NCBI GenBank assembly: GCA_044356295.1
Contig: JBIKWN010000006.1
Coordinates: 7,134 to 71,133 of the forward strand
Direction of reading: 5' to 3'
DNA length: 64,000 nucleotides
DNA from: Bdellovibrionota bacterium
Lineage (GTDB): Bacteria > Bdellovibrionota_C > UBA2361 > JBIKWN01
Part shown: positions 1 to 64,000 of the stretch, piece by piece
Numbering within the stretch: position 1 is the first letter of the stretch
Layout of the letters: every line of letters begins with the position of its first letter
Notes under the pieces: generated by a model
The model's database searches: none
Seen by the model: the letters and a program-made list of their open reading frames with translations, nothing else
What the model was told of the DNA's origin: nothing
Made by a program: the position numbers and the translations under genes

Positions 1-470
1 AGTTCAAAACCTATTCTAGGACGGAGCTCCCACCTATCAATGCGACTCGATCTATACTGCCTTTCAAACCTCATACGGTACGTATAGGTTAACCATTCAT
101 TCTGTTTAATACGACCAGTATGATCCAATAGTAATCGTTGTTGTTGTTCGACATCTCCTATTTTTTGTGACCTATTAAGATCTATCCATGTAGCAGTAAA
201 TCTATATTCTGGATAAAATTCATAGCCAAGATATCCACCTTGTCTCTCATCAAACAAAGTCCCACGCTCTCGTCCGATCCTGCTAACATTTATATATCCA
301 TAGTTAAAATTGGAACCGTATTGAGGTAATCCGATTAAAGTCTCTGTCCAGATTTGGCTATCTGTATTTCGCGTCTGGCTAGATGCTGAAGTGATATAGA
401 TAAAGAAGATCAATGCTATACATAAAAATCTATTGATGAATAAATTGAAATTGGAGTTTTGGTGCCGCAC
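1..470 (-). CDS. Hypothetical secreted protein, N-terminal part only (gene runs off the window start)
   Basis: The minus-strand frame is open from position 1 up to an in-frame stop at about 473. The likely start is GTG at 470, giving (M)RHQNSNFNLFINRFLCIALIFFIYITSASSQT, which looks like a signal peptide. This ORF is not in the supplied track because it has no stop inside the window. Confidence 0.4.
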   Translation of the reverse strand, partial: MRHQNSNFNLFINRFLCIALIFFIYITSASSQTRNTDSQIWTETLIGLPQYGSNFNYGYINVSRIGRERGTLFDERQGGYLGYEFYPEYRFTATWIDLNRSQKIGDVEQQQRLLLDHTGRIKQNEWLTYTYRMRFERQYRSSRIDRWELRPRIGFE

Positions 471-552
471 CTCCAAACTCTATAGGAAACAACACATCTA
501 TGTCCAATGCGGGATGATAAAGAACAATAATAGAATTATTTTCGTGTGGGGA

Positions 553-1155
553 CTAAGATGCGCTTACAGCAAGAACAACAGCAGCATTCTCTTCATCACT
601 TTCAACCCCTGCAACCATAGTCTCACCTTTCGCAAAGTTCATACGGGTATCAAGTAATGTTGAACCATTTAAATCCGACCAACGAAGCCACAACGTAACA
701 TTCTGGTCAGTCATATCAACGGCTCGTAAACAAAGTTTTTGTCCATTAGAGAGTCTTACTGAACTTTTCGCACGAAGCTCAATTGTATCTGACTCTTCCG
801 AGATTAATCGAAAATTTTGGAACGGCAGCAACTGAAGTTTTGAGCGAATATCTTCAAGACGCTGATCAAATAATGCGTCTTCACTACGAATTTCACCTTC
901 GTTTAAAGGCACCTGTGCATAAACGGCACGAATTGAGATCTGAATCTGTGGTGCTGCATTTTCAGGAGCTTCTGTCTCTGGAGAGGTTGATTGAAAAAGT
1001 GTTTGAGGATTAGGATTAACACTAACTTTAGACTGTAAGGATGCAGGATAGATAGATGTAGTGAGAGGATCCGCATCAACACGTTGTACAAAAGGACAAG
1101 CAAAAAGAAACGTAGCAATCAAACAAGACTGAGTAACGGTTACAACGTAGTTCAT
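553..1155 (-). CDS. Hypothetical exported protein
   Basis: 200-aa ORF with a hydrophobic N-terminus (CLIATFLFACPF). I recognise no conserved motif. Confidence 0.45.
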   Translation of the reverse strand: MNYVVTVTQSCLIATFLFACPFVQRVDADPLTTSIYPASLQSKVSVNPNPQTLFQSTSPETEAPENAAPQIQISIRAVYAQVPLNEGEIRSEDALFDQRLEDIRSKLQLLPFQNFRLISEESDTIELRAKSSVRLSNGQKLCLRAVDMTDQNVTLWLRWSDLNGSTLLDTRMNFAKGETMVAGVESDEENAAVVLAVSAS

Positions 1156-1157
1156 AT

Positions 1158-1787
1158 TTAACGATCCTTCATTACTATTCCGTGAGTATTTCTCTCAAGA
1201 ATAGGCATTGTAGTTAAACGTGATGATTTACGCTTTACATAAATTACAGGGGCACTTCCTTGTTCGCTTGGCATAACAGTCACTCGACGACCATTATTAC
1301 TGCGCATCCAATCGACCTCCATAGCCGTTGGAATTCGATTCACACTTGATCCAAAAGATATAAGAGATGAACCTTGGGGATTAAACTTTACGAAAGAACT
1401 TGTTTTTTCATGAGGAACAATCATAAAAAGTAACAATGCCATCACTGCGCCAGAGATTCCGTATTTCGCAAATGAAGGGATAACATCAAGAATTGAATGA
1501 AGTCCAACGCGCCCACGATTCCTTCTGCCACCAGATAACAATAAAGATTTATCCTCTTGGTGCAGCCTAGAACTAATACGAGACCATAAAGCGACCGGAG
1601 CAAAATCAAAATTTTCTCTTAAGATTCTTCTGGTAGATTCAAGAGATTCAAGATAGGTAATCGCTGACCGACTTTTTTCAACAAGGCGATAAACACGGTA
1701 TCGTTCAAAAAAATTACACTCTTCATCAAAATACTTCGAAAGAAGCATCTCTTCTTTTTCTGAAAGCGTTTTCTGGTTTTTATCCAT
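1158..1787 (-). CDS. Putative membrane-spanning anti-sigma factor partnered with the upstream ECF sigma factor
   Basis: Sits immediately downstream of the ECF sigma gene on the same strand. The ATG at 1787 overlaps the sigma stop by about 8 nt. Has a single TM helix (ISGAVMALLLFMIV). The track ORF extends to 1907 but then overlaps the sigma gene by 128 bp, so the internal start is preferred. Confidence 0.5.
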   Translation of the reverse strand: MDKNQKTLSEKEEMLLSKYFDEECNFFERYRVYRLVEKSRSAITYLESLESTRRILRENFDFAPVALWSRISSRLHQEDKSLLLSGGRRNRGRVGLHSILDVIPSFAKYGISGAVMALLLFMIVPHEKTSSFVKFNPQGSSLISFGSSVNRIPTAMEVDWMRSNNGRRVTVMPSEQGSAPVIYVKRKSSRLTTMPILERNTHGIVMKDR

Positions 1788-2433
1788 ACACTGCCTGCTT
1801 AACATTCGATTTCTCATTACTAAAATTTTTCTCTGGTATCTGAATACCAACTTCATGCGAATCCGGGCGAATCTCTTGGAGAGCCACTTGAAGCTTTTTC
1901 CTTGCATAGTGAAGTCGACTCATCACAGTTCCAAGAGTGGAGCCTGTCACTTTTGCAATCTCTTCATAACTTAAGCCATCTATCTCACGGAGCACAATAA
2001 CGGCACGATGTTCTTCTGTTAGCTGTGCAAGGGCAACATTAATTAACCTTGATTGCTCTTTTCGATACATCTGATCAGAAGGAGTTTCAGCTTCAGGAAC
2101 TGAAGCAGTCACCTTACCCTGTTCAATATCGGTCAGTTCATGTTTATCGCCTCCACGTCTGGCAGCTCTTCTTTTCCAATCAATCGCAAGGTTAAAAGAT
2201 ATACGATACAACCACGTATAAAATGAGGACTGTCCACGAAAACTTCCAAGTGATGAATATGCTTTCACAAAACTTTCTTGAACAATATCTTCAGCATCTT
2301 CTCGTGATCGTATTATTTGAGCGACAAGTCGCAACATCTTACTCTGGTATCTTTCAACCAAAACTCTAAAAGCCTCACGGTCTCCCTGAGAACTTTCTCG
2401 GATTAAATCCTGCTCGTCGTTAAATGCATTCAT
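1780..2433 (-). CDS. ECF (sigma-24/RpoE-like) RNA polymerase sigma factor
   Basis: Sigma-70 region 2 (IVQESFVKAY, FYTWLYRISFNLAIDW) and region 4 (LREIDGLSYEEIAKVTGSTLGTVMSRLHYARKKL) motifs. 217 aa. Confidence 0.85.
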   Translation of the reverse strand: MNAFNDEQDLIRESSQGDREAFRVLVERYQSKMLRLVAQIIRSREDAEDIVQESFVKAYSSLGSFRGQSSFYTWLYRISFNLAIDWKRRAARRGGDKHELTDIEQGKVTASVPEAETPSDQMYRKEQSRLINVALAQLTEEHRAVIVLREIDGLSYEEIAKVTGSTLGTVMSRLHYARKKLQVALQEIRPDSHEVGIQIPEKNFSNEKSNVKQAVYG

Positions 2434-2532
2434 CGTTAACTTTTGAATCTGACGTATAATTATACAGTAATATTCGATAATACTTTGATTTGTTGATAAG
2501 CATTGTAAGACACTAGAATTATTGACTAAATA

Positions 2533-3429
2533 TCACCCCTTAATGCCCCTATCTTTGCAAAATACTTCATATGCCTTCTGAATATCAAGAAATCGCTCAT
2601 TGGAAGCCTTAAGCATATGAGAGGGAATATCCTTCGGAAGAACATCTGGATGATACTGTCGAACGAGCTGTCGATATTTCCTTTTTATCGAAGACGTTGA
2701 ATCAGAGGCATCGACTCCAAGGGCTAATGCCCAGGCAAGATCTGAAAGAGGTTTATGTCTTGATTGATTAGACTTATTATTTTCGCTTTTTTTGTAATTT
2801 TCTTGTCGTTGTTTCGATTGTTGATCATATTTTGCTTTTTCAGATTCTCTTTGATTCTGTTCTGCATTTTGATGGAACTCTTTTTCTTTCTCTTGCTGCG
2901 TAGGGGCACCTTCGATCTTAGTTTTCCAATTATGATGGCGCGCTGTTAACCGAGAAATAGTTCTAGGAGAGAGCTGAAAAATAATCGCTGCTTCTGATAA
3001 TAATATCTGTTCAGACTTTGTAAGAATATTATCAACATACGCCATAGAGAGAAGCACATCAAAAGCATTTTCAATAAGGGCACGTTGATTTTTGAATCGT
3101 AAAAAAAATTCTTTCGCCAAATCGCTAAATGATTTTCGAGAGTGCTGTACATGAAATAAAACTTTGCGGGCAGACTTTTTCTGAGCAGACGTCAAGGAAA
3201 AATGTGTCTCTAATAGATCTAGAAAAAGTTTTAGTTCAGGTTGGCTAATTGCACCATCAACAGCAGCCATTTTAGCTGTCATCGAAATTATTCCATTAAA
3301 GAACCTTCTTCCCTGGAATGGGCGAAGCCTCAGTGATAGCACTGACCAAAAAGGCCAATCAACACTATCAAGCTTAGTGACTTCTTGTGGATCAAGTTTT
3401 TTGTTTTTCTTTCGAAACAGTCGAAGCAT
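2533..3429 (-). CDS. DjlA-like co-chaperone: TerB-like N-domain, charged linker and C-terminal J-domain
   Basis: C-terminal J-domain with HPD (SIKRKYRQLVRQYHPDVLP). The central Q/E/K-rich low-complexity linker explains the antisense junk ORFs here. Confidence 0.65.
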   Translation of the reverse strand: MLRLFRKKNKKLDPQEVTKLDSVDWPFWSVLSLRLRPFQGRRFFNGIISMTAKMAAVDGAISQPELKLFLDLLETHFSLTSAQKKSARKVLFHVQHSRKSFSDLAKEFFLRFKNQRALIENAFDVLLSMAYVDNILTKSEQILLSEAAIIFQLSPRTISRLTARHHNWKTKIEGAPTQQEKEKEFHQNAEQNQRESEKAKYDQQSKQRQENYKKSENNKSNQSRHKPLSDLAWALALGVDASDSTSSIKRKYRQLVRQYHPDVLPKDIPSHMLKASNERFLDIQKAYEVFCKDRGIKG

Positions 3430-3432
3430 ACA

Positions 3433-6165
3433 TTAATGTGCTTGACCCCAATTCTGCCCGACACCTACTTCAGCTTTTAACGGCACAAGAAATGTCACAA
3501 CATGCTCCATTTCTTTTTGAATCCTTACTTTCATAAGTTCCGCATGTTCTTTTGGTGCTTCGAAAACGAGCTCATCATGAACTTGAGAAATCATTGTTAA
3601 TGGAAGATTTTCTTCTCGGATAGCTTTATCAATAGAAATCATTGCAAGCTTTACTATATCTGCAGCAGTACCTTGAATTGGGGCATTCACAGCAATTCGA
3701 TTTTGAAACCCTTTGTCTCGTTCAGAAAATTCTGAAGGTTGTATAAATCTTTTACGCCCAAAAACAGTAGTAACACACCCAAGGGTAGCGGCATCGGATT
3801 CAAGTTTAGCGAACAACTTCTTTACACCAGGATACTGATTGAAATAATTTTGGATATACATCTCTGCTTCACGCATGGAAACTGAGAGCTCTTTCGATAA
3901 ACGAAATGCACCCATCCCATAAATAATTCCAAAATTAAGTGTTTTTCCGACCCGTCGTTGTTCAGTGGTAACATCAAAAAGCGGAGGAACTGCAAAGATT
4001 TCTCGGGCTGTTTTCGTATGAATATCAATACCCTGATGAAAAGCATCGATTAAATTTTTATCTTCACTCATATGAGCCAGCACTCTAAGCTCAATCTGTG
4101 AATAGTCAGCAGATAAGATGACAGAGCCAGGTTCTGCGATAAACGCCTGTCTAATCTTTGCGCCTTCTGTGGTTTGAATCGGAATATTTTGAAGGTTTGG
4201 ATCAGATGAAGAAAGACGTCCTGTGGCAGTTACGGTTTGATTAAACTTTGAATGAATTCGATCTGTTTTTTTATTAATAGATGTTGGCAGTGAATCAACA
4301 TAGGTGCTTTTTAATTTAAAAAGGGTTCTATGTCTTAAGATCTCTTTAGGAACTTCATGACGTTCCGCTAAAATTTCAAGGACACTAGCATCAGTTGAAA
4401 ATCCAGTTTTTGTCTTCTTTACACCTTTGGTAGATATCCCAAGTTTTGTAAATAAAACTTCGCCGAGCTGTTTTGGAGAATTAAAATTAAACTCTTCTCC
4501 GACCATTGCAATAATTCGCTCGCGAACTAATTCTAATTCAGCAGTTATTTCTTCACTCATCCCTGCGAGGAATTTTTCATCAACTTTTACTCCGGCTAAC
4601 TCCATTCTAGAAAGGACTGGCACTAGCGGCATTTCGATTGTTTTGAAAACATTTGTAAGCTCTTTTTCTTCCAGTAGCGGGAAAAGCACTTTATAAAGAT
4701 CATATGCAACGAGGGCATCCTCAGCAGAATACTCTGCTGCCGCTTCTATAGGGACAGCTTGGAATCCTTCCTCTACATTTTGCAGAGATTCATATTCAAT
4801 AACACCACGTGAAAGGTACTCAGCAGCAAGCGCTGTCATACCAAATCCATTTTTATCTGGATTTAAAAGATACGCTGCAACCATTGTGCAAAAAAGATTA
4901 CCTTCTACTTGTACACCCTGAGCTGCGAGAATACTTAGATCAAATTTAAGATTTTGTCCTATCTTCAAAGAAGTTTTATCGGAAAATACAGGGTTTATCT
5001 CTTTTTTAAAAAGTTCCCACGGAATCTGTTCTGATACTTTTTCACCATTGGTATGTGAAAAAGGAATGTAGAAGTTAGAATCACCTCCAAATGAGAAAGA
5101 CATACCAACAACGTCTGCACAGTGCGGATCAAGAGAAGTTGTTTCAATGTCGAACGCAAATTCCTTCTGTGAAGCTATTGAAGTAAGAAAAGAATTTAAA
5201 TCATTTTTATAGATTGTTTTATATAAAGATGAGCTTATCGTTGATGCAGGCTTTTCATATTTCAGAGAAAGCTCTTTTAAAAGAGAGGTAAACTCAAGTT
5301 TCGAAAAAAGAGTTTCTACTGCATCTTTGTCAGGACTTTTTCTTGCACAAAAAATTAAAAGCTCTTCATCTGATTTATCTCGAAGATCAATTGGAGCGTC
5401 GGTAAGTATCTCAACTAGTTTTTTACAGAGGCGCAGAGTTTCTTTATTTTCTGAAATATTCTCAGCAAGTTTCTCTCTACTTCGAATTGTTTTATCAACT
5501 TTAATCTGATCTACTGCAGCAATAATTGACTCGATCGAGCCGTACTGTTGAACAAGTTGAGTCGCAGTTTTAGGACCCACTCCGCTCAGTCCTGGTATAT
5601 TATCTGACGTGTCACCCATAAGGGAAAGGACATCGACAACTTGGGAAGGAGGCACACCAAACTTTTCAATAACGCCTTCCGCTCCAAACTTTTTATCCTT
5701 CATCGTATCCCAGATTGATACGTTATCATTAACTAACTGACAGATATCTTTATCACCAGTAATTATACAGACAGGATGTCCAAGCTCAGAAAATCTTTTT
5801 GAAAGTGTTCCAATAATATCATCAGCTTCAAATCCAGGAAGCTCAAGCACTGGCAATCCTAATACGGATGACAGTTCACGAAAAACTGGCATCTGTGGAA
5901 CCAATTCAGGGGGACACTCTGCTCGGTTTGCTTTATAAGCTTCATAAAGATCATTTCGAAATGTTTTTTTCCCTGCATCGAAAATCATAACGACATGTAC
6001 AGAATCTGAAAGCTTTAAAAGCTTTCCAAGCATTCGGGTAAATCCGTAAAGGGCGTTAGTCGGAAAGCCTTCCTTTGTAGATAAAGGAGCTACGGCATAA
6101 AAGGCTCTAAAAATGTAGCCACTGCCGTCAATGAGGTAAATCTTTTCTTTTTGGTTCTCGGTCAT
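3433..6165 (-). CDS. polA: DNA polymerase I
   Basis: 910 aa. 5'-3' exonuclease N-domain (LIDGSGYIFRAFYA), a 3'-5' exo domain and the polymerase motifs (DYSQIELR, QVHDELVFE). Confidence 0.95.
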   Translation of the reverse strand: MTENQKEKIYLIDGSGYIFRAFYAVAPLSTKEGFPTNALYGFTRMLGKLLKLSDSVHVVMIFDAGKKTFRNDLYEAYKANRAECPPELVPQMPVFRELSSVLGLPVLELPGFEADDIIGTLSKRFSELGHPVCIITGDKDICQLVNDNVSIWDTMKDKKFGAEGVIEKFGVPPSQVVDVLSLMGDTSDNIPGLSGVGPKTATQLVQQYGSIESIIAAVDQIKVDKTIRSREKLAENISENKETLRLCKKLVEILTDAPIDLRDKSDEELLIFCARKSPDKDAVETLFSKLEFTSLLKELSLKYEKPASTISSSLYKTIYKNDLNSFLTSIASQKEFAFDIETTSLDPHCADVVGMSFSFGGDSNFYIPFSHTNGEKVSEQIPWELFKKEINPVFSDKTSLKIGQNLKFDLSILAAQGVQVEGNLFCTMVAAYLLNPDKNGFGMTALAAEYLSRGVIEYESLQNVEEGFQAVPIEAAAEYSAEDALVAYDLYKVLFPLLEEKELTNVFKTIEMPLVPVLSRMELAGVKVDEKFLAGMSEEITAELELVRERIIAMVGEEFNFNSPKQLGEVLFTKLGISTKGVKKTKTGFSTDASVLEILAERHEVPKEILRHRTLFKLKSTYVDSLPTSINKKTDRIHSKFNQTVTATGRLSSSDPNLQNIPIQTTEGAKIRQAFIAEPGSVILSADYSQIELRVLAHMSEDKNLIDAFHQGIDIHTKTAREIFAVPPLFDVTTEQRRVGKTLNFGIIYGMGAFRLSKELSVSMREAEMYIQNYFNQYPGVKKLFAKLESDAATLGCVTTVFGRKRFIQPSEFSERDKGFQNRIAVNAPIQGTAADIVKLAMISIDKAIREENLPLTMISQVHDELVFEAPKEHAELMKVRIQKEMEHVVTFLVPLKAEVGVGQNWGQAH

Positions 6166-6371
6166 CGGGGTGATAGTACCAAGAAACGGTAAAAGGTTGC
6201 CAGAGCCTGTACGGCTAAATATAGCTCATATACAACTAAATAGGTTCCCTAAGCTCAGGGGCATCTTACTATCATTTTAAAAAATACTTTTCCTCTCTAA
6301 GAAAATATAGTTCAATACTATTGAAGTATTGAATAATAATACTTACATACTCGTCAAAGAACACACTCGTT

Positions 6372-6701
6372 ATGCCAAGAAAGTTTATACATCCTAAAAG
6401 CAAAGATTTCTCACTGGATGGAATCTTACATGCACTTTCTGACCCTTTTCGCAGGATAATCGTTCAAAATCTTTTAAAAGCAAAAGGTGTGAGTTGTAAT
6501 AAAAGCTGTGATTCACTTCCTGCCTCTACGCTCTCATTCCATTTTGGCATTCTTCGAGAATCTGGATTGGTATTATCCGAGAAAAAAGGAGTGAGTCTTG
6601 TAAATACACTCCGAAAAAAAGAAATAGATAAGAAATTCCCCGGACTTATCGAAACAATTTTACGTCATCACGAAACAAAAACTAAACCTAAAAGGAAATA
6701 A
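6372..6701 (+). CDS. ArsR/SmtB-family HTH transcriptional regulator
   Basis: ALSDPFRRIIVQNL ... LSFHFGILRESGLV fits the ArsR helix-turn-helix pattern. Lies 4 bp upstream of the flavin oxidoreductase gene, so likely an operon. Confidence 0.65.
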   Translation: MPRKFIHPKSKDFSLDGILHALSDPFRRIIVQNLLKAKGVSCNKSCDSLPASTLSFHFGILRESGLVLSEKKGVSLVNTLRKKEIDKKFPGLIETILRHHETKTKPKRK

Positions 6702-6705
6702 TTCT

Positions 6706-7782
6706 ATGAAACTGTTTGAACCATTTATGCTTGGAACTCTTCCATTAAACAACCACCTGATCATGGCGCCGCTCACTAGAAGCAGAGCATCCGCCGACGG
6801 CATTCATTCAGATATTGCTGTTACCTACTACACGCAACGTGCAAGTGCGGGGCTTATTATCTCTGAAGCAACAGCAGTCTCGAAACAAGGATCAGGCTAT
6901 CCACATATTCCTGGAATCTGGAACGATGCTCAAGAAAAAGCATGGTCAAAAATTACCTCTGCGGTTCACCAAGAAAACGGAAAGATATTTATTCAACTTT
7001 TTCATACTGGACGCATTGGGCATTCCTCGCTTTTAGCTGAACAACCTGTATCTGCAAGCGACAAAACTCCAGAAGGTGAAATAATGGCTTCAGATTTTTC
7101 AATGAAAAAATATGAAACACCTCGAGCCCTTCCAATAAATGAAATTCCAACCATTGTTGCTCAATTTAAAAACGCAGCAGTTCATGCAAAAAATGCAGGA
7201 TTTGATGGTATTGAAATCCATGGTGCTAATGGATATTTGATTGATCAATTCCTACGTGATGGATCAAACAGCAGGACAGATGATTACGGTGGGTCAATTG
7301 AAAACAGAGCAAGACTTCTAACAGAAATCATAACAGCAGTTATAGATGTTTGGGGCCCACAAAAAGTTGGTGTCCGCCTCTCGCCACATAACGCTTTTAA
7401 TTCAATGTCAGATTCAGATCCAGTGACTACATTTGTTGAAGTATCAAAAATTCTTAATCAATTTCCATTAGCGTATCTGCACCTGATGGAACCAATTGGC
7501 GAGCACCCTTTTGCGGCTCAAAAAGGATCAGTTCGTGTTACCAACCGAATTCGTGAAGTATATAAAAGCATCCTGATGGTTAATGGTGGAATCAACAAAG
7601 AGATCGGCGAAGAGTTTTTACAAGAAGGAAAAGCTGATCTGATCTGTATGGGTGTTCCGTTTATTGCGAATCCAGATTTAGTGACTCGTTTAAAAAACAA
7701 CCTGCCCCTTGCTGCGCCTAAGTATGAACTTTTTTATTCTGGTGGCGAAAAAGGCTATATTGATTATCCGAATGCGGGATGA
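6706..7782 (+). CDS. NADH:flavin oxidoreductase of the Old Yellow Enzyme / alkene reductase family
   Basis: OYE motifs: MAPLTRSRA, HGANGYLIDQFL, and a C-terminal GGYTDYP-like GYIDYP. Confidence 0.9.
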   Translation: MKLFEPFMLGTLPLNNHLIMAPLTRSRASADGIHSDIAVTYYTQRASAGLIISEATAVSKQGSGYPHIPGIWNDAQEKAWSKITSAVHQENGKIFIQLFHTGRIGHSSLLAEQPVSASDKTPEGEIMASDFSMKKYETPRALPINEIPTIVAQFKNAAVHAKNAGFDGIEIHGANGYLIDQFLRDGSNSRTDDYGGSIENRARLLTEIITAVIDVWGPQKVGVRLSPHNAFNSMSDSDPVTTFVEVSKILNQFPLAYLHLMEPIGEHPFAAQKGSVRVTNRIREVYKSILMVNGGINKEIGEEFLQEGKADLICMGVPFIANPDLVTRLKNNLPLAAPKYELFYSGGEKGYIDYPNAG

Positions 7783-7809
7783 CGTTGTGGATGAAAAGTT
7801 TACGCCCAA

Positions 7810-7942
7810 GGCCCCAATGTCATTAAGTTACGGATTTTCACCCGTGACCTTGACCGTAGGCGTGAGCGTGACCTGTTCTTTTTCGTTCACGCCTACGCTC
7901 ACGGTCACGGGGATCATGTGCTTAACTTAATGACATTGGCCC
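7810..7942. repeat. Palindromic intergenic element, copy 1 (MITE/REP-like)
   Basis: Terminal inverted repeats ccaatgtcattaagtta / taacttaatgacattgg flank an internal palindrome ccgtgaccttgaccgtaggcgtgagcgtgac // gtcacgctcacgcctacggtcacgg. A second copy lies at 22242-22377. Confidence 0.7.
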
Positions 7943-8040
7943 AAAGCCCTGCTAAGTAAGACAAAAGACCTCTAAGGGCGTAAATTTTTTCGATGTTTTT
8001 TGTTCTACGCGAGTCTGTGCAAAAATGATATAATCCCATT

Positions 8041-8271
8041 ATGACTCGCGATGCAAAACAACTTCTAGATGCAGCACTTGGATTATCTGAGCAAGATAGA
8101 GCTACTATTGCATCTTCACTCATTGAGAGCTTAGAACAACCCAGCGATATAGATGTCGAAGAAGCCTGGCAGGAGGAAGTAACAAAACGATTAAATGACA
8201 TTCAATCTGGTAACATAAAGCCAATCTCTTGGCTTGATGCTCGTAAAGCAATTACAGATACAATCAAATAA
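8041..8271 (+). CDS. Putative addiction-module antitoxin component (small alpha-helical protein with LSEQDRA motif)
   Basis: 76 aa. LLDAALGLSEQDRATIASSLIESL resembles the 'putative addiction module component' family usually paired with RelE/ParE toxins. A RelE/ParE-like ORF follows 6 bp downstream. Confidence 0.6.
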   Translation: MTRDAKQLLDAALGLSEQDRATIASSLIESLEQPSDIDVEEAWQEEVTKRLNDIQSGNIKPISWLDARKAITDTIK

Positions 8272-8276
8272 TAGCA

Positions 8277-8465
8277 ATGGAAGTATTTCTCCATCCTGAA
8301 GCGCTTAATGAAGCTCGGGCAGCGTTTCTGTGGTATTCCACTCGCAGATTTTTATTTCGGCGATTTCCTTTCAGCTTAATCTACTTTATTCAAGAAACAA
8401 GCATTCTTGTTGTAGCGGTTGCACACGGTCGTCGTAAACCAGGTTACTGGAATAATCGAAAATAA
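8277..8465 (+). pseudogene. RelE/ParE-family toxin remnant with an internal deletion
   Basis: The C-terminus RFPFSLIYFIQETSILVVAVAHGRRKPGYW matches the RelE/ParE core (RFPYSIIYRV...VLAVAHQRRRPGYW). The protein is only 62 aa against about 95 for the family. The N-terminal HPEA...AAFLWY is fused directly to RRFPFS, so roughly 30 aa are missing. Confidence 0.5.
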
Positions 8466-8588
8466 TTTCTAATGAACAACTATTACTTGGGCTGATTTCT
8501 CAAATAAATGCTAACGATAACCCCTTTTGATAATTACCCCTAAAAATGATAAAAATCACACCTGATTTAAAAATAATTAGGCTAATCT

Positions 8589-9146
8589 ATGAAAGCTAAA
8601 GACGTAAGAAAAGGAACTGTCCTTCTTTATAACAGCGCTCCGTATAAAGTTCTTGAATACAAACACATCACCCCTGGTAAAGGGAACGCGAAGTGTTGGT
8701 TCAAAATGAGAAACTTAATTAATGGACTCCAATCAGAGAACTCAGTGATGTCTGTTGAAGACTTAGAAACTGCTGATGTCTACAATTATAAAGCTACATA
8801 TCTTTATAATGATGCTGATGGATATCACTTCATGGGGATTGATAACTTTGAAGAAGTAGTTCTTACAGCTGATGCACTCGGTGATCATGTGTACTACCTT
8901 CAAGATCAGATGCAAGTTGATGTGACAACTTTTAATGAGCAACCAATTGGTATCAATATCCCTTCAACCGTTGTTCTCACCGTTGTTGAAACTGAGCCTG
9001 AAGTTAAAGGTGGAACAGTTACAAGCTCTGGAAAACCTGCAAAACTTGATACAGGTCTTACTGTTACGGTTCCAGCTTTTGTTAAAGAAGGTGATCGTAT
9101 CACTGTTAATACTGAGGAAGGCACTTACTTAGGACGGAGTGACTAA
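8589..9146 (+). CDS. efp: Elongation factor P
   Basis: 185 aa. KAKDVRKGTVLLYNSAPYKVLEYKHITPGKGNA covers the N-terminal KOW region including the lysine site. Confidence 0.95.
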   Translation: MKAKDVRKGTVLLYNSAPYKVLEYKHITPGKGNAKCWFKMRNLINGLQSENSVMSVEDLETADVYNYKATYLYNDADGYHFMGIDNFEEVVLTADALGDHVYYLQDQMQVDVTTFNEQPIGINIPSTVVLTVVETEPEVKGGTVTSSGKPAKLDTGLTVTVPAFVKEGDRITVNTEEGTYLGRSD

Positions 9147-9165
9147 TACATAACGCCGGCACTTC

Positions 9166-9604
9166 ATGAATAAAGGAAGATTAGAAGCACTTAGTGACGG
9201 CGTCATCGCAATCATGCTCACTATTATGGTGCTTGGTGCCCATTGGCTCAGAACTTTTCAGTCCTGAAACCCCTACTTCCAGTTTCCTCAGTTACATCTT
9301 AAGTTTTGTATTTATTGGAATTTACTGGAATAACCATCACCATATGCTTCAAGCTATTAAGCATGTCAATGGAAGTGTCCTGTGGGCGAACCTGCACCTT
9401 CTTTTTTGGTTATCGTTAGTACCATTTGTAACAGGATGGATGGGAGCAAATAATTTTGCTGCTGGACCACTTGCTCTGTACGGTATCGTTTTATGGTTTG
9501 CTGGTGTTGCCTATTTTATTCTTTCTCGAGCTCTTATAACTTTACACGGAAGAGAATCAACACTAGGCACAGCACTTGGCAACGACTTTAAAGGTAAACT
9601 TTAG
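9166..9604 (+). pseudogene. TMEM175/DUF1211-like membrane protein (putative K+ channel family) disrupted by a frameshift
   Basis: ATG at 9166 encodes MNKGRLEALSDGVIAIMLTIMVL, the RxxxFSDGVxAIxxTL signature. That frame hits a stop at 9265. The remainder of the family signature (SFVFIGIYWNNHHHML...LLFWLSLVPF) continues in another frame as the track ORF 9194..9604. Confidence 0.6.
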
Positions 9605-9729
9605 ATTGCAATCTATTCAGTTGCAATCATTACTGCATTTACAAATACTTGGATTGCTTGTGCTCTCTACATAGCAGTAGCCGTTATCTGGCTTATTCCA
9701 GATCGCCGAATCGAGAACAAACTTTCAGT

Positions 9730-9969
9730 TCATCCGTGATGATTTTTGAGTAATGTATACAGCTGCTCTTTGAGGCTCAAACGTTCTTTTCGCAACGTTT
9801 CAGCAGCAACTTCTGAGATAAGATCTATTCTTTGATCAGAGCGAACGATTGCTTTATCGACTTCTTGAAATTTATCAAAAAGCACTTTGAAGTGGGCATT
9901 TTCGGTTTTAAGAATATGAATTGTATCTTTATATTCTGGAAATTCGACTGCAAGATTGTGACTGTCCAT
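9730..9969 (-). CDS. DUF465/YdcH-like small protein
   Basis: FPEYKDTIHILKTENAHFKVLFDKFQEVDKAI fits the YdcH pattern. Confidence 0.55.
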   Translation of the reverse strand: MDSHNLAVEFPEYKDTIHILKTENAHFKVLFDKFQEVDKAIVRSDQRIDLISEVAAETLRKERLSLKEQLYTLLKNHHG

Positions 9970-10363
9970 ATGGTGATGTAAAAAAAAATATAATAAGTCA
10001 CCTTAGCATAAAACGAGATGACTGCGAGTTATTAATTCTTAATTTATTTGGATGATTATTGCTCAGCAAGCAACAGGTTTCTTTTGAAATATTGAATGCG
10101 CATTGCTGTATAGTTTTAATTTTCTGATAGTCTCGATTGTTGATTCGATCTTTCCACTATAAAACCCTGTTTTTAAAACTTATCTCGGATACGTTTCTAA
10201 CTTAACAGGTCCTCATCAACCTAAAAAAATTACTTTAGAAAAAAATTTAAATTGTCGACCATAAACAACGCTATTGTACAATAAATTTGGGTCGTCTTTG
10301 GTCAAAATTCAGTGCGTAAAAAAGCAGAATCAAAATAAACCATAAAAATGGGAGAACTCGTGT

Positions 10364-11494
10364 ATGCAAACATATCAACTTAAATGGGAAAATAATTCTT
10401 GGAAAAGCCTAGACTTAAATAATGATAATCAAGAACCAAATATGATTCTTGTTTTTTCAGATAGAGCATCACTACAAAACGGCATTGGACTAAAAAAGAT
10501 TTGTGAAAAGTTTCCAAATTCTATTATAACTGGTTGCTCTACTGCCGGCGAAATTCAAGAAGATCGTGTTTATGATGAATCATTAGTTGCTACGGCAATT
10601 TATTTTGAAAAAACAAAAGTTCGGTCATCACGACAAACTATTCAGGCTGATAGTTTAGAGACAGGAAAGCTTCTAGCAAAACAAATCGATCCTAACGGAT
10701 TAAAGCATGTTATTGTTTTTTCAGATGGCCTTAAAGTAAACGGAAGTGAATTGGTTAAAGGACTCAATGAATATATTCCTTCGGATATTGTTGTGACTGG
10801 AGGCTTAGCTGCTGATGGAGGTATTTTTCATCAAACGCTTACAATATTCGATGGAGAAGTGAGAGATGATAGTGTTGTTGCAGTAGGATTCTATGGCGAT
10901 GCAATTGATATCCGTTACGGTTCGTTTGGTGGGTGGGATAGTTTTGGGCCAGAGCGTTACGTATCTAAATCAACTTCAAACATACTTTTTGAATTAGACG
11001 GTCAACCTGCATTAGACCTCTACAAAACCTACCTTGGTGAACATGCCGCTGGCTTGCCTGCCACAGGTTTACTTTTTCCTTTATGCATTAAAATTGAAGG
11101 ACAAGAAAATCTAATCGTTCGTACGATTTTGGCAGTTGACGAGGCTGCCAAGTCCATAACTTTTGCAGGAGACGTTCCACAAGGGTGTACTGCTAGGCTT
11201 ATGAAAGCAAATTTTGATAGGTTAATTGACGGTGCCATGGATGCTGCGCGTATCATTCAAAAAGCAGAACAAATAAAAGGGAAAGGTTTAGCTTTGTTAG
11301 TGAGCTGCGTAGGTAGAAAAATGGTCCTAGGGCAAAGGGTCGAAGATGAAGTTGATGCTGTTAGAGAAATTTTAGGTGCTAATTTTGCTACTACCGGCTT
11401 TTACTCATATGGAGAAATTGCTCCGTTTAGAATGGGCGAAAGGTGTGAATTACACAATCAGACCATGACAGTAACAACATTTCACGAAAAATGA
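10364..11494 (+). CDS. FIST-domain sensor protein
   Basis: 376 aa. FIST N and C domains. The C-terminal GFYSYGEIAP motif is typical of FIST_C. Confidence 0.75.
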   Translation: MQTYQLKWENNSWKSLDLNNDNQEPNMILVFSDRASLQNGIGLKKICEKFPNSIITGCSTAGEIQEDRVYDESLVATAIYFEKTKVRSSRQTIQADSLETGKLLAKQIDPNGLKHVIVFSDGLKVNGSELVKGLNEYIPSDIVVTGGLAADGGIFHQTLTIFDGEVRDDSVVAVGFYGDAIDIRYGSFGGWDSFGPERYVSKSTSNILFELDGQPALDLYKTYLGEHAAGLPATGLLFPLCIKIEGQENLIVRTILAVDEAAKSITFAGDVPQGCTARLMKANFDRLIDGAMDAARIIQKAEQIKGKGLALLVSCVGRKMVLGQRVEDEVDAVREILGANFATTGFYSYGEIAPFRMGERCELHNQTMTVTTFHEK

Positions 11495-11520
11495 GTATTA
11501 ACTAAATATCCCAATCAAAC

Positions 11521-13002
11521 ATGCATCCTCTACTTCGGCGACAACTTAAAAGAAATGGCTTATCTTTAGAGACGCTCAGTCCTGAAGTGAATGCATTGTT
11601 GCGCGATATAGAATCTGCCTACGAACAATCAGAGACTGATAGAAAGTTATTAGAAAGAAGCCTTGAACTGAGCTCTAAAGAGCTCATGACTCAAAATTCG
11701 GAAATGAGAGCGATTCTGTCCTCTTTCCCGGATATACTTGCAACTTCGGGCGGGTCGCTCAAAGACCATACTTTTGAAGAAATTGTTTCAAAGTATGTTC
11801 AAGAACTAATTAACTCTAGAGCAGAATTGGCTGAAGCAAAACAAGTAGTAGAATCGGCTCTAGCTTCTAGAGGAATATTCTTGGCGAACATGAGTCATGA
11901 AATACGGACTCCTTTGAATGGAATTTTAGGAATGATTGCTCTATTACTAGAGTCACACAATCTTTCTGAAGATCATAGATCGAATCTTTTTTTAGTCAAT
12001 CAGGCTGCGCAAGACTTATTACGAATCTTAAACGATATTCTTGATTTCTCTAAAATAGAGACCGGCAAAGTAGAACTTGAAATTCGCCCTATAAATCTTA
12101 AGGAGCTTTTTCATAGAATTAACAAATTACTTGAAGTTAAAGCAAGTGAGAAAAATATCAATTGCTGTTTAGAAATAATTGGGGAAAACCCTAATATACA
12201 AATTTGCGGAGACGATACACGGGTAGGACAAGTGCTGATGAACTTAATTAGCAACGCAATTAAATTTACTTCACAAAACGGGACAGTTTCTATAAAATAT
12301 TCATTCACCTACGACGACAATTATTGCAAAATAATTACGAGTATCCGTGACACAGGAATTGGAATTCCCGAGAATAAAATCCATGATATTTTTGATCCTT
12401 TCAGCCAAGCTGATCAAAGCATTACTCGAAAATTTGGAGGAACAGGGCTTGGTTTAAATATTTCTAGAATGCTAGCTAGATTAATGAATGGAGATATCGA
12501 GGTTGAATCTTCGTCATCGACTGGAACAACATTTATATTCACTGCTATTTTTAGCATTGTCGATAATCAATCTGGAACAATTGAAATCCCCACTATCAAA
12601 ACAAAATCACAATATATCAAAAATGCATTGATAGTTGAGGATAATCCTCTGAATCAACTACTAGCCAGAAGATTCCTTGAAAATCGAGGAATTGAAGTTA
12701 AAGTCGCAGAAAATGGACTCAAAGCACTAGACATTATTTTGCAAAATGAAGAATTAGAATCAAAATTTGATGTAATCCTTATGGACTGTCAAATGCCGGA
12801 ATTAGATGGATACGAAACGACTAAAAGAATTCGATTGTGGGAAAAGGAAAAGTCCATTTCACCCGTTTATATTGTTGCTTTAACAGCTAATGCTTTCCAA
12901 GAAGACAGAGAAAAATGTCTAAATGCAGGTATGGATGACTTTTTAACTAAACCTATAGTTGTGACTGAGCTAAATAGGGTTTTGTTACTTCGAAAATCTT
13001 AA
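11521..13002 (+). CDS. Hybrid sensor histidine kinase (HisKA + HATPase_c + C-terminal receiver)
   Basis: H-box MSHEIRTPLNGI. N, G1 and G2 boxes (NLISNAIKFT, DTGIGIP, GGTGLGLNISR). Receiver with DVILMDCQMPELDG and LTA..K. Confidence 0.9.
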   Translation: MHPLLRRQLKRNGLSLETLSPEVNALLRDIESAYEQSETDRKLLERSLELSSKELMTQNSEMRAILSSFPDILATSGGSLKDHTFEEIVSKYVQELINSRAELAEAKQVVESALASRGIFLANMSHEIRTPLNGILGMIALLLESHNLSEDHRSNLFLVNQAAQDLLRILNDILDFSKIETGKVELEIRPINLKELFHRINKLLEVKASEKNINCCLEIIGENPNIQICGDDTRVGQVLMNLISNAIKFTSQNGTVSIKYSFTYDDNYCKIITSIRDTGIGIPENKIHDIFDPFSQADQSITRKFGGTGLGLNISRMLARLMNGDIEVESSSSTGTTFIFTAIFSIVDNQSGTIEIPTIKTKSQYIKNALIVEDNPLNQLLARRFLENRGIEVKVAENGLKALDIILQNEELESKFDVILMDCQMPELDGYETTKRIRLWEKEKSISPVYIVALTANAFQEDREKCLNAGMDDFLTKPIVVTELNRVLLLRKS

Positions 13003-13022
13003 AAATCTCCAGTACAGTGTCA

Positions 13023-14870
13023 TTACGTTAATAATCGCAACGCCAATCCAGGTGATTGATTAGCTTGAGCGAGCACTGATGTTGCAACTTGCTGTGAAAT
13101 TTTCAATCGCGTTGCCTCTGCAACTTCGCTACTGACATCACTATCCATAATTCTAGAATGAGCCTCTTTGTAGTTGATACTCGTCGACTGTACAACATTT
13201 ATGACTGCTGCCGCGCGCGACATTGTTGCTCCAACTCGTCCTAGTGTTTGTGAGATGCTTTCAATTAACGTACGAGAATTATCCAAAGACTGTCTAGCTC
13301 CTTGTTGAGTGAGAATATAATTTTTTGCAAGGTAGTTAGTTTGGGCCCCGTTTCCATAATTAAGATCAAGACGTCCACCTGTCAGCGAAGCCACTATTAC
13401 ATCTTTGACCCCATCACCAGTAAAGTCTGCAATTAAATTTGCATCCGATAATACCCCAGAGCTGTAGGCCCAAGTTTGAGAAATCTTAAATGTTCCATCG
13501 CCGTTACCTAAAATAATTCCTGCACCTGAAAAGCCTGTAATTAAGTAATCAGCAAAACCGTCATTATTAATATCCTGGGACGTCATGTTAGCTAATTGAC
13601 CTATGCCAGAAAAATTTATAGTTGTGTTTGCTCTAAAAGTTCCATCGCCGTTTCCTCGTAGGAAATTTACAGTTCCACCTCCTGGGCCAATTACAACAAT
13701 GTCTAAATTGCCATCCCTATCAAAATCTTGGGCGACTGATGCACCAGATACACTATTAACAAAATAAGTGCTCATGGCTCGAAGTGTCCCGTTGGAATTC
13801 GCAAGAATAACTCCGATTTGATTGCTGGAATTATCAGAAAGTTGGATGTCATCTTTTCCATCGCCGTTAAAGTCACCAACTGAAAGGGCGACACCATTGA
13901 AGGATGTGGCATAGCTCACTGCTGCCCTAAATGTACCATTTCCATTTCCACTGAGAACACTAATTGCGTTACCACCTGATGCAACGAGGTCAGCTATTCC
14001 ATCGCCGTTTATATCTCCAGTAGAAACTGACGTAACCGTAAATCCTTGCGCGTAAGTAACTGCCGAGGCAAAAGTATCATTGCCATTATTCAAAGCAATT
14101 CGAATATTTGTCGTATGATTGTTAACCCAATCCAGTTTACCATCACCATTTACATCAATGAGGCTTGCACCAGAGGGACCAGGCGCACCATTAGCGAATA
14201 TCGTCACACCACTACTAAAAGATCCATCACCGTTTGATAAGAATATCTGACCGTAGATACTTAATAGATCAGCTCTTCCGTCGCGGTTGTAATCGATGGC
14301 GTTAAAACCTCGCTGATTCGCCATTGCTTGTGTACTTGTTCCTGTAAATGTTCCATCCCCTGCAGCTCCGTTGATTCCAGAACCTTGTAAATATAAAAGT
14401 GAATTATCAAGACCACTTCCGAATTGGAATCTTACCCCTTGGGAATCTACGGAACTTAATAATTTTATGCCATTAAATGATGTGATCGAAACTATTCTGT
14501 TAAATTCTTCTGTAAGCCTATCAGACTCTTGCTGCATTGATTTTCGCTGCGACAATGAAAAAGATCCGTTTGCTGCTTGCTCAGCTAATTCAGCTTGGCG
14601 TTGTGCAATTTCTGACAACCCTCCAAGAGTCCCCTGAACAATATTGAGCATACTAACGCCATCGTTAATATTACGTAGCCCCTGCGAAAAAATTCTTGTT
14701 GAAGCATTAAGCTCTAACGCGATAGCGAGTCCTGCTGCATCATCGGCTGCTTTATTAATTCTCTGCCCAGACGCAAGTCGTTCAGAGATCGAAGCAAGCT
14801 TATTCGAGCTTTGCTCAAGTCCCCGCTGCGCGGTTAAAGAACTGATATTACTGCCTAATGTTATAGCCAA
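13023..14870 (-). CDS. Flagellin-family protein with a central FG-GAP beta-propeller insertion
   Basis: N-terminus (M)AITLGSNISSLTAQRGLEQSSNKLASISERLASGQRINKAADDAAGLAIA is the flagellin N-domain. C-terminus AHSRIMDSDVSSEVAEATRLKISQQVATSVLAQANQSPGLALRLL is the flagellin C-domain. Between them lie about seven DxNGDGxxD / GNGDGTF FG-GAP-type repeats. The start codon is TTG (revcomp of caa at 14868-14870). Confidence 0.85.
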   Translation of the reverse strand: MAITLGSNISSLTAQRGLEQSSNKLASISERLASGQRINKAADDAAGLAIALELNASTRIFSQGLRNINDGVSMLNIVQGTLGGLSEIAQRQAELAEQAANGSFSLSQRKSMQQESDRLTEEFNRIVSITSFNGIKLLSSVDSQGVRFQFGSGLDNSLLYLQGSGINGAAGDGTFTGTSTQAMANQRGFNAIDYNRDGRADLLSIYGQIFLSNGDGSFSSGVTIFANGAPGPSGASLIDVNGDGKLDWVNNHTTNIRIALNNGNDTFASAVTYAQGFTVTSVSTGDINGDGIADLVASGGNAISVLSGNGNGTFRAAVSYATSFNGVALSVGDFNGDGKDDIQLSDNSSNQIGVILANSNGTLRAMSTYFVNSVSGASVAQDFDRDGNLDIVVIGPGGGTVNFLRGNGDGTFRANTTINFSGIGQLANMTSQDINNDGFADYLITGFSGAGIILGNGDGTFKISQTWAYSSGVLSDANLIADFTGDGVKDVIVASLTGGRLDLNYGNGAQTNYLAKNYILTQQGARQSLDNSRTLIESISQTLGRVGATMSRAAAVINVVQSTSINYKEAHSRIMDSDVSSEVAEATRLKISQQVATSVLAQANQSPGLALRLLT

Positions 14871-14895
14871 ACTTAAATGATACTCCTCATCTTCT

Positions 14896-14925
14896 TGATC
14901 GGCTTTTTTTGAATATTTCTAAAAT
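14896..14925 (-). promoter_or_regulatory. Sigma-28 (FliA)-like promoter upstream of the flagellin gene
   Basis: Minus strand reads tTAGAaatattcaaaaaaaGCCGATCA. This gives a -10 of GCCGATCA against the consensus GCCGATAA, with a TAAA-like TAGA about 14 nt upstream. It lies about 25-55 nt upstream of the TTG start. Confidence 0.45.
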
Positions 14926-15128
14926 TTCTCTTTGTTTTTTTAGGAATAATTGAAAGGAAAATGTGCTAGTGTTTCGGTAAGTTATGAGGGATGCTTTAAA
15001 ATTGAAGATATTATTTATGTTTTTTGCAATTTGCGGCTAACAAAAATTCGTACGACCACGGCCATAAAGTTAAGGGACGTCGAAACTCTTTTTGGTACAA
15101 GATAACTTTCAATCTGATTTAAGCTAAT

Positions 15129-15170
15129 GAAGTACTATATAATCCAAGTTACCTTGTACCCATTATTTCT
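15129..15170. repeat. Direct repeat, left copy, flanking the 15.2-17.0 kb islet
   Basis: gaagtactatataatccaagttaccttgtacccattatttct. Compare gaaggcactatatattccgagttacctagtcccaattatttct at 16996-17038, about 88% identical. Confidence 0.6.
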
Positions 15171-15194
15171 TTTTTTAGAAAAATTGATTTGACC

Positions 15195-15605
15195 ATGCAT
15201 AAATCTTTTCCTATCAAGTCTTTTTTGATACTTGGAGTTATTTCTCTATGCATATTTATTAATAATATGGCTGACAGCTGCTTTGTTAAACTGAAATCCG
15301 CCGATAGTAAATTATCAGATGAGCTTAGTTATGAATTATTTGAATTATGGATGTCACCTCAATATGAAAATGTATCTGCAGAGAATCTTGTGAGAGAATT
15401 TCTTTCGAAATATAGCACCCCACAAGAAATTGCAGATCTGAATCCGGTATATAAATTATATCAAGAGAATATTGCTCTTGGTATCAATGATGGTGATTGG
15501 GATATACTTGCGCGGCGCAGTAAACTTAATGAACTTAATGGACGGGAGTTAATAAACGCTGCAGTTAAGAAATTTCTGTTACAAAATGAGATAGCTTGTA
15601 AATAG
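15195..15605 (+). CDS. Small exported/membrane-anchored hypothetical protein
   Basis: ATG at 15195. The track ORF begins at a TTG at 15189. Hydrophobic N-terminus SFLILGVISLCIFI. No recognisable domain. Confidence 0.5.
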   Translation: MHKSFPIKSFLILGVISLCIFINNMADSCFVKLKSADSKLSDELSYELFELWMSPQYENVSAENLVREFLSKYSTPQEIADLNPVYKLYQENIALGINDGDWDILARRSKLNELNGRELINAAVKKFLLQNEIACK

Positions 15606-15753
15606 AGTTCGTCCTTAATATGGCTATCTAAGATTTTTATTAGTGAAATTTTTGGTACGAGGTAACTTTTGATTCGATCTTAAACCACTGTAACTGTTAT
15701 ACAATAAGAGTTACAGTGTACCAGTTACATTTCTCCGCGTTATCTTGTACTAG

Positions 15754-16266
15754 TTATTTTTTGAGTGAATTATGCAAATAAGAAGAAAAAGCTCTTTCAA
15801 TAACTTCTGTTTCATCAATATTTTTTTCAATTGCACGACGTTTAATTTCGGCAAGTGTTGCAGGCTTTAATCTCCAATTAGTTCTGACTCGTCGTTCATT
15901 GACAGGAATAGATCGTTTGTCTGGTAACTCAATGTTCGCCCACCGCTTTAGATCTTTATAGGGCAATCCAGCGAGATCCGGACCAACATCTTTATTTTTT
16001 TTAATACATTCTAACACCAGGCTTAGTTTTTCTGGAATCTTATCCCAGTTTAGAAAAGATCGAGGGAATCGAAGCATTGCCGCTGGTAGAACCTCTAACA
16101 CTCTGGGTTCAATTTCTGTACCTATTTTGAGTGCTTCTAGAATATCGACTTTAATTGTAGGTAATGGTTTTACATCTTCAACTCCCAATAATCCTTTACC
16201 AACAAAAAATCCAAATATCCTTTCGGTTTTTTCGTCCCACTGATTGATATAATTATTTTTAGCCAT
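15754..16266 (-). CDS. Hypothetical protein; downstream gene of a two-gene cassette
   Basis: 170 aa, 9 bp after the upstream gene. The C-terminal 40 aa (RRVRTNWRLKPATLAEIKRRAIEKNIDETEVIERAFSSYLH) look like a ribbon-helix-helix segment and also contain an R-x6-H motif. These are weak motif-level hints only. Confidence 0.55.
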   Translation of the reverse strand: MAKNNYINQWDEKTERIFGFFVGKGLLGVEDVKPLPTIKVDILEALKIGTEIEPRVLEVLPAAMLRFPRSFLNWDKIPEKLSLVLECIKKNKDVGPDLAGLPYKDLKRWANIELPDKRSIPVNERRVRTNWRLKPATLAEIKRRAIEKNIDETEVIERAFSSYLHNSLKK

Positions 16267-16275
16267 ACTTTTAAT

Positions 16276-16782
16276 CTATAGCTTTATAGTCTTTGTAATT
16301 GTGAAATAGGTAATGTCCCCACCATTGCTTATTATCTTGCTCGCTAAAACATCACCAAAAAGTTTTAAAGCATCACTAACGAGATGTTTATTTTTTTCTT
16401 TAGCCTTTATTGCTTTACTGGTAATCGCAGAAATAGGATCTAAGTGACTCACTTTTACCCAGGTTGAATCGTAATACTGAATAAAATTAGAATCCTTTGG
16501 AATCCAGATCTCTGTACTGAGTTCATCAAAAGCTAAGCCATTTGATTTCAATACATCACGAAAAACTTGAGTCTCACCCCATTTTCCCTTTAGCAATGCA
16601 TCAACATCTTTGGTATATGCCAACCGAATCTTCGAGCTGACTTCTTCATTCATCAGCAAGCTCATCTGTCCTAGGACATTAATCTCTATCTTATTATCCG
16701 ACATTACAGAATCACCTAAATCTTCACGACGTAATCTGAGTGCTTCTTCAAGATCTTCTATGACTTTATTTATTAATTTCAT
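16276..16782 (-). CDS. Hypothetical protein; upstream gene of the two-gene cassette
   Basis: 168 aa. LGQMSL...(17 aa)...KDVDALL is faintly reminiscent of the hG[GS]...DxD nucleotidyltransferase-fold signature. This is unconfirmed. Confidence 0.55.
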   Translation of the reverse strand: MKLINKVIEDLEEALRLRREDLGDSVMSDNKIEINVLGQMSLLMNEEVSSKIRLAYTKDVDALLKGKWGETQVFRDVLKSNGLAFDELSTEIWIPKDSNFIQYYDSTWVKVSHLDPISAITSKAIKAKEKNKHLVSDALKLFGDVLASKIISNGGDITYFTITKTIKL

Positions 16783-16995
16783 CTTTCCTAAGCACTATTT
16801 TACATTAAAAAATATATGACGTACAGACATTATTAAGTATTTGATATTACTCATTATTATGTTGTAATTTATATATTTCTAGAGGATTAGTTGCTAGTTC
16901 GAAAATCAAAATAGATGACAACATTGTTACTGTAATCATAAAGCAAGCGAAGCTACCCTTTTCCAGAAATTTTCTTCAATATTATTTAGCCTACT

Positions 16996-17038
16996 GAAGG
17001 CACTATATATTCCGAGTTACCTAGTCCCAATTATTTCT
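16996..17038. repeat. Direct repeat, right copy, flanking the islet
   Basis: See the left copy at 15129-15170. Confidence 0.6.
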
Positions 17039-17135
17039 CCTTGAAAGAGTACTAGAAGCTGCATGTAAATTATAATTATAAAATTAAGGTGATTCCCATT
17101 GAGTGGAACACCTACTATGGGTAGGTAACTATTTA

Positions 17136-17621
17136 CTAATCCCTAAAATTCGTAAACTGCAATTCAATATCCTTAACTTCAGAGCGCAAAAACTGAATCA
17201 CTGCTTGCAGATCGTCCCTCTTCTTACCCATTATCCGTAATTGATTGCCCTGAATCTGAGAATTCACCTTCACTTTTTGACCTTTAATAAGTTTATTAAC
17301 TTTTTTCAGATCGTCATCACATAATCCCTGTTTGATCAATACTTCTTGTTTAATTGTATCGCCTCCGGCAGGGAATGGATCTTTAAATTCTACAGACTTC
17401 AAACTGACTTTCCGTTTTGCAAGTTTTTCCATCAACATCGTCTGCACTGCACTTAAACGCATCTGGTCATCAGCGTGGACATTAATCTGTTCTTCAACAA
17501 GTTCAACAGTAACGTTGGTTCCCTTAAAATCATACCGAGTTGCAATTTCTCGCTGCACCTGATCAACCGCATTACGAACTTCTTGCATATCAACTTCTGA
17601 AACGACATCAAAGGAAGGCAT
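17136..17621 (-). CDS. yajQ: YajQ-family (UPF0234) nucleotide-binding protein
   Basis: MPSFDVVSEVDMQEVRNAVDQVQREIATRYDFKG is the characteristic YajQ N-terminus. The start is set at the MPSF methionine; the track ORF begins 17 codons earlier. Confidence 0.8.
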   Translation of the reverse strand: MPSFDVVSEVDMQEVRNAVDQVQREIATRYDFKGTNVTVELVEEQINVHADDQMRLSAVQTMLMEKLAKRKVSLKSVEFKDPFPAGGDTIKQEVLIKQGLCDDDLKKVNKLIKGQKVKVNSQIQGNQLRIMGKKRDDLQAVIQFLRSEVKDIELQFTNFRD

Positions 17622-17761
17622 ACTCATATTCTCCAAAAAATTTTCATCTGGACTAGAAAAGCCAGAAGTCAATTAAATCTAAACATCTTTTATACCAAGA
17701 AAATGAGTTTCTGGTCGAATTTCTTTACCAACGAAATAAAAACAGGTAGCGTCATTTAAGA

Positions 17762-18934
17762 ATGGAATTTGATACGGTTGTAATAGGTGGTGGCGCGGCT
17801 GGGCTCATGTGCGCTATCGAAGCTGCAAAACGTGGACGACGTGTGGCTCTGCTTGAAAAGGCGGGACAACTTGGTAAAAAAATCCTAATTTCTGGTGGTG
17901 GAAGGTGCAATTTCACCAATATTCATGCAACCCCTGCAAACTATATCTCTCAGAATCCTCATTTCTGTAAATCAGCACTGTCTCGGTATACCCCATTTCA
18001 TTTCATCGAATTAGTTGAAAAATACAGTATCGCCTATCACGAAAAAACACTTGGTCAACAGTTTTGTGATGATTCTTCTCGTCAGATTGTTGCTCTACTA
18101 AAAAGTGAATGTGACGAACATGGTGTTCAGATTTTCCTCGACGAAACAGTGACTACGATCAATAAAGATGAAAAGTTTCATATCGAGTCTTCTAAAGGAA
18201 TTTTTCATTCAGAAACACTTGTTATAGCAACTGGTGGTCTTTCAATTCCAAAAATGGGTGCGACTGATTTTGGTCATCAGATTGCAAAACAGTTTGGATT
18301 ATCACTCGTAACGTGTCGTCCTGGACTTGTGCCACTGACTTTTAATGATACTGATTTAAAAATATATAGTTCTCTAAGCGGTGTTGCTCATCCGACCGTT
18401 GCAACTTGTAACGATGAATCTTTTAAAGAAAGCTTTCTTTTTACTCATAAAGGATTAAGCGGGCCAGCTATTTTACAGATTAGTTCTTATTGGAATTCTG
18501 GGGATACGATCTCATTGAATCTTTTACCTGAAATTAATCTATATAATGATTTAGTAAGACGTAAAAAGAATAGTGAGAGAAACGAATTAAAGACTGTTCT
18601 TGGAAATTTCTTCTCTAAAAAATTAGCAGAAACTTTGATTACTCAAATTGGAATTAATAAACCGATAAATGAATATGCAGACAAAGATCTAGAGGCTTTG
18701 TCAAAAAGAATTCACAACTGGGCCTATAAGCCAAATGGTACTGAAGGATACGCAAAAGCCGAAGTCACAATCGGCGGCGTTGATACAAATGAGCTTTCTT
18801 CAAAAACAATGGAATCCAAAAAAGCACCTGGGCTATTTTTTATTGGCGAAGCTGTTGATGTAACAGGTCATCTGGGCGGATTTAATTTTCAATGGGCTTG
18901 GGCTTCTGGATTTGCTGCTGGGCAATACTGCTAA
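17762..18934 (+). CDS. HI0933/BaiN-family FAD-dependent flavoprotein (aminoacetone oxidase-like)
   Basis: FDTVVIGGGAAGLMCAIEAAKRGRRVALLEKAGQLGKKILISGGGRCNFTN and C-terminal FFIGEAVDVTGHLGGFNFQWAWASG. Confidence 0.85.
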   Translation: MEFDTVVIGGGAAGLMCAIEAAKRGRRVALLEKAGQLGKKILISGGGRCNFTNIHATPANYISQNPHFCKSALSRYTPFHFIELVEKYSIAYHEKTLGQQFCDDSSRQIVALLKSECDEHGVQIFLDETVTTINKDEKFHIESSKGIFHSETLVIATGGLSIPKMGATDFGHQIAKQFGLSLVTCRPGLVPLTFNDTDLKIYSSLSGVAHPTVATCNDESFKESFLFTHKGLSGPAILQISSYWNSGDTISLNLLPEINLYNDLVRRKKNSERNELKTVLGNFFSKKLAETLITQIGINKPINEYADKDLEALSKRIHNWAYKPNGTEGYAKAEVTIGGVDTNELSSKTMESKKAPGLFFIGEAVDVTGHLGGFNFQWAWASGFAAGQYC

Positions 18935-18940
18935 ACTTAA

Positions 18941-19702
18941 TTAATGTGAAACCGAACCCTTGTGTACACGATTTAAAAAACGTTGGGCTACATTGACTTC
19001 TGCTAAAGCAGCAAGAGCAAGAACAAATATGGATATAACAAGAATTATAGCACTTGCTCTTTCAACTCTATAAAATTCACCCGATTTAAATTTATACTTT
19101 TTAAAAGCCTTAAACAAAAACGTTCCAGCCATGCCAGCTAAAACATATGCAAGCACTTCTAAAAAAAGATGCGGTAAGAAAATAAAAGGTGTGGTCGCCG
19201 ACGAACTAGTATCTGTAACTATATAAAGTATAACTTGTGACCAGTTCAGAGCATTCCAAGCTAAAATGAGCGTCAGCCCACCACTACCAAAAACAAAAGA
19301 ATAAAGTAGTCCAATAATCAGAATAGGATAATTAGTTTGAATAAGTGAAACAGTTGTATGCTCACCAAAAAAAGCACTATGCTTAAAAAGTAGTAATCCA
19401 GGGTAAAAAGAATAAAACAGAACTGCTGTCATAAAGATTCCAGCAAAAATCACTGCAATCTTTATCGATAAATCAAAATTTGCTATCCAAGGTGAATGAC
19501 CATTTGCCCATATATTTTCACGATTTTCTTCAAGTAACTCTGCTATCTGGTCGGACAGACCAAGTGCAATCAGCCCAGTACAAAAAATAGCTACATTCTC
19601 GCTAAAACAGACCCATGAAAAAATGAATGATAAAGCACTAATTATTATCGTTCTTAAGAAGATATTAGGCAGTGCACATCTATTAGCCAGAATCATATTC
19701 AA
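18941..19702 (-). CDS. Polytopic integral membrane protein of unknown function
   Basis: 253 aa with six or more hydrophobic segments. Confidence 0.5.
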   Translation of the reverse strand: MNMILANRCALPNIFLRTIIISALSFIFSWVCFSENVAIFCTGLIALGLSDQIAELLEENRENIWANGHSPWIANFDLSIKIAVIFAGIFMTAVLFYSFYPGLLLFKHSAFFGEHTTVSLIQTNYPILIIGLLYSFVFGSGGLTLILAWNALNWSQVILYIVTDTSSSATTPFIFLPHLFLEVLAYVLAGMAGTFLFKAFKKYKFKSGEFYRVERASAIILVISIFVLALAALAEVNVAQRFLNRVHKGSVSH

Positions 19703-19713
19703 TCTTTGCGATC

Positions 19714-20280
19714 TTATAATGGAGGTACGAATGAACCAACTTCACATGAAATTGATGAAGCCACATCAAGATATACAATAATATTTGCTGTATTCGCTGC
19801 ACCTAATTGTGATCGAAAGAATTGTCCAGGTCTTATTTTAATATTAAAACTATTTTTAATATTATTACCTCTGAAGATCAGCGCCTGTTCATAACAACGC
19901 CAAAACATATCATTCCTAGCTTTCTGTTTCTCAGGAGTCAACGCTGCGCCAGCAACTGAAGGCGTAAAATATATGGTAAATTTACCTGCACTGGGCTGTT
20001 CGCGAGCACCTGGGGCTAGCATCGGTTCAAAACAATACATAGGTCCATCGATAGCCATTCTGTAACTATTTTCTTCGACGTTATAGTCAAGTAAAACACT
20101 GGAAGCGAGGTGTCCGCTATTTGAACCAAACCCACAATGTATCATATCAGCTCTGTCTCGTGGCAATTGGCCTAGACTAAATTGCTCGTTTGCTTGATTT
20201 TGGCTGATACAAATACTGGTATAAAAAATTAATACACAGAATGATAAGATAAGTTGTAATTTGTTTTTAATTTTTAGCAC
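19714..20280 (-). CDS. Hypothetical secreted protein
   Basis: Signal-peptide-like N-terminus LILSFCVLIFYTSICISQ. 188 aa. Confidence 0.5.
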   Translation of the reverse strand: MLKIKNKLQLILSFCVLIFYTSICISQNQANEQFSLGQLPRDRADMIHCGFGSNSGHLASSVLLDYNVEENSYRMAIDGPMYCFEPMLAPGAREQPSAGKFTIYFTPSVAGAALTPEKQKARNDMFWRCYEQALIFRGNNIKNSFNIKIRPGQFFRSQLGAANTANIIVYLDVASSISCEVGSFVPPL

Positions 20281-20322
20281 GATAATTTCTCTCTATAAAT
20301 AAAATTTGATCACTAGTCATGA

Positions 20323-20754
20323 CTATAAAATTTGTTTTTTTATTGGTGGTATAGGAGTTGGCGTTTTTGCAATAGGAGGTTTGATAACTACAGTAGCTTT
20401 CTTCGTAGGCGTTGTAGTCGGTTTTTTAGTTGCAGTCATAGTGGCTTTTGGCGCTGGCGTTCTGGTTGGTGTCGGTACAGCTGTAGGTTGTAAAATATTT
20501 GCTTGTTGTGGATTGTTTTGCTCTTGAGGTGGTAAATTAAAAATTTCTCTTTGTCTTCTCTGCGAAATTATTATTAATGTTTCATCTTCATCATCTGTAT
20601 CAGTAAATCGATCCTGTATGGCTTTATTTTGAGGGTCCCCTGCTCCCCTTCCTATTGCGTTATGGGATCTATCTACAAGGGGGATAGCTAGAATAATAAG
20701 TACTACAATAACAAAGATTGGAAGGATAGTTTTAACCAAATTGGGATTATTCAT
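20323..20754 (-). CDS. Membrane-anchored proline/threonine-rich protein
   Basis: N-terminal TM (ILPIFVIVVLIILAIPLV) and a C-terminal PT-rich low-complexity tail (TPTRTPAPKATMTATKKPTTTPTKK). Confidence 0.5.
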   Translation of the reverse strand: MNNPNLVKTILPIFVIVVLIILAIPLVDRSHNAIGRGAGDPQNKAIQDRFTDTDDEDETLIIISQRRQREIFNLPPQEQNNPQQANILQPTAVPTPTRTPAPKATMTATKKPTTTPTKKATVVIKPPIAKTPTPIPPIKKQIL

Positions 20755-20883
20755 AGGTTAATGGCTAAGAGTGAACACCTGTAGAATTTTACAGGTTTAT
20801 AGCTTTAACGAAACAGATAATCTTCAAGAGCTAGCTAAAAAAGGGCATGTAAAACTAAGTGTTTACGATTAGCAAGTTATAAT

Positions 20884-21600
20884 CTAATTTTTAAAGTCTA
20901 ACACTTGAACCTCTCCTACTTGAAGGTCGTTCAATTGATATACTCCAAACGAAATCCTTTTAAGCTTTATAACTTCATGTCCGATTGCTTCACATAATTT
21001 CCGGATTTCACGATTCTTACCTTGTTGTAAGGTAATAAGCAGGATTGTTTCTTTCCCACTGGATTTTCGAACTACAACTTCTTTCGCTATCAGTTTGATA
21101 TTCTCGAATATGATTCCTTTTGTTAGTTTTTCAAGAGATGTTTTTGATGGTTCTCCTTTAACAGTCACAATATAGGTTCGTGGGATATTATTTTTTGGAT
21201 CTAACAGATCATTTGCAAACTGATTATCATTGGTAAAAAGTAGTAACCCAGATGTTGCCATATCGAGTCGTCCAATTGCTTTTAAATGTCGATACTGTTC
21301 TGGTAATAGATCATAAACAGTACCTCTCCCTTTCTCATCTGAAGATGTGGTAACGACTCCTTTAGGTTTATGAAAAGCAATCAGTATTTTTTCATTCGTT
21401 TGAAGTTTGCTTACTTCAATGCCATCAATTGAAACTTGAGAATCAATCGAGATATACGCCAGAGGATCTTTGACGGTTTTACCGTTGACTTTGACTTTGC
21501 CTTCTCTAATAAGAATGGATGCTTTACTGCGAGATGCAAGCCCACGCTTGGACAGTAACCTCTGGAGTTCAGTCCTTTTCTGGGTAACTTTTTTAAGCAT
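20884..21600 (-). CDS. RsuA/RluB-family rRNA pseudouridine synthase (S4 domain + catalytic domain)
   Basis: S4 domain RLQRLLSKRGLASRSKASILIREGKVKVNG. Catalytic motif GRLDMATSGLLLFTND. Confidence 0.85.
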   Translation of the reverse strand: MLKKVTQKRTELQRLLSKRGLASRSKASILIREGKVKVNGKTVKDPLAYISIDSQVSIDGIEVSKLQTNEKILIAFHKPKGVVTTSSDEKGRGTVYDLLPEQYRHLKAIGRLDMATSGLLLFTNDNQFANDLLDPKNNIPRTYIVTVKGEPSKTSLEKLTKGIIFENIKLIAKEVVVRKSSGKETILLITLQQGKNREIRKLCEAIGHEVIKLKRISFGVYQLNDLQVGEVQVLDFKN

Positions 21601-21725
21601 AGAAATGCATTATATAAGCTAATTGCGCTCAATTGTTAGTATCGGTTTTAATTTTCCAGCAATTGGAGGGTAGCTTGACTATCGTGCGGTCGAGTAGCTC
21701 AAAAAGAGGTTCTCATATCGACAGA

Positions 21726-22145
21726 TTAGTTCATTGAAATATTAATTGGCTTGAGCGTTAAGCCTAAACGCTCATTGAGTTTCTCACGAAGGCGATTCTC
21801 GATTTCAGAAGAAATAGAAACATCACAACGTAGTGTGCGTGCTAGTCGTATCGTTAAAAGATATGTACGTTTTGATTCCGCACACTCTTCACAACTACAT
21901 TCATGTGCTTCCATCATCGCTTTCATAGTCTTAGGAAGTTCACCGTCAGCATAATCGCAAAGCTGAGCTTCAAACTCATCACATGAAATCTGCCCTTTCT
22001 CAAGAATCATCACCTGCTCTTCTGTGTAAATCGTCACGTCGTCCCCTGTTTTGTTTACCTTGTCTTTCACCCCAGAAACGTCGGAAGAATCGTCCGTTTC
22101 ATTTAGCTTACAGGTTTGATTCTTTTTGATACAAAAACGGTGCAA
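21726..22145 (-). CDS. Putative zinc-finger (zf-HC2-type) anti-sigma factor
   Basis: ISCDEFEAQLCDYADGEL...HECSCEEC fits C-x(n)-H-x3-C-x2-C. No sigma gene is adjacent. The true start may be the internal Met at about 22010. Confidence 0.5.
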   Translation of the reverse strand: MHRFCIKKNQTCKLNETDDSSDVSGVKDKVNKTGDDVTIYTEEQVMILEKGQISCDEFEAQLCDYADGELPKTMKAMMEAHECSCEECAESKRTYLLTIRLARTLRCDVSISSEIENRLREKLNERLGLTLKPINISMN

Positions 22146-22241
22146 CTTTTTTACAATTTTGTTACGTATTCTATAACATATTGATATTACTAGCTTAAAT
22201 ACAAGAAACTTCCGCCCTTTTCTCTTCGACTAGTAGGTATA

Positions 22242-22377
22242 CCAATGTCATTAAGTTAAGAACTTAAGTACCGTGACCTTGAGCGTGAGCCTGAGCGTGA
22301 CCCAAATGATTTAAGGTCACGCTCACGCCTACGGTCATGGTCACGGGGTAGAAATGCCTTAACTTAAAGACATTGAG
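22242..22377. repeat. Palindromic intergenic element, copy 2
   Basis: ccaatgtcattaagtta...gtgaccttgagcgtgagc...gtcacgctcacgcctacggtca...taacttaaagacattg. Same family as 7810-7942. Confidence 0.7.
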
Positions 22378-22436
22378 TAGAACTACCTGCGATTTTTCGC
22401 ACAAACAACTATCAATTTATTTAGGAGAAACCCCCT

Positions 22437-22793
22437 ATGTCCAATAGCTTCACGAATCCAGCCACAACAAACCTTGGTAATACTGTCTATTCACAACTAG
22501 CAGCTAGCGACACCCAAAACCAATTAACAGATGCTCAACGGGTCAGCGGTAACCATATTAATAAGATCGAAACAGACCTTGCAGGAGCATCGAGCCTTGA
22601 GAATGACCCAGCAAAAGTGAGCGCTTGGGCAAAAGAGCATGGATACGGAGATGTCAAAAATCAAAACGCACTCATTTCAATGATTCAGTCAAAGTTAGAT
22701 AGATCTTCACAAGTATTTTTAACACTTCAAAAAGTAAGAGACCGCTCACACGATATGATGATGGAGATAATCCGTGCTTTAGGAAAAGTCTAA
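22437..22793 (+). CDS. Hypothetical polar protein without a Sec signal
   Basis: 118 aa. S/T/N/Q-rich N-terminus and a helical C-half. Good RBS (aggagaaaccccctATG). Confidence 0.5.
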   Translation: MSNSFTNPATTNLGNTVYSQLAASDTQNQLTDAQRVSGNHINKIETDLAGASSLENDPAKVSAWAKEHGYGDVKNQNALISMIQSKLDRSSQVFLTLQKVRDRSHDMMMEIIRALGKV

Positions 22794-22842
22794 CCATTCA
22801 CAACAAAAAACTATTATCTTTTAATTATTAATAAGGATTTTT

Positions 22843-23859
22843 ATGTCACTACAAACTTCATCAACATCACCATCAACTAATGTAACAACGACGACAAACA
22901 ATCAAACACAAAGCACACCTCCTGCCGTTCAAACAGGTTCTCTTGTTGCAGTACTTTCTAAGTTATCAGGTAAAAAAGTTACCGCTGATCAACTAACAAA
23001 CATGAAATTTTCAGAAGAAATTCTGTATGCATCATCTGTGCATAGCGAGCTGTCTAAAACATCAAAACCACTTCTGCAAACATTCATGAGTGAGCTCAAA
23101 GAACGATATGACCGCAGAATCAAACGAAACGATACACAACCTATCGCTAAAGCAATCAACGATATTCTAGATAATGGAGTAAAGGGTAAAAAAATAACCC
23201 AAAAACAGTACGAAACAATTCTTGCGAAAGCGCTCGGCAATTCTCAAGTTGATAAAAATAAAGCTGCGGTAGGAAATCAAATAAGAACTGGTGGTATGGA
23301 TAAAGCTACAAGTCTAACCAAAAATAATACAGCAGCCACAAAAAAAGCTGTGGATGCATTTGAAAAATCTGTTTCCACACTTAAGTTTCAGGCCCCTGCA
23401 ACAACACGAACTCAAGTTGCTAATATGCAAAAGATATTTGACTCTCTTAAGAAAGCGACTCCTAAAACTCCAAAACCTGAAACATCGACAAAACCTTCAA
23501 ACAGTGACGAAACTGGCACTGTCAAAACAAACACTCCGGATCCAACAAAAGATTCAAGTCCAAATCATTTTGATTTTAGGATTAAATCTGATGTTGATGG
23601 AAAACTCTTGGTTCGTTTACCGATTACTTTTAGACAAGACATAGAGTCAGTATCCTTAGTAGACAGCAATGGCAAAGTCCTCGAAGAACAACCGCTCAAA
23701 CAAAAAGGTGAAGACAATCGTTACTATTTTAGATTTACTAAAGCAGGCGATAAATACGCAGATAGCCTAGAGGTAAGAATTAATTATCAAAATGGCACAC
23801 AGATGCCAATCTCAATTAAAGATGCACGAAGCAATTACAGCCAAGAATATCAGGGATGA
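22843..23859 (+). CDS. Hypothetical protein with an S/T/N-rich disordered N-terminus and a beta-rich C-terminal domain
   Basis: 338 aa. N-terminus MSLQTSSTSPSTNVTTTTNNQTQSTPP. A K/T-rich linker. C-terminal domain with YYFRF and EVRINYQNG. Confidence 0.55.
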   Translation: MSLQTSSTSPSTNVTTTTNNQTQSTPPAVQTGSLVAVLSKLSGKKVTADQLTNMKFSEEILYASSVHSELSKTSKPLLQTFMSELKERYDRRIKRNDTQPIAKAINDILDNGVKGKKITQKQYETILAKALGNSQVDKNKAAVGNQIRTGGMDKATSLTKNNTAATKKAVDAFEKSVSTLKFQAPATTRTQVANMQKIFDSLKKATPKTPKPETSTKPSNSDETGTVKTNTPDPTKDSSPNHFDFRIKSDVDGKLLVRLPITFRQDIESVSLVDSNGKVLEEQPLKQKGEDNRYYFRFTKAGDKYADSLEVRINYQNGTQMPISIKDARSNYSQEYQG

Positions 23860-24260
23860 TGTGAAGCTACTTTTTCGTTTTCACTAACAACAGCGCTCAC
23901 TACTTTTTCAATCTGCTGCGCGAGTGATAACGTTTTTGTCGTGGTTTCAACGAGTGGAGCCACGACTCTTTCTGCGATAAGTTTATCTGGAAGCATCATT
24001 GCTCTTCTAGGCTTTACCAATGGTTCTCTCCATATATTAAGAAGATACTGGTCAATCTTCTGCTTATTGATCCACTATTGTTTTTAGTGCTGGTTGATAA
24101 TCAAAAAACCCTGTTTCAAACTTACTTAATTGCACAATCTGACTAGCAAAAAACCTCTGTTATTCTGACAAGATCTGGCTTAGTCTGAGCTTCGTAGTAT
24201 CTTAAAGTTATAGCGAGTCACGCTTTAATGTTAAGAGATTTAATTTATCGGAGATTATTC

Positions 24261-24548
24261 ATGCTCAACATCAAAACTGTTGTTCTTTTCGCTTCCCTTG
24301 CAACTTTAACTGCTTGTTCAGGAATTAGAACAAGTGGCAATTCATTTACTACTCATGCAGAATCATTTCGTATTCTAGGAATTCAAATTCCTGAAAACGA
24401 TCAAGCAAAAGCATTGTCAATGGTTCCTGCAGGAGCAAAAATTGACACTCAAACTACAACACCAACTGATTGGACATCACTTGTAGGAGCGCTGAGCAAT
24501 ATTCTTTGGTTCGGTGGGACTCAAATTAGTGGTACTACAAGCAAGTAA
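24261..24548 (+). CDS. Small lipoprotein
   Basis: Start MLNIKTVVLFASLATLTACSG gives a lipobox L-T-A-C. The track ORF starts 11 codons earlier. Confidence 0.55.
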   Translation: MLNIKTVVLFASLATLTACSGIRTSGNSFTTHAESFRILGIQIPENDQAKALSMVPAGAKIDTQTTTPTDWTSLVGALSNILWFGGTQISGTTSK

Positions 24549-24587
24549 TACCCCTAAAAAATATAGCTCATAAAATGAGTTATGCAT

Positions 24588-24619
24588 GGCGGATTGAGAA
24601 ATCAATCCGCCATTTTTTT
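24588..24619. terminator. Rho-independent terminator, probably bidirectional
   Basis: Stem ggcggattg, loop agaaat, stem caatccgcc, followed by attttttt. Sits between convergent genes. Confidence 0.6.
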
Positions 24620-24655
24620 ATTACTTTGAAAAAATGTATAAATTGATACAGATTA

Positions 24656-25345
24656 CTATGCGACGAACTTATACCCAACACCGTGAACGGTGAGAATATG
24701 TTTCGGATCCTCGCTATTGCTCTCAACTTTTTGACGAAGTCGTGCAATATGATTATCAACAGTTCGAGTAGATGGGTATGAATTATAGCCCCATACTTCA
24801 TCAAGCAACTCATCCCGAGTTACAACTGAACCATTTTTAGCAACAAGATATTTTAGTAATCGATACTCACGAGCAGATAGTTCAAGAGGTGTCTGATCCC
24901 TTTCAGCTTTATACGCTTTGAAATCTACAATCACATTTGAAAAAGTAACTTTTTCAACTTCTTTAGTTGAGAGTCCTCTTCGAAGCAGCGCCTTTGCACG
25001 AGCAACAAGCTCCATCATCCCAAACGGTTTTGCTAAATAATCATCTGCTCCAAGGTCGAGTCCAAGAACTTTATCTACTTCAGCAGAGCGAGCAGTTAAA
25101 AGAATTAACGGAGTTGAGATTCCAGAATTACGGATCTCTTTACATGCTTGAAGCCCATCCTTCACGGGCATCATGACGTCCATAATAATGAGGTCTGGTT
25201 TTTCGTCTTCGATAAGTTTTATACCCGCCTCACCGTCACCGGCTTCCACAACGGCAAATCCAGTATGTTCAAGATTGAGAGCAAGAGCCCGTCGAACGCT
25301 CTCATCGTCATCGATAATTGCTACTTTAAATCCGGCTATATTCAT
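24656..25345 (-). CDS. OmpR/PhoB-family response regulator
   Basis: Receiver domain (VAIIDDDESVRR, PDLIIMDVMMPVKDG, LLTARS) plus a winged-helix DNA-binding domain (LLKYLVAKNGSVVTRDELLDEVWG). No kinase gene is adjacent. Confidence 0.9.
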   Translation of the reverse strand: MNIAGFKVAIIDDDESVRRALALNLEHTGFAVVEAGDGEAGIKLIEDEKPDLIIMDVMMPVKDGLQACKEIRNSGISTPLILLTARSAEVDKVLGLDLGADDYLAKPFGMMELVARAKALLRRGLSTKEVEKVTFSNVIVDFKAYKAERDQTPLELSAREYRLLKYLVAKNGSVVTRDELLDEVWGYNSYPSTRTVDNHIARLRQKVESNSEDPKHILTVHGVGYKFVA

Positions 25346-25518
25346 ATTGATGACTGATGCTCCAAAGAAAAACCTACAATATCTTTAAGAGTAACAGATA
25401 CATAGCTCTTTTGCATCTAAAAAATGCCTGCCAAGCTATTGATTTCGCTAGTAGTTATCCGTATTCTTACCCCTCTAATTTTTATAATCCGACAATTTTA
25501 GTAGTTCGGGACATTCTT

Positions 25519-25839
25519 ATGAACAAGAAATACGCTGTTATTCGCGCTCAAGGTAAACAAATGACTGTGAGCGAAGGTGAGACTTTTGATATCGATATGA
25601 TCGAAGGAGAAGCTGGAACATCTGTAACTTTTGATGAAGTTTTGATGGTTTCAGATGAGGGAGCTTCTAAAGTTGGAACCCCTACTCTTTCTTCTGCTAA
25701 GGTTACTGCTAAAATCGTTAAGCAGTTCCGTGGTAAGAAACTTATCGCTTATCGAAAAAACATTACTCATGGTTTCACCAAAAAAATTGGTCACCGTCAG
25801 TATCGCACTCAACTTGTTGTTGAAAGCATCGCAGCATAA
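25519..25839 (+). CDS. rplU: 50S ribosomal protein L21
   Basis: MNKKYAVIRAQGKQMTVSEGETFDID is the L21 N-terminus. Start taken at the internal Met of the track ORF. Confidence 0.9.
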   Translation: MNKKYAVIRAQGKQMTVSEGETFDIDMIEGEAGTSVTFDEVLMVSDEGASKVGTPTLSSAKVTAKIVKQFRGKKLIAYRKNITHGFTKKIGHRQYRTQLVVESIAA

Positions 25840-25865
25840 TTTATTTTTTAAAGAGAGATTAAGTC

Positions 25866-26129
25866 ATGGCAACCAAAAAAGCCGGTGGTAGTACCAAAAA
25901 CGGACGAGACAGTGCAGGTCGTAGACTTGGTGTTAAACGTTTCGGTGGTGAAGTAGTTCGTGCGGGGAACATTCTTGTTCGTCAACGTGGAACCACATAT
26001 CACGCTGGAAAAAATGTTGGCATGGGTAGAGACCATACTCTTTTCGCTCTTATTGATGGTGTTGTTTCTTTCCGAAAAGGACTTAGACAATCTATCAGTG
26101 TACAACCTGCCGATGCAGTAGCTGCGTAA
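25866..26129 (+). CDS. rpmA: 50S ribosomal protein L27
   Basis: [43 protein letters not shown]. Confidence 0.95.
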
Positions 26130-26174
26130 GCTTTTAAGCAGTTTTTTACTGTTTAAAACGGTTAGCTTAATTGT

Positions 26175-26203
26175 AGGGAGCTTTTAATGCTCCCTATTTT
26201 TTT
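26175..26203 (+). terminator. Rho-independent terminator after rpmA
   Basis: agggagc ttttaat gctccct followed by a T-run. Confidence 0.6.
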
Positions 26204-26215
26204 AGGAATTTTTTT

Positions 26216-27229
26216 GTGAAATTTGTTGATACCGCACAGATAGAGTGTCGCGCTGGTAAAGGCGGTGCAGGATCACGCCATTTTCGCAGAGAAGCCATGG
26301 TTCAATACGGCGGTCCTGATGGTGGAAACGGCGGCAAAGGCGGATCTGTTATTCTGATTGCAGATAAAAACAAACACACACTTTTAGATTTTTCTTTTCA
26401 ACCAAAATGGAAAGCCCAAGATGGTGGCGGCGGTGAAGGCGGCAGACGCTCTGGGAAAAACGGCGAAGATTTAAAGATACTCATCCCTGTTGGTACAGAG
26501 ATTTTCAATTCTGAAACACAAGAGCTTGTATGCGACCTTGTCGAGGATGGACAAGAATTTATCCTTTGCAAGGGTGGTCGCGGCGGAAAAGGGAATGACT
26601 TTTTTAAGTCTGCTACGAATCGTGCCCCTGAACATGCACAACCTGGCGAAGAGGGCGAATTCGGAACTTACACGCTGTCTCTAAAATTAATGGCCGATGT
26701 TGGGCTTGTTGGATTTCCTAATGCTGGTAAATCTACCCTTATAAGTCGGATATCTGCTGCTCGTCCTAAGATTGCTGACTACCCGTTTACTACCCTCACC
26801 CCAAATCTTGGAGTTGTTCAAGGGAAGGGTGGCTTCTCTTTCGTTGTAGCTGATATTCCAGGACTTATTCCTGGCGCCTCAGAAGGCAAAGGTTTGGGGA
26901 TTCACTTCCTAAAACACATAGAACGAACTCGAGTCATTACGCATCTAATAGATATAGAGGGTCTCAATGAATTGGGTGAGCCAATTAATGTTGTGGACTC
27001 CTATGATAGTATTCGGACTGAGCTTCAAAATTTTTCTGAGGAACTTGCGAATCGACCAACTATAGTTGTTTTTTCGAAGGCCGACATTTCGCAAGACAAA
27101 GAAAAAATCCAAGAAGCCCAGAGAGCTTTTGAGGAAAGAGGGATAAAAACCCTTGTTATTTCAAGTGCTTCCGGTGAAGGTATTCAAGAACTAATAGATA
27201 CCCTTACCAAGCTGCTTCAAGTAACTTAA
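26216..27229 (+). CDS. obg: GTPase Obg/CgtA
   Basis: Obg fold with glycine-rich N-terminus (FVDTAQIECRAGKGGAGSRHFRREA...GGPDGGNGGKGGSV). G-domain motifs GFPNAGKST, DIPGLI, SKAD. Confidence 0.95.
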   Translation: MKFVDTAQIECRAGKGGAGSRHFRREAMVQYGGPDGGNGGKGGSVILIADKNKHTLLDFSFQPKWKAQDGGGGEGGRRSGKNGEDLKILIPVGTEIFNSETQELVCDLVEDGQEFILCKGGRGGKGNDFFKSATNRAPEHAQPGEEGEFGTYTLSLKLMADVGLVGFPNAGKSTLISRISAARPKIADYPFTTLTPNLGVVQGKGGFSFVVADIPGLIPGASEGKGLGIHFLKHIERTRVITHLIDIEGLNELGEPINVVDSYDSIRTELQNFSEELANRPTIVVFSKADISQDKEKIQEAQRAFEERGIKTLVISSASGEGIQELIDTLTKLLQVT

Positions 27230-27472
27230 ATATTGTGTCTGGCGAGCTTTATTCCGATATACTATTTATATAAGGGAGTGATGTTGTAACAGACACTACT
27301 CTTGGTTTTTGGAGATACATACTACGTTTACTAATTTGGTTCGCAGTAAAAAATTTCAAAGCACACACTGTAAAACAGTCAAATCTTCTTTGTGCTTCAT
27401 TTCTCAATCTAAAAATTTTCCTTTCTTAAGCAGTACAAACCTTACTTTTATTAACGGAGGACTTACCACTTC

Positions 27473-27886
27473 ATGACCTTACACATACAAAAAGAAATTC
27501 GCCCCGAGGTTGAACCATTTGACCTCGCATTGAAGATCTTAGAAGCATGCAGCGATGCAAAAGCTAGAGATTTAACACTTCTCGATGTCTCTGGAGTCTT
27601 CGACCTCGCTTCTTTCTTTGTTATTGTGTCAGGACGCTCTGATAGGCAAGTTCAAGGTATTTCAAACAGAATCGCTGCTACGATTCAAGAGGAATGTAAA
27701 GTTTCAACGATATCATGTGATGGATATGATCAAGGTCATTGGGTTCTGATGGATTATGGTGATGTAGTGGTCCATATATTCTATGAACCGATGCGAGACC
27801 ATTATAACCTTGAACGGTTATGGAAAGATGCCGCCCGAGTGCCCCTTCCTGAGGGTATTCAGGAAGCACGACGTGATGCTGCCTAA
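27473..27886 (+). CDS. rsfS: Ribosomal silencing factor RsfS (Iojap family)
   Basis: The rplU-rpmA-obg-rsfS gene order is conserved in many bacteria. DYGDVVVHIF is the Iojap core. Confidence 0.8.
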   Translation: MTLHIQKEIRPEVEPFDLALKILEACSDAKARDLTLLDVSGVFDLASFFVIVSGRSDRQVQGISNRIAATIQEECKVSTISCDGYDQGHWVLMDYGDVVVHIFYEPMRDHYNLERLWKDAARVPLPEGIQEARRDAA

Positions 27887-27965
27887 TATTAAATTTTTTC
27901 TTTAAGTTTGAAGCTTTCAGGTGCATTTTAATTGCGCGGTTTTTTACTGCATATATACTTGATGC

Positions 27966-29183
27966 ATGCCTCTTCGCATCCTAAAAATAACAATTCTTTT
28001 CATTGTATCTGCTTTAATTCTAGCTTTTGCAAATACTAATAGTACACCTGCGTCTATTTCGATTGGGGCTGGTAATACACTTTCTGCCTCTGTAGGAATT
28101 TTGGTGTTAAGTGCTTTTGCTTTTGGAGTTTTATTGGCACTGATTGGTGCCTCACTTTATGCAGCAAGAAGTTATTTTAGAGAGCGTTCAATGAAGAGTA
28201 CGCTCGCTAAAAAAGAGCTACTTCAAAAAGAGCTGATACAAGCCCAGCAATTACAACGTTCTACAAGCTCACTTCATGTTCAAAAAAAATATCGCCAGCT
28301 TATTCAAAAAAACTCTGACTCATTACTCCTTCGAATCGAATTTATCCGTGCATTGATTGCTGCTAATGACTTCTCATTAGCACTCAATGAAATTACTGCT
28401 GCTAAAAAAATTGAAGAAGCTGAAGAGCTGTTTTTTCTTGCTGCATGTTGTTATGAAAAACTAGGCAATAAGGTAGCAGAACTTGAGTCCTTGGTGATGT
28501 CTCTTTCACACTTTCCTCAATCGATTGCTACTCTCGAAAAAGCATCGCTATTAAGTTTTGAACTTGGAAGGTTTGATGATTGTCTTGTTTACCTTGATTC
28601 TTTAGCTGATCTTCAAAAGCCTTCAATACAACACCAAAGATTATCGATAGATGCCCAAGCATCAATAATTATTCGTGATACTACTGATGAAACATCTCGC
28701 GCTGAGAAACTATTAACACTCGTCATGCGACATGATAATTCAGCAGTTGCTTTAAAAGAGCTTGCTCGAATCAAACAGAAAGAGGGGCAATTTGATGAAA
28801 GCGCACAATGTTTGGTTCGTCTATTTCGGATAACTCACGAAATAGCACATATGAAAAATGCCATTTCACTTTGGTTGAAAAATGGAAAAAGCCAAGAAGC
28901 ACTATCGGCTCTTCATACGTGGCAACGAATGAGTGAAGTTTCACAGAAATCCTTAGTGAGTATTGAAATTGCAAAAGCACATATGCTGCTTGGTCAAGAC
29001 CATGAAGCTTTTGATGTCCTAGATGATCTTGATAAAAGTGGTTCTCTTCCTGAATTACAGAAAAAAGAAGTTGCCATTTTGCGTGCTCTTTTAGCACTCA
29101 GGAGGCGTGATTCTACTGGGACGGCCCTGGCTATTACAGAGATTGAAAAGATTAGTTTACGTGCTGGGAATGAGAAATTCTAA
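27966..29183 (+). CDS. Membrane-anchored TPR-like repeat protein
   Basis: N-terminal TM segments followed by helical repeats with TPR-like periodicity. Confidence 0.55.
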   Translation: MPLRILKITILFIVSALILAFANTNSTPASISIGAGNTLSASVGILVLSAFAFGVLLALIGASLYAARSYFRERSMKSTLAKKELLQKELIQAQQLQRSTSSLHVQKKYRQLIQKNSDSLLLRIEFIRALIAANDFSLALNEITAAKKIEEAEELFFLAACCYEKLGNKVAELESLVMSLSHFPQSIATLEKASLLSFELGRFDDCLVYLDSLADLQKPSIQHQRLSIDAQASIIIRDTTDETSRAEKLLTLVMRHDNSAVALKELARIKQKEGQFDESAQCLVRLFRITHEIAHMKNAISLWLKNGKSQEALSALHTWQRMSEVSQKSLVSIEIAKAHMLLGQDHEAFDVLDDLDKSGSLPELQKKEVAILRALLALRRRDSTGTALAITEIEKISLRAGNEKF

Positions 29184-29199
29184 AGCTTTAAAAATGCTA

Positions 29200-29541
29200 C
29201 TAAATCTTTTTTATAAACTCAGATTTTAATTTCATTGGTCCAATCCCATCGATTTTGCAGTCGATATCGTGATCTTCATCGATAAGTCTGATGTTTCGAA
29301 CTTTCGTTCCTACTTTTACGACCGACGAAGAACCTTTGATTTTTAAATCTTTTATAACGGTGACAGTGTCTCCATCTTGTAGCAGATTGCCATTAGCATC
29401 TTTATAGGTTTTTACTTGATCCTCGTGGGGTTTAGTTTCGACTTCTACCCATTCATGTGCACACTCTGGGCATACAAACATTAACCCATCAAGGTAGGTA
29501 TATTCTGAATTACATTTTGGGCAGTGTGGGAGCGTGGTCAT
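29200..29541 (-). CDS. phnA: PhnA-like zinc-ribbon protein
   Basis: [28 protein letters not shown] and C-terminal [18 protein letters not shown] match the PhnA/YjdC family. Confidence 0.8.
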
Positions 29542-30405
29542 TTACTTACTCTTATCATCAAAGAATTTTTTTTCACTGTCATCGACCCACTTCAAAATAA
29601 TCGGCTTATACTGTTCACTAATATCGGGAAAATCGTTGTGATCAATGTTTTGTAATTCTTTAAAGTGTTTTGGTTCAGATGCGGTTTGAAATACTTTTTC
29701 CCCTTCAGTAAATGGGATGATTGTATCCTTCCTAGAATGCATCAAGAGAAGCGGAGTCCTATTCAAACGATGCTGAACAAAATAGCCTGTTGGAAACTGA
29801 TCAAACATGAGTGATGGGAATACTGGAGCCCATGGATACTTATATCCTGCCATAGAAGGGATAGAGTAGAATGGCGCTTCCAAAATTAAACCATTCAATG
29901 GTCGTTGCAATGAAAGCCCAGCGCAAACTGAAGCCCCTAAAGAATGACCCCAAGCATAAATTTTTTGATTAGGGCGTTTCTGTTTTAATAGATCATAGGC
30001 TGCAACTGCATCGCCTATTACATTGAGTTCAGCAAGCTCACCTTGATCGCTACTGCCGTAGCTTCTATAAGTAAAAAAAAGTGTTTCAAACCCATAATTG
30101 TTAAAGATTTTTGTAACATTTGCTAAGCTAGATAAACTGCCGGCATTTCCATGGCAGTAAACCAATGAACGCTTTTCTTGTGTGGTTTGGTAGTCTGTTT
30201 TAGGAATAAACCATCCATGAAGGCTAACCTTATCAAATGAAGGAAAAGATAAGTCTTCATAAGTTAAAGAAAAATCTTTGGGTGTTAGAGTACCCTCTCC
30301 TACGGGACGAAAAATCAATGATTTTTGTCCTGCATAGATATATACGACTAAGGCAAAATAGATCGATAATACAGAAACTAATATTCGTTTTAACCAACGT
30401 AGCAC
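29542..30405 (-). CDS. Alpha/beta-fold hydrolase with an N-terminal membrane anchor
   Basis: GHSLGASV is the GxSxG nucleophile elbow. The track ORF extends to 30519, which would overlap the gpmI start. The likely start is the GTG at 30405 (MLRWLKRILVSV...). The start is uncertain. Confidence 0.65.
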   Translation of the reverse strand: MLRWLKRILVSVLSIYFALVVYIYAGQKSLIFRPVGEGTLTPKDFSLTYEDLSFPSFDKVSLHGWFIPKTDYQTTQEKRSLVYCHGNAGSLSSLANVTKIFNNYGFETLFFTYRSYGSSDQGELAELNVIGDAVAAYDLLKQKRPNQKIYAWGHSLGASVCAGLSLQRPLNGLILEAPFYSIPSMAGYKYPWAPVFPSLMFDQFPTGYFVQHRLNRTPLLLMHSRKDTIIPFTEGEKVFQTASEPKHFKELQNIDHNDFPDISEQYKPIILKWVDDSEKKFFDDKSK

Positions 30406-30415
30406 AGATATCCCT

Positions 30416-31939
30416 ATGAAAAAAATTCCAGCTATTCTTTGTATCCTTGATGGACTAGGAATAAATCCAGATCGAGAAGCAAATGCTGTACTGCAAGCCT
30501 CTATACCAAACTTTAACATGCTTTGGAAAAATTATCCTCACCAGCAGCTTATTACTCATGGTGAGCGGGTTGGATTACCAGCAGGTCAAATGGGAAATTC
30601 CGAAGTTGGTCACTTAAATATTGGGGCTGGCAGAGTAGTAGAACAGTGGCTCACTCGGATCTCAAGAATGCTTTCTGATGACGAAGTATCAAAACTTACA
30701 CCGTATAAAGATTTTATTTCTCATAATAAGAACAAAACTGTTCATATCATAGGACTCATCAGTAATGGTGGAGTCCATTCTCATATTGAACATATCATTT
30801 TAATGATTCAGCAATTAAGAAAAGATTTTTCTGGGAAAATTGTTATTCATGCCATTACTGATGGAAGGGATACGCCTCCTCAAAGTGGGCTTCAATTTGT
30901 TAAAACTCTGGAAAAGGAGATTAGCAAACATGCAAATGTATTTCTTGGGTCTGTGATTGGACGCCTGTTTGCAATGGACCGGGATACAAGATGGGAACGC
31001 ACTCAGAAAAGCTATGATCTAATGACAAAAGGTGTTGGCTCTTCATACACATCAGCCACTGAAGGTATTGAGGCAAACTATAAGTTAGGTATTAATGATG
31101 AATTTATAGAGCCTATAACTCTTTCGAATAATTATCTTACCGCTGATGATGCAGTAATTTTTTGCAACTTTCGCGAAGATCGAATGAGACAGATAGTTCG
31201 GGCTCTTACTCAAAGCTCATTTAAAGAGTTTGAAAGAACTGTCAGCATACCGAAAGAACAAGTTCTTTGTTTTACTGAATATGACGCTCAGTATCAGCTA
31301 CCAGTTCTTTTTATTCCTCAGTCTTTATCTCATCATCTGGGCGAAACGGTCAGTCGTGCCGGACGAACACAGATAAGGATTGCTGAAACTGAAAAATATC
31401 CTCACGTAACATTCTTTATGAATGGTAAAATCGAAGAGCCTTATCCTGGCGAGGAGAGAGTTCTTATCCCCTCACCTCGAGACGTCAAAACCTATAATTT
31501 AAAACCCGAAATGAGTGCTGCAGGTGTTGCAAAAGCAACAGTTGATGCAATAGAAAGCCTAAAGTTCGATCTCATTGTCGTTAATTTTGCTAACTGCGAT
31601 ATGGTTGGACACTGTGGTGATTTACATGCTGCAATTACTGCTGTTGAGGTCGTCGATACTGCTCTTGGGCAAATCGTTGCTGCGTCTAAAAAAGTTGGTG
31701 CAGATCTGCTTGTTATTGCTGACCATGGAAACGCAGAATTAATGATGGACTATCAAACCAAGCAGCCACATACAGCACACACTACTTTTGCTGTCCCAGT
31801 GATACTTGCCCAGTTTGGAAGTAATGTTATTCACAAACCGCTTCGCGATAATGGGAGTCTGTGTGATGTTGCTCCGACGTTACTTGGGCTTTTAGGAATT
31901 GATCTTCCGTCTGAGATGACTGGTAAAAGTTTAATATAA
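30416..31939 (+). CDS. gpmI: 2,3-bisphosphoglycerate-independent phosphoglycerate mutase
   Basis: ILCILDGLGIN. Metal-site motifs (GNSEVGHLNIGAGR, ITDGRDT, ADHGN). Confidence 0.95.
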   Translation: MKKIPAILCILDGLGINPDREANAVLQASIPNFNMLWKNYPHQQLITHGERVGLPAGQMGNSEVGHLNIGAGRVVEQWLTRISRMLSDDEVSKLTPYKDFISHNKNKTVHIIGLISNGGVHSHIEHIILMIQQLRKDFSGKIVIHAITDGRDTPPQSGLQFVKTLEKEISKHANVFLGSVIGRLFAMDRDTRWERTQKSYDLMTKGVGSSYTSATEGIEANYKLGINDEFIEPITLSNNYLTADDAVIFCNFREDRMRQIVRALTQSSFKEFERTVSIPKEQVLCFTEYDAQYQLPVLFIPQSLSHHLGETVSRAGRTQIRIAETEKYPHVTFFMNGKIEEPYPGEERVLIPSPRDVKTYNLKPEMSAAGVAKATVDAIESLKFDLIVVNFANCDMVGHCGDLHAAITAVEVVDTALGQIVAASKKVGADLLVIADHGNAELMMDYQTKQPHTAHTTFAVPVILAQFGSNVIHKPLRDNGSLCDVAPTLLGLLGIDLPSEMTGKSLI

Positions 31940-31940
31940 A

Positions 31941-32101
31941 GGGGACGCTCACCTTTATAAGAAGCCACTACGGTTTGTTAGAAATTAATTGAAGATATTT
32001 TAAGTAACGCGAAGGTCGCGAAGTACGCGAAGGGTTAATTTTTTCCTTCGGGTACTTCGCGACCTTCGCGTTATTTAATTAAGTCATAAAAGTGAGCACC
32101 C
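31941..32101. terminator. Long nested hairpin between convergent genes; also a member of a repeat family
   Basis: Outer arms ggggacgctcac / gtgagcacccc. Inner perfect hairpin taacgcgaaggtcgcgaagtacgcgaagg ...ccttcgggtacttcgcgaccttcgcgtta. A partial second copy lies at 37811-37858. Confidence 0.55.
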
Positions 32102-32102
32102 C

Positions 32103-32750
32103 CTACCTTTGGACAAACCGGTAATAGAGGGTGTCAAACGAAAGTGGGATATCTTTGCTATGCATATAGATAATCAACTCGGTTGCAGTTGATGCCAACT
32201 CTATAATGTTAATACTTTGAATCGCGAGTTCTTGGAGAATTTCGAAAAGAAATCCAGGTGTTTCTATGTATGATTTGTCAAAGTGGATACTTATTGCACT
32301 TACTTCTTCTCGAAGTCTTGGGCGTTGAGGGTGCATCATCTGTTTAATGAGCTCTTTATACTGCGAAGGGAATACTACTGTAATTTCTCCGGTCCCTGAG
32401 GTAACTGTAATATGAGATTTCTTATGGTGAAGTTTATTGTACAGTTGGTTAACGATGCGGTGATTTTGATCTGTTTGTTCAAGGGTCAAGACAGCAAGTC
32501 CTGATACAATTGATAATCCAAGAGCTTCGTATGATCTTCTTTTTGGGGCTTTTTTATATCTAACTTCATGAGACACACGAGAAAGTCCCATTTTTAAAGC
32601 TGCAGTCGATACCTTTTTTTCTATCCTGGCAGAAACTGCTGGCGCTATAAAATCAGCCAGCGCGGTCAAATTGAACAAACCATGATAAAACCCATATTCG
32701 AGGGCTGGTGTACTCGAAAGAACCGTTTTTATAGTTTCAGTAATTTTCAT
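32103..32750 (-). CDS. Hypothetical protein, possibly with ACT-like regulatory folds
   Basis: 215 aa. No firm motif. The ACT assignment is a weak guess from repeated beta-alpha-beta-like segments. Confidence 0.4.
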   Translation of the reverse strand: MKITETIKTVLSSTPALEYGFYHGLFNLTALADFIAPAVSARIEKKVSTAALKMGLSRVSHEVRYKKAPKRRSYEALGLSIVSGLAVLTLEQTDQNHRIVNQLYNKLHHKKSHITVTSGTGEITVVFPSQYKELIKQMMHPQRPRLREEVSAISIHFDKSYIETPGFLFEILQELAIQSINIIELASTATELIIYMHSKDIPLSFDTLYYRFVQR

Positions 32751-32837
32751 ATGTTACATTTGTAACATATTTTGAGATTTTTTGATATTATTTTATGATT
32801 CCTTAATTCAGATTTCTTTATATGCTACATATACAGG

Positions 32838-33821
32838 ATGTCGTCCATTGCAGTTGATGTTCTAAGAACTCGTCACCCTCTGTCTCTCTCTAGCGCTACT
32901 CTTACAACGCCGCTGGAAATCGCTGGGGCAAAAGTCAGAAAACCAAATCTTTTTGAATTGAGTTCAATACTTGATGCATGTGAGCAGAATCCTGAAACTG
33001 AGATTGGAAACTCAATTAAAACAATTCAAGAACTTGTTCGTGCAACTAAAAATCAGGAACAGTCCCCATTAATTCTTAGGACTGCAGAATATCAGGGATC
33101 AAGAGCGCACATCATTGCTAGCCAACAAGGAATGAGAGGTATGATTCATCACCTCTTCTTTGAGTCTGCTGGAAATGAACATCAAGCTATTCTAGGGAAT
33201 CGTCTTGTGAATCAAGTAATAGCTGAGTTTCAGGAACGATCTATTTTTAGGGCTCATGTCTTAGTTTCCAAAGAACATGCTCACAATCATCCTTTATCAA
33301 TTCATGGATTTAAAGAAGTGCAAGGTGAACGGCTTCAAGAATTCCAAATGAAAGAGCGACCAATACAGCCCGAGCAACTTCATCAAAAAGGTTTTCAAAT
33401 TGAAGAAGTGCTTTGGCAAGATCAACAAGAGCTTTTTGAAAGATTTTCAGAGGTTCCTGAACTCGCGATAGCTCCTTGGGAACAAGATGCTGCACATCGA
33501 ATACTACACTCAAACTCCAACGGATACATTTGTTTTGCTGTTCGCGAACAATCTTCTGGTCGACTCGTTGGTGCTTATTTCGGGGGCTATGCAGGAAGCC
33601 GTGGTACTTGTAATCATATTGTTATCGAACCAGAATATCGACATCATAAACTTGCAAGTGATTTAGTCGCTCACGCCCTGCCAAAACTTTATGATCATGG
33701 AGTCCGAACTGTACATATCATGACAACAGCAGGTAACGACCCTGCATTTAAATTTTGGGAAAAACAAGGATTTATTCAAAGTAGTAAGGGGACGTTCCTG
33801 GAAGCAGATATTTCTTATTAG
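32838..33821 (+). CDS. Protein with a C-terminal GNAT-family N-acetyltransferase domain
   Basis: HIVIEPEYRHHKLASDLVAHAL...FWEKQGF is an acetyl-CoA-binding-type motif. Confidence 0.6.
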   Translation: MSSIAVDVLRTRHPLSLSSATLTTPLEIAGAKVRKPNLFELSSILDACEQNPETEIGNSIKTIQELVRATKNQEQSPLILRTAEYQGSRAHIIASQQGMRGMIHHLFFESAGNEHQAILGNRLVNQVIAEFQERSIFRAHVLVSKEHAHNHPLSIHGFKEVQGERLQEFQMKERPIQPEQLHQKGFQIEEVLWQDQQELFERFSEVPELAIAPWEQDAAHRILHSNSNGYICFAVREQSSGRLVGAYFGGYAGSRGTCNHIVIEPEYRHHKLASDLVAHALPKLYDHGVRTVHIMTTAGNDPAFKFWEKQGFIQSSKGTFLEADISY

Positions 33822-33838
33822 GGCATGGTACATAGTAT

Positions 33839-34513
33839 ATGAATAGTGTGATGTCATTTTTTCCATCCCAGCAAATTTATCCAATACTTGGAAAATCTCT
33901 TCCTTTTCAAACATGGGCAAAACTAGATCTCAGCATTGAAAATCCAATTATGTTAGAGCGTTCATTCCACGATACTGCTGGGTTTGAAAAAATAATCTTC
34001 GAAATGATGGAAGAGAAAAATGCAGTCGTTGGATGGGGTGGCTATTTAGAAAACCGTGGGTGGTACCAAAGAGCAGAGCACTTTGGAGCCTCAGATGATG
34101 CACGTACAATACATTTAGGAATCGATCTTTGGGCGACAGGATTAACACCTCTTTTTGCACCTATCGATGGAGTGGTTCATAGCGTCAAAGATAACGCCCT
34201 CTATGGAGATTACGGCCCAACCATTATTTTAGAGCATGAAGATCCCAATAATAACTCCAAGTTCTATACTTTATATGGACACCTCTCAAAAGATTCTATA
34301 GAAGATAAAAAAGTTGGCGATACTGTTAAACAAGGCACTCAGTTTGCAAAAATTGGCACGCCTCCTACTAATGGAGACTGGCCCCCTCATCTACACTTTC
34401 AAGTCATTAAAGATATGGAAGGTATGATGGGTGACTATCCAGGAGTATCAAGTAAGAGCAAACTTCAATGGTATTCAGAGAACTGCCCTGATCCGATATC
34501 ACTCCTTATATAA
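33839..34513 (+). CDS. M23-family (LytM-like) metallopeptidase
   Basis: HLGIDLWA fits HxGxD. GHLS...PHLHFQV fits HxH. Confidence 0.75.
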   Translation: MNSVMSFFPSQQIYPILGKSLPFQTWAKLDLSIENPIMLERSFHDTAGFEKIIFEMMEEKNAVVGWGGYLENRGWYQRAEHFGASDDARTIHLGIDLWATGLTPLFAPIDGVVHSVKDNALYGDYGPTIILEHEDPNNNSKFYTLYGHLSKDSIEDKKVGDTVKQGTQFAKIGTPPTNGDWPPHLHFQVIKDMEGMMGDYPGVSSKSKLQWYSENCPDPISLLI

Positions 34514-34574
34514 TTCCTGAGTTTTACTGATCATAGTCAGGAAACTTTTCAATATAAAACATCGAAAAGTTTCA

Positions 34575-35234
34575 GTGTTAGCGCGTTCACTCATATTCCC
34601 ATGCTCTTGTGTCCTTTGTGATGCCCCTCTTTCTTTTTATCACAACAAAGATGATCTATGCAGAAAATGTTACCAATTGTTAACAGAACAAGTCGGATTA
34701 TTTCAAAGTAATTCTGGTCATCACTATTTATTTCATCATCAAACATACGTAAAATCTTTGATTAAAAAAGCAAAATCAAAACCATCATTTCGCACATTTC
34801 AAACGCTGATTCGAATAGCTACACCACATATATTCGAAATTAAGAATAATAATTTCGATATAATTATTCCCATACCTTCAAAATTTACTTCTCTTTTGCA
34901 AAGACAGTTTGCTCCTGCTTTCGAATTTGCTACGGCTTGTTCTGATGCGCTTGGGATTCCAATCTCATACCGATCGCTGATTCTTAGAAAAAACATTAAA
35001 AAGCAATCACGCTTATCAAGAGCTAAAAGAATAAAAAATACAGAAGATGCATTTTTGGCAGCAGCTCATGTTAGTAGTAAGCATATTCTCCTTGTTGATG
35101 ATGTAGTAACTACAGGAGCGACTATGTACGCCGCTCAAACAGAGCTTATTAAAAAAGGGGCCCTCTCTGTTTCGACTATAAGTCTCTCTGCTTCGGTGCT
35201 ACACTCTCGAGACCATGAAAAATATCCTCGATGA
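34575..35234 (+). CDS. ComF/GntX-family phosphoribosyltransferase-fold protein
   Basis: N-terminal Cys pairs (CSCVLCD...CRKC). PRTase motif ILLVDDVVTTGATM. Confidence 0.7.
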   Translation: MLARSLIFPCSCVLCDAPLSFYHNKDDLCRKCYQLLTEQVGLFQSNSGHHYLFHHQTYVKSLIKKAKSKPSFRTFQTLIRIATPHIFEIKNNNFDIIIPIPSKFTSLLQRQFAPAFEFATACSDALGIPISYRSLILRKNIKKQSRLSRAKRIKNTEDAFLAAAHVSSKHILLVDDVVTTGATMYAAQTELIKKGALSVSTISLSASVLHSRDHEKYPR

Positions 35235-36030
35235 AAAAATATTTAATCCAAAGACTCCTGCTTTTGAGCGAATCTGCCTGATTGTAAAACGTCTTAGAGA
35301 TCCTCATGATGGTTGCCCCTGGGATAAGGAGCAAACTCATGAATCGCTGACCCCTTATGTCATAGAAGAAGCTTTCGAAGTCGTTGAAGCCATCACGCAA
35401 AATAAAAATGATTTAAAAAAAGAGCTTGGCGACCTACTCCTTCAAGTTCTCCTCCACAGCGAAATTGCAAGTGAAACATCTGCTTTCAATATTAACGATG
35501 TGTGTGAAGCAATCTCTACAAAACTTATTACAAGGCATCCTCACGTTTTTGGTGATATTGACGCAAAAACATCTGATGTTGTTTTAAAAAATTGGGAACA
35601 GATCAAACAAAAAGAGCTCAAATCCGGCGAATCAATCCTTGATGGAGTACCAACAAGAATGCCTGCTTTATTAAGAGCTCAACGTGTCTCTGAAAAAGCA
35701 GCACGTGTTGGATTTGAGTGGTCGACACTTGATGATATTAAAGCGAAAGTGTTCGAAGAGATTCAAGAATTCCTTGCCGAAGTAAATGAATCTGCCCCCA
35801 AAGAAAAAATTGAAGATGAATTTGGTGATATTTATTTTGCTCTGACACAAGTAGCACGTCGAATGCACCTTGATGCAGAGAGCCTGCTCCATGCTTCAAC
35901 TGATAAATTTACAAGACGTTTTAAAGAAGTTGAAAAACGTCTTACAAAACCGATAAAAGATATGACGCTAAATGAACTTGATATTATTTGGGAGCAAGTG
36001 AAAACAGAGGAACGTCAGGGTGCAGCCTGA
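35215..36030 (+). CDS. mazG: Nucleoside triphosphate pyrophosphohydrolase MazG
   Basis: Tandem MazG domains (DPHDGCPWDKEQTHESL, EEAFEVVEAI, EFGDIYFAL). Confidence 0.85.
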   Translation: MKNILDEKIFNPKTPAFERICLIVKRLRDPHDGCPWDKEQTHESLTPYVIEEAFEVVEAITQNKNDLKKELGDLLLQVLLHSEIASETSAFNINDVCEAISTKLITRHPHVFGDIDAKTSDVVLKNWEQIKQKELKSGESILDGVPTRMPALLRAQRVSEKAARVGFEWSTLDDIKAKVFEEIQEFLAEVNESAPKEKIEDEFGDIYFALTQVARRMHLDAESLLHASTDKFTRRFKEVEKRLTKPIKDMTLNELDIIWEQVKTEERQGAA

Positions 36031-37001
36031 TCTGAATTGACAGTTAACTCTAAAAAAATACCTCGGTGGTCACTTCCTTCAACGGGCAGTACTTCAGCTT
36101 GATTAACAAAAATATTTTTATTAACAAATGCTCTATCGATCATAGTTTGCAGGAACCAAATATCTTGATTCCATGTTGATTGAAAACCAAACCCCCAAAA
36201 GACATCTCGAACTCGTGCTGCTTTCATAAAAGACCGAGTAATTCTTCCCGCCGGTGCTGAATTAAAATCACCAGCAATGAGCCAAGGTTCATGAGAGTGT
36301 CTTGCTTCGGTCGCAACTCGACGTGACATATTTCTTGCCTGTTCCCATCGGTAAGCCGAGATTGGAGGAGGAAGATGGAAAATAACAATGTTAAGAGGAG
36401 TAGTTTTTTGTAAAGCATCCTGACCACCTAGTAAAATTCTTGCATGAATATAGCCAGGAACATCTGGTCCAAGGTCGGTTTTAGGCTCTCTTTCAAATGG
36501 AAATTTCGAAAAGAGCTCTAACCCCCAAACTGATTGATCAAAAACTGTGGCACGGTAGGGATACAGGTTGATGAGTGTTGTTTTTTCAACCCACCGCAGG
36601 TCTGATTCCGCAATTGCAATTACTTGAGGTTGTTTGGTCTTAATAATTTCTGTAAGCCACTCTGTACCATCATTTCTTAAATATTTATTGGCAAAAACAA
36701 ATGAAATTTTTGATAGCTCAGTACTAGCATTATTTTTAATCGAAGATTGATTATAGAGATAATAAGGAAGATAGATTTGTACCGATCGTGCCAACGGGAG
36801 CAACAGTATAATCGTGAGGGCTACTTTTCTAAAAGGATGACTATGAAAGGGAATACTTCGAAAATGAGTGATTGCAGCAAAAATACAATAAACAAAAATA
36901 TAATGATGAAAGCCAGCCAATGCTTCTTGAAAAAAGAACCACTGACGAAAACTTGTTAGATAGAAAATAGAATAAGGTAACCAGAAGAAAAGTAGTGTCA
37001 C
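36015..37001 (-). CDS. Membrane-anchored endonuclease/exonuclease/phosphatase (EEP) family protein
   Basis: N-terminal TM helices, then GDFNSAP and a C-terminal SDHRGIFLEL. Confidence 0.7.
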   Translation of the reverse strand: MTLLFFWLPYSIFYLTSFRQWFFFQEALAGFHHYIFVYCIFAAITHFRSIPFHSHPFRKVALTIILLLPLARSVQIYLPYYLYNQSSIKNNASTELSKISFVFANKYLRNDGTEWLTEIIKTKQPQVIAIAESDLRWVEKTTLINLYPYRATVFDQSVWGLELFSKFPFEREPKTDLGPDVPGYIHARILLGGQDALQKTTPLNIVIFHLPPPISAYRWEQARNMSRRVATEARHSHEPWLIAGDFNSAPAGRITRSFMKAARVRDVFWGFGFQSTWNQDIWFLQTMIDRAFVNKNIFVNQAEVLPVEGSDHRGIFLELTVNSDQAAP

Positions 37002-37007
37002 TTAACT

Positions 37008-37370
37008 TTATGCTTCGTTCCAATCAAGAACACCTTTTTTCCATACATAGAGGAGCCCTCCTCCAAGAACAACAATGAAAGAAAGCATTGCATAGAAACC
37101 AGACCATCCAAGTTCTTTTAAATTTACTGCCCATGGGTACATAAATATGACTTCGATATCGAAAAGGATAAAAAGCATGGCGACAAGATAAAATCGAACA
37201 TTGAACCTTTGATCTTTGACTGATCCAACAGATACCGAGCCACACTCGAAGGGTAGTTGTTTTGTTTTAGTTTTGTTCTTCGGTCCAAGAATCGAAGAAA
37301 GCGCAAGCATAGTGATTAAAAAGCCAGCGCAAACAACGGTAAGGGCTAATATTCCTGCATATCCATTCAT
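37008..37370 (-). CDS. nuoA: NADH-quinone oxidoreductase subunit A
   Basis: LPFECG...FYLVAMLFILFDIEVIFMYPWA is the NuoA/ND3 signature. No nuoB follows it. Confidence 0.85.
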   Translation of the reverse strand: MNGYAGILALTVVCAGFLITMLALSSILGPKNKTKTKQLPFECGSVSVGSVKDQRFNVRFYLVAMLFILFDIEVIFMYPWAVNLKELGWSGFYAMLSFIVVLGGGLLYVWKKGVLDWNEA

Positions 37371-37500
37371 AGACTCAACATATTACTCCCGTGCCCCCAT
37401 CACGAACAAGAGCTACAAATTAGAGGCACATGCCGATGAAAAGTTTTATATGCTAAGAAAATGACAATCGCTTAAACTTTCGCTAAAATCCCCCCTCAAT

Positions 37501-37574
37501 GCACTCGTAGCTCAGTTGGATAGAGCAACCGCCTTCTAAGCGGTGGGTCGGAGGTTCGAATCCTCCCGAGTGCG
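37501..37574 (+). tRNA. tRNA-Arg (anticodon TCT)
   Basis: Cloverleaf folded by hand. Acceptor gcactcg/cgagtgc. D-arm gctc-agttggata-gagc. Anticodon stem accgc/gcggt with loop cTTCTaa. T-arm ggagg-ttcgaat-cctcc. Discriminator g. Confidence 0.85.
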
Positions 37575-37790
37575 ATTTTTAGATTTTTTAGTGCTTTAGT
37601 TAGAGGGAGGATTCGAACCTCAAAACAACAAGGTCGAATCGTTCTAAGGTTGCGGTGCGTAGCAGCGCAGCCTCCCGAGTGCGATTTTTAGATTTTTTAG
37701 TGCTTTAGTTAGAGGGAGGATTCGAACCTCAACAACAAGGTCGAATCATTCTAGGGGTACGATGCGTGGCAACGCAGCCTACCAATGCCA
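37562..37790. repeat. Tandem ~109-bp duplication made of tRNA-Arg 3'-end fragments
   Basis: cctcccgagtgcgatttttagattttttagtgctttagttagagggaggattcgaacctc occurs at 37562-37620 and 37671-37729. Each unit carries a direct copy of the tRNA 3' 13 nt and an inverted copy of the T-arm. Confidence 0.55.
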
Positions 37791-37810
37791 CTACTGTCCG
37801 GCAGCGAATC

Positions 37811-37858
37811 ATTGAAGACATTTTTAGTAACGCGAAGGTCGCGAAGTACGCGAAGGGG
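37811..37858. repeat. Partial copy of the 32005-32073 hairpin repeat
   Basis: attgaagacatttttagtaacgcgaaggtcgcgaagtacgcgaaggg matches aattgaagatattttaagtaacgcgaaggtcgcgaagtacgcgaaggg at 31990-32034. Confidence 0.6.
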
Positions 37859-37950
37859 GAAATTAAAAATTTATTCGTACCGGGTAATTGTGTGACGCTT
37901 CGCTGATGTAAAGATATATCTGAGTCATTCGATTTGCTAGAATTTTATCT

Positions 37951-38286
37951 ATGCAAGAAATCACCTGGTCAGATTTTGAAAAAGTTGAATTGCGAGTTGG
38001 AACAATTATTGAAGTGAATGATTTTCCACAAGCTCGAAAGCCTGCCTTGAAATTAAAAATTGATTTCGGAGAAATCGGCATCCTTCAGTCAAGCGCTCAG
38101 ATCACTGAACAGTATCCAAAAGAAGATCTTATTGGAAAGCAAATCCTTGCTGTGGTTAACTTTCCAAAAAAACAAATTGCAAACTTCTTCTCTGAGTGTC
38201 TTACGACTGGTGTAGCGAATCACGTGGGGGAAGTTATACTTGTTTCTCCTGATAAAAAAGTTCCTAATGGGGCTCGTCTATTTTAA
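37951..38286 (+). CDS. csaA: tRNA-binding-domain protein CsaA
   Basis: DFEKVELRVGTIIEVNDFPQARKPALKLKIDFGE is the Myf/tRNA-binding OB-fold signature. Confidence 0.85.
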   Translation: MQEITWSDFEKVELRVGTIIEVNDFPQARKPALKLKIDFGEIGILQSSAQITEQYPKEDLIGKQILAVVNFPKKQIANFFSECLTTGVANHVGEVILVSPDKKVPNGARLF

Positions 38287-38317
38287 TACTAATCAGTTGC
38301 TTTTGCGTCGTTAGCTC

Positions 38318-39289
38318 ATGTTTCAAGATCTACTGTTCGATCAAATCTCTAACTATAAAAATGAGTTCAAAAGCATCCTCTTGGTAAATGCTGAAGTTTC
38401 TAAAGAACTCACAGAACCTCAGTTCAAAGAATATCTTTCTGTAATACAATCTGAAAAAGCAGCTTTTGATGCATTATCTAAGATCTCTACTCATGCTTTC
38501 TCTTCCCTTTCACAGTTACGAGATATTCAATTTGATATAGTACTTTTTCAGGGGACACGATTTAAAGAAAGGAACCTTTCAGTACTTTCTGCGCTCCCAA
38601 ACATTCTTAAATCTGGAGGACTTTTTATTGAAGTACTTTCGAATATGCACGGAGCTTCTCGGTATGAAAAAATCCTGAAACAATCTTATCAAGCAGAAAT
38701 ATTTTCTGATTCAAAAAGAAAAGCAAGGGTTTTCGGTATAGCTGATTTCAATCCGACATTTTTTAATCTTTCAGAACCAGTACTAGATAAAAATCAATCC
38801 CGAGCAAGCTTTAATAAAGGCGAATTAGATAAAGGGTCTTTGTTGTTAGCAGAATGTTTAGCGGGAAAACTTTCTGGTGAAATTTTTGAATTCTGCTCTG
38901 GTAGTGGATTGTTAGCATCAAGGCTTACGAACGACTCTCCACTTATTACAAAATGCATTGGGTTTGAATCTGACTTCGACTCGTACGAACGATCAAAGGA
39001 GATTGAAAATGATAAGATCTCTTTCCAATGGCAAGATATTCTTTCACTTCCTGAGTCAGTAAAATTTAAAACAATAGTAGTAAATCCACCGTTTCACGAT
39101 GCTGACGGAGAAAATATAAAACTAGGATTGAAAATTATTCAGAAAGCATTGTCGCTTCTTAAAACAAATGGCAATCTTTACGTCGTTCAAAATTCGCATC
39201 TGCCTTATTTAAGGGATCTCAAACTTCCAAAGAGAGCAGAGATACTAAGTCAACAAAACGGTTTTATGGTATGGCATTATGAGGCTTGA
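38318..39289 (+). CDS. Class I SAM-dependent methyltransferase, RsmC/RlmG-like (rRNA m2G)
   Basis: SAM-binding motif EFCSGSGLLASRL and the amino-MTase motif IVVNPPFH. Confidence 0.7.
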   Translation: MFQDLLFDQISNYKNEFKSILLVNAEVSKELTEPQFKEYLSVIQSEKAAFDALSKISTHAFSSLSQLRDIQFDIVLFQGTRFKERNLSVLSALPNILKSGGLFIEVLSNMHGASRYEKILKQSYQAEIFSDSKRKARVFGIADFNPTFFNLSEPVLDKNQSRASFNKGELDKGSLLLAECLAGKLSGEIFEFCSGSGLLASRLTNDSPLITKCIGFESDFDSYERSKEIENDKISFQWQDILSLPESVKFKTIVVNPPFHDADGENIKLGLKIIQKALSLLKTNGNLYVVQNSHLPYLRDLKLPKRAEILSQQNGFMVWHYEA

Positions 39290-39995
39290 TAGATTACTCA
39301 GTAATCGAGGTTACTGCTCAAGGAGTGAAGTAAAGCGCTTTATTAGAGAAAATCGAATCCGAATCGATAATGAACCTGCTTACTCGCCTTCTCAAGCAAT
39401 TCATAATGAATCAGTCTTTATCGATGATGAACCCATCGATCCTGAAATCATTACGATAATGCTCCATAAGCCAATAGGATTTGTTTGTAGCCACCGCGAA
39501 CAAGGGCGATTGATTTACGAACTCCTTCCAGAACGTTGGTCTAATCTTAAACCACAACTCTCTTCTGTCGGTCGCCTCGATAAAGAGTCGAGTGGACTTT
39601 TAATCTTAACGAATGATGGTCAACTCAATCATCAACTCACTCAACCGAAAAAAGTCGGTAAGGTTTATGCTGTAAAAACAAGAGATCCGCTCTCTGGTAA
39701 TGAATCCTCCCTTTTTAGTAGTGGGACTTTTACGCTTCCTGATGAGGAGCAACCACTCCTTCCTGCAACTTTTTTAGAACAGAGCCCTCATTCCGGTCTT
39801 TTAACCATTCATGAAGGCAAATACCACCAGATTCGACGTATGTTTGCTGCAGTTGGTAATGAAGTTATCGAACTACACCGTACACAAATTGGGGATCTAC
39901 CTCTTCTACCTGAAGAGCCTGGTGCTTGGTGCTTTTTAACTGATGATCAGCTCAAGCTCGCGCTTGCACCTTCCTTCAGTCAAAAGCATAATTAG
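39279..39995 (+). CDS. RsuA-family rRNA pseudouridine synthase; second paralogue in the window
   Basis: S4 domain [31 protein letters not shown]. Catalytic motif [17 protein letters not shown]. Overlaps the methyltransferase by 11 bp, so likely an operon. Confidence 0.85.
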
Positions 39996-40002
39996 CCCCC
40001 TT

Positions 40003-40638
40003 ATGGAATATTTCATCGACCTCTTCTTACACCTCGACAAACACCTTGATACACTTGTTCTCTCTGCTGGGAATTGGACCTATGCAATACTCTTTCTCAT
40101 TATTTTTTGCGAAACAGGATTAGTTGTTACTCCGATTCTTCCTGGTGATTCACTACTTTTTGCCGCAGGAGCTCTTGCAGCATTAAGTTCATTAAATATT
40201 TACTTATTAATTGTTCTTCTCACTATTGCAGCGATACTTGGAGATGCCGTCAATTATGCCATTGGAAGAAAATTAGGCATGAAAGCATTTGATAATCCAA
40301 ATTCAAAGATTTTTAAAAAAGAGTACCTTGAAAAGACTCAAAGTTTTTACGAACGCTACGGTGGAAAAACAATCATCATTGCTCGTTTTGTCCCAATTGT
40401 CAGAACCTTTGCTCCTTTCTTAGCAGGAGTAGGCAAAATGCCTTATTCGCAGTTTGGGTTCTATAATATAACAGGGGCGATCTTCTGGATTACATCGATG
40501 ACATACGCTGGGTATATTTTTGGCGGTATTGAAATCGTCAAAAAGAATTTTAGCGTTGTTGTTATATTAATTGTAATCCTATCTATCCTTCCTGCTGTAT
40601 TCGAAGTAGTTCGATCGAGGAAGACAAAAAATAATTAA
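40003..40638 (+). CDS. DedA/SNARE-associated family membrane protein
   Basis: Start at the internal Met [11 protein letters not shown]. DedA core [26 protein letters not shown]. Confidence 0.85.
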
Positions 40639-40644
40639 AACTTT

Positions 40645-42615
40645 TCAGATCTCTTCAGCTTCAGGATACACCCGCTTTAATGAATATGTTCTTGGAGCTG
40701 AAATAACGAGCGGTACCTTTTCTGTCATGACAGAACTGGTGTCTAGTCCAAAGCCGCGCTCTTCTGATAGGGCAAAGCGTTTGAGTATTGAATAACCCAA
40801 CATTATAGTTTGTTCATAGAAAGGAAGATCATTTTCAGCAGCAAGTGATTTTTCAAGAACAATAAACCTAAAATCACCTGGGATGTTGTTTTTTCGAAGT
40901 GATTCGTATCGACTTAAAATATCAACTTCATTGTTATTTGAAAGCTCTTCAAGAACTTGTCTAAATAAAACATTAATTCTCGGTTCAAGTCGAAAACCAA
41001 GACTAAAATCGATTCTAAAAACTTTTCCAGGAACAAGTGGCACAACTTCATATTCGGTTGTGTAAGGTTCATCAACAACATCGACATGAATAAACCAATA
41101 TACATCTGCTTTCTTAGGGCGCTTACGAAAGATTGAATAAATAATTTTACTTTCAATCATTTCAGATACAGGGGCACCTGTAAGATAGACAAGATGGGTT
41201 GAGAATTTAGGAATTGAAGCGTCTTTGCTGAGGTCTTCTAACGAATCCAAATGATCGCTCAGTGCAACATATTCTGTATATCGACGTTTCAAGCGAGTTG
41301 CTTGATTCCAGATCCACATTGAGGCAAAAAGTGCTCCTCCAATAATGACCGTGACGTATCCTCCATGCATAAACTTAATGAGATTTGAAACGAGGAACGC
41401 ACCTTCAATCGGAAGATAGAAACCAAGAAACAACCAGATTAATAAAGGGGAAATTCTTTTTAGTCGTAAATAAAAACTAAACAGTACTGTTGTCATTAAC
41501 ATAGTAATTGTAATTGACAACCCGTATGCAGCTTCCATGTTGCTTGATTCACGGAAATACAGAACAACACCAACGCATCCTAAAAATAACATCAAGTTTA
41601 AAGCAGGAACGTAAATCTGACCTTTAACTTCCGTAGGATAAACAATTCGACTCTTCGGAAAGAAATAAAGTCGAATTGCCTCAGCTACCAAAGTAAAAGA
41701 GCCTGAAATTAATGCCTGGCTGGCAATAATTGCAGCACCTGTTGCAATGGCAATTCCAAACATTAAGAACCAGTCAGGCATCATTGCAAAAAAAGGATTT
41801 CTATCTTCAAGAGGTTGACCAATATTTTTAAGTAACCACGCACCTTGTCCGAAATAATTAATGAGTAATGCAAGTTTTACAAAACCCCAACTAAACCTAA
41901 TATTTGGTTTTCCGCAGTGCCCTAGATCAGAATAAAGAGCCTCCGCTCCAGTAGTACAAAGAAAAATTGCACCGAGCGCCCAAAAACCATGACTGTGATG
42001 AAACAGGAGTTGAAATCCATAGAGTGGATTTATAGCTCTAAGCACAGAAAAATTATCAACTAACTGATTCATACCGAGAACTGCGAGCATCGTGAACCAG
42101 ATAAACATTACTGGACCAAATAATTTCCCGACTGCTTTGGTTCCAAAATGCTGAACAGAAAAGAGCAACGTAATAATGACTAAGACAATTGGTACTGTTG
42201 GAATGTCTGGATAGATAATCCTCAATCCTTCAATTGCAGAGGATACCGATATAGGGGGAGTAATAATTCCATCCGCGAGAAGAGCACTACCACCAATGAT
42301 GGCAGGAAAAATCAACCATTTTGCTTGTCTTCTTGTTAGAGCAAATAGTGAAAAGATACCACCCTCACCTTTATTGTCCGCTTGAAGAATCAACCAAACG
42401 TATTTAATCGTCGTTAGGGATGTCAGAGTCCAAAAAATTAAAGACAGTCCACCCAGAACTACTTCTTCAGATATATGCTCTAACCCTATGACTGCTTTTA
42501 ATACATAGAGGGGTGAAGTACCTATATCTCCATATATGATACCTAATGCAACGAGAAACGTAGCGGCTGTAACCTTATTGTCATGCCCGTTATGATGAGT
42601 ACTTGATGATGCCAT
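40645..42615 (-). CDS. kup: KUP/HAK/KT-family potassium uptake transporter
   Basis: ALGIIYGDIGTSPLYV is the Kup signature, with about 12 TM segments and a cytoplasmic C-domain. Start Met chosen at MASSS; the track ORF is 12 codons longer. Confidence 0.9.
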   Translation of the reverse strand: MASSSTHHNGHDNKVTAATFLVALGIIYGDIGTSPLYVLKAVIGLEHISEEVVLGGLSLIFWTLTSLTTIKYVWLILQADNKGEGGIFSLFALTRRQAKWLIFPAIIGGSALLADGIITPPISVSSAIEGLRIIYPDIPTVPIVLVIITLLFSVQHFGTKAVGKLFGPVMFIWFTMLAVLGMNQLVDNFSVLRAINPLYGFQLLFHHSHGFWALGAIFLCTTGAEALYSDLGHCGKPNIRFSWGFVKLALLINYFGQGAWLLKNIGQPLEDRNPFFAMMPDWFLMFGIAIATGAAIIASQALISGSFTLVAEAIRLYFFPKSRIVYPTEVKGQIYVPALNLMLFLGCVGVVLYFRESSNMEAAYGLSITITMLMTTVLFSFYLRLKRISPLLIWLFLGFYLPIEGAFLVSNLIKFMHGGYVTVIIGGALFASMWIWNQATRLKRRYTEYVALSDHLDSLEDLSKDASIPKFSTHLVYLTGAPVSEMIESKIIYSIFRKRPKKADVYWFIHVDVVDEPYTTEYEVVPLVPGKVFRIDFSLGFRLEPRINVLFRQVLEELSNNNEVDILSRYESLRKNNIPGDFRFIVLEKSLAAENDLPFYEQTIMLGYSILKRFALSEERGFGLDTSSVMTEKVPLVISAPRTYSLKRVYPEAEEI

Positions 42616-42765
42616 AAACTTCCAAAACAACCCTCTAGAGGAGCAGATCATATACCGTTCACTTCAACCTTCAACCCCTAGAATCACTTCCAGCTCAAAA
42701 AGCGAAAAGAATCCTAAGTTTCCCAAAGACTTGACATAGACGAATTGGTAAGGAAAAGTTAGCCC

Positions 42766-44844
42766 ATGCAAGATATTACCCCTTTCCTTCTTTTCGTCCT
42801 TAAATGTTCAACTATAGGTCTAGGCGCAATTGCTCTGGTCCTTGCCCTTAAACTTTACAATGACATCAAAAAACTTCCTGCCGGAGAGGGCAAGTTATTT
42901 GATGTTGCTCTTGCAATACGAACCGGAGCCTTCGCGTACCTGAATGAGCAATTCAAGTATATTGCTCCTTTTGCAGGTGCCGCATTCTTACTCATATTTT
43001 TTACCATTGGGTTTGATTCAGCTATTTCGTATCTTGTTGGTGCTGGATTTTCACTTCTCGCAGGCTACCTTGGAATGAACGCAGCTACGATGGCAAACGT
43101 AAGAACTGCAGTCGTTGCTTCTCAAAATAAACCAAAAGAAGCTTTGATGGTTGCTTTCAATGGTGGAAGCGTCATGGGACTTATTGTTGCAGGACTAGGA
43201 ATCATTGGTCTTGGAGTTCTTTTCTTCCTTTACGGCAACCCTGAGCATCATGAAGCAATTATTGGATTCGGATTAGGCGCATCATCAGTTGCTCTTTTCG
43301 CAAGAATTGGCGGAGGTATTTATACAAAAGCTGCTGACGTTGGTTCAGATCTTGTTGGAAAAATGGAAGCAGGAATTCCTGAAGATGACCCTCGTAACCC
43401 TGGTGTTATAGCTGATAACGTCGGTGATAACGTTGGTGACGTTGCAGGAATGGGTGCTGATATATTTGAATCATTCGTAAGCATTACTATTGGTTGCGTT
43501 GCCGTTGCAGCAACTCTAAGCCTTACAGATTTAGGAACTATTACTACTTGGACACTTGATAATCCGACAACGATTCTTTTGGCTCAAAAAGTTGCAATGT
43601 TTACTCCAATATTTCAAGGAGTAATCGGACTTATCGCTTGTTTGATCGGAATGAAGATGATGTATGCGTTCAAAGAAGGTGAGCCTGCTGCTGCGCTTCG
43701 TAACGTTACAATTGCAACAACAGTAATTTATCTTGCTCTTGCATTTGCCTACTTCTTCTTTATGCCTGGTGTGAAATTCTCTTTATTCTTTACATTACTT
43801 GTTGGTGCTCTTGCAGGTTTAGGAATTGGGTTTGTGAGTGAATACTACACTGCATCAAAACCTATCTATGCAATTTGTAATGCTTCCAAAACTGGTGCTG
43901 CTACAAATATTATTGCAGGTATAGCTACAGGATTTAGTTCATGTGCGGTGCCAATCTTACTAATCGTTATCGCAACTGCTATTTCTCATGCAGTCGGTGG
44001 CGTATATGGTTCAGCATTAGCCGGTGTTTCAATGCTTGCAACTGTTGCAATCACTATGACAATCGATGCGTATGGTCCGATTGCAGATAATGCTGGTGGT
44101 ATCAGCGAGATGGCAGGACTTGGTGCCGAGACTCGTGCAATCACTGATAAACTTGACGCAATTGGTAATACCACTGCGGCAATAGGAAAAGGATTTGCAA
44201 TTGGTGCTTCTGGATTAACAGCTTTATCACTTTTTGCTGCCTATGCTCAGGTTGTTCAAAGTGGAACTCGTCACTTTGATTTAAGCATTACAAACTCTAA
44301 CCTTGTTATTGGAGTTTTTCTTGGTTCGATTGTCCCTGTTCTTGTAGCTGCATTCACGATGAGCTCAGTTGGTAAAGCTGCTGGACTTATGGTTGAAGAG
44401 ATACGTCGACAGTTCAGAGAAATCCCAGGTCTTCTTGAAGGTCATCCTGATGCAAAACCTGACGTTCAAAAGTGTGTTGCTATTTCTACAAGAGCTGCAC
44501 TATCTGAGATGCGCCTTCCTGGACTACTTGCTGTTGGCTCGCCAATAGCCGTTGGATTCATTCTTGGAGCTGAAGCTCTTGGTGGATTCCTTTTAGGTGT
44601 AACCGTTGTAGGAGTTGTCCTTGGAATCTTTATGGCAAACGCTGGTGGCGCTTGGGATAACGCTAAAAAATTCATCGAACAAGGACTTATTGCTGGTGAG
44701 AAAAAAGGAAGTGATGCTCACAAAGCTGCGGTTATTGGAGATACCGTAGGAGATCCTTTCAAAGATACTTCAGGACCTGCTCTTAATATCCTTATAAAAC
44801 TTGTTTCAATCCTTGCACTTGTTATTGCACCGTTACTGAAATAA
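42766..44844 (+). CDS. hppA: Membrane-bound proton/sodium-translocating pyrophosphatase
   Basis: [35 protein letters not shown] and a C-terminal [17 protein letters not shown]. Confidence 0.95.
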
Positions 44845-44867
44845 TTTTTAAAAGATTAAAATTATAA

Positions 44868-44906
44868 AAGCCGTTGTATTGATTAAACAATACAACGGCT
44901 TTTTTA
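44868..44906. terminator. Bidirectional rho-independent terminator
   Basis: Perfect 13-bp stem agccgttgtattg / caatacaacggct with loop attaaa. Flanked by an A-run on one side and a T-run on the other. Confidence 0.75.
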
Positions 44907-44924
44907 TATTACTTTACGGTCAGG

Positions 44925-45191
44925 CTATCCTCGTCTCATGACCTCACGATTGTCATTCACAAGCTCCTTAATATCTTCGACAGCATCCTTGGCTTGTTCA
45001 AAATAACTCGAAGCATTTTCAACATAGCGTTCAACCGCTGCTTTTGACCATGTATTATGTGTAGGAATCTGAACTTTCCTCACAGCTTCGTTTACATACG
45101 GAATAGCACTAGGGAAAACTAATGCAACTTCATTATATCCCCACTGCGCGACACTCGAATAAAAAATACATGCCAGAACAAAACGAATCAT
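44925..45191 (-). CDS. Small hypothetical exported protein
   Basis: 88 aa with a hydrophobic N-terminus. Confidence 0.45.
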   Translation of the reverse strand: MIRFVLACIFYSSVAQWGYNEVALVFPSAIPYVNEAVRKVQIPTHNTWSKAAVERYVENASSYFEQAKDAVEDIKELVNDNREVMRRG

Positions 45192-45378
45192 AGACTTCTC
45201 CCGCTTTTACTACTCTTTTTGGGGCTTTTGGATTCTTGAAGAACCACTATCCCTCGCAATGAATAAGCTATCGTTTTAGAGTCGAATTTATTTTAGCTTT
45301 GAGAGCTTTTTTTATTTTTTTCTAATAATTTTTTTGGGGAAATTGAAAAAGAGTACGTATTTTTATGAGACGAAAACC

Positions 45379-46131
45379 CTAAGACTTTTTAATAATTCGA
45401 ACGCCACCGGCCCTATTTTGGCGTGTTGGGTCAGAGTGAAGCCTTGCTAATCGCTCTTTTTCAGCATCTTTCTCTATGCGCTCCTTTTCTTTTTTCTTCC
45501 AAGAAATTAACTCGTGAGGTGGCTTCATCGCCTCTGATTCTTTGATAACAAGATTGAAATAATATGTTCGAAGTGACTCGTCTAATCCCTGAATCGCTTT
45601 TGCATAAACTTTTAAATCTCGAACTTTTTCACCTGGACTAGAGCCAGTAACTTTTGAAGTTGCAATTGCATCAAGCGTGTTGAGAGCAGATGGAACTAAA
45701 TGAGCAATTGCTGCTTCTTCTCTAGCACGACGTCTTTGTCGATGTGTAGAAGCAGCAAGAGTTGTGACTTCTACTAATGAATCAACAGAAAACGGCTCAA
45801 GAAGAACCCCATCACATCCATCTAAAATACTTGATGTAAGACCTGCTTTGCCAGTTTCCCCGCTTAGTAATATTAAGTACGCGCTATCTTGACCTTGAGA
45901 GGTTTGCTTGGCTTCATCGATAAAAGTTCGGATTGATTTCTCACCTGATTCAGGACCAACAAAAACTATAATTCTTTGGTCACCATCTTTTAAGACTTCA
46001 AGCCCTTTTTTAAATTCAGAACAAAGAGCTACAGAGCCAAAAGACAAGACTGAAGCAGTCGCGGCTTTAAGACGCATTCTGCGTTCACGGTTTGGATCCA
46101 CAACAAGAATGTCATATTTTTCTAATGCCAT
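45379..46131 (-). CDS. Hypothetical protein with a degenerate (pseudo-)receiver-like N-domain
   Basis: DILVVDPNRERRMRL resembles the receiver beta1. The phospho-acceptor position reads IIVFVG instead of LhhhDh. The C-terminal part is charged and coiled-coil-like. Confidence 0.45.
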   Translation of the reverse strand: MALEKYDILVVDPNRERRMRLKAATASVLSFGSVALCSEFKKGLEVLKDGDQRIIVFVGPESGEKSIRTFIDEAKQTSQGQDSAYLILLSGETGKAGLTSSILDGCDGVLLEPFSVDSLVEVTTLAASTHRQRRRAREEAAIAHLVPSALNTLDAIATSKVTGSSPGEKVRDLKVYAKAIQGLDESLRTYYFNLVIKESEAMKPPHELISWKKKEKERIEKDAEKERLARLHSDPTRQNRAGGVRIIKKS

Positions 46132-46165
46132 AAGTCTTCAAATACTAAACTAATCTTTCAGGATT

Positions 46166-47257
46166 CTACCACGATAATTTTGACCAAACGAGTGCATGAT
46201 CTGAGGCTTCTTGATAACCATTAATGATACCCGAGTTATAATTACCCTCTTTATCAATATTTTCGCGAAATAGAACAACAGCTTGTGGATTCACCAAAAT
46301 ATCATCGAGGAAAGAGAAAACTTTATTATATACAAAAGTCCCAGGTAGTTTAGCTGTTTCTGGATCATTGGTTATCACACTGAAAAATTTTACTGGTTGG
46401 CGAATATTTCCTTGGCAAATAGGTGTTCCCCGTTTTGTTAATCGACAACGACCTTTTTCTTTAAAATCTTCAATTACTAACGAACCCTCTAAGATACGAG
46501 CAGATGCAGTATCGAAGTGAGCGTTTCTATCACCAAGCAGTATCACAGGCTCTCCAGCTTCCATCTGATTTTTAAATCGATTTTCAAGCACGCGTCGAAT
46601 TCCCTCTGCCATTTCCATTCGATAGGTCTCCCACTGCAATGCCGCAGGGTCATCTTTTGATCCACTCTTTGATTTAAAATGTAAATTAAGGATTGATATA
46701 TTTTTATCTAATCTACCATCTTTGCCATCGACCGATATCTGAATCTCTAATGGTGAACGAGTAAACTGTCTTGGTTTTTGATTATTATCGAGTTTAGGAA
46801 GCAGCAGCCTTCGATATGTAACAGTATTTATAATTTGCGCCTTATCTGCAGCTACAAGAAATGCGTTCCTCTGAGAATTTTCATTTACATCACCGATCTT
46901 TGAAATAAAACGTCTACTTGTACTAATTTTTAAAATCTCTGCTAATCGATCGAGATTGAAAGCTGCAATTTCATTAGTTGAACCAACTAGTTCTTGAAGT
47001 CCAATGACATCACATTCAGCTTTCATGAAACGCTTAATAAGGTCTTTTTCTTTAGCGTTTGGTTCAGCTTGTACAAGTTTTCCTGCGATTTTTTTTAGTG
47101 GTTCTCCGCTATAATTTTTAAGATTTTGACTGCATACGACTAAACTGGTCTTACGAGAATCCAATGAGATATTTTCAAGATTGGTTCTGGATTGCGCTGA
47201 TAGAAGCGATGCAAAACAAAAAAATAACAGGTTAAATTTAAATAAAACAGCTCTCAA
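46166..47257 (-). CDS. Secreted endonuclease/exonuclease/phosphatase (EEP) family nuclease
   Basis: Signal peptide. GDRNAHFDT. C-terminal SDHALVWSKLSW, which is the EEP SDHxPV-type motif. Confidence 0.7.
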   Translation of the reverse strand: MRAVLFKFNLLFFCFASLLSAQSRTNLENISLDSRKTSLVVCSQNLKNYSGEPLKKIAGKLVQAEPNAKEKDLIKRFMKAECDVIGLQELVGSTNEIAAFNLDRLAEILKISTSRRFISKIGDVNENSQRNAFLVAADKAQIINTVTYRRLLLPKLDNNQKPRQFTRSPLEIQISVDGKDGRLDKNISILNLHFKSKSGSKDDPAALQWETYRMEMAEGIRRVLENRFKNQMEAGEPVILLGDRNAHFDTASARILEGSLVIEDFKEKGRCRLTKRGTPICQGNIRQPVKFFSVITNDPETAKLPGTFVYNKVFSFLDDILVNPQAVVLFRENIDKEGNYNSGIINGYQEASDHALVWSKLSW

Positions 47258-47804
47258 TCGAAACTCCAGTTTTTAATGCGTTCTTTAAACGAGACGTTGC
47301 AAGGTGACCAATTAATATCGCATCAATAATATCTTGATGTGACTTTACTACTGACAAACCAAAAGCTTTCAGTGAGTCCGCATAAAGCGTTTGCACAGTT
47401 TGTAATGCACTTTGCTTAACAACCGATCTCTGTAGCTGCTTACCTCTGAGCCCCATCACTTCAAACTGTACTGTCCGAGGAGAAATTCTTCCTGGAACTG
47501 AACAACCATGCTGCCTTCCTAATGTTTCGAATATACCCCTCACCCGTTCTACTTTGAAAGCAGCTTTTGGATCAATCATAGTCGTTTCTGATTCGCATAT
47601 AACGACATCAGAGTTTCCGAAATTAAAGTGATTAAAAAGTTCCACAATCTGCTTCTGTAAATCATCATATCGCTGAGACAACGAATGCTGAGACGCCGGT
47701 AAGCTCTTTATTTTACCAACTGCCTGCAAAGAATTCGTTGAAACCTCAAAAACTGCCCATCCCGAACAGGTAAGACTAGGATCGACCGCTAACACATACC
47801 GCAT
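47238..47804 (-). CDS. RuvC-like Holliday-junction resolvase-fold nuclease
   Basis: MRYVLAVDPSLTCSGWAV fits the RuvC N-terminal DPG...G motif. An acidic residue sits in ICESETT. The C-terminal DIIDAILIGHL resembles RuvC DAADALAIA..H. Confidence 0.55.
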   Translation of the reverse strand: MRYVLAVDPSLTCSGWAVFEVSTNSLQAVGKIKSLPASQHSLSQRYDDLQKQIVELFNHFNFGNSDVVICESETTMIDPKAAFKVERVRGIFETLGRQHGCSVPGRISPRTVQFEVMGLRGKQLQRSVVKQSALQTVQTLYADSLKAFGLSVVKSHQDIIDAILIGHLATSRLKNALKTGVSIESCFI

Positions 47805-47873
47805 GCTCCTATTTTTAACTGTTTAGGAAAGGTAGACAAAGCCCCTAAAAAGCTGAGAAACTCACCCCTCGTT

Positions 47874-48842
47874 ATGGATCAAGAATTAATTGCAGACCTC
47901 TATCGCCAAATGCTCCGAATTCGTCGTTTTGAAGAAGAAGCCGCCAGGCTTTACACAGAACGTAAAATTGGGGGATTCCTTCACCTTTATATTGGACAAG
48001 AAGCAGTAGCTGTTGGCTCTGTGTCAGTACTAGACCTTAAAAAGGACTACGTAATGACTGCCTACCGTTGTCATGGACACTACTTATCTTGTGGGGGCTC
48101 ATCCCGCGCTGGGATGGCTGAGCTCCTTGGGAAAGAGACTGGGTGCGCCAAAGGGCGTGGTGGCTCAATGCACTTTTATGACGTTGCAAACCATTTTATG
48201 GGCGGCTGGGGTATTGTTGGTGCCCAGTGTCCTGTTGCGGCTGGAATCGCTTTTGCTCAGAAATATCAAAACACTGATGGTGTTACTATTTGTTTTCTTG
48301 GTGATGGTGCTATCAATATTGGTCCTTTCCATGAAGCTATGTCTTTGGCTGCTCTCTGGAACCTCCCAGTGATTTTTATCATTGAAAACAATCAATTTGC
48401 GATGGGAACCCCTTTGCATAAAACCGCACCTGTTGAAGATGTTTCAATCCGAGCTATGGGATACCCAATGGCAAGAGATACTATGGATGGACATGATGTA
48501 TTTGCAGTACGTTCAGTCATGCATGCAGCAGTAAAACGTGCACGTGAACAAAAACTTCCTACTTTGATTGAAGCAAAAACATATCGTTACCGTGGTCACT
48601 CAATGGCAGACCCTGGAACCTACCGTACAAAAGAAGAAGTCGAGGAACGTAAGAAATTAGACCCTATCTTTTCACTAGGCAGTAAACTTGAGTCCTTAGG
48701 CATGAGTGCTGCAAAAACAAAAATTGATGATGCTATAGAAGCTGAGATTCAAGATGCAGTAAAATTTGCTGAAGAATCCAATTTCCCAGACCCATCAACC
48801 GCTGCACAGTATGTGTACTGTGATGACACTCCACTCATGTAA
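47874..48842 (+). CDS. 2-oxoacid dehydrogenase E1 component alpha subunit (pyruvate/acetoin dehydrogenase type, TPP-binding)
   Basis: Gx(n)N TPP-binding motif region (GDGAINIGPFHEAMSLAALWNLPVIFIIENNQFAMGT). YRYRGHSMADP covers the phosphorylation-loop region. Confidence 0.85.
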   Translation: MDQELIADLYRQMLRIRRFEEEAARLYTERKIGGFLHLYIGQEAVAVGSVSVLDLKKDYVMTAYRCHGHYLSCGGSSRAGMAELLGKETGCAKGRGGSMHFYDVANHFMGGWGIVGAQCPVAAGIAFAQKYQNTDGVTICFLGDGAINIGPFHEAMSLAALWNLPVIFIIENNQFAMGTPLHKTAPVEDVSIRAMGYPMARDTMDGHDVFAVRSVMHAAVKRAREQKLPTLIEAKTYRYRGHSMADPGTYRTKEEVEERKKLDPIFSLGSKLESLGMSAAKTKIDDAIEAEIQDAVKFAEESNFPDPSTAAQYVYCDDTPLM

Positions 48843-48856
48843 TAAAAAATATAGTT

Positions 48857-49861
48857 ATGGCAACAGCAATGAATAACATTCCACAAGTTCGAGAAATAGC
48901 AATCCGTGATGCTCTAAAAGAGGCAATGGATGAGGAGATGTCCCGTGATGAGCGAGTCTTTCTTATGGGTGAAGAGGTTGGTTCCTATAATGGAGCTTAC
49001 AAAGCATCAAAAGGTTTATTAGAAAAATATGGCGCGAAAAGAGTTATTGATACTCCAATCGCAGAGAATGGTTTTGCTGGTATTGGTGTTGGAGCTGCAA
49101 TGCTTGGGCTTCGTCCTGTTATTGAGTTTATGACTTTTAACTTTTCTTTGATTGCAATTGACCAAATTCTAAACTCTGCTGCAAAAGGTCATCTTATGTC
49201 AGCAGGTCAACTGAGTTGCCCTATTACATTTAGAGGTGCTGGTGGTGCTGCGTATCAACTTGGTGCACAACATGCGAGCTCGTTTGAACATTTCTATGCT
49301 TACACTCCTGGATTAAAAGTTGTTGCGCCTGCAACTCCGTATGACATGAAGGGACTTCTGAAAGCATGTATCCGCGATGATAATCCGTGCTGCTTTTTTG
49401 AAAGCGAATTAACGTATGGTTTGAAAGGTCCGGTACCTGAAGAAGAATATATAATTCCAATTGGTAAAGCTGATATTAAACGTGAAGGTACTGATATTAC
49501 TATTATTAGTTGGTCAAAGAATGTATTTATTGCGCTCGATACTGCAAAAGAATTAGAGAAACAAGGAATCTCGGCAGAAGTAGTAGATCTTCGAACACTT
49601 CGACCTCTTGATAAGGAAGCAATCTTTAAATCAGTTGCAAAAACTCATCGTTGTTTAATTATTCAAGAACAAAATCTTGTTGCTAGTTACGGTGCTTATA
49701 TTTCGCATTTAATTAATTCAGAGATCTTTGATGAGCTTGATGCTCCGGTTCGATTACTTTCTTCTTTAGAAATACCGATGCCATATTCAAAAACTCTTGA
49801 AGCAGTAATTCTGCCTAACAAAGATAAAGCTGTTGCAGAAGCATTAAGAGTGCTTGCTTAA
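48857..49861 (+). CDS. 2-oxoacid dehydrogenase E1 component beta subunit
   Basis: Transketolase-like pyrimidine-binding domain (VFLMGEEVG...AENGFAGIGVGAAM) and a C-terminal domain. Confidence 0.85.
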   Translation: MATAMNNIPQVREIAIRDALKEAMDEEMSRDERVFLMGEEVGSYNGAYKASKGLLEKYGAKRVIDTPIAENGFAGIGVGAAMLGLRPVIEFMTFNFSLIAIDQILNSAAKGHLMSAGQLSCPITFRGAGGAAYQLGAQHASSFEHFYAYTPGLKVVAPATPYDMKGLLKACIRDDNPCCFFESELTYGLKGPVPEEEYIIPIGKADIKREGTDITIISWSKNVFIALDTAKELEKQGISAEVVDLRTLRPLDKEAIFKSVAKTHRCLIIQEQNLVASYGAYISHLINSEIFDELDAPVRLLSSLEIPMPYSKTLEAVILPNKDKAVAEALRVLA

Positions 49862-49866
49862 ATTGT

Positions 49867-50394
49867 ATGGCAATAATCCCCTATCAAGGCAAAAAGCCCT
49901 CTATAAAAGAGAGTAACTTTATTGCTCCTGATAGCTGGATTATTGGAGATGTAACACTCGGAGAAAACGTCTCAATATTTTTTGGTAGCGTTCTTCGAGG
50001 CGATATTCAGACGATTTCAGTTGGTGATAATACCAATATTCAGGAGCACTCTCTGCTACACACCTCGCACGGCAGAACACCTTGTATCGTTGGTAAAAAT
50101 GTCACTGTTGGACACCGCGCAATACTTCATGGATGTTCTATTGGTGATAACTGTATTATTGGGATGGGATCCACAATATTAGATGAAGCAGTTATTCCTA
50201 ATAATTGTATTGTCGGAGCTAACAGTCTTGTGACTGAAGGTAAAACTTTTCCTGAGAAATCTTTAATCTTAGGAAGTCCTGCAAAGGCTGTTCGATCACT
50301 TACAGAAGAGGATCTCGAACAGATCCAACAATCACGAAATTTTTATGTTGAAACTGGGAAAACATTACACGAATTTTTCTTAGGACATCCATAA
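49867..50394 (+). CDS. Gamma-class carbonic anhydrase / hexapeptide-repeat (LbH) family protein
   Basis: Left-handed beta-helix hexapeptide repeats and the H..H of gamma-CA (HTSHG, VGHRAILHGC). Confidence 0.75.
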   Translation: MAIIPYQGKKPSIKESNFIAPDSWIIGDVTLGENVSIFFGSVLRGDIQTISVGDNTNIQEHSLLHTSHGRTPCIVGKNVTVGHRAILHGCSIGDNCIIGMGSTILDEAVIPNNCIVGANSLVTEGKTFPEKSLILGSPAKAVRSLTEEDLEQIQQSRNFYVETGKTLHEFFLGHP

Positions 50395-51503
50395 TGAGCA
50401 TTTTTCGATCGAGCTTATCTCTCTTCATTTGTATCACTTCTATACATATTCTGATTTTTTCTAAAACTGAATGTTATTCACAGCCTCAACAGCAAGTCAC
50501 AAAGATAGGTATTTCTGTATCCTTAACAGGTGATGGCGCAGTAATTGGAGCAGATATGAAATCTGCATTTGAATTTGCCAATAAAATGTATGGTAAAGAT
50601 AAATACGAGCTTATTTTTGAAGATGACCGCTGTGATGCCAAGACTGCATCCTCAATTGCACATAAATTCAGCGAAATTGATAAAGTACAGTATGTACTTG
50701 GCTTTACGTGCAGTAGTGCTGCCGCTGCAACAGTCCCAATATATGAAAAAGCAAAAGTACTGATGCTCGCAACTTCAGCTTCTTCACCACGTCTTATTAA
50801 TGTAAGTCCATATTTTTTTCGCCTATGTCCTAATGATCTTGATGCTGCAAAAATTTTAGGTTCCTATGCATCAAAAAAATTTAATCACATTGGTTTAATT
50901 GCAGAAGTAACTGAATACGCACAAGCTCTTGGGGACGAATTTGAAAAAGGTCTCATAGGCGCGGGTAAAAAAGTAGAGCGAGAAAATGTTTTGCCCAATT
51001 CAACAGATTTTCGTCCTATGATTTTTCGAATGATCAATAAGGGAATAGACGCATTATTTATCAATACTCAAGCTGAAAAAATATTCAGTGTCGTATTACT
51101 CCAAGCAAAACAATCTAAACCAACTATTCCTATCCTTGGGGCTTATTGGCCAGGTTCAAACGCAGTACTCGAACTTGCTCATAAAGAGTTAGAAGGTACT
51201 GTCTTTGTTGATACACCTTCCCTTGATTCGATTCTAAATGCTGAAGGTCAATCTATGTTGAGAGAGTTCTATAACCAAGGCGGAAGGATACTTGGAACAG
51301 AAGCTATGTTTGCGACGGCTTTTGAAGGGTTTCGATCACTCACACAGGCAATTGAATCTGGCATCGATCCCCGTGAATTTCTACAAAAAACAACTTTTCA
51401 TGGTGTGTTTGGTACATATACGTTCGATGAAAAAAGAGAGCTTCAAGGCCTACCATTAGCTCTAAAAATAATAAAAGATAGTAAAGCTGTTATTCTAAAT
51501 TGA
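50394..51503 (+). CDS. Periplasmic substrate-binding protein, LivJ/branched-chain-amino-acid type (type I PBP fold)
   Basis: Signal peptide, then KIGISVSLTGDGAVIGAD. No permease or ATPase genes are adjacent. Confidence 0.65.
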   Translation: MSIFRSSLSLFICITSIHILIFSKTECYSQPQQQVTKIGISVSLTGDGAVIGADMKSAFEFANKMYGKDKYELIFEDDRCDAKTASSIAHKFSEIDKVQYVLGFTCSSAAAATVPIYEKAKVLMLATSASSPRLINVSPYFFRLCPNDLDAAKILGSYASKKFNHIGLIAEVTEYAQALGDEFEKGLIGAGKKVERENVLPNSTDFRPMIFRMINKGIDALFINTQAEKIFSVVLLQAKQSKPTIPILGAYWPGSNAVLELAHKELEGTVFVDTPSLDSILNAEGQSMLREFYNQGGRILGTEAMFATAFEGFRSLTQAIESGIDPREFLQKTTFHGVFGTYTFDEKRELQGLPLALKIIKDSKAVILN

Positions 51504-51522
51504 TTTTTCTTGAAGAATTTAA

Positions 51523-51714
51523 GTGAATAATATTTTCAACCCATCAATCGCTGTACAAATAGAAAGCACTCCTGAAGATCGGGTATTAGAAGAATTATCA
51601 TTAGCTGTTGATTCTGGCTCGAAAAAAGTGATTACTCAGGCAAGAAATCTATTGAAGGAAGTGGAAACACTACTGGAAGAAATAACTCAAATTGACATAA
51701 AAAAAGCAGAGTAA
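51523..51714 (+). CDS. Small hypothetical protein
   Basis: 63-aa ORF with an acidic helical character. It has no support other than its spacing. Confidence 0.3.
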   Translation: MNNIFNPSIAVQIESTPEDRVLEELSLAVDSGSKKVITQARNLLKEVETLLEEITQIDIKKAE

Positions 51715-51737
51715 AAATTTACTCTGCTTTCGTTTTT
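51706..51737. terminator. Bidirectional terminator hairpin
   Basis: gcagagtaaa..tttactctgc followed by tttcgtttttt, between convergent genes. Confidence 0.6.
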
Positions 51738-51759
51738 TATACTATCTTGTTATCGACAA

Positions 51760-53064
51760 CTATTTTCTCTTATCGATAGGAACATAATCAGTAATGGTAT
51801 TCCCAATATAGACCTGACGTGGGCGGTTAATCTTATTACCAGGCTCACCTAAGTATTCCTTCGCATGAGCAATCCAACCCGGTAATCTGCCAAGTGCAAA
51901 CATAACAGTAAATGCTTTTGTAGGAATTCCAAGAGCTCTGTAAATTATTCCGGAATAGAAATCTACGTTTGGATATAATTTTCTATCAACAAAATAAGAA
52001 TCAGTAAGTGCTGCTTCTTCAAGACGTTTTGCAATATCGAGAAGTTGGTCGCCTCCTTTTACTTTCGTAAGAACCTTATGACACGCTTCTTTAATAATTT
52101 TTGCGCGTGGATCATAGTTCTTATATACACGGTGACCAAAGCCCATGAGTTTAACTTTCGAATCTTTTTGCTTTGCAAGCTCAACAAATTTCTTAACATC
52201 TCCACCGCCGTCTCGTATGGTTTGAAGCATCTCAATAACTTCTTCATTTGCTCCACCATGACGAGGTCCCCATAGCGCACAGATCCCAGCAGAAATTGAT
52301 GCATAAAGGTTTGCCATCGAGCTTTGAACCATTCGAACCGTTGAAGTCGAACAGTTTTGTTCATGATCTGCATGAAGGATTAGCAAAAGATTCATAATCT
52401 TTACTAACTCAGGATCAACTTCATAACCTTCAGAAGGTGTTGAGAACATCATGTAGATAAGGTTTTCGCAGTAACTTTTTCTGTTATCAGGATAGATGAA
52501 TGGCTGCCCGATAGCTTTCTTGTATGCATACGCTGTAATAGTTGGAAGTTTTGCTAAGAGACGAATAGCAGTTCTATCGAAAATCTCTGCTTCACTAGCA
52601 TCTTCATGTTGATAGAAAGTTGATAAAGAACAAACAACCGAGGAAAGTATCGCCATTGGGTGCGCATCTCGTGGGAATCCATCATAAAAACGTTTTACAT
52701 CTTCATGTAGTAAAGTTCTTCGACTAATTTTTTGTTCAAAATCTAACAGTTCGGCAGCAGTTGGAAGATTGCCGTACATCAAAAGATAGGCAGTTTCAAG
52801 AAATGTTGCCTTCTCTGCCAATGTATCAATTGGAATACCTCGGTAACGCAGAATTCCTTTCTCTCCATCAATGAAAGTAATTGCGCTTGAGCATGCACCA
52901 GTGTTCATATACCCATTGTCGAGGGTTATATAACCGGTCTTGGCTCGAAGATTACCAATATCAATTGCTTTTTCGTTTTCAGACCCGATAACAACAGGAA
53001 GTTCGATTTCGCCATCAGGGAGTTGTAATTTTGCTGTAGTCGTCATTATACTTTCTCGATTCAA
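51760..53064 (-). CDS. gltA: Citrate synthase
   Basis: GFGHRVYKNYDPRA signature. 434 aa. Confidence 0.95.
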   Translation of the reverse strand: MNRESIMTTTAKLQLPDGEIELPVVIGSENEKAIDIGNLRAKTGYITLDNGYMNTGACSSAITFIDGEKGILRYRGIPIDTLAEKATFLETAYLLMYGNLPTAAELLDFEQKISRRTLLHEDVKRFYDGFPRDAHPMAILSSVVCSLSTFYQHEDASEAEIFDRTAIRLLAKLPTITAYAYKKAIGQPFIYPDNRKSYCENLIYMMFSTPSEGYEVDPELVKIMNLLLILHADHEQNCSTSTVRMVQSSMANLYASISAGICALWGPRHGGANEEVIEMLQTIRDGGGDVKKFVELAKQKDSKVKLMGFGHRVYKNYDPRAKIIKEACHKVLTKVKGGDQLLDIAKRLEEAALTDSYFVDRKLYPNVDFYSGIIYRALGIPTKAFTVMFALGRLPGWIAHAKEYLGEPGNKINRPRQVYIGNTITDYVPIDKRK

Positions 53065-53174
53065 TAAGATTATTGTGATCTTTCATCAGTAGACCGACAA
53101 ACCGTCAGCTATTAGAATGATCATTCTAGTAGCTATTTTTATCATATTTGGTTCATTGTTAACAGAAAAAAGAA

Positions 53175-53510
53175 ATGTCAGATAAAGTCAAAAAAATTAG
53201 GCGGGTACACCCATTCGGCTTTAGAGTCTTAGTTCAGGTTCAAGACCAGCCGGGAGTAACGGATGGAGGGCTTTTTATTCCTGAAACAGCCAAAAATACC
53301 ATGGCAGAGAGCATCCTTGCCCAGGTTATTGAGGTCGCGAGCGCAATGGACGACCACGGTCAAGAAGAGACAAATATCAGTGGGATTCCTCTTGGGGCGA
53401 CCGTTCTTATAGAAAAAATGGTAGGGGTCAAGGTTCCATGGGACGACAGAATCAGAATTGTCGATAGTAAGGATATTTTGGGCATTGTTCACGAAATGAG
53501 CCTTTCATAG
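53175..53510 (+). CDS. Divergent GroES (Cpn10)-like protein with no groEL partner
   Basis: Alignable by eye to GroES: IRRVHPFGFRVLVQVQ...TDGGLFIPETAK...IPLGATVLIEK..G..V......IVDSKDILGIVHE compared with IRPLGDRVLVKR...TAGGIIIPDTAK...VKVGDKVLFSKYAG.EV.......IL.ESDILAVIE. Confidence 0.5.
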   Translation: MSDKVKKIRRVHPFGFRVLVQVQDQPGVTDGGLFIPETAKNTMAESILAQVIEVASAMDDHGQEETNISGIPLGATVLIEKMVGVKVPWDDRIRIVDSKDILGIVHEMSLS

Positions 53511-53909
53511 ACACGCCCCCCACTTCCATGCCATTATAACCTCAAGAGTCACCTTAATCTTCATGGTGTATTCCTTTGACTTCGCTATATTGATTCTACT
53601 AGCCGATAATTTATCTAGAAAAACAATATAGTCCTCTTGCGCTGGATGTCTTTACAAAGACATATGAAAAGAGTCCTGTTTGCAAAGAGAACTTTTAGTG
53701 AAGTTCACTGAGTATAGCTCCTTAGTTCGGATACATTCTCTTGAGCGGCATATCGACTCTTGTAGGAATTCAATCCCTCACTCGGAGAATATATTTTATT
53801 TGTATTCACTTAACTTTCCCCATAAAGACCTAAGTGATGCAAAAGATAGATTTTATTTAATCATAACAAATTTAACCTGAGTCTTTATTGACTCTACCAA
53901 AGGAAAAAA

Positions 53910-55190
53910 ATGGCAAACAGCAAACAAACCGTTTCACACGTCTATTATGAAGTTGGAAGTGAGCTCCTCGCTAAACCAACTGCATTAACTCAACTTATTG
54001 AAGGAAGTGATGCTAGAACTACAATCGTATTTTGCAATTCAGCATCTGATACTGACCTCGTCGAAGTGCTACTTAAAAAACGTGGTGTTTCTGCTCAGAA
54101 ACTTATCGGCTCTGTAAGCCCAGAGAAAATCGCTCGTACTATTGAACAATTAAACAGCGGCGAAATTACAACAATTGTTGCAACTGATGCTTCTGCAAAA
54201 AATATCCCAATCGACTCTTTTAATCTTCTTATTAGCTATACCTCACCTACAGATGGTGATACTTATAAAAATCGATATGCTTCTGAAGATGGTTTAAAAA
54301 ACTTGTTAACAATTGCAACACTTGTAAGTCCTAATGATGCAGGTAACTTTGAAATCGTACAGCAAGCATTAGATGGTAAAATCACTAAAGCAGATCTTCC
54401 AACTGCTGATACATTACAAAAAGCAAAACTCAATCGAATCAAAGCTCAAGCACAAACTAAAACTGGTGCTGAAGAGAAGTATAAAGCTCTTATCGAAGCA
54501 ATCTTAGCAGATAAAGAAAAAGGATTGGTTATTGGATACTTGCTCGCTAACACTTTAGAAGTACTTCCTTCTCTTCAAGCTGCCCAGTCACGTGAAGAAG
54601 AGCATTACGACGATGAAGATGCTCAACCAAACTTTAATAGCTCACATCATGATAGAAATGGTGGAAACCGATACGGAAATGGTCGAAATGATCGTAACGA
54701 CCGACGTGGCAACAACGACCGTGGCAGAAATAACGGAAGAAATACCCGAGACAATCGTGGTGGACGACAACAATTTAATGACGCAGGTGATGATAGCGAA
54801 GCAAGTCTTCAAGCAAGAGAGGCAATGGCTCGAAATAAAAAACGTGCATTTACTCCTCCTCTGAAAGAAGCTCGAATTTACCTTGGTAAAGGGTCTGCTT
54901 CAGGAATCAGCGAAGCAACTATTAAAAAAATGGTTCAAGAACAAGGCGCGCTTACTGAAGGTGATGTTCGTCGTGTCATCGTTCGTAAGAACTATGCTTT
55001 CTTTGATGTACTTGAATCACAATCAGAAGACCTCATCAATAAAATTGATGGAACTTCATTGATGGCAAAAAAAGCAACTGTTATCTCTACACAGATTCGT
55101 GACCGAGGTGAAGATGACAATGAATTTGCTCCAACACTTGAAGAAGCAACTGCTCAGGCATCTGGTGGCATCGCTGCTAACGCCGAGTAG
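53910..55190 (+). CDS. DEAD-box helicase-related protein lacking the N-terminal ATPase domain: RecA2-like domain, R/N/D/G-rich linker and DbpA-like RNA-binding domain
   Basis: It begins exactly where helicase domain 2 begins: VSHVYYEV...TTIVFCNSASDTDLVEVLLKKRGVSAQKLIGSVSPEKIARTIEQLNSGEITTIVATDASAKNIPIDSFNLLISY. Motif VI is degenerate (YKNRYASEDG in place of HRIGRTGRAG). The C-terminus ARIYLGKGSASGISEATIKKMVQEQGAL...VRRVIVRKNYAFFDV resembles the DbpA RBD. Confidence 0.65.
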   Translation: MANSKQTVSHVYYEVGSELLAKPTALTQLIEGSDARTTIVFCNSASDTDLVEVLLKKRGVSAQKLIGSVSPEKIARTIEQLNSGEITTIVATDASAKNIPIDSFNLLISYTSPTDGDTYKNRYASEDGLKNLLTIATLVSPNDAGNFEIVQQALDGKITKADLPTADTLQKAKLNRIKAQAQTKTGAEEKYKALIEAILADKEKGLVIGYLLANTLEVLPSLQAAQSREEEHYDDEDAQPNFNSSHHDRNGGNRYGNGRNDRNDRRGNNDRGRNNGRNTRDNRGGRQQFNDAGDDSEASLQAREAMARNKKRAFTPPLKEARIYLGKGSASGISEATIKKMVQEQGALTEGDVRRVIVRKNYAFFDVLESQSEDLINKIDGTSLMAKKATVISTQIRDRGEDDNEFAPTLEEATAQASGGIAANAE

Positions 55191-56859
55191 ATCTTTTCTT
55201 TAATGAACTAAATGCACTCTTGATAGCATTCAAGAGTGCTTTTGATGATTGGCTTGTTTTTTTCGAAATTGAATCGAGAGCTACATTCTTTGTTAAAGAC
55301 CCTGAAGAGTCTAATTCACACTCGTACTCACCATAAAACGATAGAAAACTTCCTCTAGACCGTGGATCTCTTAAACCAGCTAATCGAATTATTGATGTTG
55401 GATTACTTGGTGAGAATCTATAAATTTCTGAGCCTTGTCCGTTTCTTCTCGCGGCACCGTATAAGACAACCTCACAACCAGATTGCACTTCACTAACATT
55501 GATTTTTAAAGTCAGCGATCCAGATCGAGACACTGAAGCTCCAAGAGAGATTGAACCAGCAGACTCATTTGGATTATCTGGACCAGGTGTTACTGTTGGT
55601 ACTGGACTCGGTGTTACTCCGTCTGATGGATTATTATCTACATCAAAGCACGACGGAGAAGAATTTAAATGATTTACTACGTCGGCAATACTCGCTGCAG
55701 AAAAATAGGTGCTGCCTGGAATATTTATGTAAGGCGCCATTAAACTCGATCCATCAGTTGTATCATGTCCAGCACCAAAGTTGTGCCCAATTTCGTGTGC
55801 AACTATTGAAGCATCAGCTGCAGGATGGAATTTTTGAGTTATACCAAAAGAGTAATCTTGGTTACTACAAACGACACCAACCCAAGCAAGACCAATAACA
55901 CCACCATCAAAGTCTTTCCCTGAAAATAAATGATATAAATCTGCTTGACCGAGTTGGTTATTATTTAATGTATAATTTTTAAATGATCCTAACAGCGTAC
56001 CAGAATTTGTACTGTTGAAAGGATTACCCACTGAAGATGAAAATCCATGTTGAGCTGAAATGACCAGTCGAATTCCTAATTGATTTTGATAAATTGCACT
56101 TGCTGCTGCTACAAGTGTTGCAATTTGCGCATTCGAATTAGCGCCGTATGTTTCATACCATTGTGGGTCAAATTCCGTTGCTATAGTAGCGTACTGCGGA
56201 TTTGATGGGCTAATCTCTCTTGAAGCGACAGCTTGAGGCTCCATCTGTGAACTTGAACGAGCTTGCTCTTGTTGTTCCATAGCAGCAGTTTGATGATCAT
56301 TATCGTGATTATCATTTCCACATGCTAATTCTTTCAGGGCAACAGTTGGAACAGATGATACCTTTGCATCTTTAAGTTGATGACCACTAATATAAGACTT
56401 AAGATAAAGTGCTCTACCCTTACCACGTGAAGCGTTCATGATTAAGTGCAAAACTGGTTTCCCATTCTTGGTTTTGCTATAGATACTGCCACCGAGAGAT
56501 AACTTCTTTCCATTTGAGCGAGCATACCCTTCAACAAGGGCGATATCTTTATCATCTTTCTTTGAAAATCCAGAATAATCTTGAATCGATGAATCCCAAG
56601 ATTTAAAAGTAATTTTATTTAAATAGATTGAATATCTTCCTGAACCTACAATGTGCGCTGAAAGCCTAATAGATTTTTTTAAATTTGAAAGTAACGGATT
56701 ACTTCTTCTGTGACTACCATCCTTAACTTCTGAAGCAATAAGCCTTAATCCATCAGTATCACCACTTATATTTGTTCTATACGGTGAAGCGTGGGCTGAA
56801 GATAAAGAAATCACTATTCCTAAAGCAATTCCAATTATATGGGAAACTTCTTTCTGCAT
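55177..56859 (-). CDS. Secreted zinc metalloprotease, reprolysin/adamalysin (M12B)-like
   Basis: Signal peptide. VAHEIGHNFGAGHD fits HExxHxxGxxHD. Confidence 0.75.
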   Translation of the reverse strand: MQKEVSHIIGIALGIVISLSSAHASPYRTNISGDTDGLRLIASEVKDGSHRRSNPLLSNLKKSIRLSAHIVGSGRYSIYLNKITFKSWDSSIQDYSGFSKKDDKDIALVEGYARSNGKKLSLGGSIYSKTKNGKPVLHLIMNASRGKGRALYLKSYISGHQLKDAKVSSVPTVALKELACGNDNHDNDHQTAAMEQQEQARSSSQMEPQAVASREISPSNPQYATIATEFDPQWYETYGANSNAQIATLVAAASAIYQNQLGIRLVISAQHGFSSSVGNPFNSTNSGTLLGSFKNYTLNNNQLGQADLYHLFSGKDFDGGVIGLAWVGVVCSNQDYSFGITQKFHPAADASIVAHEIGHNFGAGHDTTDGSSLMAPYINIPGSTYFSAASIADVVNHLNSSPSCFDVDNNPSDGVTPSPVPTVTPGPDNPNESAGSISLGASVSRSGSLTLKINVSEVQSGCEVVLYGAARRNGQGSEIYRFSPSNPTSIIRLAGLRDPRSRGSFLSFYGEYECELDSSGSLTKNVALDSISKKTSQSSKALLNAIKSAFSSLKKRSTRR

Positions 56860-57001
56860 TAAAAAAAGCTAACGTCATTTCTTGTTCTGCAGTATAGGTT
56901 CTGTGTCTAAATCATAGTTTGAAAAATGCAAAAAATTTGTACCAACGGTATGTAAACATCGTACGAGAATTTCGTAGATGTAGCCTGTTCTGTCGATAAA
57001 G

Positions 57002-58387
57002 CTATTTTGAATTGTTTGAGACTTTTTTATTCACCGGCGGACTAGATTTTTTCTTATTAACTTTTTTCTTATTAACAGATTTCTTTACAGACTTAGGCTT
57101 AGCCCCTTTCGGTTTTTTCTTAACAACAACGGGCTCTGTAACAGGTTGTATTCTTTCTTTTAATAAACTCTTTTTGTATGCAGGATCATCTTTAACAAGT
57201 TCAGTAACTTTCCCTGTTGGAATACGTAATGTATACCCAGCTGGGATTGCTTTTCTTCCTGTAACGACTGGTTTTAATAATGCATAGTTAGCATCTATAA
57301 GAGCTTCAGTTGAAACTCCAAACGTTTTTGAAGCTTGCACCAGTGTGACTGGTTTTGTGACATGGTGATCTCTTACCGTAAGCTCAGGCAGTAGTGATAC
57401 GTTAGGGTAATACTTTCGATAATTATCATATATCTCGACTGCAGCAAGGAACTCTGGCCAAAAATTCTGAGAGGCAAATCCAAAAACTGGTTCACCTGAA
57501 GCTCGTTCAATCATTTCTGAAATATCATTTGTACCCGCTGCAACAGTTTTTTTATAGACACCGGAAACGCCGTGATTATAAGAAGTAACGGCTAGCCCCC
57601 AGTTCCCTAAAGATTTATATGCTTGTTTAAAATACTTAGCAGCTGCGCGAGTTGCAGTAAATGGATCTAACCTTTCATCTACGGTGCTTCCAACCATCAT
57701 AAATTTACGTGCAGTAGCAGGCATAAACTGCCAAATACCTGCCGCTCCAACAGAACTATAGGCAGTATAGTTAAAGGAGCTCTCTATAAATGGAAGCCGA
57801 GTCAGCTCAACTGGTAAATTCTCTTCTTCGATAAAGATTCTTTCTATTTGTGGTAAGTAACGACCTGTACGCCGAACTGCTTCTTCACATTTCTCTTTGA
57901 TACCTGTTTGTGTTCGTACCCAGTCATTATCAAGGACATCTTGGTATTTTTGTTTACCACTCGGCAAGGATTTCATTTGAGAAACAATATACTGCTCCAT
58001 CGAATTTCTTGGCGTCCCCGTCTTGGCAAGATTCTCAAGATAACCTTCAATTTCACCAACCTTTTCTGCCTCGATACGCTTCACAAGTGACTCATATCCA
58101 GCTGGACTAAGTTCTTCAGCCGCTTTGCTAAAATCTAAAACTTTAAATGAAATCTGAGGAAACCTTCTGTGATGTATGACCTTTTGATATTTTCCATACT
58201 TACCAAATATAGCTTTCCAGAAATCTACTCTACCTCGAAGGCGCTCTGGAGTTTCTAAGCCAGCAGGTCGAGAGTTATCTTTTTTGCGGGTCTGCGCACT
58301 ACAATCATCATTAATCAAAACAATAAAAGTAAATAAAAACGGTAAAAAAATCAGTGATATGATCCTAAAACTAAGAATTTTTTTCAT
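57002..58387 (-). CDS. Lytic transglycosylase (MltD-like: SLT domain + LysM-like domain + lysine-rich C-terminal tail)
   Basis: SLT motif ESSFNYTAYSSVGAAGIWQFMPATAR. LysM-like VTLVQASKTFGVSTEALIDAN. C-terminal KKKPKGAKPKSVKKSVNKKKVNKKK. Confidence 0.8.
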   Translation of the reverse strand: MKKILSFRIISLIFLPFLFTFIVLINDDCSAQTRKKDNSRPAGLETPERLRGRVDFWKAIFGKYGKYQKVIHHRRFPQISFKVLDFSKAAEELSPAGYESLVKRIEAEKVGEIEGYLENLAKTGTPRNSMEQYIVSQMKSLPSGKQKYQDVLDNDWVRTQTGIKEKCEEAVRRTGRYLPQIERIFIEEENLPVELTRLPFIESSFNYTAYSSVGAAGIWQFMPATARKFMMVGSTVDERLDPFTATRAAAKYFKQAYKSLGNWGLAVTSYNHGVSGVYKKTVAAGTNDISEMIERASGEPVFGFASQNFWPEFLAAVEIYDNYRKYYPNVSLLPELTVRDHHVTKPVTLVQASKTFGVSTEALIDANYALLKPVVTGRKAIPAGYTLRIPTGKVTELVKDDPAYKKSLLKERIQPVTEPVVVKKKPKGAKPKSVKKSVNKKKVNKKKSSPPVNKKVSNNSK

Positions 58388-59579
58388 AAACATAATTAAT
58401 TAAATTTTCTTCCCAGCGCTTTGCGCTTTCTGGATCATTTACGCCGTTCAAGATAATAACAACAATTTTATCCTTTTTACCCACTGTTCGCACAATACCA
58501 GCAATTGAAATAACTCCTGATAAAGACCCAGATTTACCACGAAAAAATATTTTGGGATTAAAATCCCTCGTTTTAAGAGTTCCGCTCATATTTCCAATAG
58601 ACAGAGAAGAAAGAAATTCAGAGGAAATATGTATACTACCCATAGCAAATTGTAATGTTTGGAATAATGCTTTTGGAGTTATCCGATTTTTTTCTGATAA
58701 CCCGGAACCATCGTACATTCGAACACCTTTGATGTTATGAGCTTGTAACCAAAGTTCAATACGTTTTAACCCCCGCGTAAATGAAAATAGAATTCTATCA
58801 TCCTTAGAATCTTTATTATCTGCTCCAAGTGCATATACCAAGCTATCTGCAAGCACATTTGTAGAATAGTGATTCAGATCAAAGAGGATCTTAGGAAGAG
58901 GCTCTGATAGGTGCCTATATACCAAGCGAGCATTCGTGCTAATAGATTGAAATGATATTTTAGGAGCCCCCATTCCAAGATCAAAGAGCACTTGCTTCCA
59001 AATAGATGCAAACTCCGCTTCTGGATTTTTAAGACTTTGATACTGAATGCTGCACTCATAAGGTGGATTTTTACATACTACTTTTTCTTGTGAATTGTAA
59101 TTAATTGAAGTGGCATGTGTTGTTGAATTATATGCCCTATCACCAGTTGTTTTTCGTTCTTCTTCATAGGAAGTACTATCAATTAGAAGAGTATCAACTG
59201 AGGATATACCTTGCGCTTTAAGCTTACGAACTATTTCATATACCTTTTCGGTTGTTAGAGTTGGGTCTCCTCCACCGCGAACCATGAGAACATTTTTATG
59301 ATTAATTTTTTCATAGTACATGTGAGTAAAAAATCTAAAATCATTCCCAAGTTGATCAAGAGCAACTACGGACGTGATAATTTTTTGAGTGCTGGCAGGT
59401 ATGAGCTCTTCCTCGGCAAGTGAAGCATCATCAAAATGAGCTTCATTGGAATCTGCAACAACTAAACCAACTTGAGATGCTGGAGCCTTTTTTATTAATT
59501 GCTCAACTGTTTGAGCTTCACAAACAGCTACAACACTGAAACCGATGAAAAGTACCAGTGAAATAATAGAGCGGTTCAT
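58371..59579 (-). CDS. dacB: D-alanyl-D-alanine carboxypeptidase/endopeptidase, PBP4 (DacB) family
   Basis: Signal peptide from MNRSIISLV. SxxK motif PASTQKIIT. The start is set at 59579, which gives a 1-nt overlap with the ferredoxin stop. Confidence 0.8.
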   Translation of the reverse strand: MNRSIISLVLFIGFSVVAVCEAQTVEQLIKKAPASQVGLVVADSNEAHFDDASLAEEELIPASTQKIITSVVALDQLGNDFRFFTHMYYEKINHKNVLMVRGGGDPTLTTEKVYEIVRKLKAQGISSVDTLLIDSTSYEEERKTTGDRAYNSTTHATSINYNSQEKVVCKNPPYECSIQYQSLKNPEAEFASIWKQVLFDLGMGAPKISFQSISTNARLVYRHLSEPLPKILFDLNHYSTNVLADSLVYALGADNKDSKDDRILFSFTRGLKRIELWLQAHNIKGVRMYDGSGLSEKNRITPKALFQTLQFAMGSIHISSEFLSSLSIGNMSGTLKTRDFNPKIFFRGKSGSLSGVISIAGIVRTVGKKDKIVVIILNGVNDPESAKRWEENLINYVYEKNS

Positions 59580-59929
59580 TAACCTTTTGATGTGCAACGG
59601 CACTCATCCAATTCTGCGTCAGAGAGCTGTGCTGTTTCTTCAAGATTATATTCAATAAAGACAGTTAGATCCGATGGCACTCCTGAATCTTCATAGATAG
59701 CTTCAACTGGACATTCTGTTTCACACGCACCGCACGTAATACACTCATCGGGATTAATCATGAGCATGTCTGTATCGTTGTCAGATTTTGGATTGATACC
59801 GAAATCCTTATTATAATTTCTCTTCTTTTTTTTGCTCTTTCCAATATCGTAGAAACAATCAACAGGACACACTTCAACACAGGAACGATCTTTAGTACCA
59901 ATACAAGGTTTTGTAACTACGTAAGCCAT
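59579..59929 (-). CDS. fdxA: 7Fe-type ferredoxin (FdxA-like) with a lysine-rich insertion
   Basis: [26 protein letters not shown] and [19 protein letters not shown], separated by a roughly 30-aa K-rich insert. Confidence 0.8.
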
Positions 59930-60290
59930 TTCAAATTTATTTATAAATTAAAGAAAAATTTCGGAGTAAGAATATCAGGGTCGAGCAAAAGAAAAAAGGG
60001 ACGCCTCTTTAAACTAAAAGAGAACGCCCCCACTCGCAGAAAGGATGGTGTGTCATGCCTTATGAAGTTCACTTCGACCTATTAGGCTGATGTCTGTATG
60101 CTTTGAGCCTAAAATTTATAATTTTTTTTGTCATAAAACTTGAGGAAAATCTTTGGTTTTTTATTCAATAATTTCAATATGTTACAAATCTATTATTTAA
60201 AGCCAGTTCCTTTTTCTTCTGGTGAATCCTCTTAAAACATCAGAGAATCACACTTCGTACTATCAAACTTCCCATTGGAGATTTTAATCT

Positions 60291-61064
60291 ATGAAAAAAA
60301 CCATCCTAAGCCTTGTTGCACTTGCTTCTTTGGCATTTATGTCAACTGGTTGTGCAAAACCACAACTTGATGCTCGTGCAGAAGCTGGTCGACCTGCCTC
60401 AGCGGAAGTATCACTTATCTCAATTCCATATAATCCTTCGATGCCTAAATTTGTTTTAGTTGTTGAACCTTTTACGACAAGCTCAACAGTTTACAGCTTT
60501 ACTTCAGGAGAAGCAGGACAAGTTCCAGTTGGAGATAAAATGGCTGCTCAGTTAATAACTGCACTTTCAAGAGTTGGAAACTTTGTTCTGTACGATAGTC
60601 GCTCTGCTAATAAAATCACTTTAAGAAAAGGCGAAAAGGGCCCTTTCTTAGTCAAAGCAACTCTTACTGAGTTCAATGAAAACGCAGAAGCATCTGAAGA
60701 AGATAATGGAGTTTCCCTTGGTGGAGTTGGAGCTGTACTAGGTATTGCAGGTGCAGTTTCAAGCAGACCTGGTCTTATGTGGACAGGAGCTGGGCTTGCA
60801 GCAGCTAATCCTACTTACGAAAACTCACAAGCTGAGCGTAAAGGTATGGTAGCTTTTGATGTGCAACTTACCGAGAAAGGAAGTGGAAGAATTGTGGGTT
60901 CTTTTGAAGCATCAGGGACATTCAAAGCTCAAAGTGCTGTTAGTGGTATGAGCCTATTTGGTATTGGAAACCGCAAAGCTCAATTTGCTTCAAGTGCGAT
61001 TGGGCAAGCTCTGCGTGTTGCAATGAACGACGCAGTGCAACATACCGTTGATACATTGCGCTAA
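60291..61064 (+). CDS. Lipoprotein, possibly of the CsgG/LpoB-like periplasmic family
   Basis: Lipobox MSTGC. Glycine-zipper segment GGVGAVLGIAGAVSS. The family assignment is uncertain. Confidence 0.5.
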   Translation: MKKTILSLVALASLAFMSTGCAKPQLDARAEAGRPASAEVSLISIPYNPSMPKFVLVVEPFTTSSTVYSFTSGEAGQVPVGDKMAAQLITALSRVGNFVLYDSRSANKITLRKGEKGPFLVKATLTEFNENAEASEEDNGVSLGGVGAVLGIAGAVSSRPGLMWTGAGLAAANPTYENSQAERKGMVAFDVQLTEKGSGRIVGSFEASGTFKAQSAVSGMSLFGIGNRKAQFASSAIGQALRVAMNDAVQHTVDTLR

Positions 61065-61074
61065 ATCAACCGTT

Positions 61075-61145
61075 AAATGCTGATTTATTCAGCATTTATT
61101 TGCTTTTGGGAGGAGATGACTTTGTCGTCTCCTCCCTTTATAATT
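61075..61145 (+). terminator. Two tandem hairpins after the lipoprotein gene
   Basis: First hairpin aaatgctga tttatt tcagcattt. Second hairpin gggaggaga...tctcctccc, followed by tttataattt. Confidence 0.55.
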
Positions 61146-61150
61146 TCTGA

Positions 61151-62023
61151 ATGCCAGATAAATTAATCAAAGTTGATGCCTGCGACGATGGTGTTGAACA
61201 TCATTACGAACTCATTCAAGAAATAGCGCACGTACAAACTGCCCGTCAAAAAATTGAGATTGATAATTTTAAACGTTTCGGAGTTGGTGTTTGGATTGAT
61301 GGCTGGCCTCAGTGTGCTGAATTTGATTCAGACCGTTATCACGAAGCACTTGTACATCCTTCCTTAATTCACCGAGCTAGCAGTTCAACTCCATTTACTG
61401 CTTGTATTTTAGGTGGTGGTGATTTTGGAGTAGTCAATCAATTAGTTAAATATAAAAATTTGCAATCTGCTCATATGATTGATTGGGATTTAGAATTTAT
61501 TGAACTAACAAAAAAACATCTTACGCCAATCCATCATGATTCATGGAAAGATCCTCGTGTTACTGTTGAAACAAAAAATCCAGATGTCTTTCAATTTTTC
61601 GAAGTCAACAAAGAGCAGTTTGATATTGTATTTGGAGATTTAACTGATCTGACTTCAATGGGCTCTGGGGTAAAAAGTTTTATTGAGCAGATTAAAACTC
61701 TTGTAAAAAGTGATGGTGTATTTGTGTCTCAAAGCTCGGAATATCCAACAATGCCCAGCCAATACGAGGAATTTATCTCAATGGTGAAAATGGTAGGTTC
61801 TATTTTTAAGAAAGTCTGGATTTATAAAACATATGTCCCCTCTTTTGCCTATGAGCAGGCTTTTATTCTTGGGACTGATTCATTAACCTTTAATCCTCTC
61901 GCATCCTCTGCTTCTGTGATTGATGAGAATATTTCAGCCTTGAATAAGCCCCTGACTGAGTATTCTGGTGCAATTCATCACGGAATGTTTGCACTGCCTC
62001 CATCCCTTACATCTCGACTTTAA
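61151..62023 (+). CDS. Spermidine synthase-like aminopropyltransferase-fold protein
   Basis: CILGGGDFGVVNQLVKY and FDIVFGDLTDL resemble the SpeE GGGDGG and D-h-DSTDP motifs. Confidence 0.65.
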   Translation: MPDKLIKVDACDDGVEHHYELIQEIAHVQTARQKIEIDNFKRFGVGVWIDGWPQCAEFDSDRYHEALVHPSLIHRASSSTPFTACILGGGDFGVVNQLVKYKNLQSAHMIDWDLEFIELTKKHLTPIHHDSWKDPRVTVETKNPDVFQFFEVNKEQFDIVFGDLTDLTSMGSGVKSFIEQIKTLVKSDGVFVSQSSEYPTMPSQYEEFISMVKMVGSIFKKVWIYKTYVPSFAYEQAFILGTDSLTFNPLASSASVIDENISALNKPLTEYSGAIHHGMFALPPSLTSRL

Positions 62024-62065
62024 AGCTAGTTTCGAATAGCATAAGAGTCTTCAGTTCAGTTCTAA

Positions 62066-62138
62066 GGCCCGGTAGCCAAGTGGCTAAGGCAGCGGTTTGC
62101 AAAACCGTCACGCGCCGGTTCGACTCCGGCCCGGGCCT
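62066..62138 (+). tRNA. tRNA-Cys (anticodon GCA)
   Basis: Acceptor ggcccgg/ccgggcc. Anticodon stem gcggt/accgt with loop tTGCAaa. T-arm gccgg-ttcgact-ccggc. Discriminator t. Very close to the E. coli tRNA-Cys arms. Confidence 0.9.
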
Positions 62139-62281
62139 ATTTCTTTTGTTTTTCTTACTATATTTTGTCCCGGGACGGAGGCGAACCTGCATTGCCGTAT
62201 GGCAATGCAAAATAACACTGTGACTCCGGATTACTGCGGAGCAGTAATTTTACCCGGGCCTATTTCTTTCAAAATGATTGT
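62130..62281. repeat. 17-nt direct repeat of the tRNA-Cys 3' end (cccgggcctatttcttt) at 62130-62146 and 62253-62269, with a degenerate tRNA-like segment between
   Basis: The second copy is preceded by gactccgg (a T-arm half) and a 19-nt palindrome attactgcggagcagtaat. Confidence 0.55.
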
Positions 62282-62299
62282 TGCCCCTGAGTTTCTAAT

Positions 62300-63442
62300 T
62301 TGATGTACTTTGAAGTCATGAAAAAAATTCCACTCTATTGTACTTTGTTCCTTCTATTAATTACCTCCTCAATCGCGCATTCGCAAACAGTACTCTGCGC
62401 CAGGAAAACAAATGGAATAATTACATTAAGAAATAAAAAATGTACTTCTAAAGAAACGAAAATCAGTAAGTTATCCCAGCTTAAAGGTGAAACTGGATCT
62501 GCTGGTACTAATGGCACAAATGGAACCGATGGCGATATTAAAGTTTGGGGCGACGGCTCTGCTGGATCTGTTACTTTTTCTTCATCGTATTCTGATAGCA
62601 ATCCACAATTTACTAATATTACTTTTGAATCAGGATCTGCTTTTGCCAGTGGAGCTGTAATTCGAGCAACTGGTACATGTACAATCAATGGTGCTATTAG
62701 TATCGAAAATAGTGGTTTTGGCGGACGTTATGAAACAATTACAGCTACGACTCTGAGCCCAGCGACCAGATTATCAACAACAGGAGTTTCCTTTACCAAC
62801 GCAGGTTTTGGTGAATTTGGAACAAACGCAAATACTTTATCCGCAGGCAGATTTGGCATCGGATTATCTCCTGCTGAACTAACTTCGCTAAAAATAACTT
62901 CTGGTCATAGTTCTGGAGGAGCTGGCGGCCCTGGATATCTAGCTTCTGCTGGTGCAGCAGGTGGTGCATTTGCGCTTTATTGCAAGCTTGGAATTGTGAT
63001 TAACGCTTCAGGCTCTATAACCGCAAACGGGGGTAGTTCTGCTGGCGCTGTTGGTGGTGGTGGTGGTGGCGCTGGTGGCTTTATTTTTCTGGCATCATCG
63101 GGTTCTATAGTTAATTCAGGAACCATTAGCGCAAATGGTGGCGATGGCGGAGCTTCATCAACAAGAATAGGTGCTGGAGGAGGTGGCTCTGGAGGTGTTG
63201 TTAGAGCAATTGCCCCTGTCATTACGATTGGAACAACATCAGTCACTGGAGGAACCGCAGGCTCTAATTTAAGCCCTGTCACATCCAGCCCTAGAGTTGG
63301 TGGTAGCGGAGGCGGTGGGTTTGGTGGCGACGGAGGTTTAGGTGGCGCAGTATCCTCAGATAATATGGCATTTCCAGCAGGAAGTGGTGCAAGCGGGGCT
63401 GTAATTACTACGATTGCTGATCCTACATCACTAATATTCTAA
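62300..63442 (+). CDS. Secreted glycine-rich protein with a short collagen-like G-x-x run and a Gly/Ser/Ala-rich beta-helix-like body
   Basis: Signal peptide LYCTLFLLLITSSIAHSQT. GETGSAGTNGTNGTDGD. Long GGxGG tracts. Confidence 0.6.
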   Translation: MMYFEVMKKIPLYCTLFLLLITSSIAHSQTVLCARKTNGIITLRNKKCTSKETKISKLSQLKGETGSAGTNGTNGTDGDIKVWGDGSAGSVTFSSSYSDSNPQFTNITFESGSAFASGAVIRATGTCTINGAISIENSGFGGRYETITATTLSPATRLSTTGVSFTNAGFGEFGTNANTLSAGRFGIGLSPAELTSLKITSGHSSGGAGGPGYLASAGAAGGAFALYCKLGIVINASGSITANGGSSAGAVGGGGGGAGGFIFLASSGSIVNSGTISANGGDGGASSTRIGAGGGGSGGVVRAIAPVITIGTTSVTGGTAGSNLSPVTSSPRVGGSGGGGFGGDGGLGGAVSSDNMAFPAGSGASGAVITTIADPTSLIF

Positions 63443-63552
63443 ATTAGTACTTTATAAAAATTAAAAAAGCCTCTTTGCTATTTAAGCTTAAACAATTACT
63501 GTTTTAAAGTAGTTACTCTCATTAAAAGAACATTACCTTTTTGGAGCTCTTT

Positions 63553-64000
63553 ATGAATACATCTCAAACTACAACAGGAATTTGTTGTCCATTAACTGGT
63601 TTTAATTTTTTTCTTAATCGAGAATTTATAACCGGATCTTTGGTAATGGTAATTTGGTCAAATCTTTTTTCTTTTTTTTGGCATTCAAAAATAATGGGTG
63701 AAGCATATCAAGCTACTGCTTCGCTTTGGAGGGGTCCTCAAGATATGGATACGCTGGCTCTGAACTCAGGGATTAGCCTTATGGCAATCATCGCAACATA
63801 TATCTTTATGAAAGGTTATGAGGGTACAGGATGGAGAGAAGGTTTGCGTTTTGGAATTTTAATCTCTTTGCTTTTTCTTGGTATGGGATTGATTACTTTT
63901 GCTACTCAACCAATGCCAGCGGATATAATTAAAATGTGGGGACTAGGTGATTTAATTATGTTCTCTGTTGGAGGAATTATCTTGAGCACTATGGTAAAAA
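63553..64000 (+). CDS. Hypothetical membrane protein; C-terminus runs beyond the window
   Basis: ATG at 63553 opens a frame that stays open to position 64000. At least two hydrophobic segments. It is absent from the track because it has no stop inside the window. Confidence 0.45.
   Translation, partial: MNTSQTTTGICCPLTGFNFFLNREFITGSLVMVIWSNLFSFFWHSKIMGEAYQATASLWRGPQDMDTLALNSGISLMAIIATYIFMKGYEGTGWREGLRFGILISLLFLGMGLITFATQPMPADIIKMWGLGDLIMFSVGGIILSTMVK

Follow-up and report, generated by a model that had tools for sequence, protein, structure and literature searches.

What are the blocks of repeated tRNA sequence that lie directly behind the tRNA-Arg(TCT) gene of this Bdellovibrionota bacterium? 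A sequence-only reading of the locus had taken them for scars left by integrase-mediated insertion and excision. We followed up this question in a 64,000-nt stretch of genomic DNA, referred to as the window (G+C content of 38.6%), and in corresponding loci of other genomes. The explanation that we lean towards is that the blocks are RtT-like tRNA-linked repeats, in which parts of the upstream tRNA gene and of its trailer were copied in tandem and remodelled.

Two tandem units behind tRNA-Arg

The initial description of a tRNA-Arg(TCT) gene followed by a tandem duplication of about 109 bp was borne out, the two units measuring 109 and 107 bp. It had also included an exact block of 59 nt recurring at a spacing of 109, of which the exactness and the spacing hold, although the block is actually 62 nt long (37562-37623 = 37671-37732). 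An inverted T-arm, reported for each unit, was found in the form of a perfect 17-nt complement present twice. The locus comprises the following features:

37461..37489, forward strand: candidate promoter-like site 5' of tRNA-Arg (ATGACA-17-TAAAAT; 10/12 in a consensus scan, a consensus match alone)
37501-37574 (Infernal) or 37500-37575 (ARAGORN), forward strand: tRNA-Arg(TCT) gene (Infernal tRNA model, 72.3 bits, E 2.9e-15)
37575..37683, forward strand: unit 1, 109 nt, directly 3' of tRNA-Arg
37575-37601, forward strand: AT-rich trailer of unit 1
37602-37621, forward strand: inverted T-arm copy of unit 1
37631-37640, forward strand: partial direct T-arm of unit 1, AGGTCGAATC
37642-37648, forward strand: anticodon-loop-like TTCTAAG of unit 1
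37648-37672, forward strand: GC-rich hairpin of unit 1
37671-37683, forward strand: direct copy of the final 13 nt of tRNA-Arg in unit 1
37684..37790, forward strand: unit 2, 107 nt, tandem to unit 1
37684-37710, forward strand: trailer of unit 2, identical to that of unit 1
37711-37730, forward strand: inverted T-arm copy of unit 2
37738-37747, forward strand: partial direct T-arm of unit 2
37756-37783, forward strand: hairpin of unit 2
37778-37790, forward strand: decayed 13-mer of unit 2, CCTACCAATGCCA (9/13)

The exact repeat opens with the last 13 nt of tRNA-Arg, CCTCCCGAGTGCG, and is followed by a 53-nt stretch of 85% identity with a 2-nt indel (37624-37676 vs 37731-37783). Both 13-mers lead into the same 49-nt trailer, and the degenerate third 13-mer ends the array. 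The inverted T-arm copy is part of the 20-mer AGAGGGAGGATTCGAACCTC, which is present in both units and of which 17 nt are the perfect complement of the T-arm at 37551-37567. None of 100 shuffles reproduced the matches of this 20-mer, and the direct and inverted scores of the locus were both reached in 0 of 3000 shuffles of the downstream DNA; chance is excluded as the source of the repeat pattern. No copy of the Arg unit outside this array was detected by blastn in the 64 kb, and none occurred in the fetched loci of relatives. A role as terminator was considered and rejected: a search of 37300-38000 for a terminator-like site was negative, and no T-run follows the inverted copy.

The same plan behind other tRNA genes

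The sole other tRNA gene in the window, tRNA-Cys(GCA), is likewise followed by a unit, whose features are:

62066..62138, forward strand: tRNA-Cys(GCA) gene
62139..62269, forward strand: Cys unit, single and of the same plan, starting at the base after tRNA-Cys
62139-62168, forward strand: AT-rich trailer, 30 nt
62169-62190, forward strand: inverted copy of T-arm and acceptor, 19/22
62188-62209, forward strand: perfect hairpin
62222-62229, forward strand: partial direct T-arm, GACTCCGG
62230-62248, forward strand: second hairpin
62253-62269 (= 62130-62146), forward strand: 17-nt exact direct repeat, comprising the final 9 nt of the tRNA and 8 nt of trailer

The 22-nt inverted repeat at the Cys locus has an identity of 86%, and here, too, the direct and inverted scores were both reached in 0 of 3000 shuffles. 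The core of the Cys unit is kept in a relative (L112) whose neighboring gene product is 79% identical. In this relative one stem carries a compensatory change (GCATTGCC/GGCAATGC to GCATCGCC/GGCGATGC), and the inverted copy matches the T-loop variant of its own tRNA at the sole site where the two tRNAs differ. A short-period repeat adjoins this unit. In another relative (L111) the Cys unit is absent.

A scan of all tRNAs of the fetched loci revealed a third case in a MAG (L031), where a unit occupies the spacer between tRNA-Ser(CGA) and tRNA-Phe. It opens with a trailer of 27 nt, upon which an inverted T-arm (19/19), GGGCTTCGAATCC, a perfect hairpin of 9 bp and CCTCTCTCTCCG follow, and its direct 3' copy comprises 12 nt. 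Two more cases (L105 and L108) were retrieved from viral contigs by the generic pattern GGTTCGAATCC, 28-50 nt, GGATTCGAACC. Both are prophage-host junction contigs and mutually unrelated: the site in L105 has a phage endolysin gene on one side and a host-like transporter gene on the other, and the site in L108 lies behind phage tail-fibre genes. Since the source collection was virus-only, the junction location of these two cases reflects sampling bias. A related search pattern retrieved one phage tRNA that carries the inverted copy alone.

The Arg, Cys and Ser units and those of L105 and L108 follow a common plan, in which a trailer is succeeded by an inverted T-arm, a partial direct T-arm, a hairpin insert and, finally, the tRNA 3' end in direct copy. 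The Arg units are arranged in tandem (n=2, period of 109 nt), and one unit each is present for Cys and Ser. As a control, 33 distinct tRNA loci were scored; a direct score of at least 18 combined with an inverted score of at least 25 was reached solely at the Arg, Cys and Ser loci, at L105 and L108, and at E. coli tyrT/tyrV. The architecture pattern CCCGAGTGCG-N15-45-GGAGGATTCGAACC gave 0 matches in the viral contigs and, in the metagenome collection without the window's own contig, 2 unrelated chance matches at real tRNAs. The 3' end of tRNA-Arg had a single match in the viral contigs, which was an unrelated tRNA-Arg(ACG).

Relation to the RtT repeats of E. coli

The repeats behind E. coli tyrT, which are 178 bp long, were already recognised in the late 1970s and are listed as a family of enterobacteria. 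Egan and Landy are said to have described in 1978 a 178-bp unit with a 3.14-fold repetition, and an rtT RNA freed by processing was reportedly described by Bösl and Kersten in 1991. In the tyrT/tyrV region of E. coli K-12 we found three units behind tyrV (annotated rttR, tpr) and one between the two genes. In the E. coli unit, a trailer of 59 nt is followed by tRNA positions 56-77 in inverted copy (19/22, offsets 60-81), by AAGGTTCGACTC, by an insert rich in hairpins and, at offsets 160-178, by the 19-mer AATCCTTCCCCCACCACCA. The Rfam model RF00391 (RtT) scored 133-138 bits on these units and the tyrT-tyrV spacer. The outer helix of its consensus is formed between the inverted copy GGGGAAGG and the direct copy CCUUCCCC. 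The small RNA RttR is encoded by one RtT unit (PMC3318445), and some of the RtT helices are supported by covariation (PMC7657543, PMC8250186).

The units described here resemble RtT in their site, which is immediately 3' of a tRNA gene or in the spacer of two such genes, and, in the case of the Arg units, in their tandem arrangement. At the end of each unit the 3' terminus of the tRNA is copied exactly (13 nt for Arg, 9+8 for Cys), and the same trailer follows. Furthermore, the units share with RtT the AT-rich trailer preceding an inverted T-arm copy, the partner of the direct copy in the Rfam RtT consensus, as well as internal hairpins and a weak colinear similarity of the middle part to the tRNA body. 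In contrast, similarity in sequence or to the covariance model is lacking: the regions 36500-39000 and 61800-62600 gave no Rfam match to RtT at E<=10. Because the RtT model fails to match the window, the relation is one of design and not of homology. The window units derive from tRNA-Arg and tRNA-Cys of Bdellovibrionota, whereas RtT derives from tRNA-Tyr of enterobacteria. They are shorter (107-123 nt versus 178 nt in E. coli), as are their trailers (27-30 nt versus 59 nt) and the direct copy (13 nt, with CCA not encoded, versus 19 nt). The predicted fold also differs, consisting of two hairpins in the Arg unit and of a closed form in RtT. The RtT plan itself was known before; what is new is a non-homologous version of it, built from the sequences of other tRNAs in Bdellovibrionota.

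Predicted folding and similarity to the tRNA body

The palindromic structure of the units is strong on both strands, and the z-scores of the predicted folds range from -2.1 to -5.1 across units. The RNA fold of Arg unit 1 has a predicted energy of -34 kcal/mol (z = -3.8) and unit 2 a z-score of -2.1; the Cys unit reaches -40.5 kcal/mol (z = -4.6) with the closing helix CCCGGG:CCCGGG. Minimum-energy folds of the Cys, Ser, L108, and E. coli units are closed Y shapes with a predicted outer helix. For the Arg units two adjacent hairpins are predicted as the best fold. A closing helix of the RtT type (GGGAGG:CCUCCC) is possible in Arg unit 1, but the minimum-energy fold does not use it and lies 5.4 kcal/mol below a fold in which it is enforced, a point against the RtT-like explanation. 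At both loci, the minimum-energy fold of the precursor, which is a thermodynamic prediction, has the 5' acceptor strand of the tRNA base-paired to the distal 3' copy and the T-arm to the inverted one.

The middle parts of several units can be aligned to the body of the respective tRNA. In E. coli, the RtT middle is colinear with tRNA-Tyr positions 6-62 (p = 0.0035), and the Cys unit middle reached p = 0.05. The middle of Arg unit 1 is colinear with tRNA positions 27-53, with the anticodon-loop heptamer in register (p = 0.02), and that of Arg unit 2 is not significantly similar to the tRNA body (p = 0.52); both values came from a gentler scoring than that of a first test, in which the unit 3' part was compared with a displaced tRNA 3' half and no significance was found (p ~0.2). 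The Ser unit was not significant either (p = 0.12). Taken together, these colinear alignments suggest that the units are remodelled, decaying direct tRNA copies, the 5' part of which was replaced by the inverted T-arm.

The tRNA-Arg site in relatives

Closer relatives were found via NuoA homologues. In the NuoA-90% group (L092-L094) the neighborhood is fully syntenic, and tRNA-Arg is followed after 84 nt by an MTS methyltransferase gene; units, palindromic element and csaA are all absent from the site in these three loci. Since orthologous tRNA-Arg genes of close relatives do without the units, any function of the units is dispensable. In the NuoA-85% group, tRNA-Thr precedes tRNA-Arg and an 857-aa gene lies 24 nt after it. 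The tRNA is absent in the NuoA-86% relative, where a Methyltransf_24 gene abuts nuoA, and has the opposite orientation in the NuoA-83% relative. Arrangements unlike that of the window occur in L095, L096, and L098. The tRNA-Arg sequence is the same or nearly the same in L092-L094 and L098/L099, and the genes around the site are all housekeeping genes common to the relatives. The tRNA-Arg site is a hotspot of structural rearrangement.

Two further features of this region in the window lineage are a palindromic REP-like element and a csaA-like gene:

~31964..32075, no strand assigned: palindromic element, intact copy, between convergent genes
37787..37905, no strand assigned: palindromic REP-like element, decayed copy (alignment to the intact copy; right arm degraded)
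37951..38286, forward strand: csaA-like gene, 111 aa, with a tRNA-binding domain (PF01588, Pfam E 1.8e-14)

The palindromic element is thus represented by two copies in the window, one of which abuts the Arg array. The left arm of the decayed copy is intact (ACGCGAAGG TCGCGAAGT ACGCGAAGG), and 37811-37857 shares 96% identity (blastn) with the left arm of the intact element. A hairpin-repeat fragment noticed earlier at 37811-37858 is therefore real and corresponds to this arm. The tRNA-derived units resemble REP/BIME elements in being stable intergenic palindromes, and a true REP-like element adjoins them. However, the units themselves are not dispersed, and their sequence is set by the neighboring tRNA. 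The dispersed copies that characterize REP or MITE elements were not seen for the Arg unit, which is confined to a single site in the 64 kb and missing from the fetched loci of relatives. In enterobacteria, RtT-like sequences have been linked to BIMEs (PMC2965389).

The csaA gene is located between the units and the MTS gene, both here and in a 96%-identical strain, and outside the repeats. In a scan of the genome collection, the best matches of CsaA were found in Bdellovibrionota MAGs (67-75% identity), and no tRNA adjoins csaA in these best-matching loci. A strain with a 96%-identical CsaA shows the order Methyltransf_24, 455-nt gap, csaA. Given the size of this gap, the strain could possibly hold one unit fewer.

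Alternative explanations

AttL/attR repeats of tRNA fragments reportedly flank integrase-borne islands and prophages, as Reiter et al. in 1989 and Williams in 2002 are said to have described. Applied to the window, this would mean that tyrosine-integrase elements inserted at the tRNA-Arg 3' end and subsequently disappeared by loss or deletion, leaving stacked attL/attR-like copies and csaA as leftover cargo. We consider such an origin unlikely. The likeness to att repeats lies in the direct repetition of a tRNA 3' end 3' of an intact tRNA gene and in variable gene content, as the DNA 3' of both tRNA-Arg and tRNA-Cys varies among close relatives (csaA, 857-aa gene, flagellin/methyltransferase group). 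Decay is further advanced in the third 13-mer than in the second, which fits an older displaced 3' end, and two further cases of the plan lie at prophage-host junctions.

However, the latter stem from the virus-only collection and are biased in their location, and the plan is also found between co-oriented tRNA genes in tRNA operon spacers (L031, E. coli). Just 96 nt separate the two cores of the window, leaving no cargo between them, and the DNA behind both is identical over the 49-nt trailer, whereas attL and attR precede different DNA. The Arg units are paralogous over their whole length. An inverted T-arm copy is foreign to att scars, csaA lies outside the repeats without a repeat on its far side, and no tRNA fragment borders the island that lies beside tRNA-Cys in L111. 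The sequence-only reading had suggested a search for integrases near other copies; neither the genes beside tRNA-Arg and tRNA-Cys nor 20 other window ORFs of ~250-510 aa, 3 of which were without a Pfam match, yielded a match to an integrase or transposase family. The shared trailer, the paralogous units, the lack of cargo and integrase, the outside position of csaA, and the operon-spacer cases together make the scar model fail.

The sequence-only reading is partly supported: the duplicated tRNA 3' end and the hotspot hold, and the integrase mechanism is not supported. Its hotspot claim and its call for a comparison with relatives proved well founded, since gene content differs at the exact site and indel polymorphism is present. 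The two stacked units had been attributed to repeated insertion events. Because they are homologous over their full length and have the same boundaries, both represent one copied unit, and two independent integration events do not account for them. The flagellin/methyltransferase group of L095 and L111 was considered as one mobile island and rejected, as the two groups are without nucleotide similarity to each other and that of L111 lacks a flanking tRNA fragment.

Even less probable is a recombination site that acts as folded single strand, or a small mobile palindrome, which would mark or mediate the integrase-independent capture of csaA-like genes. In single-stranded DNA the inverted copy would pair with the direct copies and mimic a double-stranded T-arm/acceptor region. 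The CTX phage attP(+) hairpin, which mimics dif, and the attC sites of integrons would be comparable folded sites. The strong palindromic structure on both strands is in line with this idea, and so are the REP-like palindrome adjoining the Arg array, the similar short-period repeat by the Cys unit of L112 and the change of gene content in relatives exactly at the unit sites. Against it stand the occurrence of the unit at no other place in the 64 kb, the failure of the architecture pattern to retrieve anything but the 2 chance matches in metagenome contigs and none in viral contigs, and the lack of a recombinase candidate among the ORFs tested. Since their sequences are specific to each tRNA, the units do not constitute one mobile family.

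Cryptic functional tRNA genes on either strand are a very improbable source of the blocks. Measured from inverted copy to 13-mer, the stretch has nearly the length of a tRNA (79 vs 74 nt; 87 vs 88 for Ser), and the anticodon-loop heptamer TTCTAAG is in the expected register. However, ARAGORN calls just the two true tRNAs (Arg, Cys) in the window, the Infernal tRNA model has no further match at E<=10 on both strands of the Arg and Cys loci, and GAGTGCG finds no acceptor-stem partner within a unit. The earlier failure to fold the minus-strand copies into a cloverleaf is in agreement with these searches: neither ARAGORN nor Rfam at E<=10 calls a bona fide tRNA on the minus strand. Functional cryptic tRNAs are effectively refuted, and a version with decayed pseudo-tRNAs is absorbed into the RtT-like explanation.

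That the repeat was collapsed or mis-joined during assembly is the least credible of all: a k-mer assembly breaks precisely at the repeat edges 37591 and 37830, but an independently assembled JGI contig (L002) is gapless with 99.9% identity over the entire intergenic region, the genes are likewise spaced by 580 nt in a third contig, and the 3' parts of units 1 and 2 differ, so that their order is resolvable with short reads.

Proposed origin and expression of the units

Under the RtT-like explanation, the units may have originated from a local duplication that took in the 3' part of the tRNA gene with its trailer and that came about through slippage or unequal crossing-over between 3'-end copies. 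A replication template switch at the T-arm, which is a natural short inverted repeat, probably gave rise to the inverted segment and would account for the direct-inverted-direct order. This step is proposed by analogy with direct-inverted-direct triplications, which are explained by template switching at short inverted repeats and subsequent deletion of the palindromic junction arms (PMC4689423). With ODIRA and tandem inversion duplication (PMC4689423; Kugelberg et al. 2010 cited there) the units share this order, a short inverted repeat as seed, here the T-arm, and asymmetric, partly deleted junctions. They differ in scale, with ~100 bp compared to kilobases and an inverted segment of just 17-22 nt, and in a junction symmetry that is off the T-loop centre. 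The off-centre position of the inverted segment is unlike the prediction for a simple snap-back and counts against the RtT-like explanation in the form given here.

A tandem duplication in a single step was rejected. The first 62 nt of the period are identical in both Arg units, whereas divergence amounts to ~28% in the last ~30 nt and the 13-mer (Fisher p = 0.0015). Because this break between identical and diverged parts does not fit a single tandem duplication, an additional conversion step is needed, and later gene conversion would keep the first 62 nt of both units identical.

By analogy with E. coli rtT, the units are probably co-transcribed with the tRNA as its 3' trailer, and transcription would start at the promoter-like sequence of 37461-37489. 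Since a copied tRNA 3' end closes each unit and leads into the same trailer, the context of tRNA 3' processing is repeated and the units could be excised. Processing probably takes place at these repeated 3'-end copies with their trailer and may release the units as discrete small RNAs, as in the case of the E. coli rtT RNA. The transcribed units would fold as stable hairpins or Y shapes, in which the inverted copy pairs with direct copies.

Wider implications

The plan was found behind both tRNAs of the window, in a second MAG and at two prophage-host junctions. Since it recurs with the own sequences of different tRNAs, this suggests either a general mutational process or a general use of such trailers. 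The plan also provides a concrete search pattern for genome-wide surveys. For the detection of genomic islands it calls for caution, because a tRNA 3' fragment downstream of a tRNA gene is not always an att site.

We tentatively raise the possibility that RtT is one case of a widespread, unrecognised class of tRNA trailers associated with many tRNAs in distant phyla. In this class, inverted and direct copies of the T-arm and 3' end of the respective tRNA would arise de novo and be kept matched to it by concerted evolution, giving the tRNA precursor a built-in alternative fold. If this were true, such elements could gate tRNA maturation, yield RNAs that mimic tRNA ends, or make the flanks of tRNA genes prone to recombination without integrases.

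Unit behind tRNA-Cys

The only other tRNA of the window, tRNA-Cys(GCA), is followed at 62139-62269 by one unit built on the plan of the two tandem units behind tRNA-Arg(TCT), that is, trailer, inverted T-arm, partial direct T-arm, hairpin insert and direct copy of the tRNA 3'-end. The parts of this Cys unit are:

Within 62139-62269, an inverted copy of the T-arm and acceptor strand of tRNA-Cys itself
Within 62139-62269, two perfect hairpins
Within 62139-62269, an exact 17-nt direct repeat of the tRNA-Cys 3'-end and trailer

Similar units in other genomes and viral contigs

A unit of the same plan was contained in the spacer between tRNA-Ser(CGA) and tRNA-Phe of locus L031, which derives from a MAG labelled Deltaproteobacteria UBA2409. 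It comprises:

L031 6160-6350, minus strand, 19/19 inverted T-arm
L031 6160-6350, minus strand, 9-bp perfect hairpin
L031 6160-6350, minus strand, 12-nt direct 3' copy

The motif was also present in three viral contigs. Arrays of T-arm fragment, inverted T-arm and direct 3' copy without a complete tRNA were found in L105 (13640-13740), with a phage endolysin gene on one side and a host-like transporter gene on the other, and in L108 (8280-8415), after tail-fibre genes. In L114 (400-480) a phage tRNA-Trp is followed by an inverted T-arm copy only.

Variable sites in relatives and in E. coli

Flagellin-like FG-GAP protein and Methyltransf_24/21 genes adjoin nuoA in relative L095 (1241-4925), in the place of tRNA-Arg in the window, and are located immediately behind tRNA-Cys in relative L111 (3624-6286). 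These two gene groups have Pfam families in common and share no nucleotide similarity, and no tRNA fragment flanks the L111 group. The tRNA-Arg(TCT) of relative L096 (1-60; NuoA 83% identical) is located at the end of its contig and has the opposite orientation with respect to nuoA.

The RtT site (Rfam RF00391) is variable within E. coli too, because strains SK1144 and K-12 differ both behind tyrV, where fatty-acid and sterol desaturase genes beginning 17 nt past the tRNA replace the RtT repeats in SK1144, and in the tyrT-tyrV spacer (33 nt in SK1144 versus 209 in K-12).

Neighboring elements

A REP-like palindromic element, whose arms consist of three 9-nt repeats (ACGCGAAGG TCGCGAAGT ACGCGAAGG), occurs as an intact copy between convergent genes (31964-32075) and as a decayed copy adjoining the Arg units (37787-37905). 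Downstream of the Cys unit of relative L112 (2375-2410), a similar short-period repeat was found (ACGCAGAGG, three times).

The product of the first gene after the Arg units (37951-38286) is a stand-alone tRNA-binding-domain protein of 111 aa (PF01588). The gene is missing at this site in the relatives with 90% identical NuoA, and other Bdellovibrionota carry it in unrelated places. That it adjoins a tRNA and repeats resembling tRNA may be a coincidence.

Predicted fold of tRNA plus unit

In the predicted minimum-energy folds of tRNA plus unit (37501-37690 and 62065-62275), the 5' acceptor strand of the tRNA pairs with the distal 3'-end copy and the T-arm with its inverted copy. As modeled, this structure is an alternative to the cloverleaf at both the Arg and the Cys loci.

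Follow-up and report, generated by a model that had tools for sequence, protein, structure and literature searches.

DEAD-box proteins are usually viewed as RNA clamps or unwinders powered by ATP; to our knowledge, pseudoenzymes are rare among them. An open reading frame in a 64-kb stretch of Bdellovibrionota DNA (64,000 nucleotides, hereafter the window) raises the question of whether part of such an enzyme can persist as a gene in its own right. The first-pass annotation described its product as the second RecA-like domain plus a DbpA-type RNA-binding domain (RBD), with degenerate motifs and nothing else. It offered two readings: a truncated pseudogene that is still an intact ORF, or a non-catalytic, RNA-binding pseudo-helicase.

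Gene Structure and Domain Organization

The complete coding sequence of this RecA1-less DEAD-box derivative (53910..55190; all features given here lie on the + strand) starts with ATG and specifies 426 amino acids plus a stop codon. It has no possible 5' extension, because an in-frame stop lies six codons before the ATG. The protein (P0001) occurs as an identical copy on independent assemblies. A Shine–Dalgarno-like AAGGA (53900..53904), recognized from the sequence and by alignment with the orthologue L002, is located 5 nt before the start codon, and the ribosome-binding block AAGGAAAAAAATGGCAAA is identical in L002. The 399-bp upstream spacer (53511..53909), which presumably accommodates the promoter and 5' UTR, is free of RecA1 coding relics and shows conservation with L002 over its first ~95 nt. 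Downstream, a terminator-like hairpin (55214..55239), identified by consensus match only, consists of a 10-bp stem with five GC pairs followed by TTTTGATGAT. It begins 24 nt past the stop codon, within the final codons of a convergent metalloprotease gene. An Rfam search of the gene flanks for structured RNAs or riboswitches returned sub-threshold noise only. The whole 64-kb window contains just two tRNAs.

The protein comprises an N-terminal leader, a RecA2/Helicase_C domain, a helical dimerisation domain of the Hera/DeaD type, a disordered linker, and a DbpA-type RBD. RecA2 (residues 8–160; 53931..54389) was assigned using Pfam, AF2 (pLDDT about 90), and Foldseek. Pfam Helicase_C (PF00271) matched residues 22–122 (E 1.7e-11; 44.8 bits vs a cut-off of 23.5), and the AF2 model resembled the RecA2 domains of Hera, DeaD, CshA, and DDX6, with a TM of about 0.8 to many RecA2 domains. 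The NCBIfam full-length helicase models align from model positions of about 211–219 onward with query residues 4–7 onward, which corresponds to the RecA1/RecA2 boundary of full-length helicases; the ORF thus starts at the boundary of helicase domain 2, as first described. The top sequence match in the PDB was 5gi4, a fragment of DeaD consisting of RecA2 and the dimerisation domain. NCBIfam scores of 57–59 bits, compared with cut-offs of 524–989, fall short of equivalog-level similarity to DeaD, CshA, or DbpA.

The dimerisation domain (residues 161–231; 54390..54602) was delimited by profile alignment and Foldseek, and includes a conserved YLLxNTLEVLPSLQ helix. A family profile aligned with Hera 3i32 over residues 19–216 (E 1e-21), covering the whole dimerisation domain, and with DeaD 5gi4 over residues 15–198 (E 4e-24). 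The best structural matches were to the Hera RecA_C and dimerisation domain (RecA_C+DD; 3ear/3eaq), with Foldseek TM values of 0.76–0.80 over about 213 columns. The Pfam DeaD dimerisation model PF25399 did not match the protein or its clade, and the dimerisation domain is therefore divergent.

The linker (residues 232–297; 54603..54800) was recognized by its composition and by AF2, in which a pLDDT <50 at residues 230–293 predicts disorder. An acidic patch is followed by an R/N/G/D-rich, RGG-like tract, and residues 247–297 contain 24% R, 24% N, 20% G, and 16% D, in agreement with the R/N/D/G-rich linker noted in the first-pass annotation. An R/G/D-rich linker of variable length is present in all family members, including the motif-complete orthologue L014 described below.

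A basic helix (residues 298–307) and the RRM-like, DbpA-type RBD follow (54801..55094; Pfam, AF2, and conservation). Pfam DbpA RBD (PF03880) matched residues 322–390 (E 4.8e-8; 33.4 bits vs a cut-off of 25.6), and the AF2 model has the RRM-like topology beta-alpha-beta-beta-alpha-beta, so that the C-terminal RRM-like domain was correctly identified at the outset. Residues R322, Y324, R359, and D366 are invariant, and Y362, F364, G326, G328, and G332 are conserved at a level of at least 90%. A phmmer search of the PDB with the RBD alone gave zero matches; the domain is recognized only via the Pfam profile and the fold. From the Pfam membership and the conserved aromatic and basic residues, we infer that the RBD binds RNA. 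The protein ends in an acidic disordered tail (55095..55187; net charge −6) defined by AF2, composition, and alignment, in which conservation of a PTLEE motif is limited to the closest clade.

State of the RecA2 Motifs

The motif IV region, TIVFCNSASDTDLVEVLLKKRGV (54021..54089), is hyper-conserved across the family, with the consensus FCN(T/S)(P/A)SD(T/A)D(L/F)VEV(L/M)LKKRG. The basic residue following the T of canonical helicases is substituted, and C42, N43, S46, D49, V51, K57, and G59 are conserved in at least 90% of 40 diverse members. Motif IVa (QxxR) has been lost and reads PEKI in this protein. The motif V remnant ATDASAKNI (54180..54206; canonical ATDVAARGLD) keeps T92, D93, and A96 and has lost R-G. 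The motif VI remnant YKNRYASEDG (54264..54293) stands in place of the canonical YVHRIGRTGRAG; where HRxGRxGR is expected, KNRYASEDG is found, with just Y119 and R122 retained and both distal arginines gone. The motif alignment thus bears out the originally proposed replacement of motif VI, R122 being the sole arginine kept. Among the features of a catalytically competent SF2 DEAD-box helicase, the protein has the RecA2 fold, and lacks both RecA1 with its Q, I, Ia, Ib, II, and III motifs and intact RecA2 motifs IVa, V, and VI. The losses cover catalytic motifs as well as those with which RecA2 contacts RNA. Since Walker A/B and the arginine fingers are missing, ATPase and unwinding activities are predicted to be absent.

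RecA2 also carries near-invariant family-specific patches, FCNxPSDxDxVEVxLKKRG, HxYxEV..LLxKP, and PLDxxNFHYxKK. The conservation of PSDxDxVEVxLKKRG and PLDxxNFHYxKK exceeds what a pure structural scaffold would need, which hints at some binding partner. Such patches would suit a protein-docking adaptor, in which RecA2 would be the platform for another protein (for example an RNase, a ribosome-associated factor, or part of the degradosome), and the RBD and linker would deliver RNA. Partner-bound RecA2 domains (SrmB-RraA 2yjt, DDX6-EDC3/CNOT1, and Dbp5-Gle1) are indeed among the structural neighbours. The patches are, however, equally explicable as RecA2-dimerisation domain or dimer contacts, and the motif-complete orthologue L014 already has the patch. 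Furthermore, the gene is monocistronic and has no conserved co-transcribed partner; its neighbours, divergent on one side and convergent on the other, have cell-envelope functions. We consider the adaptor role unlikely.

Search for the Missing RecA1 Domain

The DEAD domain (PF00270) was absent from the 426-aa protein in Pfam searches, even at E ≤ 10. Neither a RecA1 HMM run with --max nor tblastn with the N-domains of relatives detected a RecA1 relic in any frame of the upstream region (53065–53960), which upholds the early observation that no DEAD/Walker domain lies upstream. No ORF in the 64-kb window matched the RecA1 HMM, and no RecA1-like ORF was found within ±10 kb at 14 RecA1-less relative loci. 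Across the window and all the relatives' loci, RecA1 matches came only from L013 and L014, whose N-domains are still covalently joined to the rest of the protein. In most relatives there is no room for RecA1, because a divergent upstream gene begins roughly 100–300 bp away.

A sequencing error or frameshift hiding RecA1, through which the N-terminal domain would reappear upstream after correction, was rejected on the basis of the upstream in-frame stop, the lack of a relic, and the identical gene in the independent assembly L017 (Logan). A RecA1 supplied in trans from a separate gene elsewhere, restoring an active ATPase as a split helicase, is highly improbable. The RecA2 side has lost the motif VI arginines, motif V R-G, and QxxR, the surveyed neighbourhoods offer no separate RecA1-like ORF, and relatives in which RecA1 is still covalently attached have themselves lost Walker A, DEAD, and SAT.

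Evolutionary History of the Locus

In one lineage, L014, the positional orthologue is still a canonical DEAD-box helicase with a complete set of motifs (735 aa; window-family score 262 bits). Besides its shared genomic position, it resembles the 426-aa protein in the family signatures EVGGDLLAKP and SDTQLVEVLL, in its long linker (R/G/E/D), and in its RBD. It retains the Q motif, AKTGSGKT, PTRELA, DEAD, SAT, QxxR, ARGID, and HRTGRTGRAG, and is presumably a working helicase. L013, L011, and P0014 are full-length proteins with a dead, decaying RecA1. The N-domain of L013 matched RecA1 with an hhalign probability of 97.9%, and its DEAD is replaced by LDGV; that of L011 gave a colinear RecA1 match (E 0.002); and the structure model of P0014 resembles two-domain helicase cores.

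The leader MQ(D/E)ET..EQ is common to long and short forms. The comparison of these sequences indicates that RecA1 is lost in most members by an in-frame internal deletion that spares the conserved N-terminal leader. According to the first-pass annotation, a full-length gene in relatives combined with a recent 5' deletion and promoter loss in this copy would mark a simple pseudogene. Full-length positional orthologues do exist, both motif-complete (L014) and dead (L013 and L011). The remainder did not hold: since the product is conserved and the deletion is old and in-frame, internal to a gene that kept its leader, there was no recent 5' deletion with promoter loss.

The downstream order SLT-PBP4-ferredoxin is common to the window, L002–L013, and L016, and the upstream order WD40-lipoprotein-LspA-OmpA is common to L003–L016, including the motif-complete L014. 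None of the ancestral upstream neighbours (WD40 lipoprotein, LspA, OmpA-like, and ClpX) was found elsewhere in the 64-kb window, implying a rearrangement breakpoint directly upstream of the gene in this lineage. In the trees, L014 is sister to the whole family (bootstraps 200/200 and 181/200). The distribution of forms suggests that RecA1 loss occurred many times, with a crude count of 16 or more that rests on crude NJ trees.

Selection and Conservation

A 5'-truncated remnant that does not yet carry stops, or an annotation artefact, might be expected from a gene in which half of the ancestral enzyme is missing and the catalytic motifs are degenerate. The comparison with the 79%-identical orthologue gave a dN/dS of about 0.06 overall (dS saturated), and values of 0.027 for RecA2, 0.029 for the RBD, and 0.096 for the dimerisation domain. 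The ORF is intact at all 16 GTDB Bdellovibrionota/Oligoflexia species loci, at 27–79% identity, and the architecture is RecA1-less at 14 of the 16. Among the best 150 clusters at 50% identity, about 146 contain intact orthologues; their representatives include 92 RecA1-less proteins, 51 long proteins with a degenerate N-domain, and 4 that are long and motif-complete. All family members derive from MAGs or metagenomes. A second homologue search, using a 40-member alignment as the query, found no new members, within a reach limited by word pre-filtering. The GC content of the gene is native (about 39%), the start position and N-terminal leader are conserved in the family, and the conserved ribosome-binding site and family-specific invariant residues accompany them.

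The intact frame at all 16 loci, a dN/dS far below 1, and the conserved start and ribosome-binding site refute the pseudogene reading, and decay or artefact has scarcely any probability left. The other reading offered at the outset, a non-catalytic RNA-binding pseudo-helicase, is favoured by the lost motifs and the purifying selection, with the biochemical role inferred. By its sequence, the protein qualifies as a pseudoenzyme: it descends from an active family, has lost the catalytic residues, and evolves under purifying selection.

Comparison with Known Systems

RecA2 is followed by the helical dimerisation domain and then by the RRM-like RBD, just as in the Thermus thermophilus Hera 208-510 fragment (PDB 3i32), a stably dimeric RecA_C+DD+RBD construct that binds RNA via the RBD (PMC11850223, PMC7566566). 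Hera itself is a complete helicase that possesses RecA1 and the entire motif set, and its fragment is man-made, whereas the truncated form described here is a natural, selected gene product with dead RecA2 motifs. Where Hera has a short beta-hairpin connector, this protein has a 65-aa R/N/G/D-rich disordered linker. Every Hera construct that includes the dimerisation domain forms a dimer, RecA_C is required to stabilise that domain, and RNA is anchored mainly by the RBD in Hera, CsdA, and CshA (PMC11850223). The closest characterized sequence relatives are E. coli DeaD/CsdA (5gi4; PRK11634) and CshA (5ivl), which belong with this protein to the dimeric subfamily and likewise have a basic low-complexity region and an RBD at the C terminus. 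Unlike DeaD and CshA, it has no RecA1, ATPase motifs, or PF25399 match, and its NCBIfam score is 59 bits vs a cut-off of 989. CsdA speeds RNA annealing without ATP, probably by means of its basic C-terminal part (PMC3590231).

In vitro, heterodimers of Hera_208-419 (RecA_C+DD) and full-length Hera still unwind RNA (PMC11850223). Together with the retained and constrained dimerisation domain, this would suit a regulatory heterodimer. The protein would then use that domain to pair with an active Hera/DeaD-type paralogue of full length from elsewhere in the genome, and the result would be either a helicase with one motor and two RBDs or a dominant-negative complex through which helicase activity is tuned. 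The gene is, however, the positional orthologue of an active helicase and not a duplicate beside one, each of the 16 genomes yielded one locus with the family patterns, and the long dead forms, in which both RecA domains persist, show the same evolutionary behaviour. Cross-pairing with a typical DeaD is also not obviously favoured, because the clade's dimerisation domain is divergent. We regard this arrangement as improbable, on a par with the docking adaptor.

The eukaryotic SSU-processome protein Utp25/Def has helicase motifs that are degenerate or dispensable and is nevertheless functional; it was termed the first validated pseudohelicase in 2022 (PMC9539457). It is a conceptual precedent only, since it keeps both RecA-like domains and has neither a dimerisation domain nor a DbpA RBD, and its homology with the present protein is limited to the superfamily fold. 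A 2011 survey of bacterial DEAD-box proteins reported stand-alone DbpA-RBD mini-proteins in Treponema and Gemmatimonas; apart from these, the DbpA RBD occurred only with DEAD-Helicase_C (PMC3093544). The mini-proteins resemble the present case in having a DbpA RBD outside a complete DEAD-Helicase_C core. They are small genes encoding mostly the RBD, whereas this protein also retains RecA2, the dimerisation domain, and the linker. Our literature search found nothing relevant on pseudo-helicases of bacteria, on DEAD-box proteins reduced to RecA2, or on the DEAD-box proteins of Bdellovibrio; the family is large, and a previous description does not appear to exist.

Proposed Function and Implications

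We propose, with a probability of roughly 0.6, that the protein is a functional, catalytically dead descendant of a Hera/CsdA(DeaD)/CshA-type helicase that acts as an ATP-independent, dimeric, bivalent RNA binder, annealer, or chaperone, and that in these Bdellovibrionota lineages it took over the locus of the ancestral helicase. In the proposed mechanism, the ATP-binding RecA1 would have been removed in frame from a dimeric DEAD-box helicase ancestor. The protein would form a stable homodimer through its dimerisation domain, and RecA2 would be retained mainly as the scaffold for that domain, as reported for Hera, and maybe also as a docking surface. The dimer would display two RBDs on flexible basic tethers and could therefore serve as an ATP-free bivalent binder, annealer, or chaperone of RNA. 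Its likely targets would be structured RNAs such as rRNA or tRNA, and just the ATP-independent half of the CsdA/Hera activity would be retained.

A broader proposal, which we put forward at slightly less than even odds, is that these proteins are the first recognized bacterial DEAD-box pseudo-helicase family, in which catalytic death at the base of a Bdellovibrionota clade preceded repeated, independent in-frame removal of an ATPase domain that no longer had a use (16 or more times by the crude count), while the RecA2-DD-linker-RBD module and a conserved N-terminal leader remained under strong selection.

Database labels on the family proteins read "ATP-dependent RNA helicase DeaD" or "superfamily II helicase". 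The former is wrong for these proteins, and such mislabelling misleads metabolic and functional inference in Bdellovibrionota MAGs.

With active, dead-but-full-length, and truncated orthologues at one locus, the family looks like a natural experiment. It makes testable the roles that the non-catalytic parts of dimeric DEAD-box helicases play on their own, the reason why RecA2 is indispensable without catalysis (a scaffold for the dimerisation domain or partner docking), and the mode of domain shedding after function loss. If the broader proposal is true, the ATP-independent half of a Hera/CsdA-type helicase, be it dimeric RNA tethering, annealing, or condensate scaffolding, would be an autonomous cellular function that can take the place of the helicase at the latter's own locus.

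Domain Architecture and Loss of the Catalytic Motifs

The pseudo-helicase gene (53910-55190, + strand) encodes 426 amino acids from an ATG start, with an in-frame stop six codons 5' of the ATG and a Shine-Dalgarno-like AAGGA five bases before it. A Pfam scan identified Helicase_C (RecA2; residues 22-122, E = 1.7e-11) and a DbpA-type RNA-binding domain (RBD; residues 322-390, E = 4.8e-8), both exceeding the curated cut-offs, and returned no DEAD (PF00270) match with the threshold relaxed to E ≤ 10. The NCBIfam DeaD, CshA, DbpA, SrmB, and RhlB models began to align only at their positions ~211-227 (query residues 4-12), the boundary between RecA1 (the N-terminal ATP-binding DEAD domain) and RecA2, with scores 10-20-fold under the equivalog cut-offs. 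The AlphaFold2 model (mean pLDDT 74) comprised a confident RecA2 (residues 8-160, pLDDT ~90), a helical domain (166-231), a disordered segment (230-293, pLDDT <50), and a β-α-β-β-α-β domain (318-394). The linker (residues 247-297) consists of 24% R, 24% N, 20% G, and 16% D.

The closest PDB relative by sequence was 5gi4, the RecA2 and dimerisation domain (DD) fragment of E. coli DeaD, followed by Hera (3eaq/3i32) and CshA. Foldseek placed Hera RecA_C+DD (3ear/3eaq; TM 0.76-0.80, ~213 columns) at the top of its PDB matches, together with 5gi4 and the Hera RecA_C+DD+RBD fragment 3i32. The family profile aligned to 3i32 over residues 19-216, covering the whole DD (E = 1e-21), and to 5gi4 with E = 4e-24.

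The 426-residue protein was aligned with its relatives and canonical DeaD proteins. Motif IVa (QxxR), an RNA contact of RecA2, is gone (SPEKIART), and motif V is partial (ATDASAKNI versus ATDVAARGLD), with only T92, D93, and A96 kept. Motif VI reads KNRYASEDG versus the canonical HRIGRTGRAG, and R122, the first arginine, is its sole survivor. In motif IV, the family has replaced the canonical basic residue after T (NT-K/R), and a near-invariant segment, FCN(T/S)(P/A)SD(T/A)D(L/F)VEV(L/M)LKKRG, is specific to it. RecA2, the Hera-type DD, the basic disordered linker, and the RBD are kept under strong constraint. The features defining a DEAD-box helicase (RecA1; motifs I-III, IVa, and VI) are thus missing. 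Because RecA1 and the motif VI arginines are absent, the protein's sequence rules out ATP binding or hydrolysis of the DEAD-box type. We put the probability that it is a pseudo-enzyme at about 0.9.

No RecA1 relic was detected in any frame of the 399-bp spacer 5' of the gene (53511-53909) using a RecA1 HMM (--max) or tblastn with the relatives' N-domains, and the HMM matched no ORF in the 64-kb window. The first-pass annotation is thereby borne out on the start at helicase domain 2, the degenerate motifs with a replaced motif VI, the R/N/D/G-rich linker, the RRM-like DbpA domain, and the lack of an upstream DEAD/Walker domain; the domain scan it proposed gave the corresponding result.

At the former motif VI, three relatives' loci (L008, 3057-4655; L009, 9998-11638; L010, 2702-4279) carry a ~20-residue P/A/E/S/G-rich insertion, which suggests that the dead ATP site is now a tolerated insertion point. 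Their R/G-rich linkers are much longer.

Conservation with L002, the 79%-identical orthologue, covers the first ~95 nt of this unusually long spacer and a block at ~53703-53722 (CACTGAGTATAGC); Rfam gave no match within the spacer, which may hold a 5' UTR element or promoter. A convergent ORF (55177-56859, - strand, 560 residues) for a Reprolysin-like secreted metalloprotease overlaps the last 14 nt of the coding sequence, an overlap also present in L002, and a terminator-like hairpin (55214-55239) lies 3' of the pseudo-helicase within the metalloprotease's final codons. The window's only RNA genes (Rfam, ARAGORN) are tRNA-Arg(TCT) (37500-37575) and tRNA-Cys(GCA) (62065-62139). The gene is native, since GC content is uniform (~39%) throughout the window.

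Selection and Spread of the Family

Scanning a single genome of each GTDB species for the family patterns yielded 16 loci, all in Bdellovibrionota/Oligoflexia MAGs and all with an intact ORF; the identical protein was also present on independent assemblies. Against L002, dN/dS was ~0.056 overall (RecA2 0.027, DD 0.096, RBD 0.029), ratios that are approximate because dS is saturated.

Searching 1.84 billion 50%-identity representatives with the family profile gave 333 proteins at E ≤ 1e-30, the best 150 of which were sorted by the sequence length N-terminal to the match. Among these 150, 92 lacked RecA1, starting ≤80 residues from the RecA2 boundary, 3 were intermediate, and 55 had an N-terminal domain of ~200 residues. 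Motif I, DEAD, SAT, and HRxGRxGR occurred together in only four of the 55 long forms, which were also among the weakest family matches; the other 51 showed weak RecA1-HMM similarity (12-78 bits; 25 proteins) or none (26). HRxGRxGR was kept in only 2/92 short forms. As far as seen, the family is confined to uncultured Bdellovibrionota.

Motif decay, purifying selection, the dead RecA1 domains still covalently attached in relatives, and the absence of RecA1 ORFs from the 64-kb window essentially exclude both a split helicase, which we regard as highly improbable, and a pseudogene, which is slightly less probable still. Of the two readings offered by the first-pass annotation, the truncated pseudogene is contradicted by the intact ORFs and low dN/dS, and the non-catalytic pseudo-helicase is supported by motif loss and purifying selection.

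Origin of the Half-Helicase

The downstream neighbours (convergent lytic transglycosylase, PBP4-type peptidase S13, and ferredoxin) are kept in the window, L002-L013, and L016. Upstream, L003-L016 share a divergent WD40-like β-propeller lipoprotein, LspA (signal peptidase II), and tandem OmpA-like genes ~1.3-5.5 kb away, with ClpX further out. None of these upstream genes occurs at any place in the 64-kb window, indicating a rearrangement breakpoint directly upstream of the gene in the window's lineage. In the window's sub-clade, the ancestral synteny has given way to citrate synthase plus an isolated Cpn10 gene. The stand-alone Cpn10/GroES-like gene (53175-53510, + strand, 111 residues, PF00166), with no adjoining groEL, sits between citrate synthase and the pseudo-helicase, a position kept only in the closest relatives, L002 and L001.

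Full-length orthologues also occur in the upstream-synteny set. L014 (735 residues) is motif-complete (AKTGSGKT, PTRELA, DEAD, SAT, QxxR, ARGID, HRTGRTGRAG; Pfam DEAD 154 bits, Helicase_C 106 bits, and a DbpA match). In L013 (611 residues), hhalign identifies the N-domain as RecA1 (97.9%, 177 columns), with degenerate motifs (GDAGTGKT/LDGV/HRIGNAGKSG); that of L011 (628 residues) is faintly, colinearly RecA1-like (E = 0.002) and keeps VVGTP. Pfam did not recognize the N-domain of the 679-residue family protein P0014; its AlphaFold2 model showed an α/β pattern (pLDDT 55-76) and best matched the two-domain cores of CshA (5ivl) and DDX6 (4ct4) over 370-445 columns, with the reservation that the input alignment included canonical helicases.

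In bootstrapped neighbor-joining trees, L014 and the family were monophyletic relative to canonical DeaD (200/200), the dead family excluded L014 (181/200), the window's sub-clade was supported in 200/200, and the short forms were monophyletic in 0/200. Parsimony on a 135-representative tree required 22 N-domain gains or losses (16-28 over 50 bootstraps), a count that is indicative only, the trees being crude. Since N-domain regain is implausible, this suggests that RecA1 was lost independently many times.

An acidic/polar leader, MQ(D/E)(E/D)T(I/N/T)..E(Q), precedes RecA1 in long-dead forms (P0053, P0054, P0079, P0109) and RecA2 in short forms (P0042, P0047, P0055), with L005, L006, L007, and L016 among its carriers. 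RecA1 was therefore lost through an in-frame deletion inside the gene that spared its start codon and leader, and not through truncation of the 5' end. The full-length orthologues considered beforehand exist at the locus, but the recent 5' deletion paired with them does not hold. In the window's sub-clade only a shortened leader (MANSKQT) remains. The leader may serve as a degron, a binding peptide, or a translation signal.

Proposed Function

The protein resembles the non-catalytic C-terminal half of Hera, CsdA, or CshA, the subfamily from which it descends, and its domain order is identical to that of the crystallised Hera fragment 3i32. Every Hera construct containing the DD is a dimer, and the DD could not be produced without RecA_C (PMC11850223). 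By homology, the 426-residue protein would be a homodimer, with RecA2 kept chiefly as structural support of the DD. In Hera, CsdA, and CshA, RNA is anchored mainly by the RBD (isolated-RBD Kd ~0.3-1 uM; PMC11850223), and CsdA accelerates RNA annealing without ATP, an activity that has been ascribed to its basic C-terminal region (PMC3590231). The dimer would thus present two RBDs, expected to bind RNA, on flexible R/G-rich tethers and may, without requiring ATP, bind RNA bivalently, anneal it, or chaperone it. As with Hera and CsdA, its targets could plausibly be structured RNAs, rRNA and tRNA among them. By analogy with these helicases, we lean slightly towards this mechanism.

Regulation of an active paralogue by heterodimerisation appears unlikely. 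Hera RecA_C+DD does pair with full-length Hera in vitro, but the gene is a positional orthologue of an active helicase, not a duplicate, and the clade's DD is divergent, with no match to PF25399 in Pfam. An equally doubtful role, which could coexist with the homodimeric RNA binder, is that of a protein-docking adaptor: RecA2 bears unusually invariant patches and its structural neighbours include RecA2-partner complexes (SrmB-RraA, DDX6-EDC3/CNOT1), although no conserved partner gene is evident.

Source databases label the family "ATP-dependent RNA helicase DeaD" or "superfamily II DNA/RNA helicase". A survey from 2011, covering 1,848 bacterial DEAD-box proteins, stated that outside a few RBD-only mini-genes the DbpA RBD always accompanies DEAD-Helicase_C (PMC3093544). 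Our full-text literature searches turned up no bacterial DEAD-box family described as RecA1-less or as pseudo-helicases. The eukaryotic pseudohelicase Utp25 is a conceptual precedent, although it retains both RecA domains (PMC9539457). The Bdellovibrionota proteins are a real family of DEAD-box-derived half-helicase pseudoenzymes, and their evolutionary trail is unusually clear.
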